This document shows positions 1 through 64,000 of a stretch of 64,000 nucleotides of DNA, one piece after another. The notes below the pieces were generated by a model. It did no database searches and was not told the DNA's origin. It saw nothing but the letters and a program-made list of their open reading frames with translations. Made by a program: the position numbers and the translations under genes. Every line of letters begins with the position of its first letter. Within the stretch, counting starts at the first letter, position 1. The stretch is from Candidatus Latescibacterota bacterium (GTDB lineage Bacteria; Latescibacterota; UBA2968; UBA8231). Location: NCBI GenBank assembly GCA_965217585.1, contig OZ244561.1, positions 5,536,001-5,600,000 of the forward strand, in the 5' to 3' direction.

Positions 1-702
1 ACGACCATCAAGGCCGAAAAGCCCGGTTTAGTCGTGTACGGCAAGGTCTGGAAGGGCGAGCGGCCGGAAAAGATCCGCGTCGGCGACGAGATCTGGGGTG
101 GCGTCAACGTCATTTCCCTGCCCGACCTCTCACACATGCAGGTCAAAACCTACGTCAACGAGGTCGAAGTCGATAAGCTCGACACCGGACAAGTCGCCAC
201 CATCAAGCTCGACGCCCTGCCCGCACCAGCGTTCCACGGCAAAATCAATAGCATCGCCTCGCTCGGCCGCGAGAAGGAAGGCGAAAAAAACGTCAAAGTC
301 TTCGACGTGATCATCCAGATCGAAGAAGAAGATGTCCGCCTCAAACCCGGCATGACCGCCACCTGTCACGTCGTCGTCGAGACCATCCCACCTAGGCCGA
401 CGGCCGATCCAGACTCCGTGCAAAGCGAGGCCGCCGAGGTCGCAACCCCCGCACCCATGCCCCTCTACATCCCCATAGACGCGGTCTTTGAGAAGGATGG
501 GCGCACCCTCGTCTATCGTCTAGTGGGCGGTCAGCCCAAGAAGCAGGAAGTGAAGCTGGGCCAGAAAAACGAGGACTTTGTCATCGTCGAAGAAGGGCTT
601 GCGCCCGACGACCGCATCGCCCTGCGCGATCCGCTCCAAGCGGCCGACGCCAGCGGCCTCATGGAGGAGGCCGACGCCTTGCCCTCGCCCCAGGCGCACT
701 AA
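1..702 (+). CDS. MacA/HlyD-family periplasmic adaptor (efflux membrane fusion protein), 5' end outside window
   Basis: Frame open from base 1 (TTIKAEKPGLVVYG...). Motifs LSHMQVKTYVNEVEV, LKPGMTA, IPIDAVF and VEEGL are typical of MFP C-terminal halves. Stop overlaps the start of the permease gene. Confidence 0.85.
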   Translation, partial: TTIKAEKPGLVVYGKVWKGERPEKIRVGDEIWGGVNVISLPDLSHMQVKTYVNEVEVDKLDTGQVATIKLDALPAPAFHGKINSIASLGREKEGEKNVKVFDVIIQIEEEDVRLKPGMTATCHVVVETIPPRPTADPDSVQSEAAEVATPAPMPLYIPIDAVFEKDGRTLVYRLVGGQPKKQEVKLGQKNEDFVIVEEGLAPDDRIALRDPLQAADASGLMEEADALPSPQAH

Positions 703-1946
703 TGGACCTACGCGAAACCGTCTCTTTGAGCCTAGTCGGCCTGCTCTCGCACAAGCTGCGGACCCTGCTGACCATGCTCGGTATCATCTTCGGCGTGGCC
801 GCGGTCATTGCCATGCTGTCCATCGGCGAGGGTGCCAAGCAGGAATCCCTCGAACAGATCCGTCAGATGGGCATTAGCAATATCATCGTCCAGCACTGGA
901 AAAAAGAAGCCGACGAGGAGACCGAAGCCGACGGCGACCAGAATCGCTCTCCGGGCCTGACTTGGGACGATGCGCGGTCGATTGCCCGCATCTGCCTTTT
1001 GGCGGACTACGTCACCCCCCAGCGCGAGTTCAAAGTCAAAGCCCAAGCCCAAGACCACACCTTCCGCACCATGGTGGTGGGCACGACCCCCGACTATCTG
1101 ACCGTGCTCGACGCCCGCATGGGCAGCGGGGTATTTTTTTCTACCGAGGACCTGAATACTGCTAAGCGCGTCTGCGTATTGGGCGCAGACGCCAAACGAG
1201 CGCTGTTCTTTTTTCACAATCCCTTGGGCGGCCGGGTCAAAATCCGCAACCAGTGGTTTACGGTCATCGGCGTGCTCCAAGACAAGGGCGCGGCCGGCGG
1301 CAAAATCGGCGGAGTGCTCGAAGTGCGCAACACCGACGAGGACATCTACGTCCCGCTGACGGCCCTACTCAACCGCTTCCACCGAGAGCCGGGCGCGCCC
1401 GAGCTAACCCAAGTCACCATCAAGATCCCCAACTCCGACCAACTGCCAGAGGCCGCGGCCATCGTCCGCACCATCCTCAACCGGCGGCATCGCGGCGTCG
1501 AGGACTTCAAGATCGCCATTCCCGAAGAGCTGTTGCGCCAGAGTCAGAAAACTCAGCAGATCTTCAACATCGTCATGGGCTGCATCGCCGGCATCTCCCT
1601 GTTGGTCGGCGGCATCGGCATCATGAATATCATGTTGGCCTCGGTGCTCGAACGCACGCGCGAAATCGGCATCCGCCGCGCCTTGGGCGCACGGCGGCGC
1701 GATATCCTCTCGCAGTTTTTGGTCGAATCGCTGTTGGTCAGCCTGATCGGCGGCCTGATTGGAGTGGTGCTGGGCTACGCCATCCCGGAAGTGATCACCC
1801 TGTACGCGGGCTGGCGCACCATCGTCCAGCCCTGGACCATTGCCCTCGCCTTTGGGGTCTCGGCCGCGGTCGGTATTGGTTTTGGCATCTACCCGGCCCG
1901 TCAAGCCGCCTTCCTCAACCCCATAGACGCCCTGCGCTACGAATAG
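702..1946 (+). CDS. MacB-like ABC transporter permease (MacB_PCD + FtsX)
   Basis: LRTLLTMLGIIFGVAAVIAM, ISLLVGGIGIMNIMLASVLERTREIGIRRALGA, PARQAAFLNPIDALRYE. Confidence 0.95.
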   Translation: MDLRETVSLSLVGLLSHKLRTLLTMLGIIFGVAAVIAMLSIGEGAKQESLEQIRQMGISNIIVQHWKKEADEETEADGDQNRSPGLTWDDARSIARICLLADYVTPQREFKVKAQAQDHTFRTMVVGTTPDYLTVLDARMGSGVFFSTEDLNTAKRVCVLGADAKRALFFFHNPLGGRVKIRNQWFTVIGVLQDKGAAGGKIGGVLEVRNTDEDIYVPLTALLNRFHREPGAPELTQVTIKIPNSDQLPEAAAIVRTILNRRHRGVEDFKIAIPEELLRQSQKTQQIFNIVMGCIAGISLLVGGIGIMNIMLASVLERTREIGIRRALGARRRDILSQFLVESLLVSLIGGLIGVVLGYAIPEVITLYAGWRTIVQPWTIALAFGVSAAVGIGFGIYPARQAAFLNPIDALRYE

Positions 1947-2009
1947 CCTTTTGACGACGACCACCGTGTGTCCTTACTTACTCATCCTACCCGCAAGCGA
2001 GGAGGCCGC

Positions 2010-2198
2010 ATGATCCGCTTTAAGAGAGAAGAAATCGAACAGATGCTCGAAGAGCGCAAACCGGAAATCAATCTGACCACTTATCAGCACATCAAAAAGG
2101 CCATCGACCAAGGCACGGAGGGCATGGACCCGTACACCCTGTCCAATATATGCCGGGATCTCAAGTGCCTGCCCACCGACATCGTCGAATATGTCTGA
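2010..2198 (+). CDS. Small Cro/YozG-like protein (62 aa) with a shortened HTH region
   Basis: GGAGG at 2001-2005 before ATG 2010. C-terminus TLSNICRDLKCLPTDIVEYV resembles the YozG/HTH_26 tail. Confidence 0.6.
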   Translation: MIRFKREEIEQMLEERKPEINLTTYQHIKKAIDQGTEGMDPYTLSNICRDLKCLPTDIVEYV

Positions 2199-2249
2199 GG
2201 GCCTCGTTGCAGCTCGTAATTTTCTACGCGACCGCTCGGGCACGCTTCA

Positions 2250-2606
2250 ATGCAGGCCATAGGTCGCCATCTGCTCGTCGATCTCTATGGCTGCGACCGC
2301 GAGCGGCTCGACGACTCAGACTATATCGCCGCCGAGTTGCAGGCCGCGGCCCAAGCGGCCGGCTCTCGCGTCTTGGGCACTGCGTTTCATCGCTTCAGTC
2401 CGGGGGGAGTCACCGGCGTGCTCATCGTCCAAGAGAGCCACTTGGCCGTCCACACGTGGCCTGAGCGCGGTTATGCCGCCCTCGACCTCTTTACCTGTGG
2501 CCGCCAGACAGACCCGTGGGCAGCCTATCAACGGCTCAAGTGCGCCTTCGGCGCGACGCGAGACAATGTAGTGGAAGTCAGCCGAGGGTTGTGCGCGGGC
2601 GAGTGA
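2250..2606 (+). CDS. speD: S-adenosylmethionine decarboxylase proenzyme (short bacterial type)
   Basis: GRHLLVDLYGC, and QESHLAVHTWPERGYAALDLFTCG containing the ES self-cleavage motif. Confidence 0.92.
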   Translation: MQAIGRHLLVDLYGCDRERLDDSDYIAAELQAAAQAAGSRVLGTAFHRFSPGGVTGVLIVQESHLAVHTWPERGYAALDLFTCGRQTDPWAAYQRLKCAFGATRDNVVEVSRGLCAGE

Positions 2607-2668
2607 GACTCCTCGCCCCCCCAAATCCTCTTCATCCCGTTCATCCATGTTAAACGCGGAAGAGCGGA

Positions 2669-3556
2669 CTATTCCTCGCCTTCTAACATGCTGCGCAAGT
2701 AGAGCCGGAACGCCTCGGCGCGTTCTTCGACCACGGCCCGTATCTGGAGGATTTCCTGCTGGCGCGCCTTCAGCTTGTGAATTTTCAACGCGACTTCAGC
2801 GATCGACGACTCGAGATCAAATTCGGCCACGGACTCGTCTCGCTTGAGAAACCGCACTTGCTCACGCGGCTGTTCCCCGCTCACCAAAACCCGCTCCTCG
2901 GGCCGCGCTTTGGCCCGCGCCTGCTCCGCCCGGGCGCACAGCCGGTACTCGGCCTCGAAGCGACGCAGCAGGTCGGCGTTGGCATTCCATTCGGCCTTGA
3001 GGCGGTCGGCGATATCCTCCAGTAGCTCTTGCTTTTGCTGGATATCGTCCGGCCCGTCGTCCACCTCGATCTTCATCTGCTCGTTGTAGTGCAAGTTCGC
3101 GCTGTATATCCCGACCCCGAGCAGTTCCCGCGCCTCCTGATAGAGCGTGAGTTGGGCCGACAGGCCCCGGTCTGGTTGCTCGGCCAACTTCTGGATGAGT
3201 ACGCCAATTTCCCAGTCATAGGCGAGGCACAAGCGCTCGGCCAAACTGTCCTGCTGCACCTCTAAGGCCGCCAACTTCCAGTCGATCTGGACCATGTGCT
3301 GCACCAACCCGAGCGAGGAGCGCAGAGCTTCTCTCAGCGCCGCGGAATTCGCCGCACTCAGCTTCAGGCTGTCGATCCGGGTCGACAGCGCTTCGGCTTT
3401 GGCAGCAACCTGCAAACGCTGGCCGGCGAGGGAATCGCGCTGGCTCTCCAAGGCGCGATATTGGGCCTTTAGGTCGCCCAACCCAACCGAATCCCCATGC
3501 GCGGATCCGGGCAGTGCCAACCCCAAGACCAACAAAAAAATGAATGGGCTTTTCAT
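2669..3556 (-). CDS. Hypothetical exported coiled-coil protein, co-transcribed with the two-component system
   Basis: N-terminal signal peptide (MKSPFIFLLVLGLALPGSAHG), helical E/L/Q-rich body; begins 2 nt after the regulator stop. Confidence 0.7.
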   Translation of the reverse strand: MKSPFIFLLVLGLALPGSAHGDSVGLGDLKAQYRALESQRDSLAGQRLQVAAKAEALSTRIDSLKLSAANSAALREALRSSLGLVQHMVQIDWKLAALEVQQDSLAERLCLAYDWEIGVLIQKLAEQPDRGLSAQLTLYQEARELLGVGIYSANLHYNEQMKIEVDDGPDDIQQKQELLEDIADRLKAEWNANADLLRRFEAEYRLCARAEQARAKARPEERVLVSGEQPREQVRFLKRDESVAEFDLESSIAEVALKIHKLKARQQEILQIRAVVEERAEAFRLYLRSMLEGEE

Positions 3557-3558
3557 CG

Positions 3559-5004
3559 CTAATCTAGACCGTATTTGTCGAGTTTGTAGTACAGAGCACT
3601 CGTCTTGATTCCCAAAAGCGAAGCCGCCTTGGTCTTGACGTGCTGCGCTTCCTCCATCGCCCGAGCAATTAGGTCGCGCTCCACCTCGTCGAGGCGCTCG
3701 TTGAGTTGCAAGCCCCCGTCATCGGTGCCCCCCGCCCCTTCCTCAGTAGGCCCCTCGTCAAAGGTCAGCGGCAGATCGTGGTAGCCAATTTCCTCGCCGT
3801 CAACCAACACCATCGTGCGCTCGATGACGTTTTCCAGCTCGCGCACATTGCCCGGCCACGGGTAGTTTTTTAAGCCGGTCAAGGCTTCTCTGGTTAGACG
3901 CTTGGGCGGGATGTTCATTTCCCCACATTTTTTTTCCGTAAAGTGTTTCACCAACAGCTCGATGTCCTCGCGCCGCTCCCGCAGCGGCGGCAAGGTGAGG
4001 GGAATGACCTCCAGCCGATAGAAAAGATCCTCGCGGAAGGTGCCCTCTTCAACCATGCGTTTGAGCGGCCGGTTGGTGGCCACCACCACCCGCGCATCTA
4101 CGTCGAGCGTCTGCTCGCCGCCCACGCGGTCGAACTGCTTTTCCTGCAACACCCGCAACAACCGAACTTGGATCTCCAAAGGTACATCGCCGATTTCGTC
4201 CAAAAAAATCGTCCCCCCCTCGGCCAGTTCAAACTTCCCCTTCCTGCTCCGCACCGCGCTGGTAAAGGCCCCGCGCTCGTGTCCAAACAACTCACTTTCG
4301 ACCAACCCAGTCGGCAGGGCACCGCAGTTGACCTTGACGAACGGCCCCTTGCTGCGGCGGCTCTGGTAGTGGATGGCGCGGGCGACCAACTCCTTGCCGG
4401 TGCCGCTTTCCCCGTAGATGAGCACCGACGACGACGACGACGCCACCTTATGTACCCGCTCGCGCACGGCCTTGATCTGCGGGGATTGACCGACGATCTC
4501 GCCGAAGTTGTAGCGGCTATCGATCTCTTCGCGCAAGTAGCGGTTTTGTTCGAATAAGTGCTCCCAGTCCCGCAGCTTGGCCTCGGCTTCATGGCGAAGG
4601 GTTTGGGCTTCCTGTAGCTTGGCTTGGGCTTCCCGCAGCTTGGCTCGATAGTCGAGTCGCTTATTGACCTTCAGCCACAATTCGTCGGGCGGGAAGGGTT
4701 TGACGATAAAGTCTATCGCCCCCCGCTCCATCGCCTCTACGGCCAATTCCCGGGTGTCGTAGGCCGTCATCATCATCACATCGGTGTCTGGTGCTTGGCG
4801 CTGTACCGCCTCCATCACCGCCAAGCCGTCCATCTCATCCATGCGGTAATCGGTAATGACTAAATCAAAGGAACGATCCTTCATCTGCACCAAACCTTCG
4901 CGACCGCTCCCTGCGGCGACGGCTTGATGCCCCATCTTGTTCAAGCTCAACACCAGCCCGTCGCCGAGGCTTTGGTTGTCGTCGATAATCAGAATCCTGC
5001 CCAT
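3559..5004 (-). CDS. Sigma54-dependent response regulator (NtrC/AtoC family)
   Basis: Receiver (ILIIDD...TDYRM...KPF), AAA+ GESGTGKE, ESELFGHERGAFTSA, WPGNVREL, Fis-type HTH. True start MGRILIIDD at 5004. Confidence 0.95.
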   Translation of the reverse strand: MGRILIIDDNQSLGDGLVLSLNKMGHQAVAAGSGREGLVQMKDRSFDLVITDYRMDEMDGLAVMEAVQRQAPDTDVMMMTAYDTRELAVEAMERGAIDFIVKPFPPDELWLKVNKRLDYRAKLREAQAKLQEAQTLRHEAEAKLRDWEHLFEQNRYLREEIDSRYNFGEIVGQSPQIKAVRERVHKVASSSSSVLIYGESGTGKELVARAIHYQSRRSKGPFVKVNCGALPTGLVESELFGHERGAFTSAVRSRKGKFELAEGGTIFLDEIGDVPLEIQVRLLRVLQEKQFDRVGGEQTLDVDARVVVATNRPLKRMVEEGTFREDLFYRLEVIPLTLPPLRERREDIELLVKHFTEKKCGEMNIPPKRLTREALTGLKNYPWPGNVRELENVIERTMVLVDGEEIGYHDLPLTFDEGPTEEGAGGTDDGGLQLNERLDEVERDLIARAMEEAQHVKTKAASLLGIKTSALYYKLDKYGLD

Positions 5005-6485
5005 GGCACCCCATCTTTGGACTGCGGCAGGCGCAAGCGGCACACCGTGCCCGCGCCTTGCCGACTGTCTATTTCGATCCGACCGCGGTTTTCCTCGACT
5101 GCCCGCGCCACTACCGCCATCCCCAAACCCGATCCCTTCTCTTTGGTAGTAAAAAAAGGCTCGAAAAGGCGCGCCTGCACCTCTTCCGACATCCCCGGGC
5201 CATCGTCGGCCACCTCGACGACGACCTCCTCGCCTGCGGCGGTGGCCCGCACCGTCAAGTGCCCGCCATCGCGCATGGCCTGGACGGCGTTCTTCATCAG
5301 GTTGACCAGCGCCCGCTCCACCTGCTCGGCGTCGATGTAGCACAGCAAATCGGGCGCGACGTGTTCCTCGTAGCGAATGCCCGCCGCCTGAATTTCCGGG
5401 GCCAGCAAAAAGGCCGCGTCGGCCACCAGCGGGGCTAGCGCCGTCGGCTGCGGCTGCGGCTGCGGCTGTGCCGGCCGGGCAAATTCGAGAAACTCGGAAA
5501 TTACGCCATTGAGCTGGCGCACTTCCTCGATGACCTTCTCGATGTGTTGCTTGCGCTCGTCGCTGGCGGGCAAATCGCCGGCGATCAGCCCGGCGTACAG
5601 CTCAATGCTGCCCAGCGGATTGCGGATCTCGTGGGCAACGCCGCCCAGCATGAGGCGCAGTTGGGCGTCGCGGGCGACCAGTTTGCGCCGCATCTCCTCC
5701 ATCGCTTCGCCCAAATAGCCGATTTCGTCGTCGGACGCGGTGACCACCTCTTGGTCCATGTTGCCCCGGCCGATTTCGCGCGCGGCCTCGACCAGCTTTT
5801 GGATGGGCCGAGTCAGCGTCCGCGCCAACCCCCACGCCACCCCGACGGTCAGCAACGCACCCAATCCGGCAAAGATCAGCACCGACCGCCCGAAGACGCG
5901 GATGGAGTCCACAAACCCGGCCCCGATTTCGACCCCGACGGCCGCGACGACCTCGTCGCCGTCAAAGATCGGGGCGTAGCCCGTCATGTACGGGACATCG
6001 CCGTCGTAAAAAAGCACCGAATGCGCGGTATAGCCCTTCCAAACTCTCTCCAGCTCCTGGCGATGGAAGAGCAGATTGGGGTACTCGCGGTCAATGGGCA
6101 TCAGGCCATCCGTGTCGAGCAGCGAGCGGTACTGGCGGTCGAAAACGAAGATGTGACGGGCACCGACCCCTTGTTCGGCACGCTGCAATTTACCCACTAG
6201 GGTCCGGTAGAGGTCGGAGTGCTCGCGGCCCGGGTGCAGGTAGCGCAGCACGTTGCCGGACAGGTTCGTGCTCACCAACGTGGCGACCGATACGAGGTGG
6301 TCGCGCATCTGCCGCTCCAAGCTGCGGTCCGTCAACTCGACGAGCACCCAGCCCGATAGACCCACGACGACCATAACCAGCAGCACGAAACTCAGAATCA
6401 GCTTGTGGCCGATCCGCGTCCGCGGACGCTCGCCGGAAGCAGGCTTGCCCTTGGTCACTTGGACAGACTCGACAAATTGGCGCAT
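4989..6485 (-). CDS. Membrane sensor histidine kinase (periplasmic domain, HAMP, HisKA, HATPase)
   Basis: Two TM helices, HAMP (DDEIGYLG), H-box AHEIRNPL, NLMKNA, DDGPG, FEPFFTTK.GSGLG. Start codon uncertain. Confidence 0.93.
   Translation of the reverse strand: MRQFVESVQVTKGKPASGERPRTRIGHKLILSFVLLVMVVVGLSGWVLVELTDRSLERQMRDHLVSVATLVSTNLSGNVLRYLHPGREHSDLYRTLVGKLQRAEQGVGARHIFVFDRQYRSLLDTDGLMPIDREYPNLLFHRQELERVWKGYTAHSVLFYDGDVPYMTGYAPIFDGDEVVAAVGVEIGAGFVDSIRVFGRSVLIFAGLGALLTVGVAWGLARTLTRPIQKLVEAAREIGRGNMDQEVVTASDDEIGYLGEAMEEMRRKLVARDAQLRLMLGGVAHEIRNPLGSIELYAGLIAGDLPASDERKQHIEKVIEEVRQLNGVISEFLEFARPAQPQPQPQPTALAPLVADAAFLLAPEIQAAGIRYEEHVAPDLLCYIDAEQVERALVNLMKNAVQAMRDGGHLTVRATAAGEEVVVEVADDGPGMSEEVQARLFEPFFTTKEKGSGLGMAVVARAVEENRGRIEIDSRQGAGTVCRLRLPQSKDGVPWAGF
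5445..5468. repeat. (CGGCTG)x4 in-frame tandem repeat encoding QPQPQPQP in the kinase linker
   Basis: Directly visible hexamer repeat. Confidence 0.85.
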
Positions 6486-6592
6486 CCTATTTGGTAATGT
6501 ACGTCTTAAAAAAGGACGAACAAGCGGAGTAATGGTTTCTTGCTGTTGGGCCTGGACTACCAACTCAACCTCTTCTGAAAAAGGCATATTCC

Positions 6593-7309
6593 ATGAAATA
6601 CCTCATATTGGCCGCATGTTGCTTTTTGGTAGCCTGTGGCAACTCCGATGATGACCAAGGCGAGGTGACCGTCCACTTCAACCACACCGTCGCCGGTGCC
6701 GATCTCAAGCACGAGGATATCCTCTACACCAACGCCGCCGGCAACGAATACGGCGTCACCCGCCTGGAGTACATCGTCTCGGATATAGCCTTAGAGACGG
6801 CCGGGGGCAAGCGCGTCGAACTGGCCGAGTTCCACTACCGCAACGCCTTTGTGGATGCGACCCGCAGCGTTTCGGCCAAGGTGCCCGGTGGCGAATATAC
6901 TGCCCTGCGCTTTACCTTTGGCATCGACGGAGCCAAAAACGAAACCGGCGCGCTGCCGAGCGTCGATCACTTCAACAACATGGCTTGGCCTGCTCCTATG
7001 GGCGGCGGCTACCACTACATGCGCATGGAGGGCCTCTTCCGCACGACCGACGGCGAAGGAGCCTTCCTCACGCACACCGGGCCGGCGGGCGGGGAAGACT
7101 TTTCGTTTGCCGTCTCCTTGCCGCTTTCCCTAACAGTCAGCGGAGACGAGTGGGCAATCGCCGTGGTCATGGACCTCAACGAGTGGTACGACGCGCCATC
7201 CCTGTACGATTTTAACGGCCGCGGCGGGATTATGGGCAACGCCGACGCGCAATTGACCTTGCAAGGCAACGGCGCTACGGTCTTTTCCCTAGGGCACATC
7301 GGGCATTGA
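6593..7309 (+). CDS. MbnP-family lipoprotein (copper-associated)
   Basis: Lipobox LVAC, LEYIVSDI, LRFTFGID, NNMAWPAPMGGGYHYMRMEG, FLTHTG; directly upstream of an MbnH-like gene. Confidence 0.75.
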   Translation: MKYLILAACCFLVACGNSDDDQGEVTVHFNHTVAGADLKHEDILYTNAAGNEYGVTRLEYIVSDIALETAGGKRVELAEFHYRNAFVDATRSVSAKVPGGEYTALRFTFGIDGAKNETGALPSVDHFNNMAWPAPMGGGYHYMRMEGLFRTTDGEGAFLTHTGPAGGEDFSFAVSLPLSLTVSGDEWAIAVVMDLNEWYDAPSLYDFNGRGGIMGNADAQLTLQGNGATVFSLGHIGH

Positions 7310-7401
7310 CTACGACCGAGACAGCCAAAATCACGGGAAAGAGGAAGTCGAACAAGATCAAGCAGCACAAGACCACGACGAGCAATTAGGAGGATAGCCG
7401 C

Positions 7402-8409
7402 ATGGGGCTTTGGGCACTGATCCTGTTAGGGCTAATCGCCTGCGGCAAAGACGCGGGCGTACCCCCTACCCCTCCACCCGCCCCAACCCCCTACGAACTA
7501 GCCGTGCCGGAGGGATTTCCCGCGCCGACAATCCCGCCGGATAACCCCCTGACCGTCGAGGGCATCGCCCTGGGGAAGCGGCTCTTTGCCGACCCCATCC
7601 TCTCCGTCGATAGCACCATAGCCTGCGCCTCGTGCCACCTGCCCGCCCACGCCTTCTCCGATCCGCGGCCCTTTAGCCAAGGCGTCGGCGGCGTCACCAG
7701 CCGCAACTCCATGCCGCTTTTTAACGTGCTCTGGAGTTCGTCCTTTTTTTGGGATGGGCGCGCCGCCAGCCTCGAAGACCAAGCCCTCGAACCCGTGCAG
7801 ATGCCCGTAGAAATGGGCGCGGACTGGGGTCGCGTGGTGGCCAAACTGGAGCGGCACGCCGACTATCCCGCGCTCTTCACCCGCGCCTTTGGCGACGCAC
7901 CCATCGACCGGCGACGCGTCGTCCAAGCCATTGCCCAATTTGAGCGCACCCTCATTGCGGCGGACAGCAAATACGACCGCTGGCTGGCTGGCCAAGCGGC
8001 GTTTACCCCAGAAGAAGAACGGGGCTTCTTCCTCTTCCACACCGAAAAAGCCGACTGCTTCCACTGCCACGGTGCGCCGCTTTTCACCGACAACGAGTTC
8101 CACAACAATGGGCTGGACCTAGATCCCCCGGATGAGGGGCTGGGCGCGCTCACCGGAAAACGCCTCGACCGCGGCAAATTCAAGACGCCCACCCTGCGCA
8201 ACGTAGAGTACACCGCGCCTTACATGCACGATGGCCGCTTCCAAACCCTCGAAGAAGTCGTCGAGCACTACGCCTCCGGCTTTCACCGCACGATCCTCAC
8301 CGACCCGCTGTTGCTCGTCCGGCCCAACCTCGACCTCGATCCGGCCGACAAACGCGCCCTAGTGGCCTTTTTGAAAACCCTTTCCGACCCTCAATTACAG
8401 GCCCCGTGA
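7402..8409 (+). CDS. Di-haem cytochrome c peroxidase/MauG superfamily protein, MbnH-like lipoprotein
   Basis: Two CxxCH motifs (CASCH, CFHCH), FWDGRA, FKTPTLRNVEYTAPYMHDGRF, lipobox LIAC, AGGAGG RBS. Confidence 0.9.
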   Translation: MGLWALILLGLIACGKDAGVPPTPPPAPTPYELAVPEGFPAPTIPPDNPLTVEGIALGKRLFADPILSVDSTIACASCHLPAHAFSDPRPFSQGVGGVTSRNSMPLFNVLWSSSFFWDGRAASLEDQALEPVQMPVEMGADWGRVVAKLERHADYPALFTRAFGDAPIDRRRVVQAIAQFERTLIAADSKYDRWLAGQAAFTPEEERGFFLFHTEKADCFHCHGAPLFTDNEFHNNGLDLDPPDEGLGALTGKRLDRGKFKTPTLRNVEYTAPYMHDGRFQTLEEVVEHYASGFHRTILTDPLLLVRPNLDLDPADKRALVAFLKTLSDPQLQAP

Positions 8410-8449
8410 AGCGCTTATGTCTTTGTTTCTTCTATTAGTTACTTTTCTC

Positions 8450-8477
8450 TTGATTAAGCCTCAGAATTTCGTATAAT
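8450..8477 (+). promoter_or_regulatory. Putative sigma70 promoter for hup
   Basis: TTGATT-N16-TATAAT in an AT-rich intergenic region. Confidence 0.55.
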
Positions 8478-8534
8478 ACAAGCACTTATGAACAAAATCA
8501 GAGCCGATTCAGCTCCTCATCTAGAGAGGTTTTA

Positions 8535-8876
8535 GTGGCCACGATAACCAAGAAGGACCTAGCGCGGTCGGTAGCTGAAACGCTCGGCTGCAAAAACAAC
8601 CTGACTTTGCAGATGGTCGATAGCCTCTTCGAGACCATGCGCGAAACGCTTATCGAGGGAAATCGCATTGAGATCAGGGGTTTTGGCGTCCTCGAAGTCA
8701 AAGACACCAAGCCCAAACCCGCGGCGCGCAACCCGCGCACCGGTGAGGTCGTGTACGTGCCCGCCCGCCGCAAGACCCACTTCAAGCCGGGCAAACAACT
8801 CAAAGAAGCCCTACACGACACCCACTCCGCCGCCGACCAAGCCGCGCCAGACCCCGGCGGCTCCTGGTCCCCCTGA
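8535..8876 (+). CDS. HU/IHF-family DNA-binding protein
   Basis: ITKKDLA...RIEIRGFGVL...ARNPRTGE...FKPGKQLK. Confidence 0.95.
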   Translation: MATITKKDLARSVAETLGCKNNLTLQMVDSLFETMRETLIEGNRIEIRGFGVLEVKDTKPKPAARNPRTGEVVYVPARRKTHFKPGKQLKEALHDTHSAADQAAPDPGGSWSP

Positions 8877-8881
8877 TATCG

Positions 8882-9988
8882 TTGGAAATTCGTCCCGAAA
8901 AATTAAAAGCCGGCTCTTTGCGAGTCGGCTTTTCTCGTATCTGCGTTGGCCTTGCGCTGCTAATGGCTTCCGGCGTCCACGCCGAGCAACGCCTGCACAT
9001 CGGTGCCGATCCGCGCCTCGAATTGCTCACCGCGGTCCAACTCCTCAGCCAGTATCGCTATCTTACGCCCTATCGGCTGGATTACGCGCGCGACCTCATC
9101 ACCCACTTCTCGCGCTATCCCCCCCAGCAGGCCGTCGCCCTCTTTCGCAGCCTGAGCTTGGACACTGGGTGGTCCGATGCCTACCCAACCGCCATGCTCT
9201 ACCTGTCCGACCCACCCATACTAGAACCAACCCAACCCATTCCCCCCCACATCTTTCGCGCCTTCCGCGGCGAGGAAAACTTTACGCGCTTCGTCCACGC
9301 CTTGCGCAATTTTGCTCGCCAGACCCAATTCAACCACTTTTTTACCCGCAGCCAAAAGCTCTATAGCCTCCTCAGGGCCCGCCTCCTCGAGGAACTGGCC
9401 GGTGCCGATCCCACCGGCGAAGTCGAGGCCTATTTCGGCACCCGCCAACTCAGTTACCACCTCGTCCTCAGCCCGCTTTTGCACCACGGCGGGTTTGGCC
9501 CGCACATCGGCCGCCATGGGGGGCCATACGATGTCTATACGCTGCTCGGCCCCACGGATGCCACGCGTGGCCTACCCGAATACGGCCCCCGCGATCAGCT
9601 TTTGCAGATTATATGGCACGAATTCAGCCACGCCTTCGTCAATCCCCTCAGCGAGGAGTACTATCCAATGCTGAGGCCCCATGCCGATCTATTCACCCCG
9701 CTGGCCGAACAGATGGCCGGTATCGGCTATACCCACTGGCTCGACTGCGCCAACGAACACCTCATCCGCGCCGTCACCGCGCGCCTTGCCCACCATCACC
9801 TCGGCGCGGAAGCGGGTCGCCGTGCACTGCGCGAAGAATCCGCGCGCGGCTTCCGCTATATCCACGCCATAGCACGCCGCCTCGAAGAATACGAATCCCA
9901 GCGCGACCGCTACCCGACCTTCGCCGCCTTCTTCCCCCGCTTAATCGCCGTCTTTGCCGAGCTTACTCCCGAGGCTTTAGCGCACTAG
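8882..9988 (+). CDS. DUF4932-like exported protein with HExxH zinc motif
   Basis: DPRLELL N-terminus, WHEFSHAFVNP, downstream NEHLIRA, signal-peptide-like region. Confidence 0.65.
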   Translation: MEIRPEKLKAGSLRVGFSRICVGLALLMASGVHAEQRLHIGADPRLELLTAVQLLSQYRYLTPYRLDYARDLITHFSRYPPQQAVALFRSLSLDTGWSDAYPTAMLYLSDPPILEPTQPIPPHIFRAFRGEENFTRFVHALRNFARQTQFNHFFTRSQKLYSLLRARLLEELAGADPTGEVEAYFGTRQLSYHLVLSPLLHHGGFGPHIGRHGGPYDVYTLLGPTDATRGLPEYGPRDQLLQIIWHEFSHAFVNPLSEEYYPMLRPHADLFTPLAEQMAGIGYTHWLDCANEHLIRAVTARLAHHHLGAEAGRRALREESARGFRYIHAIARRLEEYESQRDRYPTFAAFFPRLIAVFAELTPEALAH

Positions 9989-11308
9989 CCGCCGGAACAG
10001 ATCCTCCTGAGGCGGTACTTCGAGCAGTTCGTCCAAGGTTCCGCGCTCCAGGCCCTCGGCAATAACGGCAAAACTCTCCCGCACCACGGCCGCAGTCTGT
10101 TCGACCTCGGCCTCACCGTGGGCGCAATTGAACATAAACCCAGCCGCCAAGATCACGCCGCGGCGGGCGTTCTCCTGGATGAACAGCGTGTGGACCTTGG
10201 CAGCCGTCACGGCATCCTCCGCGCCCAAGCGGATGCGGGGATGCGCAGCCACCCCCTCGCAGCTAGCGTCGAGCCCAGCGGCCGCCGCTGCCGCGTCGAT
10301 CTGCTCCTTAAAGAAGGTGCCGATGCGCTGAAAGTGACCCACGGCGTCGCGGCGCTCCAACTCGCGCAAGGTCGCCAGCGAGGCCGCCACGCCGATGTTG
10401 TCGTCCCAATAGGCGCTGGAGATAAACATCTGCGCAGCCGGTGCCATAAACTCCCGCTTGCCGACCACTGCGCCCATTGGATAGCCGTTGGAGATGGCCT
10501 TGGCAAAAACGGACATATCCGGCGTCACACCCGTGTATTCCTGGGCGCTGCCCAAGGCTACGCGGAACCCCGACGACACCTCGTCGAAGATGAGCACCAC
10601 CCCGTAGCGCGACGCCAACTCCCGCACGTTTTCCAAGTAGCCCGGCGGCGGCTCTTCGGAGCGCATCGGCTCCATGATGATGCAGGCCAACTCGCCGGCG
10701 TGCTCTTCGAGCAGGGCGGTGAGTTCATCGACATCGCCATAGGTAAAGGGCAGGGCCGTGCCCTCCAGACAGCGGGGCACGCCAATCGGCTCAATGCCAT
10801 TAAAGAGATGAGAGGCCAGCCGCTCGGCCCCGATATTGGCGGCCTGGTACCAGTCGTGCCAGCCGTGGTAGCCGCAAAACAGCACCTTGTCGCGGCCGGT
10901 GACCCCGCGCGCGATCCGCACCGCAATGGTGCAGGCCTCGCCCCCGCCCTTGCAGTAGCGCACCATTTCCGCCGAGGGCACGATCCTCACTAGCTCCTCG
11001 GCCAGCTCCACGGCCGACTCCTGGACGATGCTGTAGAGCGTCCCTCGGTCAATCTGGGCGCGGACCGCGGCATCGACGACCTCGTCGGCATAGCCCAAGA
11101 TCACCGGCCCCACGGCACTGGTCCAATCGATGTATTCGTTGCCATCCACATCCCAGATGCGACAGCCTTTAGCGCGCTCGGCGTAGATGGGGCTGACACC
11201 GAGCGCGGCCCGGGCGGGCCGCCGGCTGATGAGCTGGGTGGTGCCGGGGATGAGCGCTTTGGCGCGCTCGTAGATTTGCAATGAGCGGCGCACCGAGTGT
11301 TCTCGCAT
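9977..11308 (-). CDS. Class III PLP aminotransferase (glutamate-1-semialdehyde aminomutase-like)
   Basis: AKGCRIWDVDGNEYID, YHGWHDW, LIFDEVSSGFR, FAKAISNG. Start MREHSV at 11308. Confidence 0.9.
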   Translation of the reverse strand: MREHSVRRSLQIYERAKALIPGTTQLISRRPARAALGVSPIYAERAKGCRIWDVDGNEYIDWTSAVGPVILGYADEVVDAAVRAQIDRGTLYSIVQESAVELAEELVRIVPSAEMVRYCKGGGEACTIAVRIARGVTGRDKVLFCGYHGWHDWYQAANIGAERLASHLFNGIEPIGVPRCLEGTALPFTYGDVDELTALLEEHAGELACIIMEPMRSEEPPPGYLENVRELASRYGVVLIFDEVSSGFRVALGSAQEYTGVTPDMSVFAKAISNGYPMGAVVGKREFMAPAAQMFISSAYWDDNIGVAASLATLRELERRDAVGHFQRIGTFFKEQIDAAAAAAGLDASCEGVAAHPRIRLGAEDAVTAAKVHTLFIQENARRGVILAAGFMFNCAHGEAEVEQTAAVVRESFAVIAEGLERGTLDELLEVPPQEDLFRRLVR

Positions 11309-11322
11309 GACACAGGCTCCTT

Positions 11323-13182
11323 CTACCGCCCGCTGCGGAGCGGATTCTCGCGTGAAAAAGGCGTTTGGGGCGCGTTGGCAACACAAAGCCAAGAGCAATA
11401 CGGCGAGCCGCCCTCCCCGGCACTGGCAAAGTCGCACAAGCGTAGCTTGCTGCCGTCTGCGGCGACGACATCCAGTGCCACCATAGCCTCGGCCTCCACC
11501 AAATTCCCCCGCAAGCCCACCGCGTCGAGTGCCGGCACCTCATCCGGGTCCACGGCGTTGAGCCGGCGGTCGTAGGTCAAAAGCACCGGTCCCCTAAAAA
11601 TTGAGACCTTATCGCGGCACTCATTTTCGCCCTGCCAGTAGTGCATGGACATGTCCAGTTCGATGTCAATGGTATCGCCGGGCTGCCAGCACCTAGCCAG
11701 CGTTAGGTACGCCCCGGCCCGTACCTTGCTTACGGCCGCGCCGTTTATTCGCACCTTAGTCCGCTGCGACCAGTAAGGCACCCGCAATTTGAGCGCAAAC
11801 TCCGCCGCCCGAGAGGGATCGATGCGGATGCCCACGCGCCCGCTGCGGGGATACTCCGTCTCCTGGGTTAGTGCCACTGTCAGGCCGCGCCGCAGCCCCA
11901 CCCGCATCTGGCTCGGGCCGTACCAATTGAGCACCAGCCCCTCCTCGTCGCGCATCAGCGCCCAGTCCGAGACCATCCCCAACCCGCGCGGCCCGTTGAC
12001 GCTGCAACAGTTCAGCTCCGGGCTACCTTCGCGCGCTTGGAAGACGATGTCGTGAGCACTGGCCTTGCGCACCCCGTCCATCGGGGTGTTGTACGTAACC
12101 CAGCGACCACTCGCCGAATGCAGCCCGAGAATGGAATTGAGGGTCGATAGCTCAATCTCGTCGGCCACAAGCGAATTGCCGGTCAGCTTGAGCATCTCCA
12201 CGCTCGCGGCCACCCAAGCAATGGTGCAACAGGTCTCGATAGCGCCCTGATGGTAGGGGTTGCCTTGGGCGGCCTCGCCCGAAGAAAAGCCGCCGTTGTT
12301 GTGCCGGTCGAGTTCGACAATGCTCCACCAGATCTGCTCGAAAGCCCGGCGGTAGCGTTCCTCGCCGGTGATCCAGTACAACTCGGCCAAGGCCATGATC
12401 GGATGTAGGCTTTCCCAGCGCGGCTTGGGCGTTTGGAAGAAGGGATGACCGGCCAAGGCTTGGTTGAGGTAGTCGCCGGCGAGCGGCTGCTCGTCTGCGT
12501 CCAATGCGGCGAACTCATCGACCCATTGCAAGGCCAATTCCAGATAGTGCTCTTTGCCGGTCTGGCGATGGAGGATGCACAGGACGTGGACCGGGGCCAT
12601 GTTCATCTCCGTGCTGCCGGTATCGACCAGCCGCTGGCGCGGCTTGCCCATAAACTTCCGGCACAACAGCTCGGCCATGGACTCGACGCAGCGCAATACC
12701 TGTGCGTCGCGGCTATCCTCGTGCCAGAGCAACAAGCCCAGCATGGCGTGATAATGCCCCCAAGCATCCCACGTGGAACCGCGCTTGTTCATGACGTTGG
12801 GCGCGTACCCAGTCAGGCAGTGGCGGTGCGGCCAGGGGCCGAGATAGCCGTTTGCGTCTTGGTGCGCGATGAGCTTGGCGACGAAAGCCTGGAGATGTCT
12901 TTTCAGCGCTGGGTCGCCGGTCAGCCGCAGGATTTGCACCGCACTCGTCAGGTATTTGCCGGCAAATTCTCCGGCCCAAGGCACTTGGTCGCGGTAGGGC
13001 TTGCGGTCGCGGTCGGCAAACATGTCCAAGATCGCCGGATTGGCCGCGGGCGCGATGAGTAGCCACTGCTCGGTGACGGCGCGCAAATAGGCCGCAAAGG
13101 GACCGTCAAAGGCATAGCGGGTGCGGGATAAGCGGGTCAGTGCTGGTTGCACCGCCTGATGGCGGCCAGAGAAACCTTGCAT
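11323..13182 (-). CDS. Glycoside hydrolase family 127/146-like (beta-L-arabinofuranosidase domain)
   Basis: WAGEFAGKY, QDANGYLG, ETCC, CCSVNGPRG, QETEYP, LKLRVPYW. Confidence 0.85.
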   Translation of the reverse strand: MQGFSGRHQAVQPALTRLSRTRYAFDGPFAAYLRAVTEQWLLIAPAANPAILDMFADRDRKPYRDQVPWAGEFAGKYLTSAVQILRLTGDPALKRHLQAFVAKLIAHQDANGYLGPWPHRHCLTGYAPNVMNKRGSTWDAWGHYHAMLGLLLWHEDSRDAQVLRCVESMAELLCRKFMGKPRQRLVDTGSTEMNMAPVHVLCILHRQTGKEHYLELALQWVDEFAALDADEQPLAGDYLNQALAGHPFFQTPKPRWESLHPIMALAELYWITGEERYRRAFEQIWWSIVELDRHNNGGFSSGEAAQGNPYHQGAIETCCTIAWVAASVEMLKLTGNSLVADEIELSTLNSILGLHSASGRWVTYNTPMDGVRKASAHDIVFQAREGSPELNCCSVNGPRGLGMVSDWALMRDEEGLVLNWYGPSQMRVGLRRGLTVALTQETEYPRSGRVGIRIDPSRAAEFALKLRVPYWSQRTKVRINGAAVSKVRAGAYLTLARCWQPGDTIDIELDMSMHYWQGENECRDKVSIFRGPVLLTYDRRLNAVDPDEVPALDAVGLRGNLVEAEAMVALDVVAADGSKLRLCDFASAGEGGSPYCSWLCVANAPQTPFSRENPLRSGR

Positions 13183-13337
13183 GGCGTCTCCTCCGAAGGT
13201 GCGGCTGTGTTGCGCTTTGGACTATCTCGCCGCTGTAAGGGGGCATTTCTTGCCGGTAGCGGTGTTATATAATTTGACAGCCCGTTTAAGCTCCTCTTGT
13301 TTGCCTAACCAACCTCATCCCTAACTGGAGCTTCATC

Positions 13338-13940
13338 ATGCAACGCGCCTTGCCTCTTCTCGCCCTCTTGCTCGCTCTGCCGCTGGCTACCCACGCCTTT
13401 GATGAAAGACGCGAGGGCTTTCTGTTCGGTTTTAGCCTCGGGCCGGGCTATCAGTTCATCGAGCAGGAGTGGCTCATCGCCGGTGAGCCATCTCGGCGCG
13501 AAGACCGCGATTCAATATTCGGGGCCACTCTCCGACTCGGCTACGGCCTGACCGACCACCTCGTCCTAGGCTGGGTCTTGGACTTGGGCAGCGACACCGA
13601 CGACGACGAGATCAAGCTCCTCGGCACGGAAATCGAAAGGGGCAGCACCAGCTTTGAGATCAACGGCTTTAGCGCGACCTATTTCTTCAAAAAACGCGCC
13701 CCGTCGCCCTTCGTCGAGGCCGTCATCGGCACCGCGCGCTGGAACGACGGGGGCAACAACGTCCTCGACGGCCTTGGGCTGGCCGGCAGCATAGGCTACG
13801 AGATGCGCAAGCACTGGACGGTCCAAGGCACCCTCGGCTGGGGCACGCCAAACGCCGAGGCCACAATCGACGACCAAGCGGTCACAGCCGATGTCACGGG
13901 CTTGGCCATCGCCTTCAACGTCAGCTATCTCTGGTACTGA
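13338..13940 (+). CDS. Outer-membrane beta-barrel protein
   Basis: Signal peptide, alternating amphipathic strands, C-terminal aromatic FNVSYLWY. Confidence 0.7.
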   Translation: MQRALPLLALLLALPLATHAFDERREGFLFGFSLGPGYQFIEQEWLIAGEPSRREDRDSIFGATLRLGYGLTDHLVLGWVLDLGSDTDDDEIKLLGTEIERGSTSFEINGFSATYFFKKRAPSPFVEAVIGTARWNDGGNNVLDGLGLAGSIGYEMRKHWTVQGTLGWGTPNAEATIDDQAVTADVTGLAIAFNVSYLWY

Positions 13941-13946
13941 ACCGGC

Positions 13947-14939
13947 TCACTCCTGCTCTTCCATCTGGTCGTAGAACTGGACGATCTTGCCCCGGTCTTC
14001 AGAGGCGTTGAAAGCCATGCCGGACCGCGGGTGCTGGTTGAGCAGGCCGGTGATCATGTAGGGATAGTCGTAGCCCCACATCAGCTTGGAGCGCAGCGAC
14101 TCAACGTGCTGCTCAATGCACTTGAGCACTGGGCGCAAGCGAAATTTCGGATTGTGTAAAAAGCCCAACAAAAGCTCCATCTGGCAATTGCCCGCGCCGC
14201 GACCCAAGCCGGCAAAACTCGCGTCCACGCAATTGGCCCCCAGTATCGCGGCTTCGATGGTATTGGCAAAGGCCAGTTGCCGATTGTTATGGGCGTGGAT
14301 CCCGACCTCGATCGGGGTACCCTCGAAGTATTCGAGAAACATGTTGCACAGCGCGCGGATTTGCTCGCTATAGAGCGAGCCAAAGCTATCGACCACGTAA
14401 ACAGCCCCCACGTCTGAGTGCACCAGCATCTCCAGCGCGCTCTTGACCTCGGATTCCGGCACGGTGGAAACGGCCATTAAATTTAGGGTCGTCTCATAAC
14501 CCTTGTCGCGGGCGTCCTTAATCATGTCCAAAGCCAGCGACATCTGGTGGATATAGGTGGCCACGCGGATCATGTCCAACACGCTTTCAGACGCCGGCAG
14601 TATGTCCGTCTTGTAATCGCTTTTCTCGGCATCGGCCATGGCCGCCAACTTCAGCGAGGTATTGTTGTCGCCGACGATGCGGCGGATGTCCTCCTCGCGG
14701 CAGTGCTTCCACGGCCCAAACTCGCCGGGCGGAAACTGCTCCCGCGAGTTGATATAGCCGATCTCCATGTAGTCGATCCCACTCTCGATGCAGGCCTCGT
14801 ACACGCCTTTGACCACCTCGTCGTCGAACCCATGGTCGTTCATCAGGCCGCCATCGCGGATCGTGACATCGACGACCTTGATTTCCTCCCGGTACCCGAG
14901 CCAATTATCGGCCCAAGTCGCGCGGTTTTCCTCGCTCAT
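13947..14939 (-). CDS. DRE-TIM aldolase (4-hydroxy-2-oxovalerate aldolase/HMGL-like)
   Basis: DVTIRDGG, VVDSFGS, GIHAHNN, GLGRGAGN. Confidence 0.85.
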   Translation of the reverse strand: MSEENRATWADNWLGYREEIKVVDVTIRDGGLMNDHGFDDEVVKGVYEACIESGIDYMEIGYINSREQFPPGEFGPWKHCREEDIRRIVGDNNTSLKLAAMADAEKSDYKTDILPASESVLDMIRVATYIHQMSLALDMIKDARDKGYETTLNLMAVSTVPESEVKSALEMLVHSDVGAVYVVDSFGSLYSEQIRALCNMFLEYFEGTPIEVGIHAHNNRQLAFANTIEAAILGANCVDASFAGLGRGAGNCQMELLLGFLHNPKFRLRPVLKCIEQHVESLRSKLMWGYDYPYMITGLLNQHPRSGMAFNASEDRGKIVQFYDQMEEQE

Positions 14940-15046
14940 TGCTCTCTCCTGTTTATGTATGTAACTCAAGTATTGTCGAAAGGATATATACTGCGGCACA
15001 ACCGGCGAAAGGTCAAACCGGCCACACCATGTCGCAGCCGATGGCT

Positions 15047-16123
15047 CTAGGCTTTCTCTACAATTATTGCGCTTAGCTTGTCCGCGTCGATCTCCACGCC
15101 CAAACCCGGCCCTTCAAACGGATACAAGTAGCTGCCCTCGGCCCGCACCCTTTCCGCGGCCGGCGACGCCGTGTACAGCACCGGCCCCATTGGGTCGCAA
15201 GGCAAGTTGGTGTTGGGCATGGCAATGCCAAGGCTGACCTGCGCCGAAACCCCCAGCGTCGATTCTTGGTCGGTGCCGATCAGGCAGCGGAATCCGGCCG
15301 CCTCCGCTAGGGCGAAAAGCCGGCGGATATGGGTCGGGCCGCCGCAGACGCAGGCGACGTTAAAGGCCGTGCAGGCCCTTCTTTCAATGGCTTCCATGCC
15401 CAGCTCTAGGCTGTTGATGTGCCAGCTCACCGGCAAGTCAACGCGCCGCACAAATTCGGCCGAGATGCGCAGACTGCGCGTGGGCTGCTCAAAGTGATAG
15501 GGCGCGTGATGGCGCAGGACATCGGCGTAGCGGACGGCTGTTTCCCAATCGGTGAAGCGCCCGGAAAAGTCGATGGACTTGAGCTTGAGCCGGTCGTCGA
15601 AGCGGCGTTTGGCTTCGCCTAAGAAGCGGTCGTCGAGCGCGCTATCGCCCGACACGTAGTAGCGGAACAGATGATGGCCCAAGTCGAGCAGCCGCTGGAG
15701 ATAGCCCAGCGTGCGCTCGAAGTCCTCTTTTACCTGCCAGCCAAAGATCGGATAGCAGCAATAGAGCCGGTCCCGCATCTTGCCGCCCAAAAGCCGATAG
15801 GCCGGCACTCCTTGGGCCTTGCCGTTGAGATCGTAGAGCGCCAGGTCAATCGCCGAGGCGAGGTGGAGGTCGGTTACTGAGCTGTGGAAGGTGTGGCCGC
15901 GCAACAGCTCGTTGATCTCGGTAATGGCCCCGGCGTCCCGCCCCACCAGCAGCTCGTTGTACTGCCGGGCAATGGCCGGCAAATCCTCGGCGCGACTGTC
16001 GGACGCCTCGCCCCAGCCCTCTGGGCCGTCATCGACAAAGACCTTGACCAACACGTGCCCGGAGATGTGGCCGTAGTAGCGCGGGGTCTCTATCTGAATG
16101 GTTTCTACTTTGGTGATTTTCAC
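15047..16123 (-). CDS. Mandelate racemase/muconate lactonising enzyme family protein
   Basis: MKITKVETI, AIDLALYDLNGKAQGVPAYRLLGG, FEQP, GPGLGVEID. Confidence 0.88.
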   Translation of the reverse strand: MKITKVETIQIETPRYYGHISGHVLVKVFVDDGPEGWGEASDSRAEDLPAIARQYNELLVGRDAGAITEINELLRGHTFHSSVTDLHLASAIDLALYDLNGKAQGVPAYRLLGGKMRDRLYCCYPIFGWQVKEDFERTLGYLQRLLDLGHHLFRYYVSGDSALDDRFLGEAKRRFDDRLKLKSIDFSGRFTDWETAVRYADVLRHHAPYHFEQPTRSLRISAEFVRRVDLPVSWHINSLELGMEAIERRACTAFNVACVCGGPTHIRRLFALAEAAGFRCLIGTDQESTLGVSAQVSLGIAMPNTNLPCDPMGPVLYTASPAAERVRAEGSYLYPFEGPGLGVEIDADKLSAIIVEKA

Positions 16124-16125
16124 GA

Positions 16126-16235
16126 CTAGCTCCTTTGCAAGCGGCCCAACGCCGCGAGTAGGTGGTCGATTGTGGCCTCAAGTAAGAAAAAGGCGATGCT
16201 GACGCGCAAGCCCTAGCGCCCGTGTGGCAGGAATT
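16126..16235 (-). repeat. Copy D of the class V aminotransferase 3'-end repeat; supplies the RBS of the downstream enolase-family gene
   Basis: Reads LPHGR*GLRVSIAFFLLEATIDHLLAALGRLQRS*, homologous to the end of 19731..20930. Confidence 0.9.
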
Positions 16236-16252
16236 TGTGAGCAGAGGCACCA

Positions 16253-17746
16253 TCAGTACACCATCTCCCGGTAGCTCTGTGCAATCTTCTCGATCGCCAC
16301 GACGTACGCCGCGGTGCGCAGGTCGCGCACCTTGTCATGACTCAAAAACACCTCGCGCAGCTCGTTGTACGCCTGCCGCATGGTGTCGTCCAGGCCGGAT
16401 CGCACCAGGTCCAGCTCGTCGGCTCCGCGCACCAGATCGTGCCGCTGGGTTTCGGGAAGGGGTTTGCCGACCGCAGTCTCGATGGCCTCGACGATGCGCT
16501 GCCCGCGCAGCTCGTCGATACGCCGGTCCATGCGGCCGAAGCGAATGTGGGACAGGTTCTTGATCCATTCGAAGTAGGAGACTGCCACGCCCCCTGCGTT
16601 CAGGTAAGCGTCCGGAATCACCACTTTGCCGCGGTCGCGCAGGATTTTGTCCGCCTCGAAAGTGATCGGACCGTTGGCGGCCTCGGCGATCAGCGATGCC
16701 TGGATGCGCTCGGCGTTTTCGGTGGTGATCACCGACTCAGTGGCCGCGGGGATCAGGATGTCGCAGTCTGCTTCCAGCAAAAAACTGCCGTCCTCCACGA
16801 ACTCGGAGTCCCGAAAGCCCTGGCCGCCGCCCTTTTCGCGGCGATAGGTGGCGAGCTCCTCGATGTCTAGCCCATCCTCACACACCACGGCCCCCTCGCG
16901 CTCGATCAGGGCAACCACCCTGACGCCATCCTCTTCGGACAGGAACTTCGCGGCGTGGTACCCGACGTTGCCCAGGCCCTGGATGATTACGCGCTTGCCC
17001 TCCAGATCTCCATCCATCCCGGCCCTCTGCACATCTTCGGGATGGCGGAAGAATTCCCTGAGGGCGTACTGCACCCCGCGCCCCGTCGCCTCGGTACGGC
17101 CGCGGATTCCGCTCATGTGCACGGGTTTGCCGGTGACACAGGCGACGGCGTTGATGTCGTTGGGATACAGGGCGCGGTAGGCATCCGCGATCCACCCCAT
17201 CTCGCGCGGGCCCGTGCCCATGTCGGGAGCCGGTACGTTGAGGCTGGGGCTGATGTAGCCCTTCTTCGCCAGCTCCATCGTGAAATTACGAGTGATCAGC
17301 TCGAGTTCGGCGGCGTCGTAGTCGCGCGGATCGATCTGCAGGGCACCCTTAGAGCCCCCGTACGGGACGTCGACGATGGCGCACTTGTAGGTCATCAGGG
17401 CGGCCAGGGCCTCGACCTCGTCCTGGTCGGCGATCGGCGCATAGCGGATGCCGCCTTTCACCGGCAGGTAGTGCTCGCTGTGGACGGCGCGCCAGCCGGT
17501 GAAGACCCGGAATTCGCCCCGTATGTGAACGGGGAAGCTGACCTGGAACACGGAGTTGCAGGTCCTGATCTGGTTGGCGAGGCCCGGCTCGAGCTCCATC
17601 GTGGCGGCGGCCGCCTCGAACATCCGGTCGACGCTGCCCTTGAACGAATTCCTTAGCTCTTTCAAACCGGACCTCGCAGAACCTCTTTTTTGTACATGCT
17701 CTTCAACCCCTATTCTTCGATGATGGCCAGAGTTCGGTTTCTCCAT
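16253..17746 (-). CDS. gdhA: Glu/Leu/Phe/Val dehydrogenase (glutamate dehydrogenase)
   Basis: KGGIRY, MTYKCA..DVPYGGSKG, PAPDMGT, GRTEATGRGV, QGLGNVG, EAANGP, NAGGVAVSYFEW. Start uncertain. Confidence 0.92.
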   Translation of the reverse strand: MEKPNSGHHRRIGVEEHVQKRGSARSGLKELRNSFKGSVDRMFEAAAATMELEPGLANQIRTCNSVFQVSFPVHIRGEFRVFTGWRAVHSEHYLPVKGGIRYAPIADQDEVEALAALMTYKCAIVDVPYGGSKGALQIDPRDYDAAELELITRNFTMELAKKGYISPSLNVPAPDMGTGPREMGWIADAYRALYPNDINAVACVTGKPVHMSGIRGRTEATGRGVQYALREFFRHPEDVQRAGMDGDLEGKRVIIQGLGNVGYHAAKFLSEEDGVRVVALIEREGAVVCEDGLDIEELATYRREKGGGQGFRDSEFVEDGSFLLEADCDILIPAATESVITTENAERIQASLIAEAANGPITFEADKILRDRGKVVIPDAYLNAGGVAVSYFEWIKNLSHIRFGRMDRRIDELRGQRIVEAIETAVGKPLPETQRHDLVRGADELDLVRSGLDDTMRQAYNELREVFLSHDKVRDLRTAAYVVAIEKIAQSYREMVY

Positions 17747-17762
17747 GCCGCGTAATATATGG

Positions 17763-17828
17763 CTATCGCGCCGCGAACAGTTCGTCGATTTCGGCCTCAA
17801 GTAAGAAAAAGGCGATGCTGGCGCGCGC
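17763..17828 (-). repeat. Copy C (partial) of the aminotransferase 3'-end repeat
   Basis: Reads ARASIAFFLLEAEIDELFAAR*; shares GGCCTCAAGTAAGAAAAAGGCGATGCTG with copy D. Confidence 0.9.
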
Positions 17829-17840
17829 ACAAGCGGCTGA

Positions 17841-19141
17841 TTACTCAATCAAGACCGGCTCACTCGCATTGACAAACAGCACGTCGTTCGCCCCGTTATA
17901 GCACCGGAGCGTTTGCTCCACCTCGCCCGATTTGATTTCGTCATCGGTCAGGCCCGCGATGACCAGATCGGCCTTAGAGGATCGGAGCGATACCTCAAAT
18001 TCGAGAGCTTCACTGGTCGTGCAAGGAACCGACGTCACATTCTGCTTAGAGATCGGCAATCGTCCCTCCATCATCAAATTGGAGAGCTTCTGCGTTTCGC
18101 GTTCTGCGTCTCCAGAGTCGAGGCATGCGAAGAGCCGAATCTCGTCTGGAGCGTCTGCGCCAGCGCCATCTGGAACGAAGGACAAATCAGGGAATCCACG
18201 AAAATGCCCGCCCCGCTGACCTCGGTCCGCTCGATCAGTCTGCCCACATGGAGGCGGGCCTCGATCTCTTCAGTGAACGAGTATTCTCCCTGAAAAAACT
18301 GAATGAAGTGCCCAAACCCATGCCGGTGGCTGATCCAGCGCAGCAGGTCGAAGTGCCCCAGCCGGCGTTCGCCGAAACGGGTCACCGCGATAATCGAGGG
18401 CCGCCAGCCCCCTTCCGATTTCACCGCGCGGCTCTTCTGCAGCGTGATCTGCAGACGGCGAGTCAATTGGAACATCGTCCCTTGGAAAATCGCCGTCAGG
18501 TCGCGCTCGCCCCGCCGCGAGCGTCGCAGTCCGAAGTAAGTCGCTACCATGAGAGAGATCGCTACAAGCGCGTATAGCGCGTTCATTTGGATCATCATCA
18601 GGCCACACATTACTGCGCCTAGCAGCGATAGGTACCAGCGCGAATGGAAGGTAGGGCGGTACGACGGATTGCCAGCGAAATATTCTAGGAATGATACCGA
18701 GCAAAGGGCACCATAAGTCACCATGAAGAACATGCTGAGAATATGGGCGATAAAGTCAATGTCTCCCAAAACAACGAATGCGATGGCGATGGCACTCGAC
18801 ACGCAGGTCGCAGACACCGGCTCCTGTGCCCGGCCCCAACCTTTCGCCAGCAGGCGATTCAGTTTTGGAACGGGCAGCACGTTGTCGCGCGCTAGCGCTT
18901 GCAGAGTTCTGGGAGCGACGAGGATCGAACCAAGAATGGTCACGAGATGCCCGATAACGATGATCATGAGGCTGCCCCAAAGGCCGACATGCGCAACCGC
19001 GTATCCGAATCGCAGGAAGAGGATCGCTCCGAGGATCGTGCTGATTGACGCGAGAAAAACAGGCGCGGTGCCAAAGCCGTGCCCCACTTGGGAAGATTCA
19101 GATGGGCTACCTGTAGCCGGTCCAGTTTGTTGTGATGTCAA
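17841..19141 (-). pseudogene. APC/SLC12-like amino-acid or cation-chloride permease, internally deleted and frameshifted
   Basis: FGTAPVFLASISTILGAILFLRFGYAV jumps to GSILVAPRTLQAL (many TMs missing); NPSYRPTF present; frame break near 18145; C-terminal LMMEGRLP...DVLFVNA lies in another frame. Confidence 0.75.
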
Positions 19142-19146
19142 CGGGC

Positions 19147-19269
19147 CTTGCTCCTTTGCTTGGCCAAGCTGTTCAGCGCTGCGCGCAGTTCGTCGATTTC
19201 GGATTCCAGTAAGAAAAAAGCGATGCTGGCGCGCAAGCCCTCGCGCCCGCGCGGCAGCCTTTTGAGCAC
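19147..19269 (-). repeat. Copy B of the aminotransferase 3'-end repeat
   Basis: Reads VLKRLPRGREGLRASIAFFLLESEIDELRAALNSLAKQRSK, colinear with the real gene end. Confidence 0.93.
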
Positions 19270-19290
19270 GGCCAATTCCATGTTGTGAAT

Positions 19291-19318
19291 TTGACAATCA
19301 CCAGATTGTATATACATT
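19291..19318 (+). promoter_or_regulatory. Sigma70-type promoter with palindromic operator TGTATATACA for the brn locus
   Basis: TTGACA at 19291; palindrome 19307-19316 overlaps a TACATT -10. Confidence 0.6.
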
Positions 19319-19358
19319 TAAATAGTATTAATTGGCGACAGAAGAGAGGCCCACAACT

Positions 19359-19676
19359 ATGTCAAAAGTCAAGCGTGACATCGTCCTCCCGACCCCAGAG
19401 GAAGACGCTGCCATCCGCGCTGGCATCGCCGCCGATCCAGACACGCGAGAACTCACCGCCGAAGAGATTGCTCGTATGCGCCCGGCAAGTGAGGTCGTCC
19501 CTCATATCGTCGAACGCTATCAGCTCACCCGCGGCAAACAGAAAGCCCCGACTAAAAAGCACATATCGATTCGTCTTGACGCCGACCTTGCGGAGCATTT
19601 CCGCAACAGTGGTCCAGGCTGGCAGACGCGGTTGAACGACACGCTGCGGCGCGCGGTTTTTGGCGATGCGGAATGA
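19359..19676 (+). CDS. BrnA-family antitoxin (orphan)
   Basis: [40 protein letters not shown]. Confidence 0.9.
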
Positions 19677-19730
19677 GCGGCTGGATTGCAGGAGATTGGT
19701 GCGTCGGCGTTGAGCGGGCGACCTTCACTC

Positions 19731-20903
19731 CTAGCTCCTTTGCTTTGCCAAACTGCCCAGCGCCGCGAGCAACTCGTCGATTTCGGATTCGAGTAGGAAA
19801 AAGACAATGCTGGCGCGCAAGCCTTCGCGCCCGTGCGGCAGCGGCTTGATCACCATGTTCCACTCTTCTCGCAGGGCTTGACTCAATTCCTCCCCCTTCC
19901 ATCCTGCCAACCCAAAGCTGACCAGCGCCGCAGACCGCTGCGGAGAGCGCGGAGTGTAGAGCACTGCGCCCGGGATCTGCGCCAGTCCCTCCTTCAGCCG
20001 CCCAGCCAACGCCCCCGTCCGCGCCCAAATCGCCTCCAGCCCGATGGCCGACAGATACTCAACGGCAAAGGCCCAAGCCAGCACCAGCGGCCAACACCAA
20101 GGGCCGTACTGAAAGCGCTCGGCTGTCTCGTGTAGCGCGAAGGTATCCGCCACCGGGTCCAGCCACTGTTCGGCCCGCCCGCCGGCATAGCGCACCTGCA
20201 CCGCGTCGAGGGCCTCCTGCCGCACGTAAAGCAAGCCCGCGGCATACGGTGCGTACATCCACTTATAGGAGAGCAAACCGGCAAAATCGCACCCCAGCGC
20301 GTGCAAGTCCAAAGGGTACAGCCCCGCCGAATGCGCCAGATCCACAAAGCTGCGCACCCCCCGCGTCCGCGCTGCCGCGCAAATCCGCTCCACCGGCAGG
20401 CGGTATCCCAAATCCGTCGTCACATGGCTCAGGGCCACCAGCTTGGTCCGCTCCCCCAGCCGCTCCTCCACGGCCTGCACCTGCCCATCGTCGTCGTCAA
20501 TCAGCGGCACCTTTATCACCTCGACCCCGTACAAATCCCGCAAGTGCAGAGCCGGCAAAAGCAACGCCGCTTCCTCATCCGCGCTGATCACAATCTCGTC
20601 CCCAGCCGCCCACTCCATCCCCCGCACCACCGTCTGAAATCCCTCGCTGACTCCCCGCATCAGAGCCAATTCCCCAGCCTCCACGCCGAAAAACTGCGCC
20701 AGCCGCTCCATCGCCGCCTTGCGCCGAGGATACTCTTCCTCTGGATAGACGATGTGCAAAGGCCCCCGCCGCACCATCTCTTCCGTCCACCGCGTGTACT
20801 CAGCAGCCACCGGCACCGGCGTAATACTCACTCCCCCATTCTGGAACCAAGTGTACTGCTCCAGCGCGGGAAAATCGCGGCGAATCGCTTGGACATCCAT
20901 TGC
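19731..20903 (-). CDS. Class V PLP aminotransferase/cysteine desulfurase-like enzyme
   Basis: IRRDFPAL, VDLAHSAG, SYKWMYAP, LRAS near the C-terminus. Its last ~40 codons are repeat copy A. Start approximate (MDVQAIRR). Confidence 0.85.
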   Translation of the reverse strand, partial: AMDVQAIRRDFPALEQYTWFQNGGVSITPVPVAAEYTRWTEEMVRRGPLHIVYPEEEYPRRKAAMERLAQFFGVEAGELALMRGVSEGFQTVVRGMEWAAGDEIVISADEEAALLLPALHLRDLYGVEVIKVPLIDDDDGQVQAVEERLGERTKLVALSHVTTDLGYRLPVERICAAARTRGVRSFVDLAHSAGLYPLDLHALGCDFAGLLSYKWMYAPYAAGLLYVRQEALDAVQVRYAGGRAEQWLDPVADTFALHETAERFQYGPWCWPLVLAWAFAVEYLSAIGLEAIWARTGALAGRLKEGLAQIPGAVLYTPRSPQRSAALVSFGLAGWKGEELSQALREEWNMVIKPLPHGREGLRASIVFFLLESEIDELLAALGSLAKQRS

Positions 20904-20905
20904 AT

Positions 20906-22084
20906 TTAATCCGGGGATACGACGCCGCAATAGTCAGCCGCGGCCAGCGCGTACACTTGCGCCGCCTTCTCCAGCCGATCCACCTCCACCCACTCCACAT
21001 CCGCGTGTGCCGTCTCGTTCGAGGGGCCGTAGTAAAAGGTCGGCAACCCCGTCCCATGCACGTATAAATTGGCGTCCCCCACAATCCGCATCCCTACCAG
21101 CTCTGCCTCTCGCCCGGTCACTTGCTCGTGCGCCCGTCCCACCGCTTGCACGACCCCATCGTCGGCGGACGTCTCAAACGGCTCGCGCTCGTGCTCCATT
21201 TTGACCCGCAGGCCCAACCCCCCAGCCTCAGCTAACGGCCGCGCCAAGGCTTCCAACTCCGCTAGTACCTGCGGCGCAACGCGCCCGGGCAACCAGCGCC
21301 GGGTCCCCGTCAGCGTGCAGCAAAGCGGCGTGCGATTGAAATAGTCGCCCCCGGCAACCATGCCTAAGTCGATTCGCTCGGCACCGGCCAAGGCATGTGC
21401 CGGCCCTGCGTCGAGCTCGAGTTGATACTGGTGGATCCGCTCGATGAGCGCGCCCACAAAGCGGAGTGGATTTTCCGCAAAGGGTACGTACTGGGTGTGC
21501 TTGCCGCCAGCGGCCGATTCGAGCGCGATGGTAAAGACCATAGACCCCATGCTCATCACCCACAGCGCGTCGCGGCCCTCGACAATCAAGATCCGGTCGC
21601 CGCCAATCCGGCCGCTGTTGCGATCGGCAATCAGCGCCAGCGGCCCGTCCTTTTGCGCCTCGACCTCTTCGTGCCCCACAATCGCCGTCAGCCACAAGTC
21701 GCCCTGCAACTCTACTCCGCTTGCCAAGAGCGCCTTGACTGCGCCCAACGCCGCGGCCATTCCTCCCTTCATGTCGGTCGCCCCTCGTCCGTACACGCGG
21801 TTGCCCTCGCGGCGGGCGGGTGGGCAGGCCCCCACGGGAATGGTGTCGAGATGGCCATTGAGCATCAGCGTGGGGCCATCCCCTCGGCCCGCGATGCGCG
21901 CGTAGAGGTTATTGCGTCCCGGAGTCACCTCCCGCACATCGACCTCTAAGCCGATCTCGCGCATCATGGCTTCATAGGCGTGGCATACTTCGGCTTCGGC
22001 CATGGTTACGCTGTAAATATCGACCAATTCCCGGGTCCGCTCGACCACCCATTCTCGGTCGATAGCTGCGATTAATTTTTCCAT
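20906..22084 (-). CDS. M20-family metallohydrolase (ArgE/DapE-like)
   Basis: LNGHLDTIP, YGRGATDMKGG, GHEE, AHADVEWV. Confidence 0.9.
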   Translation of the reverse strand: MEKLIAAIDREWVVERTRELVDIYSVTMAEAEVCHAYEAMMREIGLEVDVREVTPGRNNLYARIAGRGDGPTLMLNGHLDTIPVGACPPARREGNRVYGRGATDMKGGMAAALGAVKALLASGVELQGDLWLTAIVGHEEVEAQKDGPLALIADRNSGRIGGDRILIVEGRDALWVMSMGSMVFTIALESAAGGKHTQYVPFAENPLRFVGALIERIHQYQLELDAGPAHALAGAERIDLGMVAGGDYFNRTPLCCTLTGTRRWLPGRVAPQVLAELEALARPLAEAGGLGLRVKMEHEREPFETSADDGVVQAVGRAHEQVTGREAELVGMRIVGDANLYVHGTGLPTFYYGPSNETAHADVEWVEVDRLEKAAQVYALAAADYCGVVSPD

Positions 22085-22241
22085 TTTTGTTGATCCATCC
22101 TCTCTCTCGTGCTCTCGTCTAGCCGAGACGCCTCGTTTGCACTGCCGGTATTAGGGGCCTTCTTTAGGCCATAATATATATCGACTATCGCAGCCAACAA
22201 TTAGCCTTCATTTGGCACCCTGAATACGCAACTAAATCGCC

Positions 22242-25200
22242 ATGATGACCAAAACGACGACGCGACTGACGACAGCGGTTGAAACCTATCTCGCCGACCT
22301 GCAACGAATCCGTGCCTCCGGCGGCGCGACTGGCGAGCGATCGAGCTATGGACCGCTCGCCAACCTGCTGAATGCTATCGGCGCAACGCTCAAGCCCAAG
22401 GTGTTTTGCGTTGGCGAGTTGGCCGATCAGGGAGCGGGGCATCCCGACTTTGGACTTTATGCAGCAAAGCAGGTGCAGAAGGGGCAACCGAAACAGGGGC
22501 AGGTGCCCGAAGGCGGCGTGGTCGAGGCGAAGGCGGCTGACGATGACGCTTGGCTGACGGCGGCGGGCGATCAGGTCAGCCGCTATTGGGACCATTATCG
22601 GCTGGTGCTGGTGACCAATACGCGCGACTTCGTGCTAATGGGTGAGGATGTGGCAGGGCGACCGGCTAAGCTCGAAACGTTTCGGCTGGCGACAAGCGCG
22701 GCGGAGTTCGCGCAACGGTTGGAGAGTCCGCGTGCCTTTGCCGGTGAGGTCAGCGCGGGTCTAGGGGAATATCTGTGCCGAGCGTTGTCGCATCGGGCGC
22801 GGCTGGCCGAGCCGAAGGACTTGGCTTGGCTGTTGGCGTCTCATGCCCGCGATGCGCTAGCGCGGGTCGAAGCCGCGGGCGATGCGCCGTCGTTGGCAGC
22901 GGTACGGGCGGCACTGGAAGAGGCGCTGGGCGTCCGCTTTGAGGGCGAACGGGGGGCGCGGTTTTTCCGTTCGACGCTGGTGCAGACGCTGTTCTACGGG
23001 GTGTTTTCCGCTTGGGTGCTGTGGGCGCGGCAAACACCGCCGCCCGTAAAAGCGTTCAATTGGCGCGAAGCGGTTTGGTATTTGCGGGCACCAGTGCTAC
23101 GGGCACTGTTCCAACAAATCTCCGATCCCGGTCGGCTGCAACCGCTCGGCCTCGTCGAGGTGCTGGACTGGACGTCTGCTGCGCTCGACCGGGTGGATTG
23201 CGACGCCTTTTTTGCCCGCTTCAACGAGGGCGAGGCCGTAACCTATTTCTACGAGCCGTTCCTCGAAGCCTTTGATCCCGATTTACGCAAGCAGTTGGGC
23301 GTTTGGTACACGCCAGCCGAAGTGGTGCGTTACATGGTTGCCCGGGTCGATAAGGCGCTGCGGGATGATCTCGGCATTGCCGACGGGCTAGCCGCGGAAA
23401 ACGTCTATGTGCTCGATCCGTGCTGCGGCACTGGGGCGTATCTGGCGGAAGTGCTGCGCCGCATTGCCGCCAATCTGGAAAGTCAGGGGTTGGGTGCGCT
23501 CACTGGCGCACGGGTCAAGCAGGCGGCGACCGAGCGCGTATTCGGCTTTGAGATTATGCCTGCACCTTTTGTCGTCGCCCATCTACAAGTTGGGTTGACC
23601 ATGCAGGCGCTCGACGCGGCGCTGGCCGATGACGGGCAGGAACGCGCCCAAGTGTTCCTCACCAATGCGCTGACCGGCTGGGAGCCGCGCCCGACCAAGC
23701 CGCTGCCGTTCCCCGAACTGGAGGAAGAACGCGACCGTGCCGAGCGGGTGAAGCAGGAGACGCCGATTCTGGTGATCTTGGGCAATCCACCTTATAACGG
23801 TTTTGCTGGAATGGCGGTGGACGAGGAACGCGAGCTGTCGGAAGCCTACCGCATGACCAAGCGGGTGCGCCGACCTGAAGGCCAAGGGCTGAACGATCTC
23901 TATGTCCGCTTTTTCCGCATGGCTGAACGGCGCATTGCGAAGACGGGCCAAGGCGTGATGTGCTTCATTTCCAACTATTCTTGGCTCGACGGGCTGTCGT
24001 TTACGGGGATGAGGGAACGCTATCTGGAGGAGTTCAACGCGGTCCGTATTGACAACCTGCACGGCGACCGCATCATCTCGGAATATGCGCCTGATGGGCG
24101 GACCAGCGAAACAGTTTTTGCGCTTCAGGGACAATCGCCGGGCATCAAGGTTGGCACCAGCATCGCCTTGCTTTCCAAGTCGGGAATCGCCGCCGATACA
24201 TCGACAGGCGGACGTATTCTGTATCGTGATTTCCATCAGGCAAAAGCCGATGAAAGACGACAAGCGCTGTTGGACAGTCTCGACGCCACCGGAATCGATG
24301 CAGGCTATACAGCATTGAAACCCAATCTTCGCCTCGGCTTGCCATTCAAGCCAGCGGTCGTCAGCGAGGATTGGTTCGACTGGCCGGCGCTGCCCGATTT
24401 GTTTCCGGTGTCGTTTCCCGGCGTTCAGACTAAGCGTGACTCGTTCCTTATCGATGTCGATCTCGACCGACTCAAGGCGCGGGTCGCCGATTACTTCGAC
24501 GCGGCTTTGAGCCATGAAGACATCGCACGACGTTATCCGGGAGCGATGAAGAATTCGTCGGGATTCGTGGTACGTGAGGCCCGCTCGGTGCGCGACGCGC
24601 TACTCTCACGCGGTGGGCCGGTCGATACCGGCTTTGTTCGTCATGCCTACCGGCCGTTCGATAATCGCTGGCTCTATTGGGAAGCAGGGCACGGTCTGCT
24701 TGGTCGTCCAGTACCCGACTATAGGCCACATGTGTTCGTGGGGAATATGTGGTTATCCGCCTCCCAGCATCTTCGAAAAGGGGAGACGGAACCTCAGACC
24801 TGTTTCACACATCATCTTGGTTCGCTGCATATGATTGAGCGCACCGCCCTTTGGTTCCCCGCTTACCTCCTCGACGACGGCCTCGGAATCGGCGACAATG
24901 AAATACAACGCCGCCCCAATTTGTCCAGGGCCGCGCAACGCTATCTCCACCGTCTCGGCGCGAATGTAGAGGACCTCTTCCACCACGTCCTCGCCACCCT
25001 CCACGATCCCGCTTACCGCGAGGCCAACGCCGGGGCGCTCCGCATGGAATGGCCGCGCATTCCCCTGCCGGGCTGGCCCGACGGCGAAGCTGACGGCGCA
25101 GCCAAGACGCTCGCTGCATCGGCGGAGCGAGGCCGCGAACTGGCCCGCCTGCTCGACCCCGAAGCACCAATACCCGGCGTTACCCAAGGCACGTTGCGCC

Positions 25201-25622
25201 CAGAGATCGCCGCCATCGCCGTGCCCGCCACCACCGACAGCCGCAACATGACCGGCGACGATTTCGCGCTCACCGCCGGATGGGGCCATTACGGAACAGG
25301 CGACGCCGTAATGCCGGGCCAAGGCCGCATCGTCGAACGCGAATACATACCAGAGGAACGCGCCGCGCTGGGGGATGCCATATCCGCGCTGGGCGAAAAG
25401 ACGCTGGACGTGTATCTGAACGACCACGCCTTCTGGCGCAACGTCCCCGCCGCAATTTGGGACTACAAACTCGGCGGCTACCAAGTCCTCAAAAAATGGC
25501 TATCCTACCGCGAGCGCGATGTCTTGGGGCGGGCGCTGACGCCGGAGGAAGTGCTGTACTTTGCGGAGATAGCGAGGAGGGTTGGGGGGATGTTGCTGGC
25601 GAGTGTTCGGGATATTTCGTGA
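22242..25622 (+). CDS. Fused restriction-modification enzyme (N6-adenine MTase with N-terminal nuclease-like and Type ISP-like C-terminal specificity region; no helicase)
   Basis: PDFGL...VEAK, YFYEPFLEAFD...GVWYTP, LDPCCGTG (motif I), GNPPY (motif IV), YRPFD, WDYKLGGYQVLKKWLSYR. Confidence 0.88.
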   Translation: MMTKTTTRLTTAVETYLADLQRIRASGGATGERSSYGPLANLLNAIGATLKPKVFCVGELADQGAGHPDFGLYAAKQVQKGQPKQGQVPEGGVVEAKAADDDAWLTAAGDQVSRYWDHYRLVLVTNTRDFVLMGEDVAGRPAKLETFRLATSAAEFAQRLESPRAFAGEVSAGLGEYLCRALSHRARLAEPKDLAWLLASHARDALARVEAAGDAPSLAAVRAALEEALGVRFEGERGARFFRSTLVQTLFYGVFSAWVLWARQTPPPVKAFNWREAVWYLRAPVLRALFQQISDPGRLQPLGLVEVLDWTSAALDRVDCDAFFARFNEGEAVTYFYEPFLEAFDPDLRKQLGVWYTPAEVVRYMVARVDKALRDDLGIADGLAAENVYVLDPCCGTGAYLAEVLRRIAANLESQGLGALTGARVKQAATERVFGFEIMPAPFVVAHLQVGLTMQALDAALADDGQERAQVFLTNALTGWEPRPTKPLPFPELEEERDRAERVKQETPILVILGNPPYNGFAGMAVDEERELSEAYRMTKRVRRPEGQGLNDLYVRFFRMAERRIAKTGQGVMCFISNYSWLDGLSFTGMRERYLEEFNAVRIDNLHGDRIISEYAPDGRTSETVFALQGQSPGIKVGTSIALLSKSGIAADTSTGGRILYRDFHQAKADERRQALLDSLDATGIDAGYTALKPNLRLGLPFKPAVVSEDWFDWPALPDLFPVSFPGVQTKRDSFLIDVDLDRLKARVADYFDAALSHEDIARRYPGAMKNSSGFVVREARSVRDALLSRGGPVDTGFVRHAYRPFDNRWLYWEAGHGLLGRPVPDYRPHVFVGNMWLSASQHLRKGETEPQTCFTHHLGSLHMIERTALWFPAYLLDDGLGIGDNEIQRRPNLSRAAQRYLHRLGANVEDLFHHVLATLHDPAYREANAGALRMEWPRIPLPGWPDGEADGAAKTLAASAERGRELARLLDPEAPIPGVTQGTLRPEIAAIAVPATTDSRNMTGDDFALTAGWGHYGTGDAVMPGQGRIVEREYIPEERAALGDAISALGEKTLDVYLNDHAFWRNVPAAIWDYKLGGYQVLKKWLSYRERDVLGRALTPEEVLYFAEIARRVGGMLLASVRDIS

Positions 25623-25638
25623 GCCGTGGTCTATGTAG

Positions 25639-28086
25639 TCAGCGGCCCAAGCAGCACTTCTTATACTTCTTACCACTACCGCAGGGGCACGGTTCATTAC
25701 GCCCAATTTTCCGGCGTTCGGTCTTGGAGGTGGATATCCGCTTTTGGCGCAGGGCCTCCGCTTCCGAGCGCAATTTCGGTAGCTCGCTAGACGGAATACC
25801 GGCCAACTCAACCCATGTCCAATTGACATCTTGAAGCTCACCAGCCACCGAATAACTGAGTTCTATCAATAGGCGTCGCACCTCGTTATGCATCACGACA
25901 AGCTTTTGGGCATGGTAGAGTGCTAAAGATGCATTTCTAGGACCTGAATGCTCGGTCCAACAGAAAATTGTCAAGTTGAAATTGCCATGTATTGAAAAGG
26001 ACCTAGACCGCTTTGTGGTTGGTTGACTCACTAGTTCTTTATGGATGCTGGTGTCAATATCCGTTCGCCAAATACCTGAAAAATTAAGTAGATAGGCTAC
26101 AATTTCAGCACGTCCCGGTTTGTTGCTTTGAGATAGGATTTTGACGATCTCCAGAAGACGTGCCGGTGTATCCTGCTTTAGGGGACACGGCGTATTGGAG
26201 TCAAGCAGGCGTTTAGAAAAAAAATGGTCAATCTCCGAGCGATATCCAGTGAAGTTAATTTGAGCTTCAGAATCACCTTGAAGCTCCTCAGCATAGGTAC
26301 TGTAGTTATTATGCTCGAGATAGAGACCGAGATGGTCTAACTCATCATCACATTGAATGATATCGGAGTGGAAGGCTTGCATCCGCTGTTCGACATAATG
26401 AAGAAAGATCAAAGGATTCTCAAAAATGTCCGCATAGATACACAAGTCATCTAGGGATATGGCCCAAATAGGCTCAACACCAACGTTAACGCCGATCTTT
26501 CGAAGGTGCTGAGTCTGTGCAGCAAGTTCCGTGAATGGATCCAAAGTCACTGCACAAATTGTGATATGACGAAAGTCAGACTTGCTAAGTTCACCAATCT
26601 GGTTGTGGTTGCTGTCAAACAATGGAACATTTTCAGCATTCTTCAAATAGTTGAGGAATCTTTGACCCTGCGTTGCTGGCTTCAAAACGAGATTTTTAAG
26701 CGATGCTATGTACGCCTGAAAATCAGTCGCGGGAGGTGTGTAAGTGAAAGCACCTCCGCGTGCTTCGACGATAAATAGATGATCGTCGAAGATCAAAAGA
26801 CCGTCGGCTTCACACCAGTTAGTCTTACCATTGTCAGTTTTGCCACGATAGTAAACCTCTTTCAGTACTTTTGCTCCAGGAAGCAGACGTTCAAAATATC
26901 TGAATGGTAGATTTTCCGATTGACTTCGCTGAATTGTATTCCAAGTCTCCTGATAATCGGGTTTCAGACGCATGATAATGCGTTGCATGATGCGGTATAA
27001 ATTGTCGCGCAGACTATTGAGGTCAAAGCAATAATATTGACCTTCCAGCCGAATAAATGGACGTTTAAACACTGGCCAAATACGCAATGGCCAGCCACAA
27101 AATTCACCGTCGGCGAAGAAGTCTTTATCTTCGCCTGGTAGCCAACTCAGTTGTTCTAAAAGCTTTTCAGGAAGGTCAGTTGTCTCTTGGACATCGAATA
27201 GTTTCATGCCCAGAAAGCGTCCAAAGATATCGTTTCCGCGCTCTTCCCAAGCATTTTCTTTTATTACATCGGCCATCAGATTAGGGGGATTTGGTTTATA
27301 ATCCGAAGGCAATTCATCGACTTTCTTGGCGATGGCGTTCATCGTATCGTGCTGGAATTGATATAAGTCTTCAAGGAGGACTTGAATACCGAAAGAGAAA
27401 GTATGCAAAATTTTCTTGATCTCTGTGACGAAGTTATCGCTAGAGATTCCGAAAAGTTCTTGGAGGACTTCAGTATGTGGTAGGAACATATCCTCCAAGT
27501 AAATTGAATCGTGAACTTGATACCTTTTCCCTCTAACATTGCACCAATAAAACTGAGTTCTGATCTGAAACTCCTCGAAATCCATATCTAGATTAGGATC
27601 ATTAGCTCTATTCTTTGCAATACGACAAATCTGATAGTCAGTTCCGATCTTACGGAATAGATGTTCAATTTTGTTGCCGAAAAGTCCCCATTCTTCATCT
27701 GTTACATCATCTCGCAGGTTCTTAGCCGGTGGAACTGCGGCAATAACGCTTTGGACATAGTCGATCATGTGAGACGCGAAGGGGTCTTCTTCACCAATTT
27801 CATCCTCCGTATCAGTTCTTATAAGTACCATCATCTTTTCCCACCAAGCACGCTGCAGGAGCTTTTCAGGCGGTAGACCCTTAATAAGGTTCTTAATTTC
27901 GGAAACGAGTATATCAATTTCTTCGATGACCTTCGGATAGTTTTCGACTAGATATTTTTGGTATTCGTCAAATTCTCTCTCTTGCCAATTAGCTTCAAAG
28001 ACAACGTTTTTTCCAAAGCGTGCCACAGTAAAGGGGCCCTTAGAGAATGCTTCGTCTGGCTTCTGAGGCTTCAATTTCTTGGCCAT
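25639..28086 (-). CDS. Large low-GC protein with NERD/PD-(D/E)xK-like motif and C-terminal SEC-C zinc motif
   Basis: EADGLLIFDDHLFIVEARGG; KIGRNEPCPCGSGKKYKKCC; visibly AT-richer than its flanks. Confidence 0.75.
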   Translation of the reverse strand: MAKKLKPQKPDEAFSKGPFTVARFGKNVVFEANWQEREFDEYQKYLVENYPKVIEEIDILVSEIKNLIKGLPPEKLLQRAWWEKMMVLIRTDTEDEIGEEDPFASHMIDYVQSVIAAVPPAKNLRDDVTDEEWGLFGNKIEHLFRKIGTDYQICRIAKNRANDPNLDMDFEEFQIRTQFYWCNVRGKRYQVHDSIYLEDMFLPHTEVLQELFGISSDNFVTEIKKILHTFSFGIQVLLEDLYQFQHDTMNAIAKKVDELPSDYKPNPPNLMADVIKENAWEERGNDIFGRFLGMKLFDVQETTDLPEKLLEQLSWLPGEDKDFFADGEFCGWPLRIWPVFKRPFIRLEGQYYCFDLNSLRDNLYRIMQRIIMRLKPDYQETWNTIQRSQSENLPFRYFERLLPGAKVLKEVYYRGKTDNGKTNWCEADGLLIFDDHLFIVEARGGAFTYTPPATDFQAYIASLKNLVLKPATQGQRFLNYLKNAENVPLFDSNHNQIGELSKSDFRHITICAVTLDPFTELAAQTQHLRKIGVNVGVEPIWAISLDDLCIYADIFENPLIFLHYVEQRMQAFHSDIIQCDDELDHLGLYLEHNNYSTYAEELQGDSEAQINFTGYRSEIDHFFSKRLLDSNTPCPLKQDTPARLLEIVKILSQSNKPGRAEIVAYLLNFSGIWRTDIDTSIHKELVSQPTTKRSRSFSIHGNFNLTIFCWTEHSGPRNASLALYHAQKLVVMHNEVRRLLIELSYSVAGELQDVNWTWVELAGIPSSELPKLRSEAEALRQKRISTSKTERRKIGRNEPCPCGSGKKYKKCCLGR

Positions 28087-28095
28087 GGTACTTAT

Positions 28096-28222
28096 TTATC
28101 TACCTCCACCATTTTCAGATCGTCTTTTGGAATAGCGTTGCATGACTGCCTTTACGGCTTTGTCAAAGCCAGGGAAAAGACTCTCGCTCGTGATGTTGAG
28201 CAGGCCAGTCCGTCCATGAGGC
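28096..28222 (-). pseudogene. Orphan 3' gene fragment, possibly the end of an FRG-domain gene
   Basis: Reads LLNITSESLFPGFDKAVKAVMQRYS...GGGR*, resembling the LxIxxxSLFPxxD tail of FRG proteins; no clear 5' part. Confidence 0.35.
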
Positions 28223-28240
28223 ATTTCTTGCTCTTCAATT
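28223..28240. repeat. 18-bp exact direct repeat ATTTCTTGCTCTTCAATT (copy 1)
   Basis: Identical to 29931-29948. Confidence 0.85.
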
Positions 28241-28247
28241 GCTGCAT

Positions 28248-28646
28248 TTAGCCATCGATGCCCAAGGCCCCGACGACTTCCTTGATTCGAGCGAGACGGG
28301 CCGAGGCGTAGTCTGTGGCCTCGTACCGCTGTATCTGTTGCTCCTTCAGTCCGAGACGTTCAGCTAGCTCTTTTTGGCTCAGTCCTTGGGCGATTCGTGC
28401 TTTGATTAGAAGAGTCGGTAGCTCGGCGACGGCCTTGAGTTGATCGAGTTGAAACAGGCCGGCCTTTAGAGATTCATATTCGCGCAACTCCTCTTTCAGA
28501 TCGGCGATCTGGCTGCTCAGGGCCTCGCGCTGCGCCTTAACGATAAGCGGATGCACTCCGTCGGCCTCGCCGAGGCTTTGCAAGGTCTGCGAAAACCGAT
28601 TCGCCTGCGCTTTGGTGAGCCGATATTGCCTTTCGTTCTTGATCAT
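28248..28646 (-). CDS. XRE-family HTH protein (putative antitoxin)
   Basis: MIKNERQYRLTK N-terminus; ARIAQGLSQKELAERLGLKEQQIQRYE; 4-nt overlap with the upstream gene. Confidence 0.88.
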   Translation of the reverse strand: MIKNERQYRLTKAQANRFSQTLQSLGEADGVHPLIVKAQREALSSQIADLKEELREYESLKAGLFQLDQLKAVAELPTLLIKARIAQGLSQKELAERLGLKEQQIQRYEATDYASARLARIKEVVGALGIDG

Positions 28647-29083
28647 TGCAAGTCTCCCAAGTCTATGGCAATAATTCCTTTAGGTCTGCCGGTGTGCTTA
28701 TCTGTTTGGAAGAATTCGTAAAACGACAATCCATTTGGGTCAGCAGTAATTGATGCGGGAAAGAACTCTCCCATGTACTTGGCTTTCTGTGTGGCTCTGC
28801 CAGGATCGAATGTCAAAAGGACGGGATCGAGAGCTGTCGGATCGACACCAATTTCTTCCCAGCAAGCGTCGTAGTCGTTTGGCCTGTTCTTGCTTGTTAC
28901 GAAGCTGCCATTGAGATAGACGGTCCGGCAACCTGCGCTCTTTAGATTTTTCAGTGCCGCTCTAAGACCAGCAATGAGGCGTTGTCTCCAAGGACTACCC
29001 CCGAATCTACTTGTCACCTCGTCCCAACTGGCCCAATATACTCCTAGTGGAAGGATTCCGGTTGCGTCGAACGGAGGTATCAT
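28643..29083 (-). CDS. DUF6932-like protein (nucleotidyltransferase-like; putative toxin)
   Basis: MIPPFD..GILPLG, YLNGSFVTSKNRPNDYD, KGIIAIDL. Confidence 0.7.
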   Translation of the reverse strand: MIPPFDATGILPLGVYWASWDEVTSRFGGSPWRQRLIAGLRAALKNLKSAGCRTVYLNGSFVTSKNRPNDYDACWEEIGVDPTALDPVLLTFDPGRATQKAKYMGEFFPASITADPNGLSFYEFFQTDKHTGRPKGIIAIDLGDLQ

Positions 29084-29141
29084 AACACAACATTATCATT
29101 GTGTTGAAACCTTGTCAAGAGGAGGAGGGGAGAGATACCCG

Positions 29142-29432
29142 ATGAACGAACAGGATGTGCAGATTATCGAACGGGCATGGGCCGAGGACGCAGCAGGCGA
29201 GACGATTTCGGGCGAAGTTGTAAAGGCCATTCTCGCTGGTGAATCGCCCTTGCGCGTGTGGCGGAAGCACCGCGAATTCACGCTGGATGCGCTGGCCGAG
29301 CGAGTAGGTGTCTCAAAAGGGTATCTGTCGCAGATTGAAAACGGACAAAAGCCAGGGACCCTCGGCCTATTCCGCCGACTCGCGGGTGTGCTCAATGTGG
29401 CGCTGGACGAGTTAGCACACCCAACGAACTAA
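29142..29432 (+). CDS. XRE-family HTH protein (orphan antitoxin-like)
   Basis: GESPLRVWRKHREFTLDALAERVGVSKGYLSQIENG; purine-rich RBS region upstream. Confidence 0.85.
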   Translation: MNEQDVQIIERAWAEDAAGETISGEVVKAILAGESPLRVWRKHREFTLDALAERVGVSKGYLSQIENGQKPGTLGLFRRLAGVLNVALDELAHPTN

Positions 29433-29444
29433 TGAAACCCAACC

Positions 29445-29648
29445 ATGAAGACGCCACAGCCTGACCCGATCATCGCTGAAGTCCGGGCCATACGCGACCA
29501 ACACGCAGCTCGGTTTGGTTACGACGTCAAAGCAATTTTCAGAGATATTCAAGCCAAACAAGAGGCTTCTGGCCGCCAGTACGTTAGCTATCCCGCTCGC
29601 CGCACAGTCCCTGAGTCCGACGACCCGATTCAGTCTCGGCGGACATAG
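29445..29648 (+). CDS. Small hypothetical protein (DPIIAEVRAIR...ARFGYD type)
   Basis: 67 aa ORF; I recall this motif next to PIN-domain toxin genes, but none is present here. Confidence 0.6.
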   Translation: MKTPQPDPIIAEVRAIRDQHAARFGYDVKAIFRDIQAKQEASGRQYVSYPARRTVPESDDPIQSRRT

Positions 29649-29956
29649 ACCGTTTTGCCCTCGCGCATCGCGGTAAAAACAAAGGAAAGGGGCGACTGTT
29701 GGGCCTTTTTCATCTCTTCCGGAGTATAGACCAACAAGTCCATAGCGAATGGATAGGGACGTAGCGACTGATAGAGGGCGCGGCTGCGTTTGAAGCGCGG
29801 CAGGTCGCTTGGAGCGATCACGAGTAAATCGACGTCGCTGTGCTCGGTAGCTTCTCCGCGAGCATAGGAGCCGAATAGGACGACCCGTTCGGCATCTGCT
29901 TGGCGGCCAATGTGTTCGGCGACGCGCCGTATTTCTTGCTCTTCAATTTTCTTCAT
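29630..29956 (-). CDS. Minimal nucleotidyltransferase (MNT) domain protein
   Basis: VVLFGSYARGEATEHSDVDLLVI, MDLLVYTPEE. Confidence 0.9.
   Translation of the reverse strand: MKKIEEQEIRRVAEHIGRQADAERVVLFGSYARGEATEHSDVDLLVIAPSDLPRFKRSRALYQSLRPYPFAMDLLVYTPEEMKKAQQSPLSFVFTAMREGKTVYVRRD
29931..29948. repeat. 18-bp exact direct repeat (copy 2), inside the 5' end of the MNT gene
   Basis: Identical to 28223-28240. Confidence 0.85.
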
Positions 29957-29976
29957 TACTATACTCAAACCTCTTC

Positions 29977-31488
29977 CTATCGCGCCTCCGAGCGCAAAAC
30001 CTCCATCTCCAGCGCCATGTCCGGGTCCAGCGGAAAAAAGGGCCGCGTCCGCTGGACAAAGGGCAGGTGCCGCACCGTCGCCGGCGTCGGTCCCGGCGTG
30101 TCGAGCACAAAAACGGCCTGGGTTATGGCTCCGTAGGCGAGGCGATAGTTCATGGGATTCTTGGCGACGATAAAGCGCGCCTGCGCCGCGTCCATCCCTA
30201 GGGCCGCAAACTGCTCGTCATCCCACTCATAGGTCGGATGCGACGCCAACAGCACCTGTATCTGCCCCAGCGCGAGCACCGCCGCCGGCCCCATCTGCCC
30301 TTCGACCCCCTCCCAGATACCACCCCGATAGCGGAAGCGACCATCGCTCAACCGCAACACCCGGCCGCGCACGGCAATCGGCTGTCCCCAACGCGGATCG
30401 TGTCCGTGCCCCAGCGCCAACTCCACCTCGGCCCCAACGCCAGCCTGATGACAGGCCGCAGCCGCGCGGGCATCGACCAAGGGCACCAGCGCCGGACCAT
30501 CCAACTCCGCTTGCATCAGCGCGGCCAGCACAGCCACGCTATCGCCAGCCGCCCCACCGCCGCAGCAGTCCGCAGCTTCCACCAACACCACCGGGCCGCC
30601 TTGGACAGCCAAACCCGCGCGCACGGCATCCGCGGGCGCGTGCATCTCTGGCTCTAAGGCAAAGCGCCGCTCCCAGTACGCTGCAGCCAGCTCGCGGGCG
30701 AGCGCTTCGGCCTTGGCAAAGTCGCCGTCGGCAATCACCAACCCGCCGCTGCCCATACCAGCAAAATCGAGATAGGGATGCACCAAGATCGCGCTCGTCG
30801 AGAGGATTCCATCGCGCTGCTCACCGGCCTTGGCTAAGTCCATCACTTGTGCGAAGGGATCGTCGTCCTCGGTCGAGCCGTGAATGGCCCCGGTGAGCAC
30901 CGGCACCTTGGCCATGGCCATCGCGGGTTTGCACGCGCCAGCGAGCACGTCGCACAGCAGGCGCGCCCCGCGCTCGCCCGTGGAAAAAGCGTCGCGATGC
31001 GGATAGGTTTCCCAAGCTACCAAGCCGTCAGCAGCGCGCATCATCTGCGCGGAAATATGGGCGTGCAAATCGAGCGTGGCGACAATGGGCACGGCGTCGC
31101 CGACCACCGCCCGCACCGCAGCCAGCAAATCCCCTTCCAAATCGACGCCACCCTCCACCGCCGCCGCTCCGTGCAGCGGCATGAGGACGCCATCTACCGG
31201 GAGCGCCGCGTTGAGCCGCGCCAAAAGCTCTTCCTTGAGCGGGTCGTAACAAGCCCGCGTCAGCGGCCCACCGGGACAGGTGCTGGCAAACAACAAGGGT
31301 GCGACTTCCACGCCGCGCGCCGCCAGCACGCTGAGCATACCGCCGGCCACTCCGTCTTCGGCTGCGAGCACCTCGCGCCCGCGCCGCAACTCATAGCGCT
31401 CAAACCACGACAGATCAATCGGCTCGCCGCCGAATTGATTGCACTCGGTAAAAATGGCCCCTAGGGCTACGCGATGTTTGTCGGTCAT
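29977..31488 (-). CDS. MlrC/M81-family metallopeptidase
   Basis: IFTECNQF, LHGA, TLDLHAH, TYPHRD, ADCCGGGAAGDS, DTPGPT. Confidence 0.9.
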   Translation of the reverse strand: MTDKHRVALGAIFTECNQFGGEPIDLSWFERYELRRGREVLAAEDGVAGGMLSVLAARGVEVAPLLFASTCPGGPLTRACYDPLKEELLARLNAALPVDGVLMPLHGAAAVEGGVDLEGDLLAAVRAVVGDAVPIVATLDLHAHISAQMMRAADGLVAWETYPHRDAFSTGERGARLLCDVLAGACKPAMAMAKVPVLTGAIHGSTEDDDPFAQVMDLAKAGEQRDGILSTSAILVHPYLDFAGMGSGGLVIADGDFAKAEALARELAAAYWERRFALEPEMHAPADAVRAGLAVQGGPVVLVEAADCCGGGAAGDSVAVLAALMQAELDGPALVPLVDARAAAACHQAGVGAEVELALGHGHDPRWGQPIAVRGRVLRLSDGRFRYRGGIWEGVEGQMGPAAVLALGQIQVLLASHPTYEWDDEQFAALGMDAAQARFIVAKNPMNYRLAYGAITQAVFVLDTPGPTPATVRHLPFVQRTRPFFPLDPDMALEMEVLRSEAR

Positions 31489-31604
31489 TGTGATTAGTTG
31501 GTTGGTGGAGTGGAGTTGTGAAACCGCTTCTAATATAGCCAGACTAGAAATGACCGGCGAATTGGCTTGCGTCCGTCTCTCGTAGGGGCTACAATCGGCG
31601 GGCA

Positions 31605-31799
31605 ATGGATATTGTTTGGGAGTACCTCACCGACCTCCAAGGCCGCGGTTCGACCTACGCTATCGCCGCGTTGCTCGGCCTCGTCTGGTGGGTGGGCCGG
31701 AGTTTCGTCCGCCTCTACCGCCAGGCGACCAGCGGGGCCGACCGCTTAGAACGCCCCAAAGAAGAGGAGCGCCCGCGTCGGCGCTTGCCGCTCGATTAA
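31605..31799 (+). CDS. Small single-TM hypothetical protein
   Basis: Hydrophobic YAIAALLGLVWWVG; abuts the next ATG. Confidence 0.6.
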   Translation: MDIVWEYLTDLQGRGSTYAIAALLGLVWWVGRSFVRLYRQATSGADRLERPKEEERPRRRLPLD

Positions 31800-32975
31800 A
31801 TGCAGCCAGACCACTTCGCCGCCTGGCACGACGAGGATCTCGTCCGCGCCCTCACCCTAGAACGTGCCAACTATCAGGACCCCTACCTAGCCAGCGTCGC
31901 CGCCGAACTGGCACGCCGCAACGTCGATCCCCAAGCCTTCATCGACCAAGTCGAAGTCCGCTACCATGCAGACGCCTCCGCAACCTGCACCATCGCCCAA
32001 GCCCTCGCAAAAGCCAGCGAAGAATTGCCGCTGTGGCATCTGCTGGCCTTTACCCGCTACTTCGGCGATACCCTCGTCGTCCAGCGCGAGCTGCGCTCCT
32101 GGCTGGTGAACGTTTATCGGGGCGAGGAGTATGCCTTCTCCTTCTTCGTCGCCGAGGGCCAGTCCCTACAAGACCTGCTGCGCCGTTTCCTAACCCTAGC
32201 GGATTGGGGCCACCTCGCGGGCACAACCTATCAGCTCGATAGCTGGCAGCCCCTCCTCCGTACCCGCTCACCCCGCTACGTGCAAAAAATCGCCACGGCC
32301 CTAGCCGACGAGGGACTGCCCTGCACCGTCCAGACCCCGGTCCTGAGCCGCGACCCGCGCGGCCAGTTAATCCTGCTGGTCCCCGACCCCGCCCCGGCGG
32401 CCATCGCGGTCCTGCACAAGGTGGAAGACCACCTCAGCACCCTCCGCGACCAAGCCACTGCCGCCTTTGCGGCAAACGACCGCGACCGCGAGCTAGCCAT
32501 CTACGCCGAGCTTGTCGCCTACGGGCTGAACAACCCGGCCATCTACTACAACCTGGCCAGCGCACTCGCCGAAGCCGGGCGCTACGCCGAGGCCGCCACC
32601 GCCTTTGTCGAAGCCGCATCCCTGAGCCTTGTCGCGCTCGACATCCAGGTCCCGTTCCAGTCCCGCCGGGGCGCCGGGGGGCTAGGGGGGATTTTCGGGA
32701 TGGCGGGGACGTTGATCTCGGCGCTCAAACCGGACGAGAAGACGCCAACAGATGAGCAGCGCGAGGTCCCCGATTACATCGAAGACATTGAGCTACAGCT
32801 TGCACATCTACTCAAACGCCTACCCCAAGACCTCAACATCCTCCACGCCCTAGCCGCCATCGCCGCCATCCGCCACGACGTCCCCCGCGCCCGCGAACAC
32901 TACCGGCAAATCACAGAGATCAACCCCGCCGACGAAACGGCTAAGCGCTACTTGGCCGAACAGGCGGGCGAGTAG
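31800..32975 (+). CDS. Hypothetical protein with C-terminal TPR-like motifs
   Basis: IYYNLASALAEAGRYAEAATAF; AREHYRQITEINP. Confidence 0.7.
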   Translation: MQPDHFAAWHDEDLVRALTLERANYQDPYLASVAAELARRNVDPQAFIDQVEVRYHADASATCTIAQALAKASEELPLWHLLAFTRYFGDTLVVQRELRSWLVNVYRGEEYAFSFFVAEGQSLQDLLRRFLTLADWGHLAGTTYQLDSWQPLLRTRSPRYVQKIATALADEGLPCTVQTPVLSRDPRGQLILLVPDPAPAAIAVLHKVEDHLSTLRDQATAAFAANDRDRELAIYAELVAYGLNNPAIYYNLASALAEAGRYAEAATAFVEAASLSLVALDIQVPFQSRRGAGGLGGIFGMAGTLISALKPDEKTPTDEQREVPDYIEDIELQLAHLLKRLPQDLNILHALAAIAAIRHDVPRAREHYRQITEINPADETAKRYLAEQAGE

Positions 32976-33024
32976 AATTATAGAAAACTGGAGAAGAGTG
33001 ATGGCCGCGAACTCGTCCCGCCGT

Positions 33025-34101
33025 CTACCAAGACAACGGCTCGAATCCCATGCGCTGCGTCAGCTTGCGCGCGGCTTGCGCCACCTGCGGATGCGGGTCG
33101 TAGAGCGCGGCCTCAAAGCTGTCGCGATGCGTGCGCGGGTCGAGGCGGTCGAGGAACTTGGCCGCGCTCAGTCGCACGTGCGGCACCGGGTCGGTCAGGC
33201 CGCGCCAAAACCACTTTGGGGCCTCTTCCCCGCTGCGCAGGACGAGCACTTCAATGGCCGCGCCGCGCACCGCCTTGTGCTCGCTCGCCGCATACGGAGC
33301 CAGCACCTCCGACTGAATGTCCTCGCAGCGCCGCATCACCTTGAGGATGCCGACCGCGCTTTGCGGATGGTCCTCGCCGAGCAGCAATACGCACCACTCA
33401 AACAGGTCCGGGTCGGCTAAGTCGGCCAAAAGCTGTAGGCCGCGCACCTGCCGCTGCGGCTTGTCCGAGTCCAAACAAGCGATGGCCTCTTCCTCGCGGC
33501 GATCGGCGGGCGCTGCACTTTCGAACGCAGCCTGCTGCGCCTCAGCTTCCCGCGCCACCTTGGGCCAGACCCGCAAGTGCTCAAAGTCGATCTCCACCTC
33601 GGCAAAGCGGTCGGGGAGCCACTGTGCGGCGCGGGCGAGCAGCTCCTTCTCGCCGATCCGCGCATGGGGCTGGGTCGCTAGCCTGTTATCGATCCAGCGG
33701 GCCAAGCGCAAGACGCCCTCGTGGCGAGCGCTGACGCCTTTGTGCGCCTTGACGCCCAACACGGCGTTGATCCAGCGGGCGATCTCCTCGGCACTTTCCG
33801 GGATTCCCAGCCCGTAGTGGCTGCGCAGCGAGGACGCGGGAATGTCTCCGTTGATCGAGATGACCCCGCCGCTTTCGCGCACCTGCTTACTGCCGTAGCG
33901 CTGACGCAAGGTTTTCAAGTCCACATCTACGGCCAGCACGATGGGGCGATCCCGCGTGTGCCGCGATTTGGCGTGTGCCCGCTGCTTGGCGTAACTCTTG
34001 CTCCGCGAAAGCCACACTCGCCGCGAGGGCGACCGCGGCTGAAAGCCGTCGCGGGCGATCTGGTGCGCGGCGTGTCGCGTCGTGCCGTGATAGACGATCA
34101 T
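33025..34101 (-). CDS. ART/Tpt1(KptA)-like N-terminal domain fused to HEAT repeats
   Basis: VYHGTT...IARDGFQP...RVWLS...PIVLAVD...GGVISINGDIP; C-terminal GLTDPVPHVRLSAA and ALYDPHPQVAQAA. Confidence 0.7.
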   Translation of the reverse strand: MIVYHGTTRHAAHQIARDGFQPRSPSRRVWLSRSKSYAKQRAHAKSRHTRDRPIVLAVDVDLKTLRQRYGSKQVRESGGVISINGDIPASSLRSHYGLGIPESAEEIARWINAVLGVKAHKGVSARHEGVLRLARWIDNRLATQPHARIGEKELLARAAQWLPDRFAEVEIDFEHLRVWPKVAREAEAQQAAFESAAPADRREEEAIACLDSDKPQRQVRGLQLLADLADPDLFEWCVLLLGEDHPQSAVGILKVMRRCEDIQSEVLAPYAASEHKAVRGAAIEVLVLRSGEEAPKWFWRGLTDPVPHVRLSAAKFLDRLDPRTHRDSFEAALYDPHPQVAQAARKLTQRMGFEPLSW

Positions 34102-34157
34102 AATGGACCTCCTGACAATCGCGCCCTACTCGGACGCCTGTGGCCAGAATGGCGTTC

Positions 34158-35060
34158 TCACTTCACAATGTCAAGTTTTTCATCCGATTCTCGCGTGCAG
34201 CGAACCAAGCAGCGCAACTCGGCGAGCGGATCGGTTGGGCAGTTCCTTTGATACGTGCGCACCCGCTCCAGCCACGCGGCCTCCCAGTCGCCGCCCTGAT
34301 AGCGGTGCAACGTCGCCAAGGCACCTACGGCTGCGGCTTGGATGGCCCCCGGCTTTTCCGCGCTCCACACGCCAGCATTGCACGCGCTGCGGATGCCGCC
34401 GTCGGCCGGGTCCCAAGCCGCCTTTACGTGTTGGCGCAGGTAGCGACCCGCCAAGGCGATAAGGTGCGTCTCGCCTCGATGGCTAGCCTCGTCCAACACC
34501 GCCGTCAGCGCGGCGAGGGCCGCCTCGCTGTGTACATAGGCTCCCCAGTGATCGTCAAAGCGGAAGAAGTCGCGGCGCACGGCAAAGAGCAACAGCCCCG
34601 AGTCCGGATGGTAGTGGTAGTTCAAGATGGCGGCTACGGCGCGGGCAGCCGCTATTTGCAGTTCGCGGTCGGCGCGGGCGTACAAAAGGCACGTACACAC
34701 GCTTAGCACCTGCGCCCAGTCATTGAGGCAACGCGTCCCCTTGGGCATGGACTCACCGACGTAATCTGCCGCGTCGCAACGCGCCAGGCTTTGCAGCACA
34801 AGCGTCCGCGCCCGTTCCCAATATCCACAGACCGCCAGCCCCTCGGCCAACGCAAGGGAGTCGCAGACCGCAGCCCCGTCGCACTCGCTACGTCCTCTGC
34901 CCTCGGCCACCTGCTCGGCCAGCATCCGGTAGCGCGACTGATCCTGCAAATGCGCCAGTGCCCACAACAATTGGCCGTCCCGGAGCGCACTCGCACCCGT
35001 GCCGCCTGTCAACAGCGCCTCGACGGACTTGGCGGCCACCTCGGCGATCCGCTCGGCCAT
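34158..35060 (-). CDS. Hypothetical helical protein, possibly degenerate AGE-epimerase/(alpha/alpha)6-like
   Basis: AWDPADGGI, W..RV..Y features; downstream of an epimerase gene. Confidence 0.45.
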   Translation of the reverse strand: MAERIAEVAAKSVEALLTGGTGASALRDGQLLWALAHLQDQSRYRMLAEQVAEGRGRSECDGAAVCDSLALAEGLAVCGYWERARTLVLQSLARCDAADYVGESMPKGTRCLNDWAQVLSVCTCLLYARADRELQIAAARAVAAILNYHYHPDSGLLLFAVRRDFFRFDDHWGAYVHSEAALAALTAVLDEASHRGETHLIALAGRYLRQHVKAAWDPADGGIRSACNAGVWSAEKPGAIQAAAVGALATLHRYQGGDWEAAWLERVRTYQRNCPTDPLAELRCLVRCTRESDEKLDIVK

Positions 35061-35062
35061 TG

Positions 35063-36064
35063 CTAAAACTGCCCGCTGCGGGATTCGTATCCGGTCGGTT
35101 TGCCCAAGCTCGGACCGCCGGCCATGACCCACTCGGCCACCGCGTGCAGTATCTGTTCCGGGCCGACGCGCGGGCGGCCAAATTCCGCGCACAAGCGCTG
35201 GCTATTGCCCAAGAGGGCGTCTGGGGCTTCCGCGCCCGTAAAGCGGGGCGTCTTGCCCATGATCTTCCCTAGCTGTTCGGCTAACTCGCGCACGGATAAG
35301 GTCTCTGGACCGGTCAGGTTGATAATGTCGGCCGGGCTGTGGCACAAGGGGAAGAAGCGGCACAGATAGGCGTTGGCGTCGCCCTGCCAAATTTGGTTGA
35401 CGTACCCCATAGTCAGATCAATCGGCTCTTGCTGCCATACCTTATCGGCCAGATCGCGGATGATGCCGTAGCGCGGCTCGGTGGCGTAAAACAGCCGCAC
35501 AATCAGCAAGGGCGTCCCCCGCACCCGCGACGCGTACTGGGCGACCCGCTCCCCGCCCAAGCGCGATTGGGCGTATTCGCCCACCGGACCCAAGGCCCCA
35601 CCTTCGTCCGCCCCCGCCCCTGGGGCCTTGGCATACGCGTACACGTTGCCGGAACTCACATAGACGATCCGCGACTGTGCGTAGCGCGCCATCACCGCGC
35701 TGGGCAATGCAGTGTTCATCGCCCAAGTCGCATCCTCATTGCCAGTGGCACCAAACTTAAACCCAGCGAGCAAGAGGACGTTGGGCGCATCGGGCAGCTC
35801 CTTCAGCGCCTCTTCAGCTAGCAGGTCACAGGCGATGGTTTGCACGCCGATGTCCTCCAAGTAGCGCCGCTTTTCCGCATCCCCAAAGCGCGCCACCCCC
35901 ACCACCTGCTGCGCCCCGGCCCGCACCAACAGCTCGGCCAAGGTCGGTCCCATTTTGCCGCTGACCCCCAGCAGCAGGATCGGTCCGTCCAACTGGCGCA
36001 CGGCCTCCACGACTTCGGGCGTCGGGGTTGTCATGTCGTCTATGAGCGCGGCTTCGCTGACCAT
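35063..36064 (-). CDS. NAD-dependent epimerase/dehydratase
   Basis: LLGVSGKMG, SSGNVY, YAQSRLGGE, NQIWQGDAN. Confidence 0.85.
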   Translation of the reverse strand: MVSEAALIDDMTTPTPEVVEAVRQLDGPILLLGVSGKMGPTLAELLVRAGAQQVVGVARFGDAEKRRYLEDIGVQTIACDLLAEEALKELPDAPNVLLLAGFKFGATGNEDATWAMNTALPSAVMARYAQSRIVYVSSGNVYAYAKAPGAGADEGGALGPVGEYAQSRLGGERVAQYASRVRGTPLLIVRLFYATEPRYGIIRDLADKVWQQEPIDLTMGYVNQIWQGDANAYLCRFFPLCHSPADIINLTGPETLSVRELAEQLGKIMGKTPRFTGAEAPDALLGNSQRLCAEFGRPRVGPEQILHAVAEWVMAGGPSLGKPTGYESRSGQF

Positions 36065-36066
36065 TT

Positions 36067-37020
36067 TTACCTCTCTTTCACGCATTGCACGCCCTCGGCG
36101 GCGAGGCCGAGGACCAAGGTTCGCGCGGCAATCCCCTCTTTGGCCCACGCTTTCTGCATGGCCCCAGCCACCTCTGCACTTTGGCCGCTGACCAGCGCCA
36201 ACGCGGTCGGCCCGGCCCCGCTCAAAGCCGCGCCCAACGCCCCAGCCGCTGTGGCCGCCTCCAACACCGCCTCCATCCCCGGTACCAGTACCGTGCGATA
36301 GGGCTGGTGCAACCGATCTTGCATCCCGGTCTTCAGTAGGCTGTAGTCGCCCCGTTGCAGCGCCGCCACCAACAAGCCGACGCGCCCGGCGTTAAATATC
36401 GCGTCCCGCCGTTCAACCTGCTCCGGCAGCACGCTCCGCGACTTAGGCGTGGGCAGGGGAAAATCCGGTATGGCCACGACCGCGGCCAAATCCCTCGGCG
36501 GCTCGATCCGCGCCCACGCAACCTCCTCGCCGTCCAAGGCCGCGATGACGATCCCTCCCAACGCGCAGGGCGCGACATTGTCCGGGTGCCCCTCCACAGC
36601 CACGCCCTGCCGCAAGATTTCCTCCCGATCCAGCCCTATCCCGCATAGCTCGGTTCCGGCGGCCAACCCGGCGATCAGGGCCGCCGAGCTGCTGCCCAGC
36701 CCACTGGCCAGCGGAATCTGGCTGTCGATCGCCAAGCGCAGCCGCCCGGGCGTCTGGCCGGCCCGCGCATAGGCGCGCACCACCCCCTGATACACGGCGT
36801 TGCGCTCGTCCAAGGGCACGCTCGCGCTCCCCTCGCCCGTAGCCGCGATTTCCAAGCCCTCGCCCTCTTCTTCGTCCACCGCCAAATCCATGTACAATTC
36901 CAGCGCCAGTCCCAAGCAATCAAAGCCCGCTCCGAGATTCGCCGACGTGGCCGGTGCGCGCACTCTCACCTGTTTCACTGGCGGCGTGGCTGCCTTGTCC
37001 ATGGAGGATATCTTAGCCAT
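36067..37020 (-). CDS. thrB: Homoserine kinase
   Basis: PATSANLGAGFDCLG, IPLASGLGSS, EGHPDNV, DRLHQPYR, LSGAGPT. Confidence 0.95.
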   Translation of the reverse strand: MAKISSMDKAATPPVKQVRVRAPATSANLGAGFDCLGLALELYMDLAVDEEEGEGLEIAATGEGSASVPLDERNAVYQGVVRAYARAGQTPGRLRLAIDSQIPLASGLGSSSAALIAGLAAGTELCGIGLDREEILRQGVAVEGHPDNVAPCALGGIVIAALDGEEVAWARIEPPRDLAAVVAIPDFPLPTPKSRSVLPEQVERRDAIFNAGRVGLLVAALQRGDYSLLKTGMQDRLHQPYRTVLVPGMEAVLEAATAAGALGAALSGAGPTALALVSGQSAEVAGAMQKAWAKEGIAARTLVLGLAAEGVQCVKER

Positions 37021-37054
37021 TTTTACTTAAACCTCATTCCAACCCGATAAAACT

Positions 37055-37897
37055 ATGCGTATCGACTCTCATCTGCACGTCTTCGCCCGCCCCAGCGCCG
37101 AGTTCCCGCGCGAAATCACCGCGAGCATGCCCGCCGAGCGCGAAGCCCCCGTCGAGGATCTATTAGCGCACATGGCTGACCACGCCATCGACAAGGCCGT
37201 ACTCGTGCAAACCGGCGGCACCAGCCTCGCGCACCACGCCTATTTACAACACTGCCTGCGCACCTATCCCGACCGTTTCTTGGGTATCGGCTTGATACCG
37301 CCCGACGCGGACGCGCCCGCCGACCACATGGATCGCCTCGCTGAAGACGGCTCGATCATCGGCTTCCGGCTCCGCTCACTCGGCGACTTTTCTCGTCCTA
37401 TATGGGAACACGCCGCCCGCCAAGACTACGTGCTCTGGCTCTACCTGCGTGCTCCCTCTGCCCCGCTGGTGCCCCAGTTCCTCACCGCCTTTCCCCAAGT
37501 GCGCGTCGTGATCAATCACCTCATGGTTTGCCCACGCGAAGATCGATTTACTTGGGATGCCAAAGGCCGCCCGCAGATCGACGTGGAGATGCCGCCGCCG
37601 ACCGGGTTCCTCGGCCCCGCGCCCGATTCGCCCAACGTCTGCGTCCACCTGTCGGGTCAATACGCCATGGGCAAGGCGGCCTATCCCTATCCCGACTTAG
37701 CCGCTTGGCACCGCAGCCTGCTGTCCGCTTTTGGTGCCGAACGCCTGCTGTGGGCTTCGGATTTTCCCTGGATTGTAGCCGACCCCGGCTACGGCGAATG
37801 CGTCGAGGTCCTCGACCACCTTTTGCCCGATTTGAGCAGCGATCAGCGCCAGCTCATCATGGGCGAGACTGCACGGCGTTTCCTCGGCTTTCGCTGA
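37055..37897 (+). CDS. Amidohydrolase family 2 protein
   Basis: IDSHLHVF, FGAERLLWASDFPW. Confidence 0.88.
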   Translation: MRIDSHLHVFARPSAEFPREITASMPAEREAPVEDLLAHMADHAIDKAVLVQTGGTSLAHHAYLQHCLRTYPDRFLGIGLIPPDADAPADHMDRLAEDGSIIGFRLRSLGDFSRPIWEHAARQDYVLWLYLRAPSAPLVPQFLTAFPQVRVVINHLMVCPREDRFTWDAKGRPQIDVEMPPPTGFLGPAPDSPNVCVHLSGQYAMGKAAYPYPDLAAWHRSLLSAFGAERLLWASDFPWIVADPGYGECVEVLDHLLPDLSSDQRQLIMGETARRFLGFR

Positions 37898-37913
37898 CGG
37901 AAGTGCATAAAAA

Positions 37914-37940
37914 AATTCTTCAGGATTACCCTGAAGAATT
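37914..37940. terminator. Perfect 11-bp inverted repeat between convergent genes (probable terminator)
   Basis: AATTCTTCAGG-N5-CCTGAAGAATT with an A-run on the left. Confidence 0.6.
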
Positions 37941-37988
37941 GAAAAACAGAATTCAGGGATGCTTGGGACAGCGGTTCCACGCAGTCCC

Positions 37989-38996
37989 TCATGGGTCGTC
38001 CTTCCCCACTTCGTCAGCGCGAAATTTCTTCACCGCCTGCCCTACATCACGCAGCATCTCCGGCACTCCACGACCGCTGACGGCCGAGACCAAAAAACGC
38101 GGTGCGCGCAGGTCGGCAAACGGGTCTTCGAACTCCGCGTCCGGCCCCAGCAAGTCAGCCTTAGTCAGCGCGATACCAGCGGGCTTGTGCCGCATCCCGT
38201 CGTCGAAAGCATCCAACTCGCCGCGGAGGGCCTCCAGCTCGCCGCGCGGGTCCGGGCTGGTGCAATCAATGGCAAACAGCAGGATGCGCGTGCGCTCGAT
38301 GTGGCGCAGAAACCGCATACCCAAGCCCTTGCCCGCGTGCGCCCCCTCGATCAGCCCAGGCAAGTCGGCCAACACAAAACTCTCGCCCTCGGCCCACTGC
38401 ACAATCCCCAAGTGCGGCTCCAAAGTCGTAAAGGGATAGTCGGCAATTTTGGGACGGGCCGCGGAAAGCCGCGCCAGCAGCGTGGATTTGCCCGCGTTGG
38501 GAAAGCCCACCAGCCCCACATCCGCCAGTAACTTCAGCTCTAGCCGCACCACCATTTGCTCGCCTTCCCGCCCGGGATCGGCGCGCCGTGGGGCTTGCAC
38601 GCGGGACGTGGCAAAGCGGGCATTGCCCCGGCCCCCGCGCCCGCCCGTCAGCAGCACCAGCTCCTGCCCATCCTCGACCATGTCGCGGATCAGCGCTCCC
38701 TTTTCGTCGCACAAGATGGTGCCCAGCGGCACGCAGATGACCGCGTGCTCGCCGCGCTGGCCCGTCCTGCACTTGCCCTCGCCGTGGGCACCGCGGCCGG
38801 CGCGGATGTGGCGTTGGTAGCGGAAGTCGTGCAGCGTATTAAGCTGGGCATCAACGCGGAAGATCACGTCGCCCCCGTCGCCCCCGTCGCCCCCATCCGG
38901 CCCGCCCCGTGGCACGTACTTCTCGCGCCGAAACGAACAGCAGCCACTGCCGCCATGGCCCGACTCCACCGTGATGGTCATTTCGTCGATGAACAT
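37989..38996 (-). CDS. obgE: GTPase ObgE/CgtA
   Basis: SFRREKYVPRGGPDGGDGG, DVGLVGFPNAGKS, YPFTT, DLPG. Confidence 0.97.
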   Translation of the reverse strand: MFIDEMTITVESGHGGSGCCSFRREKYVPRGGPDGGDGGDGGDVIFRVDAQLNTLHDFRYQRHIRAGRGAHGEGKCRTGQRGEHAVICVPLGTILCDEKGALIRDMVEDGQELVLLTGGRGGRGNARFATSRVQAPRRADPGREGEQMVVRLELKLLADVGLVGFPNAGKSTLLARLSAARPKIADYPFTTLEPHLGIVQWAEGESFVLADLPGLIEGAHAGKGLGMRFLRHIERTRILLFAIDCTSPDPRGELEALRGELDAFDDGMRHKPAGIALTKADLLGPDAEFEDPFADLRAPRFLVSAVSGRGVPEMLRDVGQAVKKFRADEVGKDDP

Positions 38997-39008
38997 GGGG
39001 GGGTCCGA

Positions 39009-40391
39009 CTAATATTCTTCCGGCTCCGCTCGCCATCCGGGTGCCATCGCCTCATACGTGGCACTTTCCTTGTTCCACATCAAATCCACTTTGCCGATGG
39101 GGCCGTTGCGCTGCTTGCCGATAATGATCTCGGCAAGGCCTTCGAGGCTCTCGCCGTCTGGGGACTTGAGCCCGTACATTTCCGGGCGATAGATGAACAT
39201 CACCACATCGGCGTCCTGTTCCAAGCTGCCCGACTCCCGCAAGTCCGATAGCTGCGGCCGCCGGTCCGTGCGGCTTTCTACGGCGCGCGACAACTGCGAC
39301 AAGGCCAAGACCGGCACGTCCAACTCTTTGGCCATGGCCTTGAGGCCGCGCGAGATATGCGAAATCTCCTGCTCGCGGCTCTGGGTCCTCATGTGCCCGC
39401 TCATGAGTTGGAGATAGTCAATCACGACCATGCCGATCCCATGCTCGCGCTGCAGGCGCCGCGCCTTGGCTCGCGCTTCGAGCACCGAGATGCTGGGCGT
39501 GTCGTCGATGTAGATAGGCGCTCGGGCCAAGCGGTCGATATTGTGCGTTAGGTGCATCCAGTCTTCGTCGCGCAGCCGCCCGGTGCGGAGCTTGTGCAAA
39601 TCGACCTTGGTCTCCACGCTGAGCAGGCGCTGAGCTAGTTGCATCTTAGACATTTCCAAGCTGAAAATCGCCATCCCGATCCCGGCGTCCACGGCCGCAT
39701 TGCGCGCCAGCGTCAGCGCTAGGGCTGTCTTGCCGACGCTGGGCCGCGCCGCGAGAATGATCAGATCGCCCTTCTGAAAGCCCGACATCTGGTCGTTGAG
39801 ATCGGCAAAACCCGTATCCACCCCCAAGACCGCTCCCGCCTGCGCTTGGATGCGCTCAAGGTGCTCAAACGTTTCGCCCATCACCTTCTCTAGCGGCTCA
39901 AAGCCCTCGCCGATTTGGTTTTCGCTCAGGCTGAAAAGCTGCTGCTCGGCACTGTCGATCAGGGTCTGGACGTCCTCATCGGCCGCGTACGCCCGCTCAA
40001 TGACTCTGCTGGCGGTCTCGATCAACTTGCGGCTCAGCGCCTTCTCCAAAACGATCTGCGAGTGAAAGTAGATATTGGCCGTCGTGGCCACTTCAGACCC
40101 CAGCTTGGCCAAATAGACGACCCCGCCGACGTCATCGAGTTGACCGCGGCGCTTGAGCTCCTCGGTCAAGGTTAGCTGATCGACCGGCGTGCCCTGCTCA
40201 AAAAGGTTGATCATGGCCGCGAATATCCGGCTGTGGGGGGCGTGGTAGAAACAGCTTTCGTCGAGGATTTCAACGGCGCGGACAATGGCCCGCTGCTCTA
40301 GCATCATCGCCCCGAGCACGGCCTGCTCGACCTCTACGGCCTGCGGCGGCATCCGCCCGATATCCTGCGCCTCCATTGGACTCTGGGTCAT
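39009..40391 (-). CDS. dnaB: Replicative DNA helicase
   Basis: PPQAVEVEQAVLG, AARPSVGKT, IDYLQL, DLRESGSLEQDAD, KQRNGP. Start MTQSP at 40391. Confidence 0.97.
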   Translation of the reverse strand: MTQSPMEAQDIGRMPPQAVEVEQAVLGAMMLEQRAIVRAVEILDESCFYHAPHSRIFAAMINLFEQGTPVDQLTLTEELKRRGQLDDVGGVVYLAKLGSEVATTANIYFHSQIVLEKALSRKLIETASRVIERAYAADEDVQTLIDSAEQQLFSLSENQIGEGFEPLEKVMGETFEHLERIQAQAGAVLGVDTGFADLNDQMSGFQKGDLIILAARPSVGKTALALTLARNAAVDAGIGMAIFSLEMSKMQLAQRLLSVETKVDLHKLRTGRLRDEDWMHLTHNIDRLARAPIYIDDTPSISVLEARAKARRLQREHGIGMVVIDYLQLMSGHMRTQSREQEISHISRGLKAMAKELDVPVLALSQLSRAVESRTDRRPQLSDLRESGSLEQDADVVMFIYRPEMYGLKSPDGESLEGLAEIIIGKQRNGPIGKVDLMWNKESATYEAMAPGWRAEPEEY

Positions 40392-40407
40392 GGTTAGCTC
40401 CAAAAAC

Positions 40408-41115
40408 TTAGAGTTCGACCCCGTCGTAGAGCTTCCGCACCCGCTTGATGTCCTCCCAAGTCGGGCGCTTCCACTGGGGGTTGCGCAACAGGGCCGCCGG
40501 GTGGTACGTGGCCACCAAGGGGATGCCCTCGTAGTGGTGAGATTGATCGCGCAAGCGGCCCATGGGATCGCGGCTGCGGAGCAGGGTCTGCGCGGCAAAG
40601 CGGCCCAAGGTGCAGATGACGCGGGGCTGGACGATTTCGATCTGGCGCTTGAGATACGGCTCGCACTGCTCGATCTCGTCGGGCTGGGGGTCGCGGTTAT
40701 TCGGCGGACGGCACTTGAGTATATTGCATATATAGACCTCGTCGCGGGATAGGCCCATGGCCTCGATAATCTTGGTCAGCAGTTGACCGGCTTTCCCCAC
40801 AAAGGGCTGACCCACGCGGTCTTCCTCAGCACCCGGAGCCTCACCGATGAACATAATGCCGGCCGCTGGATCGCCGCTGCCAAACACGAACTGCTGCCGC
40901 GTCGCGCCCAGCCGACAGCGGGTGCAATCGCAGATCTGGCGGCGAAAGGCTTCCAAGTCTCCGACCGCTGGTTGCTCCACTGTTTCCTCCAATGGTTGCT
41001 CCGAACCGGTCGCGGCAACCGACTCCGGTACCGCGAACTGGGTCCCCTCAAAGGCCACTAAATCGGATAGGTAGCGCCGGGCCTCGGACAGCGCGTTCTC
41101 ACTCCGCTCTTCCAT
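40408..41115 (-). CDS. Family 4 uracil-DNA glycosylase
   Basis: CTRC, GEAPG, KCRPPNNR, TYHPA. Confidence 0.95.
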   Translation of the reverse strand: MEERSENALSEARRYLSDLVAFEGTQFAVPESVAATGSEQPLEETVEQPAVGDLEAFRRQICDCTRCRLGATRQQFVFGSGDPAAGIMFIGEAPGAEEDRVGQPFVGKAGQLLTKIIEAMGLSRDEVYICNILKCRPPNNRDPQPDEIEQCEPYLKRQIEIVQPRVICTLGRFAAQTLLRSRDPMGRLRDQSHHYEGIPLVATYHPAALLRNPQWKRPTWEDIKRVRKLYDGVEL

Positions 41116-41139
41116 GGGGACATCCTCGCTAAGTACAGG

Positions 41140-42339
41140 TTAAACGACCGCTTCCCACCGCGTCCGCACCCAGTCGAGGATGCGGTCGGCGACCGCGGAT
41201 TTGCTCAGCAGAGGCAGGGCTTCCTCTTCGCCGGCGACGTCGATCAGGGTAACGCGATTGGTGTCGCCGGCAAAACCAGCCCCCTCGTCGTTGAGCATAT
41301 TGAGCACGATTAAGTCGCCCCCTTTGCGCACCAGCTTCTCCCACGCCCGCTCCAGCCCCTTTTCCGTCTCCATCGCAAAGACGACCAGCAGCCGCCGGCC
41401 CTTGCACCGACCCAGCCCAGCGGCAATATCCGGGTTTTCGACCAACTCGACAGAGCGGGACGCCGCGCCGCGCTTGATTTTTTGCGCGGCCACCTCCTTG
41501 GCGCGGTAGTCGGCCGGGGCCGCCGCCAAAATCGCCCCATCTACTTGCTCGAACAAGGCTTCGACCGCGCGCTGCATGTCGAGCGTCGAGCGCATCAACT
41601 GTCGCTCCACGCCAGCGGGCGCGGGCAGGGCGGTCGGCCCGGAAACCAGCCACACGCGCGCCCCGCGCGCAGCGGCGCGCTCGGCTATCGCGTAGCCCAT
41701 CTTGCCCGACGAGCGATTGGAGATAAAGCGCACCGGATCGAGGTCCTCAACCGTGGGACCGGCCGTTACCAGCAGCTTCAGCCCATCCAAGTCGCCGCTG
41801 AAATGCGCCGCCACCGCCGCGACCAACTCCGCTGGCTCGGGCATCCGCCCGCGGCCAACCGCACCCGACGCCAAAGGCCCCACCCCCGGGTCGAGCAGGT
41901 GGAACCCCCGCTGCGCTAAGGTCTGCACATTGGCCTCGACCGCGGGATTGGCGAACATGTTTTCCTCCATCGACGGTGCCAGCAGGACGGGCACATCCGC
42001 GCTCAACAACACCGAGGTGAGCAGGTCGTCGGCCAAGCCACCGGCTACGCGCCCCAAGCAGTGCGCCGTAGTCGGGGCCACCAAAATCAAGTCGGCCCAC
42101 TCGGCTAACCCCACGTGCAGGACGGGAAATTCCGCGTCGCGGCTGAACAAGTCGGTGTACACCGAATGGCGGGAAAGCACCTCCAAAGTCTTGGGCGCGA
42201 CGAACTCGCCAGCCGCGCGGGTCAACACCACCCGCACCTCGGCCCCGCCAGCCGTCAGCAACCGCACGATCTCCGGCGTCTTGTACGCGGCAATGCCGCC
42301 GGTGATCCCGAGCAGGATGTTGCGGCCCTGCAAGCTCAT
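41140..42339 (-). CDS. coaBC: Phosphopantothenoylcysteine decarboxylase/ligase
   Basis: LGITGGIAAYK, GRGRMPEP, TAGPTVEDLDPVRFISNRSSGKMG. Confidence 0.96.
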   Translation of the reverse strand: MSLQGRNILLGITGGIAAYKTPEIVRLLTAGGAEVRVVLTRAAGEFVAPKTLEVLSRHSVYTDLFSRDAEFPVLHVGLAEWADLILVAPTTAHCLGRVAGGLADDLLTSVLLSADVPVLLAPSMEENMFANPAVEANVQTLAQRGFHLLDPGVGPLASGAVGRGRMPEPAELVAAVAAHFSGDLDGLKLLVTAGPTVEDLDPVRFISNRSSGKMGYAIAERAAARGARVWLVSGPTALPAPAGVERQLMRSTLDMQRAVEALFEQVDGAILAAAPADYRAKEVAAQKIKRGAASRSVELVENPDIAAGLGRCKGRRLLVVFAMETEKGLERAWEKLVRKGGDLIVLNMLNDEGAGFAGDTNRVTLIDVAGEEEALPLLSKSAVADRILDWVRTRWEAVV

Positions 42340-42878
42340 GGCCGACCGAGATGCGCCAAGATGTGCGCGCAGGCAGCTTGAGCGTCGCGGCGCTCGGTAT
42401 CGACGACCAAGTCGTACACCGACAAGTCGCTGATGGAGATTTGGTGATGCGCTGCGTAGCGCTGGGCCTCGGACGCCTCGCGCTGGTGCGTTTCCGCAAG
42501 GGCTTGCGCCAGCGGTTTGCCCTCCCGCTGCCCCACGCGCTCGGCCCGCACGGCGAGCACCGCTTGGAGCCAGACTTTGAGGGCCGGGAGCTGGTGCCGC
42601 TGGGCCATCCACCCGGTGAGCCGCCCTTCGACGACGACCGGCGCACACGCCTGTGCTTGCGCGACCAAGCGCGCGTCGAGCTGGCGGTCGATGTGGCCAT
42701 CGGCTTCGGCCCGCTGGCCAAACTCGGCTAGGCTCAAGCCCGCCTCTTGGGCCAGCTTCCGAAAGACGGCCCCGGCGTTGACATAAGCCCAGCCCAGCCG
42801 CGCACATAGCCGGTCGCACACCGTCGTGGTGCCGCTGCCAGCCAAGCCGCTGATGGTGATGATTTGCACAGGTGACAT
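42336..42878 (-). CDS. cmk: Archaeal-type cytidylate kinase
   Basis: IITISGLAGSGTTTV, AGAVFR, IDRQLD, EGRLTG, YDLVVDTE; about 180 aa. Confidence 0.8.
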   Translation of the reverse strand: MSPVQIITISGLAGSGTTTVCDRLCARLGWAYVNAGAVFRKLAQEAGLSLAEFGQRAEADGHIDRQLDARLVAQAQACAPVVVEGRLTGWMAQRHQLPALKVWLQAVLAVRAERVGQREGKPLAQALAETHQREASEAQRYAAHHQISISDLSVYDLVVDTERRDAQAACAHILAHLGRP

Positions 42879-42886
42879 GGATGCCT

Positions 42887-43855
42887 TCACGCCAAGTTTT
42901 GCACCTGCTCGCGCAGCCGCTCGACTTCCTCTTTGATCTCGACGACCCAATGGGCGATCTCGGCGTCGGCGGCCTTGGCGCTGATGGTGTTGGCTTCGCG
43001 GTTCATTTCCTGCAAGAGAAAGTTCAAGCGCTTCCCCACTTCGCCACCCCCCGTCAAGGTGTCGAAGAACTGGGCATTGTGGCTGCGGAAACGGACGATC
43101 TCCTCGACGATGTCGCTGCGCTCGGCGAGCAGGGCGATCTCCGTGGCGACGCGGTCTTCGGCAACCGCTCCGGGCGCAAGCAGGGCGGCGACCTTTTCCC
43201 GCAGCCGCTCGGCCACCTGCCCACGGGTCGCCTGCGCTCGCTCGGCCACGCGCTCCAGATGCGTCCCCACCACTTCGACGCGGCCGCGCAAGTCCGCGGT
43301 GAGGGCCTGTCCTTCGGCCACGCGCATGGCCACCAACTCGGCCAGCGCTTCGTCCAACCCCGCCCACAGTACCTCTTGTACGACCGCGCTATCCAGCTCT
43401 GTGGCTTGGACGCGAAAGAGCTTGGGCAGCTTCGCCAGCAGCACCCGCTCGATCCCCATGTCGAGCTGCTCTAGCCTCTTAACCCGAGCAAAAAACGCCT
43501 TCCGTCGTGGCAACGCTGCCCGGCTCTCCGCGGCTTCGATCTGGGCCAATTCAGCTAGCCGCCGCAGTTGGGCCAGATAGTGCTTGGCGGCTTCCTCGTC
43601 TAGCTGGGGCAGGGTCTCCGGCTGGCCCTCCTCGGCCCAAGCGATATGCGCGCTTATTTTGCCGCGGCCGACCTGCGCCTGAATCCGCTCGCGGATGGCC
43701 TGCTCAAAGGACTGGAGGTCGGCCGGGCAACGCACCTGTACATCGAAGTAGCGGCTATTGACCGATCTCAGTTCAACTGCGAGCCGCAAACCCTCCCGCT
43801 CGGCCGCGGAGTGGCCAAAGCCGGTCATGCTGTTAATGGGGACTCGCTCGTCCAT
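42887..43855 (-). CDS. yicC: YicC/YloC-family endoribonuclease
   Basis: SMTGFG, RSVNSRYFD, DIVEEIVRF, GKRLNFLLQEMNREANT, REQVQN. Confidence 0.93.
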   Translation of the reverse strand: MDERVPINSMTGFGHSAAEREGLRLAVELRSVNSRYFDVQVRCPADLQSFEQAIRERIQAQVGRGKISAHIAWAEEGQPETLPQLDEEAAKHYLAQLRRLAELAQIEAAESRAALPRRKAFFARVKRLEQLDMGIERVLLAKLPKLFRVQATELDSAVVQEVLWAGLDEALAELVAMRVAEGQALTADLRGRVEVVGTHLERVAERAQATRGQVAERLREKVAALLAPGAVAEDRVATEIALLAERSDIVEEIVRFRSHNAQFFDTLTGGGEVGKRLNFLLQEMNREANTISAKAADAEIAHWVVEIKEEVERLREQVQNLA

Positions 43856-43934
43856 AATCGTTTCTCGTGGATTGAAGTTACAACTTAGGAAGGTCGCTAA
43901 GGAGCAAATCCCATGCAAGAGAGGGCTGGCAGCC

Positions 43935-45176
43935 TCAGCGGCCCGGATCCACGGCAATGCGGACGATGGACGAAAAGCCGCCGAGCTGCGCCAGGATTTG
44001 GCCTTCGGCCGTGAATTTCAACAGCGCGTCGCCGGTCGCAATCCAAGCCCGCTGCTGCACCGCGTCGAAGGACAGGGCGCTGCCCCTAGGCACGTCGGTC
44101 CAATGCTGCTCCAAGGCCCCGTCGGCCGAGAACACTGCCAGATCCCGTTCCCCCAGCACCCAGCAGTCGCCGCTCGCACCATCTACGGCCAAACCCACGG
44201 CCGTGGCAAAAGGCAGGTCCACGCCGAGGACTGTGCCCCTGCGGTTCAACCGCGTCAAGCTGTGGCCCGCATCGCCCAACAGCCACGCGGTCCTCTCTGC
44301 ACCCGCCACCAGTGCCTCGGGGGTGGCGAGCGAGCGGAATTCAGCGGCGCGGGTGCCGTCGGTTCGGTAGAACAGCACGCGGCCTTGGGCTTGGTCGGCG
44401 ATCCAGCAGCCCCCAGCCTGTGCGGCCAAGGCCACGGGTTGGGCAAAGGTAGCATCGACCGGGATGAGGGCGAGCGAATCGACCGCGGCCAAGGAAAACC
44501 AAAAGACCCGCTGCCGCCCCGCGTCGACCAGCCAGCCAATTCGCGCCCCAGCGTCAATGGCCAAGTCCCCGGGCGTCTCAACGTCCGCGGCCAGTGCCGC
44601 TAACGCGCCGTCTCCCGCAATCCGGTACAGCCCGGCAAACCCCCGGTCGCTGACCCAACACGAACCATCCGCCAAGTCGAGCGCGATCGTCGCTAAGTCG
44701 AAAAAGCGCCCCTGCGCGAAATGCGCGCTGCGCGCATCCGCGCTGATTTTCCACACCAGCCCGGAGTGGCGGTCGGCCACCCAAGCGATTTCCGGGCCGG
44801 GCGTAGCGGGCACGGGACGGCCGCTGGGGCGCTCGTCTTCCCCGGTGACGAGCAAGCTGAGCTGGTACTCGTAGTTTACCCCGTTTTGCACCTCGGTATC
44901 CGCGTACGCGGTCGCGTTCGGCCCCAGCACCGGGGTGATCGGCTCCCACTCGCCCTCGGGCTGACGGCGGTAGAGTCGATAGCCTTCGATGTCGAAAAAA
45001 TGGGCAAAGTCCCACCGCAACTCGACTTGGCCGTCGAGTGCCAAGGCCGTCAAAGCGCTGAACGACTCGCTCTGCGGGTCCTTGGCTTGCGGGTCGAGGG
45101 GATTGCGGCGCGGGCGATCGCTGCAAGCCAAGACCAGCGCGCCGATGCAGCACCCTATCCAGAGATAGCTTCTCAA
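43935..45176 (-). CDS. Lipoprotein with FN3-like domain and beta-propeller repeats
   Basis: Lipobox LACS, RNPLDP, VELRW..GYRLYR..YADT..YEY, repeated CWV.D units. Confidence 0.7.
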   Translation of the reverse strand: MRSYLWIGCCIGALVLACSDRPRRNPLDPQAKDPQSESFSALTALALDGQVELRWDFAHFFDIEGYRLYRRQPEGEWEPITPVLGPNATAYADTEVQNGVNYEYQLSLLVTGEDERPSGRPVPATPGPEIAWVADRHSGLVWKISADARSAHFAQGRFFDLATIALDLADGSCWVSDRGFAGLYRIAGDGALAALAADVETPGDLAIDAGARIGWLVDAGRQRVFWFSLAAVDSLALIPVDATFAQPVALAAQAGGCWIADQAQGRVLFYRTDGTRAAEFRSLATPEALVAGAERTAWLLGDAGHSLTRLNRRGTVLGVDLPFATAVGLAVDGASGDCWVLGERDLAVFSADGALEQHWTDVPRGSALSFDAVQQRAWIATGDALLKFTAEGQILAQLGGFSSIVRIAVDPGR

Positions 45177-45604
45177 GACCTAGACCCAAAAAAGAGCAGG
45201 TACGAGCTGAGCACCAAGCCGACTTCCATGCCGACAAACGCCCCGCCGGTCACGCGGTCAAAGCGCTTGGCCGCGGCCAATTCTCGCTGCTGGCGCTTGG
45301 TGCTGGCCGAGCGCAAATAGCGGTCGTACGCGGCGTCGGCCCGCTCCTTGCTCCAGTAGGCCACCGCACCGGCCCCCACGGCCAAGGCCGCGCTCAAGTA
45401 GAGCTTCTTGCGCGAGCGTTTCTCCTTACTCGGGGCCTCAGTGGCCGTCGGCGTTGTGCGCGCTAGGTGCGCTGGCCGCTCCGCCCATTGCACTGCTAGG
45501 GCCACTTCCAACTGGATCAGCCGCCGAGGCAACTCCAACGGCTCGGCCCACGTCGGCGTGCCACTCGCGGCCAGCAGCAAGCACCAAGCAATCGTCTTGT
45601 CCAT
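45173..45604 (-). CDS. Hypothetical membrane protein
   Basis: Signal peptide plus two hydrophobic segments, ADAAYDRY; overlaps the next gene. Confidence 0.65.
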   Translation of the reverse strand: MDKTIAWCLLLAASGTPTWAEPLELPRRLIQLEVALAVQWAERPAHLARTTPTATEAPSKEKRSRKKLYLSAALAVGAGAVAYWSKERADAAYDRYLRSASTKRQQRELAAAKRFDRVTGGAFVGMEVGLVLSSYLLFFGSRS

Positions 45605-45618
45605 GCCGTTTTCCTCGC

Positions 45619-46680
45619 TCAGCGGCGTCCAAACACGTAGAGAATCCGCTTCTCAGTGGCGACGGCGACGACCTCCGTGCCCAAAGACACCGGAGCCAAG
45701 ACAGGGCCTTCCAACCGGTATTTCCACAACAGGTGCCCGCCTTGGAGATCCAAGGCGTAGAGATGGCCGTCGCTGGAGGCACCATACGCGGTGTGATCCG
45801 TGGCGACCGGGCTGCTCCGCACCACGCCTTCGGTGGCAAACGTCCACCGCACTGCTCCAGTGGCCGCGTCTAGCCCATAGAAGTGGCGGTCAGCGCAGCC
45901 AGCCACCAACACGCCAGCGGCCAGCGCCAGCTCCGCGGTCGGCAGCGTGCCCAAGGCTCGCTCCCACACCACCCGGCCGGAGTCGCGGCGCGCGGCTAGT
46001 ACCCGACCAGACGCCGTCGCCGCAAACACTCGCTCGCCAGCGAGTATGGGCCGCGAGCGCACAGCTTCCCCCAAGCTTGTACGCCAGCGCTCGCGGCCGC
46101 TTTCCGCGCTCAGGGCCACCAAGTCTCCGGCCGCGGTACCGGCAACCGCGAGGTCGCCGCTCAGCGCCAGCCCGGTCCGCGACAGCCCGCCCAATTCGGC
46201 GCGCCACAGCAAATGCCCGTCGGCCAGATGCAGCGCCTGTATCACGCCTTCATCATCAATCGCGATCAGGGTATCGCCGCGCACGACCGGCACCTGACAA
46301 AACGCCCCTTCATGCCGCCAACGCTCAGTCGCAGTCCGCCGGTCCAAGACCCGTAAGCTAGGCTTGCGGCCCAGCACCCCCAGCGCGTACAGCGCCCCGG
46401 CTAATTGCCCAGGGGCACACGCCATCTTGTCGTATCCATGCTTGCCCAACTGGGCACCGTTGCGCCGGTCCAACGCATAGAGGGTCGGCTCAGTGGTCAG
46501 TTGTAGGATCAGGTCACCGGCAAAGAGTGCGCTCCCCAGTGGCGAGCCGTCCATTTTGTGCGTCCACAAAAGTTGCAGCGGTGGCTCAACCCCCACCGCG
46601 CCATGCCTCGGCTCGCCGAAGTAGAGCACCTTTTCGCCACATGCCGCCAAAAGGCAGAATCCGAGCAGGGCGTAACGCAT
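45619..46680 (-). CDS. PQQ-like beta-propeller lipoprotein (BamB-like)
   Basis: Lipobox LAAC; repeated ALD..G..W tryptophan-docking motifs. Confidence 0.85.
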   Translation of the reverse strand: MRYALLGFCLLAACGEKVLYFGEPRHGAVGVEPPLQLLWTHKMDGSPLGSALFAGDLILQLTTEPTLYALDRRNGAQLGKHGYDKMACAPGQLAGALYALGVLGRKPSLRVLDRRTATERWRHEGAFCQVPVVRGDTLIAIDDEGVIQALHLADGHLLWRAELGGLSRTGLALSGDLAVAGTAAGDLVALSAESGRERWRTSLGEAVRSRPILAGERVFAATASGRVLAARRDSGRVVWERALGTLPTAELALAAGVLVAGCADRHFYGLDAATGAVRWTFATEGVVRSSPVATDHTAYGASSDGHLYALDLQGGHLLWKYRLEGPVLAPVSLGTEVVAVATEKRILYVFGRR

Positions 46681-49476
46681 TTAATAGTCCCAACCAAAGA
46701 AGAAATCCCAGCGCGTGTCGCCGTCTATGGACTTGAAGTCTGTGCGCCGCGCCGCATCCACGCGAAAGACGAAAACCCCGCCCAAGGCCAAGCGCACCCC
46801 CGCGCCCAACGCCGCGCGCCATTGGTCGAAATCGTCGTTCCACGCATTGCCCACGTCGAAAAAGAGCGCGCCCCGAAAGGCGCTAAACTCCATGGCTCCA
46901 AACGGAAAGTGGAGCAAGAACCGATCGACTAAGGGAAAGCGCAACTCTTGGTTGTACAGCACCATCTTGCTGCCCCACAGCGAGCGCCAGCGATAGCCCC
47001 GCAGCGTCCAACTGCCCCCCAAGGAGAAGAACTCGGGCACCGCGCCAGTGGAGCGTCGGCCCATCAGGCGCACGGCTACCGCGCTGCGCTGCGAGAGGCG
47101 AAAGTAGTGCCGGTAGTCGCCAAAGAGCGTGATATTGAACCGCCGCGAGGTCTTAAAGTCGATCGTCTGCGCCAGCCCAAAGCTGTAGCGTCGGCCTTCC
47201 AGCGGCCCGGTCGGAATCCACAGGCTGCTGTCGTGGGTATAGCTGAAGTAGTTGTTGGCCAGCCAGCCCGACAGCTTCCGCCCCTCGAATTGCCGGTCGA
47301 TATCGGCGTGGCGCAGCGAGAGCCGGGTGTCGATGCGGTCGTGCTGGGAAAAGGGATAGCTCAACCCAATGTGGGCACCCAAACGCTCTTCGCGCACAAA
47401 CCGGCCAAAGCGGCTCGAAAAGCGGTCGTTGAGCCGGAACGCGCCCCAATACACGTTGATCCGCTGGCCGAGGTGGAGGCGCGTAAAGGCCATGTTCAGG
47501 CCGTCGAAGAAGCCAGATCGGCTGTCGGCAAGGTGCGAAAGCACGAAGTGGTACTGGTCGTTGCCCAGCACGTCGCTCAGGGCCACTTGGATGCCGCCCG
47601 AGGTGCCAAATTCCGGGTCCTGCGAGATCTGGCCTTGGGCTATGTCGAGGCTCATCTTGCGCTCATAGGGCCGGATGGCGACCTCGCTCTGGCCGTGCAG
47701 GCCCGCTAGCGACCACGGCTCGGCCGGTGCTTCCTCCACGCGCTGGTAGCTGACCTGCGCGCTGTCGGCCCAATCCACGGCGAGCTCGTAGATTTGGAAA
47801 CCCCCACTCTCATATCCGGAAAAGAGCAGGCGCTGGCCGTCGGCCAAGAGCACCGGATCAAACGCACCCGTCAACACGTGGGTCAACCGCCGGGTCGCCG
47901 TGCGTTCGCCCGCTAGCTGCAAGGCATAGATGTTGTACGCGCCAGCACGGTCGGAGCTAAAGACGATGCGCTCGCCGTCCGGAGACCAGCGCGGCTGCCC
48001 GTCGTTGTGCTCGCCGTGGCTGAGGGCCGAAATCTGCTCAGTCGCCAAATCGTACAGGAACAGGTTGTAGCGGCCGCGCCTCCCACCGGTCCAGCGGTCG
48101 GAGCTAAAGACGATTCGCTCGCCGTCCGGAGACCAATCGGGCTCGCGGTCGTGATAGATGTCGCGGCGCAAGGCGCGGAGGCTATCGCCTGTCACATCGA
48201 CCAGATAAATGTCGGTCCAGCCTCCTTCGTCGCTGCCGGCAAAGGCCAGCCGCTGCCCGTCGGGCGCAAACGACGGCGACGCAATCGCGACGATCTCGGC
48301 AAACGACAGATCCGCCACCGCGCGCTTTTGTTCCACATCCCAGATGTACAGGTGATCGCGACCCCGGCTCTTGGCCGCAAACGCCAGCCACTTGCCGTCC
48401 GGGGAGGCGGCCAGCCGCGTCGAGAGCGGGTGCAGGGACTCAAAAACCGGTAGGCGCTCGCCTTCGACTATGACCTCCGGCGCACTATCATCATCGCGGC
48501 GCGCGCGGACGATCTGCGTATAGCCTTGACTGTTGCGGAAGTGGTAGAACGCGCTGCTATCTTCGGGGACGATTTCGGGCTTGATGTTAAAGCCGCGCTG
48601 CGTGCGGGCGGTGGCCAATTCGGACGGGGGATCGCGGTCGGCAATCGCCGGCAGGTGGCGCTTGTGCAGGTGGTATTGCCACGCCTGATCGAACTTGTCC
48701 AAGCTCTCGCCGGTGGTGATCGCAAAAATCTCGGCGAAGGTCTCGCCGCGCCACCAGTTGGCAAAGAGCTGTTCGAACACGTCGGCTCCGTGCCGCGCCG
48801 CCATAAAGTGGCAGATCGACTCGCCTTCCTTGTACATCTGATAGGTGCCGTAGATGCGGTACATCTCGGCGATGGACACCAGCCGCCGCGCAAAGAGCGC
48901 GTCGCGCACCACCATGTCGCCAAAGCTGTTGCGCTCGCTCGACCAGTACTCGGCCAGCCCTTCGGAAAACCACAGGGGGGCCGGGCGGAAATCCAACACC
49001 CCGTGCTGCGACAATACCCGCGCAATCCGGTCAAACGTGAAGACGTGGACTAACTCGTGGTGCAGCACCCGCTCGAATTCGGGCAGGGAGCCGCTCAGCG
49101 GCAGCGCGACCCGCCCCTTGAGGTATTCGGTGAAACCCGCTACCCCCTCGGGCAGGAGATTGGGGATGATATTGGTCTGTTCAAAGTAGATGTGCGAGGA
49201 ATAGACCACCAGCGGCACCCGCCGTTGCACCGTGTGGGCGAACTTCTTTTCCAAGTCGACAAACTGGCGCTCGGCCATCTGCGCGGCATACGCGGCCAGC
49301 TCGGCCTCTTCGGCAAAGAAGTACACGTCAAAGTGCGCGGTCTCCATTTTCCGCCACGCGAACTCCGCGTACTGCACCTTGTTGCGGCCAAAGCCCTGGC
49401 CGACGGCGGCCGAGGCCACCAGCACCCAAGCGAGCGCGACCCAGGCCAAGCCGCGCATGGCGATCCTCTCTACCAC
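46681..49476 (-). CDS. Omp85-family protein with N-terminal zinc peptidase and TolB-like PD40 propeller
   Basis: FGRNKVQY, HELVH...WFSEGLAEY, several P.WSPDG repeats, LRGY, FFDVGNAW, terminal FFFGWDY. Confidence 0.88.
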   Translation of the reverse strand: MVERIAMRGLAWVALAWVLVASAAVGQGFGRNKVQYAEFAWRKMETAHFDVYFFAEEAELAAYAAQMAERQFVDLEKKFAHTVQRRVPLVVYSSHIYFEQTNIIPNLLPEGVAGFTEYLKGRVALPLSGSLPEFERVLHHELVHVFTFDRIARVLSQHGVLDFRPAPLWFSEGLAEYWSSERNSFGDMVVRDALFARRLVSIAEMYRIYGTYQMYKEGESICHFMAARHGADVFEQLFANWWRGETFAEIFAITTGESLDKFDQAWQYHLHKRHLPAIADRDPPSELATARTQRGFNIKPEIVPEDSSAFYHFRNSQGYTQIVRARRDDDSAPEVIVEGERLPVFESLHPLSTRLAASPDGKWLAFAAKSRGRDHLYIWDVEQKRAVADLSFAEIVAIASPSFAPDGQRLAFAGSDEGGWTDIYLVDVTGDSLRALRRDIYHDREPDWSPDGERIVFSSDRWTGGRRGRYNLFLYDLATEQISALSHGEHNDGQPRWSPDGERIVFSSDRAGAYNIYALQLAGERTATRRLTHVLTGAFDPVLLADGQRLLFSGYESGGFQIYELAVDWADSAQVSYQRVEEAPAEPWSLAGLHGQSEVAIRPYERKMSLDIAQGQISQDPEFGTSGGIQVALSDVLGNDQYHFVLSHLADSRSGFFDGLNMAFTRLHLGQRINVYWGAFRLNDRFSSRFGRFVREERLGAHIGLSYPFSQHDRIDTRLSLRHADIDRQFEGRKLSGWLANNYFSYTHDSSLWIPTGPLEGRRYSFGLAQTIDFKTSRRFNITLFGDYRHYFRLSQRSAVAVRLMGRRSTGAVPEFFSLGGSWTLRGYRWRSLWGSKMVLYNQELRFPLVDRFLLHFPFGAMEFSAFRGALFFDVGNAWNDDFDQWRAALGAGVRLALGGVFVFRVDAARRTDFKSIDGDTRWDFFFGWDY

Positions 49477-49483
49477 GCCCCGC

Positions 49484-50353
49484 TCAGCGCAAGTCGCGCA
49501 TAAACGACGGGCTGAGCACGCCGCGCGCCACTTCGGAGACCGGCCCCTTCATCGTCAGATCGTAGCTTGCGCTCACGTCGATGTGCAAGGTTCCGCCCGG
49601 GGCCTTAACCGCAACCGGACTTTTGACCAAGCCCAGCCGCACCGCCGCACTCGCGGCTGCACACGCGGACGATCCCGACGCCTGCGTTTCACCGGCACCG
49701 CGCTCCCATATCAGGATGTAGAGCGCATGGGGCCCTACGGGCACGGCGAGCTGTACGTTGGTGCGCCGAGGGAAGAGCGGATGATTTTCCAACTCCGGCC
49801 CCAAAGAGCGCAGCTCGTCCTCGGTCCACCGAGCACCCTGTTCGCGGAAGAGGACGCAGTGGGGATTGCCGACGCTGACGCCGGTAAAGGTCAAGATCTG
49901 CCCGCCGACATCGATCGGCTGCGCGACCAGCTCTTCGGCTTCCAGCGTGCAGGGCAAGGCTTGCGGCGCAAACGTGGCCCGCCCCATCTGCACCGTGGCG
50001 GTGCTGGCGTCACCATGCTGGTCAATGTGCAATTCGACGCTTACTAGGCCGCCCTCCGTTTCGACGGTGAACTGCTGCTTTTGCACCTGGCCGGTGGTGT
50101 GCAGATAGCGGGCGAATATCCGCAGGCCATTGCCCGACTTTTCCGCCTCGCTGCCGTCGGGATTGTAGATCCGCAGGCCAAAGTCGGCCTTTTGCGACGG
50201 TGCCAGCGCGAGAATGCCGTCGCTGCCCACGCCCCAATGGCGGTCGCAGAGCGCGCGGATATTGTCTGGTGTCAGCTCGAAGCTGAGCGCGGCCGGATCG
50301 ACGGCAATGTAGTCATTGCCGAGGCCGTGCCCCTTGAAAAATGCGTTGTCCAT
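49484..50353 (-). CDS. dapF: Diaminopimelate epimerase (Ser-substituted variant)
   Basis: KGHGLGNDY, GVGSDG, NPDGSEAEKSGNG, VGNPH, WERGAGETQASGS. Confidence 0.88.
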   Translation of the reverse strand: MDNAFFKGHGLGNDYIAVDPAALSFELTPDNIRALCDRHWGVGSDGILALAPSQKADFGLRIYNPDGSEAEKSGNGLRIFARYLHTTGQVQKQQFTVETEGGLVSVELHIDQHGDASTATVQMGRATFAPQALPCTLEAEELVAQPIDVGGQILTFTGVSVGNPHCVLFREQGARWTEDELRSLGPELENHPLFPRRTNVQLAVPVGPHALYILIWERGAGETQASGSSACAAASAAVRLGLVKSPVAVKAPGGTLHIDVSASYDLTMKGPVSEVARGVLSPSFMRDLR

Positions 50354-50450
50354 ACGTGCCCTTTCTCGTTTGTCTTCCAGAACTTAGGCCCCTGTTCAGG
50401 CAGGGTCAAACCGAGTTGCCGAAGGGCGGCTAGCCGGTATATTAGCCATC

Positions 50451-51254
50451 ATGTTGTGCTTAGTCGTCGCCCTCGCAGCCGAGGCGCGGCCGCTGTTGGC
50501 TCCCCACCGCCTCCAAGGCGTGAGCGGCCATCCCTATCGCATCTGCGCGGGCGAGCAGACGCACCTGATCGTCTCTGGCGTCGGTAAAGTAGCCGCAGCA
50601 GCAGCCACCGCGTACCTGCGCGCGCTAATCGGAGATGCGCCAGCGGCTTGGCTCAATATCGGCATCGCCGGTCACGGCAGCCAAGCGGTGGGCACGGCCC
50701 TGCTGGCCCACAAGGTCGTGGATGAGGCTAGCGGCAAGCCCTTTTACCCTACCTTCACCGCACCTCCCCCCTGCCGCACCACTCTGCTGCACACTATAGA
50801 TCGCGTGCAGCCGGCTACCGGCGACGCCGCGTACGACATGGAAGCCAGCGGCTTTTGCGAGACCGCACAGCGCTTTGCCACCAGCGAGCGAATCCACTGC
50901 CTCAAGGTCGTCTCCGACAACCCGCAATCCCCCTATCAGACACTCAATGCGGAAAAAGTGGAGGCGCTAATAGAAGCTCAGCTCGATATGGTCGCCCAAG
51001 TTGGCGAACACCTGCGAGCACTCAGTCAGCAGATACAGGCACTGCACGCCGACCCACCCGGCTTTGCCGAGCTAATCGCCCGCTGGCAGTTTACCGCCAC
51101 GCAACAGCATCAGTTGCGCGGCTTGCTCGCGCGCTGGCAGACCCTTACCGGGGAACCGTTCAGCACCGCCGACGTCCTCGCTTTGTCGAGCCGCGACGCG
51201 GTGCTATATTGCCTTCGAGAGCAATTAAACGCCGTAGAGTTGGTCTTGACCTAA
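50451..51254 (+). CDS. Nucleoside phosphorylase (PNP/MTA) fold protein
   Basis: VSGVGKV.AA, NIGIAG, DMEASGF, KVVSD. Confidence 0.75.
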   Translation: MLCLVVALAAEARPLLAPHRLQGVSGHPYRICAGEQTHLIVSGVGKVAAAAATAYLRALIGDAPAAWLNIGIAGHGSQAVGTALLAHKVVDEASGKPFYPTFTAPPPCRTTLLHTIDRVQPATGDAAYDMEASGFCETAQRFATSERIHCLKVVSDNPQSPYQTLNAEKVEALIEAQLDMVAQVGEHLRALSQQIQALHADPPGFAELIARWQFTATQQHQLRGLLARWQTLTGEPFSTADVLALSSRDAVLYCLREQLNAVELVLT

Positions 51255-51278
51255 CAAGATTCGACGAGGGAAACCACA

Positions 51279-51501
51279 ATGAAGCTGACCATCAACAACT
51301 TTGGCCCACTGGACGATGCGACGATCCACATCGGCGATTTTACCGTCCTCGCTGGCCCCAACAACACCGGCAAGAGTTTCGTGTCGAAATTTCTGTATTC
51401 GCTATTTGATGCCATGAACGCGAACCATGCACTAATGGCTTTTGAAGTCCTAGCACAACCATTAGAAATGTTGTTGCAACTTCTTGAAAAAATTGGACCT
51501 A
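51279..51501 (+). pseudogene. AAA_15/AbiEii-like ABC ATPase, interrupted by IS630 (remnant continues 52641-52662)
   Basis: MKLTINNFGP...LAGPNNTGKS; the frame resumes EGIGEFK after the IS and is then cut by the second IS. Confidence 0.8.
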
Positions 51502-52638
51502 TAGCCGTCCTAAATCATTTAAGTGCCAAATTATATTGGCTTAACTTAGGGAATTGGAAGTATTTTTTCTGTCGAATGCCCTTGACAAATAGGTCTTTAA
51601 TCTGTTCAAAACAGGTGGTCCATACCGCATGGGTACGGACAAAAGTCTTGCCTTTTAACCAGATGTCTTCGACCGGGTTTTCTTGCGGTGTATAGGGCGC
51701 TAATCGCGTACAGCATATCTTCCATTCATCAGGCGGTAGATCGGCCTGCATCGTTTGTAGAAAATCGCGCATGGCCTGTTGGTGATGATAGGACACCCCA
51801 TCCCAAAAGATCAATAACTTTTGTCCGGGACGCTGTTGTTGTAGGTAGCGTATAAAATCGACCGTATAGTGTGCATTGGCCTTGGGATATGGTTGCATGA
51901 GAAAGGTGCCCTTGACTATATCCAACGCCCCATAATAGGTTTGTCGTTGCCGTCCATTTTCAATGGCCACCTCCAGCCGTTGGTCTCGACGCCCCCAGCC
52001 ATAGCCGCAGGCATCGCCCCAGTGTAGATGCGATTCATCGATGAAAAAGGCACTGACTTGACCCGCTTGGAGTTCGGCCTTATGCTCGGTTAGTTTTTTT
52101 TAATCGCTTCGCGTTTAGAAAGCCCCTGTTGGGGATCGGTCTTGGGGTGCCGAGCTTGGGCCTTTTTCCAGCTATAGCCCGCCTGAGCAAGCAGATCGTA
52201 ATAGCTTTGCGATGAGCGAAACACGACCCCAAACTGCGTTTGGATATAGGAGGCTAATGAGGCGACCGAAGGGTGCGACTGGGTCGCTAACCAAGCGTTG
52301 ATTTGGGCGCGCTGATCCGCCGACAAATACGGCTGTGAGCCTTTATAGCCTAAGCGAAAACAAGCGACCCCTTCGGCCAGATAGCGCTGCTTCCACGTAC
52401 TGATGAAGCTCGACTGCACACCGAGAATCGCTTGAATCGCACCTTGTTTAAGCCCCAAAAGCGTCATCTGAACCGCTAACGCCCGTTTCAGTTCGCGGGC
52501 GTCGGGATTGCTCGCGATAAACGCCGATAAAGACGAATCCGAAACCATAGAAAACACTCCTAAAAAAGAACAAGCATGAGAAAACATAGAAGCAAGATAA
52601 GAAAAAACCAAAACCTCTCAAGTCATTTAGGACTGCTA
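51502..52638 (-). mobile_element. IS630-family insertion sequence with TA target duplication
   Basis: Imperfect IRs TAGC(C/A)GTCCTAAAT; TA at 51500-01 and 52639-40; two-ORF transposase. Confidence 0.92.
51515..52548 (-). CDS. IS630 transposase, expressed via a -1 frameshift at an A8 run (52094-52101)
   Basis: HTH ORF ends IKKN*; the -1 frame continues LTEHK...FIDESH...FWDGVSYH...PQENPVEDIW (DDE). Confidence 0.88.
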
Positions 52639-52662
52639 TAGAAGGAATCGGTGAATTTAAGG

Positions 52663-53771
52663 AACTGACGTTACGCAGTTTTCATTTAGTGGTATCTTCA
52701 AGGTATGGACAAACACCTGTTAGAATTATATAGCGATTACCTGCTCAGTTCGTTTGGCGCGACCACGGCGACCGGCTTGTCGGCTTTGGTGGACGGGGCG
52801 GTCAGCCACGATCAGGTCACGCGCTTTCTGTCGGGTGCCGACTATGATGGCCAAACGCTGTGGCAGCAGATCAAGCCGCTGGTGCGCGACATCCAACAGG
52901 AGGATGGGGTACTGATTATAGATGATACGATCCAAGAAAAGCCGCATACGGATGAGAACGACCTGATCTGTTGGCATTATGATCACAGTCAACATCGGTC
53001 GGTCAAAGGCATCAACCTGCTCAACTGCGTGTATCATGCCAGCGGCATGAGTCTGCCGGTGACGTATGCGTTGATCCGCAAACCGATTCTCTTTAGTGAT
53101 GTGCAGACCCGTCAGGTCAAGCGTAAGAGCCTGCACACCAAAAATGAGTTGATGCGCCAGATGTTGCGCACCTGTCAGCACAATCAGTTACAGTATCGCT
53201 ATGTGTTGGCTGATAGCTGGTTTTCGGCCAAAGATAACTTAACCTTCATCCGCCAAACCCTCAAAAAACACTTCGTCGTCGCGCTTAAATCCAATAGGAC
53301 GGTTGCCTTGAGCTATGAAGCCAAACGCCAAGGTGCTTTCACCCGCATAGATGGCTGCGACCTGCCCGAACACCAGCCGGTGCAAGGCTGGATCAAAGGA
53401 CTGGATTTCCCCGTCTTAGTACTCCGCCAGGTCTTTACAAACCAAGACGGCAGCACCGGCACGTTGTATCTGGCGTGTAGCGATCTAACCTGTGATGGCC
53501 CCACCATCGAAGCAATCTACCAGAAACGGTGGAACGTGGAGATCTTTCATAAAACGCTCAAGTCCCATGCCGCCTTAGCCAAGTCGCCGACCAAGCGAGT
53601 ACGCACCCAAAGTAATCACTGTTTTATGGCCCTGTATGCCGCCGGTCGATTGGAGGGCCTGCGAATCAAGCACCAACTCAAGCACTTCGCCCTGCGATCC
53701 AGACTCTATCTCAACGCTATCCGATGTGCTTTTGAGGAGCTACAAACCCTCAAAACTGCGTAACGTCAGTT
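52663..53771 (+). mobile_element. IS701/IS4-like insertion sequence
   Basis: Perfect 20-bp IR AACTGACGTTACGCAGTTTT at 52663-52682 and 53752-53771; no TSD. Confidence 0.9.
52705..53763 (+). CDS. DDE transposase (IS701-like)
   Basis: SHDQVTRFL, LIIDDT, LADSWF, YQKRWNVEIFHKTLK. Confidence 0.92.
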   Translation: MDKHLLELYSDYLLSSFGATTATGLSALVDGAVSHDQVTRFLSGADYDGQTLWQQIKPLVRDIQQEDGVLIIDDTIQEKPHTDENDLICWHYDHSQHRSVKGINLLNCVYHASGMSLPVTYALIRKPILFSDVQTRQVKRKSLHTKNELMRQMLRTCQHNQLQYRYVLADSWFSAKDNLTFIRQTLKKHFVVALKSNRTVALSYEAKRQGAFTRIDGCDLPEHQPVQGWIKGLDFPVLVLRQVFTNQDGSTGTLYLACSDLTCDGPTIEAIYQKRWNVEIFHKTLKSHAALAKSPTKRVRTQSNHCFMALYAAGRLEGLRIKHQLKHFALRSRLYLNAIRCAFEELQTLKTA

Positions 53772-54024
53772 ATTCATGAACATCGATCAGAACGGAACGC
53801 GTTTCCGAGACTAGATGCGGCATGAAGAACTGGATGATCCAGCTTGTCGGACCCGAGGCCTGCAACCAGTCGAGCCCCGGACCATAGACCGCGTAGAAAT
53901 ACGCAGCGAATGGCGAGGCCATGTAAAAGAACTCAAAGGCGATAAGGACATAGAAAGCAAACGATGCCCATAAGGCGCGCCGCGCTTGGATTGTTCCTTT
54001 GCTCTTTTCCGTTTCATTGGTCAT
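53770..54024 (-). pseudogene. Membrane protein 5' fragment truncated by the IS end
   Basis: FYVLIAFEFFYMASPFAAYFY; its stop codon is created at the IS boundary. Confidence 0.6.
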
Positions 54025-54037
54025 GCCAATCAGGGAA

Positions 54038-54054
54038 TGCAATATATATGCCAA
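54038..54054 (-). promoter_or_regulatory. Sigma54 -24/-12 promoter
   Basis: TTGGCATATATATTGCA (GG-N10-GC), ending 13 nt before ATG 54024. Confidence 0.7.
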
Positions 54055-54205
54055 CGTAAATTAACTGAATAATTATACTTATAATACCGTTTTGCTAATC
54101 GTCTGTCCTAATAAGTCTCCCCCAAGAGAAGAGGGTAATTAGGACACTAAAAAGTCAAATCGGTATAACATATTATTTTTATTCGAGATAAAACGTTCTC
54201 CAAAA

Positions 54206-54274
54206 ATAAAAAGCCAGTCTGAATTATTCCCAAAGGACGAGATGCCGTCCCGAGATAATCAGACTGGCTTTTAT
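54206..54274. repeat. Long imperfect hairpin
   Basis: AAAAGCCAGTCTGA(A)TTAT ... ATAATCAGACTGGCTTTT with an inner GGACG/CGTCC stem. Confidence 0.75.
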
Positions 54275-54302
54275 ACTGTTTAGTAATAGGATATTTATGA
54301 TA

Positions 54303-54341
54303 AAAGGTGATATATCGTCTCCAAGGCGATATATCACCTTT
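54303..54341. terminator. Perfect 15-bp inverted repeat (terminator-like) downstream of the fitA-like gene
   Basis: AAAGGTGATATATCG-N9-CGATATATCACCTTT. Confidence 0.6.
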
Positions 54342-54375
54342 ATTCAGGACATCACACGGGTGCCATCTGCGCTTT

Positions 54376-54615
54376 TCACGACGTGTGGAAGGACGCGATC
54401 GTCGCGCGCGGCGGTATGTCCAGTTCCACTCCGTCCAAGGGCGCGAACCGTGCGCGTATGGCTTGTGCCAGATTGGTGGGGGACGCAGCCTCGGTGAGCG
54501 CCGTGCGCAAAATTGCCCGCGCTTCCTCTTCCATCGAGCGGCCGTGCTCGGCCGCTTGGACGCGCAGACGCTGCTTTATGTCCTCGTCGAGGTTGCGGAT
54601 TGTCATGCTGGCCAT
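54376..54615 (-). CDS. FitA-like ribbon-helix-helix antitoxin (orphan)
   Basis: MASMTIRNLDEDIKQRLRVQAAEHGRSMEEEARAIL. Confidence 0.88.
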   Translation of the reverse strand: MASMTIRNLDEDIKQRLRVQAAEHGRSMEEEARAILRTALTEAASPTNLAQAIRARFAPLDGVELDIPPRATIASFHTS

Positions 54616-54632
54616 GTTCTTCACCTCCAATT

Positions 54633-54794
54633 CTAGAAAATCATGTTCCCCGCTCGGGCGATGTCGTTCAGGGCGGCGCAAATAAGACTCCCGTCGCCCT
54701 GATCTTCCTCGGCGCATGCTTCTAGGTAAAGGCGCGCGTCTTCTTGGGTGCGCAGGTGCTCCGTGACATCCCATTTTGTGAACGATTCGGTCAT
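54633..54794 (-). pseudogene. HI1420-type addiction-module antidote, truncated before its HTH
   Basis: FTKWDVTEHLRTQEDARLYLEAC...AALNDIARAGNM, then stop. Confidence 0.75.
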
Positions 54795-54994
54795 GTCTGT
54801 CTCCAGTCCTTCGCCAGCTGTCCAGCGCACCCTTTGAAAGTGACAAGGGGCGACCTTTGGTGTCAAGCAGGATCAGCCCCGAACCTTAACCGAACCGGAG
54901 TGGTCTTGCGGCGCGGATATATCGCGGCGCTGCGTTATTTTTTTCCGGTCTCGGGCATTTATAAGGCGGAGTGCACTCGAAAAAAGGAGTTTCC

Positions 54995-56857
54995 GTGAAC
55001 GACGCCCAACTGGTAGAGGCGTGCTTGGAGGGAGACCACCGTGCCTACGCGGTCTTGGTCAACCGTTACCGCTACCCCGTCTTCGGGCTGTGCCTGAGCT
55101 ATGTCAAGGATTTCGACGCGGCTGAGGACGCGGCGCAGGAGGCGTTGATCGCCGCCTACCTGAAACTGGAAAGCCTGCCCGAGCCGCAAAAATTCGGCCC
55201 TTGGTTGCGGACCATCGCCGCCAACCAGTGCCGCATGTGGCTCCGGCGTCAGCGCCGACAGGTCGCCTTCGACGAAGAAAAGGCGGTCGTCGATCCCGCG
55301 CCGTCGCCGGCGGAGCAAGTGCTTTTGCGCGAGCGCCGGCAGAGGGTTCTGGCCGCCGTCGCCCGACTGAGCCGGCTGCAACAACAGGCCGTGGTCCTTT
55401 TTTATCTCGAGGGCCTCTCACTCAAGCGGATCGCCGCCTTCCTCAATGTCGCGGTACCTACCATCGAGCAGCGGCTCTACCGGGCGCGCCTCCACCTAAA
55501 AGAGGAGATGACAACTATGGTCAAGGAAAACCTGCAAGAACACCGCCTACCCGAGGACTTCACGCGGGAAGTAGTGCAAGAGGCACTGGCCCGGGGCCGG
55601 CACCTGTTACAGGAGCGCCAGTGGCCCGAAGCCCGCGAAGCCTTCAACCGTATCGTCGCCGCCGTGCCGGACCACCTAGAAGCCCACCGCGGTTTGGCCC
55701 TGGCCTTCGACGGCGAAACCCGCGAGGCCCTGCGACAGGACGCGCACTTTAGCGACAACCGCCTGCTCGACAATACCTTTACCGCCCTGCACAAGGTCTG
55801 CGAACTGGGTGCCGACGACCCGGAGATCGCCCGCGCGATCGGCCGGCTCTACTCGCACTATGGACGCCACGCGGAAGGCGGTCAATGCCTCGAAAGGGCC
55901 GCCGACCGCCTCGACGACTGGCGGCGCAGCGTTCCATTGTACAAAACGGCCATCTCCGTCTACTACCACGCCCACTACACCGAGCGCGGCGACCATATGG
56001 AAGCCTGTGTGCGCTGTCACCGCCGCGCCCGCCAGCTCGTGCCTGCCGACTGGCCGCCGCGCCGCCGCTTCGCCCTTTGGCAGCCCTCTGGGATGAGCAT
56101 GGCCTACGCGCATTTGGGATTGAGCCAAGAAGTCTTCGACGAGTTGGACGCACTCAAGGCGCAGAGCGAGGACGAGTGGTCGGTGGAAGAGTACTTCCAA
56201 TATTACGGCATTTGCTCCAACCAGTACCGGGAAATGGGTCGGTGGGACGAGGTGGAGGAGCACAGTCGAGCCTATGTCGACTGGGCCAAGGCCCTGCCCG
56301 TCGCCGACTCGCGCCTCCAGATCCGACCCTTGGCGCTCACCGAAGAAGGCGACGAAAACGCCGGCGCGCACAACGGCGATGACTTCCGCTGGTGGACGGT
56401 GTGCTACGCGCTCGCCGACCGCATCCTGTGGGCGAGGCACGAGACGGGGCGCGCAACTGCGGACATCCTCGCCGAACTCGACTGGGCACTCAACCAGCAC
56501 CAGAGCGCTGGATCTTTTTCCATCGCCGGGCAATCCACCTGCGAAATCGGCCACTACTCGGAGGCGCTGCGCTATTTGCGCAATGAGGAGGAACTGGAAG
56601 GCCGGCTCGCCGGCCGCGGCGACATCTACCTGGCCGCGGCACTCGTCGCGCTTGGGCGGGTGGAGGAGGGGAAGGAGCGGCTGCGCAACATCTACGGCCG
56701 ACTCGTGGCCAACGGCCAGTGCCGGAGTTGGTTTGGCAAGCTGTCCGCCTTTGACGCGATCCGCGCGGACGCGGACATGGTCGAACTGGTCGATGAATGG
56801 GAACGGGCCGAGCGCGTAGGCGCGCCTACAGCCAGCGCAAATTCGCAAGGCGGCTGA
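54995..56857 (+). CDS. ECF sigma factor with long C-terminal TPR-like extension
   Basis: DAQLVEACLEGD..AYAVLV, AEDAAQE, FGPWLRTIA.N, region 4 LSLKRIA...RLYRAR; AAGGAG before GTG 54995. Confidence 0.88.
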   Translation: MNDAQLVEACLEGDHRAYAVLVNRYRYPVFGLCLSYVKDFDAAEDAAQEALIAAYLKLESLPEPQKFGPWLRTIAANQCRMWLRRQRRQVAFDEEKAVVDPAPSPAEQVLLRERRQRVLAAVARLSRLQQQAVVLFYLEGLSLKRIAAFLNVAVPTIEQRLYRARLHLKEEMTTMVKENLQEHRLPEDFTREVVQEALARGRHLLQERQWPEAREAFNRIVAAVPDHLEAHRGLALAFDGETREALRQDAHFSDNRLLDNTFTALHKVCELGADDPEIARAIGRLYSHYGRHAEGGQCLERAADRLDDWRRSVPLYKTAISVYYHAHYTERGDHMEACVRCHRRARQLVPADWPPRRRFALWQPSGMSMAYAHLGLSQEVFDELDALKAQSEDEWSVEEYFQYYGICSNQYREMGRWDEVEEHSRAYVDWAKALPVADSRLQIRPLALTEEGDENAGAHNGDDFRWWTVCYALADRILWARHETGRATADILAELDWALNQHQSAGSFSIAGQSTCEIGHYSEALRYLRNEEELEGRLAGRGDIYLAAALVALGRVEEGKERLRNIYGRLVANGQCRSWFGKLSAFDAIRADADMVELVDEWERAERVGAPTASANSQGG

Positions 56858-56949
56858 AATCGCCGGCGGGTAGCCGATCCTGCGAGGGCCGGGTCACATC
56901 CTCAGGCTATTCAATGGATCCCGGGTGATTGAGCGGAAATTCCCGCTGT

Positions 56950-57795
56950 TTAGACGATCCCCCACGTCACTCGTCCCAACTCGCGCGCGCGTTCCCGCTC
57001 GTATGATGGATCGATGTCGAATTCGCGTTCCAGCCACAAGACCTCCCGCTGCTCGGAACTCAGCGAATTGAGCAATTCAGGCGTCAGGTAGTCGCCCCAC
57101 GTAAAGCGATGGTTGTCGATCGCGTGGGGATGGAACAGCCAATGGCTCATATACCGGCAGGCACTGGTGCGGTTGAGCCACGTTGAGTGAAACAGCTTGG
57201 CATGGCGTACGATTAGCTGATGGGGTTCGACCTCTAGGGAAATCTCGTCGTCGAGTGCGACGTCTTCCCAGCCGTCCTCGGCCTGCGAACCGGGAATTCT
57301 TCGTTCATCCCTGAGCTGCGCGGCCGTCTCCTCCAGAGAGGTGGGCGGCCCATTGTGACTGCCTGGAACAATGCGCAAACACCCGTTTTCGCGCGAAGCC
57401 CTGGAGAAGTAGTGCATGAACTCCGCCCACCCCGGACCTCCGTCGATGTGCCATCCCACCGATCGGTTCGGGGCCTGCTCATTGATGCCGCCGTTGCGCA
57501 GATAGATATCGCGGTCTGCGTTCAGTTGGCGGGCGAGCTCGATGATTTCGGGATGCAGGATGATCTTCATGAATGGCAGGGAGTGATCGAGGGCACACCA
57601 GTACGAGTCTTCCACCTGCGGCCGCAGGTAAAAGTGATTCCTCTTGCTGCCGTCTGCCGCCCCTTCCGATGGATCTTGGGCTGCCTTTTCGACCGCCGCC
57701 ATGCACGCCTCGGTGAAACTTTCGGGAAACGGACAGTCGACGATGACGTAGCCTTCAGTGCGGTACTGCTCCAATTGTTCCTCGCTGAATTTCAT
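56950..57795 (-). CDS. Phytanoyl-CoA dioxygenase (PhyH) family protein
   Basis: EQYRTEGYV, WHID, ENGCLRIVPGSH, LFHST. Confidence 0.88.
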   Translation of the reverse strand: MKFSEEQLEQYRTEGYVIVDCPFPESFTEACMAAVEKAAQDPSEGAADGSKRNHFYLRPQVEDSYWCALDHSLPFMKIILHPEIIELARQLNADRDIYLRNGGINEQAPNRSVGWHIDGGPGWAEFMHYFSRASRENGCLRIVPGSHNGPPTSLEETAAQLRDERRIPGSQAEDGWEDVALDDEISLEVEPHQLIVRHAKLFHSTWLNRTSACRYMSHWLFHPHAIDNHRFTWGDYLTPELLNSLSSEQREVLWLEREFDIDPSYERERARELGRVTWGIV

Positions 57796-57819
57796 GCTGT
57801 TTCCTCACGCGGTGTGCCG

Positions 57820-58803
57820 TCAATGTCCTCGCTGCACGGCGTCCATGAGCGCCCGTATGTACCCCAAAGCATAGGAGCGCGTGCGGAACTGGCGCGTGGA
57901 GTCTTCTTGCAGATGGGGCACGTGGTCTTCTACGATCGGAGCGTCAACGCCGACCTCGTGGAATGCCTTCATGGCCTCCATCATGTCGAGGTGGCCCTCG
58001 CCGATGAAAGTTTCTGAGAACTTCGGCACCGGGCCCGTTACACTCCGGAAGTGGATGTGGAAGATCTTGCCGCGGCTGCCGAAGTAGCGGATGGCGTCGA
58101 GAACGTTTTCGGGCATGGCACCGATCGTCCCCGTGCAAAAGGTCAGGCCGTTGGAGTCGCTCGGCACGATCTCGATGAGCCGCCGCAACGCCTCGTGACT
58201 ACGGAAAACCCTGGCGACTCTAGCGATAGGGGAGATGGGAGGGTCGTCTGGATGAAGCGCCATCTGGACCCCCGCCTCTTCGGCGACCGGGATTACCGCC
58301 TTGAGGAAGTAGGTCACATTGTCCCAGACCTGTTCATCGCCTGCCACCACCGATTCCGGGACGGGAGGATACCAGTACTGGCCGGTTTCATGCTTGACGG
58401 CCTCGTAGTCGAAGCTGGTCAGCTCGGAGCCGCCTCGGCCCGCCGTGGCCCTGTCGGTGCGCAGGCCATAGTTGCCGTACCAACTACGGAGGGAGAAGAA
58501 GTAGATCAGGGAGGGAATGCCCGCCTGTCCCATGTTGCGGATCGTCTTGCACCAGTTGTCGATCTGCTCATCCCTGCCCGGCAGCCCCAGTTTGATCTTG
58601 TAGGTCAACTCTTCGGGCAGCCCGCTGATGACCGACAATCTCAGGCCCGCCTCCTCGATCCTGGCGCGAAGAGCCGTGAGATCTGCGACGGTGTAGTAGC
58701 CCTGGTCCGTCGGCAGGGTGCCGCCTCCGACTACGTCGGTTGCTCCCACCTGTAAGGCTAGCTCAAGGTCCTCGTCGGTCACGCCGGACATTGCCAGTCT
58801 CAA
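57820..58803 (-). CDS. uxuA: Mannonate dehydratase-family protein
   Basis: GRDEQID, PVAEEAGVQMALHPDDPP, NGLTFCTG, HFR, EDHVP. Confidence 0.8.
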   Translation of the reverse strand: MRLAMSGVTDEDLELALQVGATDVVGGGTLPTDQGYYTVADLTALRARIEEAGLRLSVISGLPEELTYKIKLGLPGRDEQIDNWCKTIRNMGQAGIPSLIYFFSLRSWYGNYGLRTDRATAGRGGSELTSFDYEAVKHETGQYWYPPVPESVVAGDEQVWDNVTYFLKAVIPVAEEAGVQMALHPDDPPISPIARVARVFRSHEALRRLIEIVPSDSNGLTFCTGTIGAMPENVLDAIRYFGSRGKIFHIHFRSVTGPVPKFSETFIGEGHLDMMEAMKAFHEVGVDAPIVEDHVPHLQEDSTRQFRTRSYALGYIRALMDAVQRGH

Positions 58804-58836
58804 TTTTATGTTCCTCTATGGTTGGGGAGGCGATCC

Positions 58837-59643
58837 CTACTGCAACCTGCGGTCGGATGGGATCCGCAAGGAGTGGGTCTCGATATCCCAGTCGCCGTCG
58901 AAGATGGTCACAGCATCACCGGCGGCCGCTCCCGCGTCGGAGGCGAGATCGATGAGCTTGGCGGCCGAATCCTCGGGCGGCGACAGGCCGGGGCGCGATT
59001 CTCGCTCTGCTTCGTCGGCGGAGCGGCCCGCTTTCTCGGCCATCTCGCGGATGGCGCCCAACTTCATGTTCGTCGCCATCTCTCCCGGAGACACGGCGTG
59101 GATGCGGATGTTCAGGGGGCGAAGCTGTTCGCGGGCTACCAGGACCAGCCCGCGGACACCTCCTTTGCTCGATCCGTACGGAAGGGAAGCACTGCCGCCC
59201 AACACGCCGGCACCGGATATGACGAGCAGCACCACGCCCCCGCCCGCCTGCTGCAGCAGGGGAACGGCGTACTTCAACAGCAGGAAGCTGCCGGTGAGGT
59301 TGACGTCGATGACTCGCCGCCAGGACGCTTCGGAATATTCGTCGATGCGCGTCCCCGCATCGACGAGGATGGCTGCTGGATTGATCAGGATGTCGAGGTG
59401 GCCGTAGCGTTCGCCAACGGTGTCCATCAAGCGGCGAACGTCCGCAGACTGGCTCAAATCGGTGCGCACGAAGTGAGCCGTGCCGCCTGCGCTGGAGATC
59501 AGTTTGGCCGTTGCTGCGCCGCCATCCTCATCGATGTCGGCGAGGACGAGCTGCGCTCCCTCGCGGGCCGCGCCGATGGCAGTGGCGCGGCCGAGGCCGG
59601 TCGCAGCGCCGGTGACGACCGCTACCTTGTTGTCGAGTTTCAT
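58837..59643 (-). CDS. SDR-family oxidoreductase
   Basis: TGAATGLG, DVNLTG, YGSSK. Confidence 0.92.
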   Translation of the reverse strand: MKLDNKVAVVTGAATGLGRATAIGAAREGAQLVLADIDEDGGAATAKLISSAGGTAHFVRTDLSQSADVRRLMDTVGERYGHLDILINPAAILVDAGTRIDEYSEASWRRVIDVNLTGSFLLLKYAVPLLQQAGGGVVLLVISGAGVLGGSASLPYGSSKGGVRGLVLVAREQLRPLNIRIHAVSPGEMATNMKLGAIREMAEKAGRSADEAERESRPGLSPPEDSAAKLIDLASDAGAAAGDAVTIFDGDWDIETHSLRIPSDRRLQ

Positions 59644-59664
59644 GCTGGATCCTGAGAGATCGGC

Positions 59665-61290
<1,626 letters not shown>

Positions 61291-61401
61291 TGGAATCCTT
61301 AGTTAGGGGCAATAGTGAGGCGCTTGACCTGTCCCCAAATTTGAGGTAAACCTCCGTTAGGATGAGATTAGCATAGAATATATTACAAAAGCGCACTTGG
61401 G

Positions 61402-61494
61402 GAAGCGGTCGTTGCCCGAGGATTCGGGGTCGTTGAGGATGCACGCAGTTGGGCTAGGTGACCGGGGCGCAAAAAGGGCAATCGAATACGCCTG
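61402..61494 (-). repeat. Degenerate intergenic copy of fumarase internal segment 61042-61140
   Basis: GAAGCGGTCGTTG.CCGAGGATTC.GGGTCGT.GAGGATGC...CAGTTGGGCTAGGTG.CCGGGGCGCAA is shared. Confidence 0.9.
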
Positions 61495-61557
61495 TACTAA
61501 AAAAGAAAAATTAACATGGGAGTAGGGATGAAAGATACGCGCAGGAAGGAGGGCGAC

Positions 61558-63066
61558 ATGCCGGATTTGAACCTGTACTGGGGCGAGTTGCACAACCACA
61601 ACGAACTCGGCTATGCCCAAGGCAGTCTCGAGCGCAGCTATGAGATCGCCCGTTCCCACCTCGACTTCTACGCCTTCACCCCTCACGGGCTCCACGCCGA
61701 CGGCGGTGTGCCGGATGGCTACCCAGTAGTGGTCGCTAATTGGGAGCGGATCCGCCGGGCGGCCAGAGAAAACAACCGACCGGGCGAGTTTACTTGTTTC
61801 CCGGCCTACGAGTGGCACTCCTCGGCTTGGGGACACCTGCACGTGCTCAGCGTTGAGGATATGGAGTCGATGTACTGTGCGCGGAGTCTGGCTGATTTGC
61901 AGGGCCACTTCAGGGATAGACAGGCCGTCTTGGTGCCCCATCACACGGCCTACGAGCGCGGGGTGGACTGGGAGGGATTTGACGAGGCCTTGTCGCCGGT
62001 GGTGGAAATTTTCTCCGAACACGGCTCGTCGGAGCGCGACAGTGGCCTCTATCCCATGCTGGGGCACAGCGGCGGTCCGGCTGGATATCAATACACCGTG
62101 CAACATGGCTTAGCTCTGGGCAAGCGGTTTGGCCTTGTGGCCGGCACCGATAACCACGACGGCTATCCAGGAGGCTACGGGTTAGGGCTGACGGGGATTT
62201 GGGCCGAGGAGAATAGTCGCGCTGCGCTCTTTGACGCCTTGCATAAGCGGCGCACCACAGCCGTCACCGGAGATCGGATCGAGGTGCTTTTCCGCGCAGA
62301 GGATGCCTGGATGGGCGAGGTCGTGAGCGGATCAACGGAGCGCCGGCTAGACTACCGGGTCGAGGGTTGGGACGCGCTCAAAAGCGTGGAAGTCGTGCGC
62401 GACAATTTTCCGCTACACATAGAGGTGCCCGACTACGGCACGCCACGGGCGGCGCAACCGCAACCCTACCGCCTGCGCTTTGAGTGGGGCTGGGGACCGA
62501 TGAAGGGATACCAAGTCTACGATTGGCAGGGGCGACTGCAAGTCGAGGGAGGACGGCTTTTGCAGGTCGTGCCCTGCTTTAGCTCCGATCCCTTTGACGA
62601 GGTGCGGCGCAAGCGCGTCCTCGAATGGGATGAGGAAAGGTGCACTTGGCAGTCCCACACCTCGCGCGGCGCGGTCTTCACCACCCGCAATGGCTCCACA
62701 GCGCCAAGGGCTAACGATGCCCTGTGCGTGGAGGTGGAGGGGACGGAAGAGACGCGGGTCGAACTCGAATTCGACTGCCGCACGAGCAAGAGCCTGCTGG
62801 CCACGGCCGCGGATTGGGCACTCACGGGCCAACTAGGCGGTTCCCGGGCCAGCTTCAGCATCGGCGAGCTTTTGCAGGGGCGTCAGGGCTGGCGCGTGGA
62901 TGGGCTACCCACTTGGATCGTGGCCCACCGGGCCTTGCCCGAGGCGCTCTACGCCCTAAAAGGCCACTTCATCGACCAGAGCGAGATGCCAGCCTATTAC
63001 TATCTGCGCGTCACTCAAGAAAACGGCCAGTTGGCCTGGAGCAGTCCCATCTGGTTTGAGGAATGA
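61558..63066 (+). CDS. PHP-like metallohydrolase (DUF3604-like)
   Basis: YWGELHNH, PAYEW, PHH, EIFSEHG, GTDNH, YYLRVTQENGQLAWSSPIW; AAGGAGG RBS. Confidence 0.75.
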   Translation: MPDLNLYWGELHNHNELGYAQGSLERSYEIARSHLDFYAFTPHGLHADGGVPDGYPVVVANWERIRRAARENNRPGEFTCFPAYEWHSSAWGHLHVLSVEDMESMYCARSLADLQGHFRDRQAVLVPHHTAYERGVDWEGFDEALSPVVEIFSEHGSSERDSGLYPMLGHSGGPAGYQYTVQHGLALGKRFGLVAGTDNHDGYPGGYGLGLTGIWAEENSRAALFDALHKRRTTAVTGDRIEVLFRAEDAWMGEVVSGSTERRLDYRVEGWDALKSVEVVRDNFPLHIEVPDYGTPRAAQPQPYRLRFEWGWGPMKGYQVYDWQGRLQVEGGRLLQVVPCFSSDPFDEVRRKRVLEWDEERCTWQSHTSRGAVFTTRNGSTAPRANDALCVEVEGTEETRVELEFDCRTSKSLLATAADWALTGQLGGSRASFSIGELLQGRQGWRVDGLPTWIVAHRALPEALYALKGHFIDQSEMPAYYYLRVTQENGQLAWSSPIWFEE

Positions 63067-63180
63067 CGAGATCTACCGGGCGACCCAGCGGCAGTTGGGC
63101 GGTGCGGCGCACCCCTTGACGCGGCATTGCTCGACATCAAGGGCAAGGCGCTCGGGATACCGGTTTACGAATTGTTCGGT
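63065..63180 (+). pseudogene. Fragment of a mandelate racemase/galactonate dehydratase-family gene
   Basis: 63115-63180 reads LDAALLDIKGKALGIPVYELFG. Confidence 0.7.
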
Positions 63181-63266
63181 GCGCAATCCGCCCCAAACGG
63201 GGACTAGTACTCTCGCAAGGGCTATGGGACAAACCCGATAACCCTCTACCCGTTGTAAAACCGCTG

Positions 63267-63905
63267 CTAGAAGCTCGGGGCGGGCGCGTCTTCGGGCCGC
63301 CCGCCCGCTTGGCGAAATGCGCGGTATTCCCTTTCGAGCACGGTGCGCACCCGGTACTGGGGTTGGTCGTGGATCTTGGACTGATAGGATTGGTTGCCGA
63401 GCCAGTGCTCGACGAGCAGGCCGCGCAAGTGGTGTTCGGCTTCCCGATACTGGGGATCGCCAGCCAGATTTTTCAGTTCGTCGGGATCGGCCACCACATC
63501 GTAGAGTTCGGCCGAGCCATCGGCGTAGTGGGCGTACTTGTGCTCTTTGGTCAATACCATGGTCCGTCCCTGAATCTCGCTGAAGACGGCGTCGCGAATG
63601 GTGCCGGTGGGATTGTCAAACAGCGGCGTGATGTCTTTGCCTTGGAGTGTGGGGGGCAATTCCGCATCGCAGGCTCGGTAAAACAAAGGCACCAAGTCCA
63701 GGGTGCTGACCAGGGCTGGACTCCGCTGCCCGGCTGGCACGCGCGGACCGCGCATAATCAGCGGTACGTGCACCATGGAATCGTAGAAGAAGCCCTTGTA
63801 GCTGAGGCCGTGATCGCCGAGGGCGTCGCCGTGGTCGGAGGTGAAGACGATGAGGGTATCGTCGAGCGTGCCGGCCGCCTCCAAGGCTTGGAGCATCTTG
63901 CCAAT
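63267..63905 (-). pseudogene. Sulfatase C-terminal half (5' truncated)
   Basis: IGKMLQAL..DDTLIVFTSDHGD.LGDHG, VPLIMRGP, ELYD..ADPDE.KNL; the N-terminal CxPxR region is absent. Confidence 0.75.
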
Positions 63906-64000
63906 AAAGGGTATAGACGTGCGATCGAGTTAGACAGCCAACGCGCGGACATCCTATGGGAACTGGGTCAGGTTTACATGCAACAGAGCCAATACTCGCA
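63903..64000 (+). pseudogene. TPR-encoding fragment with no visible start, running off the window
   Basis: YRRAIELDSQRADILWELGQVYMQQSQYS. Confidence 0.5.

Follow-up and report, generated by a model that had tools for sequence, protein, structure and literature searches.

How do unrelated genes come to lie within a conserved operon, bounded by copies of one neighbour's 3' end, where no recombinase gene is recognizable? This question is raised by a locus in the genome (here termed G000) of a sponge-associated, uncultured Candidatus Latescibacterota bacterium, a metagenome-assembled sequence of 7,323,734 bases in a single contig, from which a stretch of 64,000 nucleotides (the window) was analyzed. 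The operon at this locus encodes, in order, an M20-family peptidase, a class V aminotransferase (AT5), an enolase-superfamily protein and an HMGL-like aldolase. The antitoxin gene brnA, a decayed permease gene and the dehydrogenase gene gdh sit inside the operon, separated by copies of the AT5 end (Table 1). A first-pass annotation had read this arrangement as an integron-like array in which single-gene modules, each carrying a replacement 3' end, repeatedly insert at the AT5-enolase junction, an interpretation that is partly supported by the analysis reported here.

Table 1. Features of the AT5 locus, in window coordinates.
Feature	Position	Strand	Basis
M20-family peptidase gene, first of the operon	20906..22084	-	Pfam PF01546, E 3.6e-26; upstream of AT5 in relatives too
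Class V aminotransferase gene (AT5), target gene	19731..20930	-	Pfam PF00266, E 9.4e-44
Copy A, working AT5 3' end through the stop, with post-stop echo GTGAAGGTCGCC	19716-19883; part shared with B begins near 19853	-	Repeat search, alignment, nhmmer
brnA antitoxin gene (module b)	19332..19676	+	Pfam PF14384, E 4.2e-22
Promoter-like site of the brnA module, TTGACA-16-TACATT	19291..19318	+	Consensus match only
Copy B, displaced former AT5 end (chimeric)	19131-19269	-	nhmmer and comparison with relatives
APC / K-Cl-cotransporter-like permease remnant (module P)	17844..19141	-	Comparison with a 756-aa relative
Copy C, 59-nt AT5-end remnant, cut at both ends	17768-17826	-	Repeat search, nhmmer
Glutamate/leucine-type dehydrogenase gene gdh (module G), start codon uncertain	16253..17746	-	Pfam PF00208 and PF02812; tblastn to the G011 orthologue
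Copy D, displaced AT5 end with in-frame TAG and 2-codon deletion	16107-16230	-	Repeat search, nhmmer
Enolase-superfamily (MR_MLE) gene	15047..16123	-	Pfam PF13378 and PF02746
HMGL-like aldolase gene, last of the operon	13947..14999	-	Pfam PF00682

The repeated unit comprises approximately the last 40 codons of AT5 and occurs four times in direct orientation on the minus strand, as had been noticed in the first reading. A repeat search and alignment, refined by nhmmer, recovered all four copies, and a search of the whole genome confined them to this locus (next best match, E 0.037 over 21 nt). A four-copy repeat of this kind is far beyond chance. Identity to copy A amounts to 84% over 116 nt for B, 85% over 59 nt for C and 81% over 102 nt for D. 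Copy C begins directly after the permease stop codon. Copy D, probably the oldest displaced AT5 end, carries an AGGAG and does abut the enolase-family gene as proposed, the start of the latter being at 16123. The suggested echo of this gene behind copy A is likewise real (GTGAAGGTCGCC versus GTGAAAATCACC) and, in the form GCGTGAAGGTCGCG, forms a conserved border of the brnA module among relatives. The copies bound the modules, and module genes begin at the position of the enolase start, behind the AGGAG within the repeat. Among 28 displaced copies, conservation peaks at GGCTTGCGCG, CTTTTTCTTA and the AGGAG region, a hint at most, as detection bias could produce the same pattern. A consensus scan for sigma-70-like promoters revealed none inside the copies and only that of the brnA module.

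Pfam searches of long open reading frames served to annotate the cargo, since codon-model gene calling had mis-called brnA. The observation that one unrelated cargo lies between each pair of copies holds for brnA, the permease and gdh, with corrections to the first two. brnA is encoded on the strand opposite to the operon with its own predicted promoter and is, as judged from relatives, an orphan antitoxin: a brnT-brnA pair is present in relatives (brnT in G013, G019, G030 and G011), and 231 nt including brnT are deleted in G000. The permease is only a remnant that has lost residues 70-278 and 567-640 of the 756-aa relative through two internal deletions and also carries a frameshift.

Orthologues of AT5 with 91-97% identity occur in 19 genomes of the same genus, and comparison of the locus across relatives shows that the AT5-enolase junction is a truly variable site. 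It is empty in four genomes, with 6-10 nt between the AT5 stop and the enolase start, and in five metagenome contigs. The enolase-family gene lies directly 3' of AT5 in the empty-site genomes and is its ancestral downstream neighbour. Filled sites (n=23 among Candidatus Latescibacterota relatives) contain two to five copies and 0.25-27.6 kb of varying cargo; an identical arrangement in all relatives, which would have spoken against the first-pass reading, is not what is found, and cargo, copy number and module order all differ. Modules are ordered b, R, M in G019 and M, R in G026, and module b leads the array in G000 and closes it in G013. The cargo encodes transporters, channels, a dehydrogenase, cytochromes and a toxin-antitoxin (TA) pair; no nuclease was found among it. 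Modules can exceed one gene, with up to about 12 kb between copies. Identity to the working AT5 end tends to drop along the arrays. Because arrays differ between species and follow the phylogeny of their flanks, turnover appears to be slow. Deletion derivatives join at microhomology, as seen at the P-G junction of G029, G010, G013 and G001, in the spacer of G005 and in L159. A metagenome scan returned 33 loci, one of which (L084) falls into the array clade.

The most informative of the displaced ends is copy B. The stretch made up of copy B and the 5' end of the permease shares 93-95% identity over 325 nt with the working AT5 end and permease start of G010, G011 and G029, in which the AT5 stop overlaps the permease TTG. 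Overall, five relatives have the permease start joined to their working AT5 end, and the right part of copy B matches this configuration. The first ca. 15 nt of copy B instead bear a AAAAGGCTG signature, as do the copies behind brnA in G002, G011 and G013, which places the crossover inside the copy. By these comparisons, copy B is evidently a former working AT5 end that was displaced and is chimeric. In G026, a D-type end serves as the working AT5 end, indicating that the copies recombine with the gene. Wherever the brnA module is located, the same ca. 15-30 nt of its downstream copy travel with it. In G000, copies A and B differ by 16% and encode end types known from different relatives (GSLAKQRS-stop versus NSLAKQRSKAR-stop). 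Copies flanking a module are discordant in G000, in G002 and at dnaK, and concordant in G013, G011 and G019.

In agreement with the first reading, the array interval of the window contains no integrase, transposase or attC-like fold. Genes beside the array in the window gave no PF00589 match, and no open reading frame among the 62 of at least 130 aa in the four largest arrays matched a family of integrases, resolvases or transposases. Genes of the same cargo catalogue cover the other 19 filled sites, leaving no gap longer than 505 nt; within this catalogue, two proteins of 385 and 386 aa are without family assignment. Altogether, no recognizable recombinase gene was found in the 23 filled AT5 sites or in nine islands at a second hot spot. 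A search for a co-occurring recombinase was equally negative around the locus: G000 encodes five tyrosine and no serine recombinases, the tyrosine enzymes lie at least 0.86 Mb from the array, and all five score far under the NCBIfam integron-integrase cut-offs. Two of them are mobile-type integrases, which recur in 3/30 relatives. A third, Xer-like recombinase, encoded at 6415858-6416829 of G000, is present in 28/30 relatives including three of the four empty-site genomes, and its presence therefore does not discriminate between site states. An attC-like or other structure in the repeat unit was considered and rejected, as copies A, B and D, when either strand was folded as DNA, did no better than shuffles (z +0.29 to +1.54, with 119-193 of 200 shuffles equal or better). 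In Logan contigs, which derive from multi-strain host-associated samples, a joint 19242>19833 occurs in 4/4 runs (shorter side 21 nt), and a joint that "goes back 511" occurs in one of the four; co-occurring relatives explain both as well as excision does.

Scanning the genome for other gene ends with diverged downstream copies identified displaced 3'-end scars at about 49 genes of G000, mostly around defence genes. The count of 49 genes with 3' versus 18 with 5' scars is biased against 5' ends, since start codons are uncertain; a small number of the 49 genes belong to paralogue clusters. Cargo at these loci includes type I, type IV-like and orphan-methylase systems, and restriction or nuclease cargo is common. 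The repeated gene ends of 12 loci share no motif above z 3.5, and an integrase lies inside one of 29 other loci examined. In another four-copy gene-end array of G000, a tyrosine recombinase lies 550 nt away from one of the copies. The two copies at dnaK bear the signatures of different lineages; two relatives carry the same cargo beside dnaK, with no second copy detected. A locus at 4.716 Mb was rejected as a second three-copy array, as it consists of two full paralogues (54% identical) and one orphan fragment.

A site-specific system of the integron type is not borne out by these data: the filled sites lack a recombinase, the repeat lacks a fold, and the 12 loci lack a shared motif. We favour sequential displacement and shuffling of modules by homologous or homology-anchored recombination, a reading of how the array formed that we judge to be about as well placed to prove right as wrong. 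AT5 and the enolase-family gene would have been translationally coupled neighbours in the ancestor of one clade of the genus. Incoming DNA would then have recombined repeatedly within the last ca. 120-140 nt of AT5, each event leaving a working AT5 end beside new cargo and pushing the former end and everything behind it downstream. Once at least two copies of ca. 140 nt were present, they could act as portable homology, and homologous recombination between copies, in the same genome or with DNA of relatives, would insert, delete, duplicate and re-order modules while microhomology deletions trimmed the copies. A dedicated recombinase would be unnecessary. The copies may persist because each supplies a ribosome-binding site, and possibly a promoter, to the next gene. 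In G000, the order of events would be D, then G, then P, at which stage copy B would have been the working end and joined to the start of the permease, and lastly brnTA with end A, followed by decay of brnT and of parts of the permease.

Several observations sit uneasily with homology-driven displacement. The left ends of copies behind four cargos (b, G, P and M) fall within ca. 10 nt (profile positions 25-35), tighter than expected for random joints and in line with a fixed site or with strong selection. For RecA, arms of 60-140 nt that are 80-95% identical make poor substrates, cargo genes are almost ORF-exact between copies, and the first placement of each cargo between two copies is not accounted for. 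The recombinase-associated four-copy array indicates that integrase-made look-alikes exist in the lineage, and the conserved Xer-like recombinase could act in trans. To our knowledge, no uptake or transfer route has been described for these uncultured bacteria, which also counts against this reading.

Integrative elements are known from the 3' ends of tRNA, tmRNA and protein genes, either in tandem, as for CIMEs, or at a protein gene, as for e14 in icd. The AT5 array might likewise be the remains of tandem elements whose att site lay in the 3' end of AT5; their tyrosine recombinase would have disappeared from all modules or would have come in trans, from a transient element or from a conserved recombinase of the host. 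We consider this an improbable yet serious alternative. Tandem integrative elements are described for tycheposon islands, located at gene 3' ends (bioRxiv 10.1101/2020.12.28.424599), and for Dehalococcoides ssrA islands (PMC3146451), and direct gene-3'-end repeats around modules with a replacement end are, according to the tycheposon preprint, the classic scar. Resemblance extends to the partial target-end copies between modules, to newer arrivals that push older ones inward and to the existence of modules without integrase; the clustered left ends, the TA module among the cargo, the tyrosine recombinase beside the other four-copy array and the widespread Xer-like enzyme point in the same direction. 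Such elements are, however, defined by a recombinase in at least some occupants, and none was found in the 23 filled AT5 sites or the nine second-hot-spot islands. Mobile-type integrases are restricted to 3 of 30 relatives, only three non-XerCD recombinases stand against ca. 49 loci that share no common motif in the 12 compared, and the conserved recombinase is also encoded by most empty-site genomes. Moreover, operon-oriented cargo that shares ribosome-binding sites is unlike that of typical islands.

Insertion with long target duplication, reportedly described by Nobusato et al. in 2000, would generate the repeats in one step, with the copies diverging in place afterwards. The published class comprises inserts of <20 kb between direct repeats of >30 bp, which frequently extend across a stop codon, with the target intact, no integrase, transposase or other mobile gene and empty sites in relatives, and insertion into operon-like structures is noted (PMC2853133). 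The size of insert and repeats, the lack of mobile genes and the empty relatives are all found at AT5. Also in favour, the pair of copies flanking brnTA has lineage-specific features in common in G013 and in G011, those of G019 are 95% identical over 95 nt, and many other loci of G000 hold restriction or nuclease cargo. The published cases are nevertheless single restriction-modification insertions with near-identical repeats, e.g. 44/46 and 47/47 (PMC2853133), whereas the AT5 site stacks up to five copies of 75-95% identity with inter-lineage chimerism, and its cargo comprises ion-transport and metabolic genes and a TA pair without any nuclease. Stacked arrays at a housekeeping gene did not appear among the literature matches listed for this class. 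The 16% difference between A and B with end types of different relatives, the constant 15-30 nt accompanying the brnA module and the lineage signatures at dnaK all argue against divergence in place, which we regard as unlikely. In favour of a mis-joining of strain alleles by the assembler, G000 is metagenome-assembled, and the runs that contain it include several co-occurring related strains. Against such an artefact stand the single 7.3-Mb contig, a three-copy layout (AT5 / P G / b / enolase) shared by the closed genome G013 and the unrelated metagenome contig L084, multi-copy arrays in the short-read MAGs L107 and L159, and copies that, unlike alleles, are unequal in length and decay state; its probability appears negligible.

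Homology-driven displacement has a close parallel in C-terminal displacement arrays, which Jackson et al. are said to have described in 2009. At rhs, cdiA and T6SS effector-immunity loci, successive incoming modules replace a gene end and displace older ends, together with their partners, in the downstream direction, and the proposed mechanism is homology-facilitated illegitimate and then ordinary homologous recombination without an integrase (Kirchberger et al. 2017, PMC5361080). Orphan AT5 3' fragments similarly stand in tandem behind a working copy without a recombinase. Those arrays, however, bring a new toxin domain with an immunity gene and are selected for a change of function, whereas the AT5 ends all encode the same tail, next to cargo that has no relation to the target gene. 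Integrons are matched in the ordered array of mostly promoterless, near-ORF-sized modules in one orientation, with upstream signals, a repeat unit of ca. 60-140 nt and a TA module; unlike integrons, the AT5 array has no intI or attI, and its repeat is coding sequence of a neighbouring gene without an attC-like fold. Among the literature matches listed, none concerned arrays of this kind in Latescibacterota.

If gene ends are by themselves sufficient as landing pads, bacteria poor in integrases and transposons could add genes beside conserved genes without breaking them, which would help to explain the origin of "integrase-free" hot spots of gene gain. A displaced gene end would then be a sequence signature of recent acquisitions, defence genes included, in metagenome-assembled genomes, and stacked ends would form a layered record of acquisition order. 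More speculatively, and in our estimation rather doubtfully, the ca. 140-nt gene-end repeat may constitute a recombinase-free cassette system: a coding tail and a translation, perhaps transcription, leader copied with every insertion would act as portable homology, the recombination machinery of the cell itself would add, re-order and remove near-ORF-sized modules inside an active operon, and Latescibacterota would have in this a principal path of gene gain. The AT5 array could serve as a model locus for the mechanism, as it offers 23 filled and nine empty sites, chimeric copies that record crossovers and up to five layers, as in G011, where five copies and two brnA modules share an interval of 27,628 nt.

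In the window, a four-gene operon runs from an M20 peptidase through a class V aminotransferase (AT5) and an enolase-superfamily gene to an HMGL-like aldolase, and between its second and third genes a 3.6-kb interval holds the AT5 3' end four times in direct orientation. Copy borders were refined with a profile built from working AT5 ends. A search of the whole genome (G000, a single contig of 7,323,734 bases) recovered just these four, the next match having an E-value of 0.037, which bears out the first-pass annotation's description of four AT5 ends with cargo between them. Three points in that description need correcting: brnA is an orphan antitoxin (relatives carry brnT-brnA, and exactly 231 nt with brnT are absent here), the permease is a frameshifted remnant in which residues 70-278 and 567-640 of the 756-aa relatives are missing, and copy C is reduced to a core.

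Genes, AT5 3'-end copies and cargo in the window
Feature	Position	Strand	Remarks
Type ISP restriction-modification gene	22242-25622	+	1126 aa (Type_ISP_C, N6_Mtase); directly upstream of operon, divergent
M20 peptidase gene	20906-22084	-	first in operon
AT5	19731-20930	-	second in operon
Copy A	19716-19883	-	working AT5 end
brnA	19332-19676	+	cargo, with promoter-like site
Copy B	19131-19269	-	84% identical to A over 116 nt
Permease remnant	17844-19141	-	cargo
Copy C	17768-17826	-	85% identical to A over 59 nt; 59-nt core only
Glu/Leu-type dehydrogenase	16253-17746	-	cargo
Copy D	16107-16230	-	81% identical to A over 102 nt
Enolase-superfamily MR_MLE gene	15047-16123	-	third in operon
HMGL-like aldolase gene	13947-14999	-	fourth in operon

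A search at E <= 1e-60 over 61 genomes, 30 of them same-genus relatives, found AT5 in 36 (24 of the 30 relatives); the enolase-family gene is present in 35 of the 61. Where one contig carries both genes, the distance from AT5 stop to enolase start falls into two groups: an empty site of 6-10 nt in four genomes (G015, G016, G017, G023; AT5 74-77% identical) and a filled site of 251 to 27,628 nt in 15 (AT5 91-96% identical), with 3,610 nt in G000. Five metagenome contigs are also empty (L062, L063, L089, L090, L092). The 23 filled sites that we mapped, 18 complete and five broken off at contig ends, hold two to five copies each. With a slash for each copy, b for brnTA, P for the permease, G for the dehydrogenase, M for an MscS-type channel and R for a Rieske-cytochrome b-multihaem cytochrome, the layouts read AT5/P G/enolase (G029, G010), AT5/P/G/ (G027), AT5/P/b/ (G002), AT5/P G/b/ (G013, L084), AT5/b/R/M/ (G019), AT5/M/R (G026), AT5/b M/R (G030) and AT5/(b remnant) R/G/ (G007); G005 has 251 nt only, in which pieces of b and the M flank remain, and G011 has five copies over 27.6 kb. 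Larger cargo blocks include 5'-nucleotidase, a TrkA-type K+ channel, a Na/Pi cotransporter, CNNM, NhaA, RimK-AstE-protease and a sigma-54 regulator with MscK, among others. Relatives thus do not share one identical arrangement, since empty and differently filled sites both exist.

Sequencing runs containing the stretch come from host-associated, sponge, coral and marine metagenomes. Because AT5/P G/b/enolase, with three copies, occurs both in the closed genome G013 and in the unrelated metagenome contig L084, and multi-copy arrays likewise occur in the short-read MAGs L107 and L159, the array is no assembly artefact; these layouts contradict the possibility, raised in the first-pass annotation, that the copies are mis-joined strain alleles. 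In L159 (10001-10242), AT5 is cut down to 47 N-terminal and 45 C-terminal codons by an in-frame deletion bounded by two similar ~20-nt stretches (VSITPVP / VIKPLP), of which the latter lies at the unit's left edge; the deletion may reflect a real event or faulty assembly. In a tree of the M20 and AT5 flank, all 19 array genomes form one clade (support 100/100) adjoining the empty-site genomes, and those bearing R or M form a subclade (98/97). The single clade indicates that the first insertion is old, and the arrays appear to be largely inherited, with turnover on a species time scale.

With all copies set in register, the repeated unit begins about 118-125 nt ahead of the AT5 stop and ends 8-25 nt past it. 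Its left end stays within about 10 nt across four different cargos, reading (slash at the border) GAG TAA/TCAGCCGCT behind the permease stop, TAC TGA/TGGTGCC behind the dehydrogenase stop, …AACATGGAATTGGCC/GTGATCAAAAGG behind the brnTA promoter and GATCnnCCTGCC behind the MscS flank. On the right side, cargo start codons take the place of the enolase GTG (2 nt past the AT5 stop), 6-12 nt past an AGGAG that is part of the AT5 tail: the TTG of the permease overlaps the stop, the ATG of MscS comes 5 nt past it, and the Rieske ATG about 12 nt past AGGAG. The brnTA module is inverted and always opens with GCGTGAAGGTCGCG, after which comes the brnA stop codon; this constant opening is the echo of the enolase start that the first-pass annotation noticed after copy A. 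Displaced copies are best conserved in two blocks separated by 17 nt and at AGGAG, which hints at a leader or promoter role. The clustering of left ends may stem partly from selection, each copy carrying the next gene's ribosome-binding site.

The copies themselves bear marks of recombination and decay. Copy B and the permease 5' end match the working AT5 end and permease start of G010, G011 and G029, of type NSLAKQRSKAR-stop, at 93-95% identity over 325 nt, showing that copy B was formerly the working end. Its first ~15 nt carry the AAAAGGCTG signature, the mark of copies after brnA in G002, G011 and G013, which places the crossover close to profile position 45. End A belongs to a different type, GSLAKQRS-stop, shared with G001, G002, G013 and G022, and the working end of G026 is D-type. 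Copy C is mostly deleted in G029, G010, G013, L084 and G001 between two CCA(G/T)CATCG words. Copies farther along an array tend to be less identical to the working end (G011 80, 79, 78, 76%; G002 90, 82%; G027 91, 75%), but not universally (L084 81, 83%).

The gene-end scar is pervasive in G000. Self-comparison found 49 genes with a second, mostly non-coding 3'-end copy downstream, and 18 with a 5'-end copy upstream, a control biased by uncertain start codons. Cargo at the ~49 genes spans 0.5-26 kb (example pairs outside the window: 997244/1007371, 5220074/5215713, 6726053/6731739, 3045192/3050854, 460087/459289, 4992990/4994217, 4572422/4574717). At 29 annotated loci, the repeats measure 51-260 nt, are 76-100% identical and extend past the stop codon, ending 0-45 nt beyond. 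Most of the cargo there consists of defence or addiction genes (restriction systems of type I and type ISP, Hachiman, GmrSD, orphan methylases, PD-(D/E)xK and HNH nucleases, MazF, DUF433/DUF5615 pairs, AbiE), along with an ankyrin protein and some metabolic genes. Across 12 loci, the repeated ends have no motif in common. At 3.569-3.573 Mb, 86-nt repeats enclose a second type ISP gene together with MazF.

Only one of the 29 loci has a tyrosine recombinase, 550 nt from one of four copies of a 472-aa gene's 3' end spread over 30 kb (G000:C1:3343753-3374027; L166, L167), with Fic, HepT, GmrSD, HD-CE/HATPase, ImmA-like, 'Beta protein' and ISAs1-type transposases as cargo. At a second genus-wide hot spot, between queC and queF (G000:C1:997244-1007521; L172), a type I system sits between 150-nt repeats of the upstream gene's end; the second copy lies 0.9-12.5 kb off the gene end in 12 relatives, and ten others have a single copy. 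Inner genes vary among TA, IS and other defence genes (L172, L176-L184), and the nine islands of at least 5 kb that were examined all hold a type I system and none an integrase. The dnaK end is duplicated in G000 only, where the copies carry signatures of different lineages, and is single in each of 26 other relatives with a match; G012 and G029 have the same cargo beside dnaK, with a second copy not detected.

The first-pass annotation had likened the array to an integron without an integrase. Among 62 ORFs of at least 130 aa from the four largest arrays, not one matches a family of integrases, resolvases or transposases; the same catalogue of 28 proteins (two of its members, 385 and 386 aa, lack a family assignment) tiles the remaining filled sites, with gaps of at most 505 nt, mostly holding brnT. 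Genome-wide, G000 encodes five tyrosine and no serine recombinases, none near the AT5 locus: one XerD, one XerC-like (under the curated cut-off), a 324-aa Xer-like protein (G000:C1:6415858-6416829), and two paralogues found in just three of 30 relatives. Of 30 same-genus genomes, 28 have the 324-aa protein as a single copy (79-97% identity), among them three of the four empty-site genomes. On both strands, the folding of copies A, B and D is no better than that of shuffled sequences. Both integron-defining features tested, intI beside the array and an attC-like fold, are therefore lacking, and an integron-like site-specific system is not borne out.

One sequence-specific enzyme could not serve some 49 unrelated sites, and the genus has too few mobile integrases; a site-specific route whose recombinase was lost or acts in trans seems rather unlikely. 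Chimerism within copies, microhomology deletions and lineage discordance between copies point to recombination by the cell itself, anchored in the conserved gene end, as the maker of the array, a reading that we hold with about even confidence. DNA from relatives, anchored in this end, would deliver cargo with a replacement end, the incoming end would push the former one downstream, and displaced copies would offer homology for subsequent insertion, loss and re-ordering. Tight left ends, near ORF-exact cargo and the origin of each cassette, none of which this reading explains, keep alive both the site-specific route and in-place long target duplication, the latter quite improbable. Insertion with long target duplication is the closest published class, sharing the lack of a mobile gene, stop-spanning repeats and empty sites in relatives; its described cases are single restriction-modification inserts with near-identical repeats (PMC2853133). 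Stacked orphan ends at rhs, cdiA and T6SS loci, for which homology-facilitated illegitimate recombination is proposed (PMC5361080), differ in that the incoming end there is a new toxin. Tycheposon islands likewise stack partial copies, of tRNA genes, but have integrases (bioRxiv 10.1101/2020.12.28.424599). The AT5 array, at the junction within a housekeeping operon, is a stack of unusual depth and good sampling whose cargo is not of the defence kind.

At L165 (G000:C1:4714998-4728024), two paralogues of 521 and 528 aa, 54% identical, have no Pfam family; an orphan copy of the final ~80 nt lies 7.8 kb beyond them. At filled AT5 sites of relatives (L049, L050, L053, L054, L060), cargo mainly concerns ion or osmotic balance (K-Cl-cotransporter-like permease, MscS/MscK, TrkA-type K+ channel, NhaA, Na/Pi cotransporter, CNNM, RimK with AstE-like and protease partners, glutamate dehydrogenase), a gene content that suggests a salt or osmotic adaptation islet.
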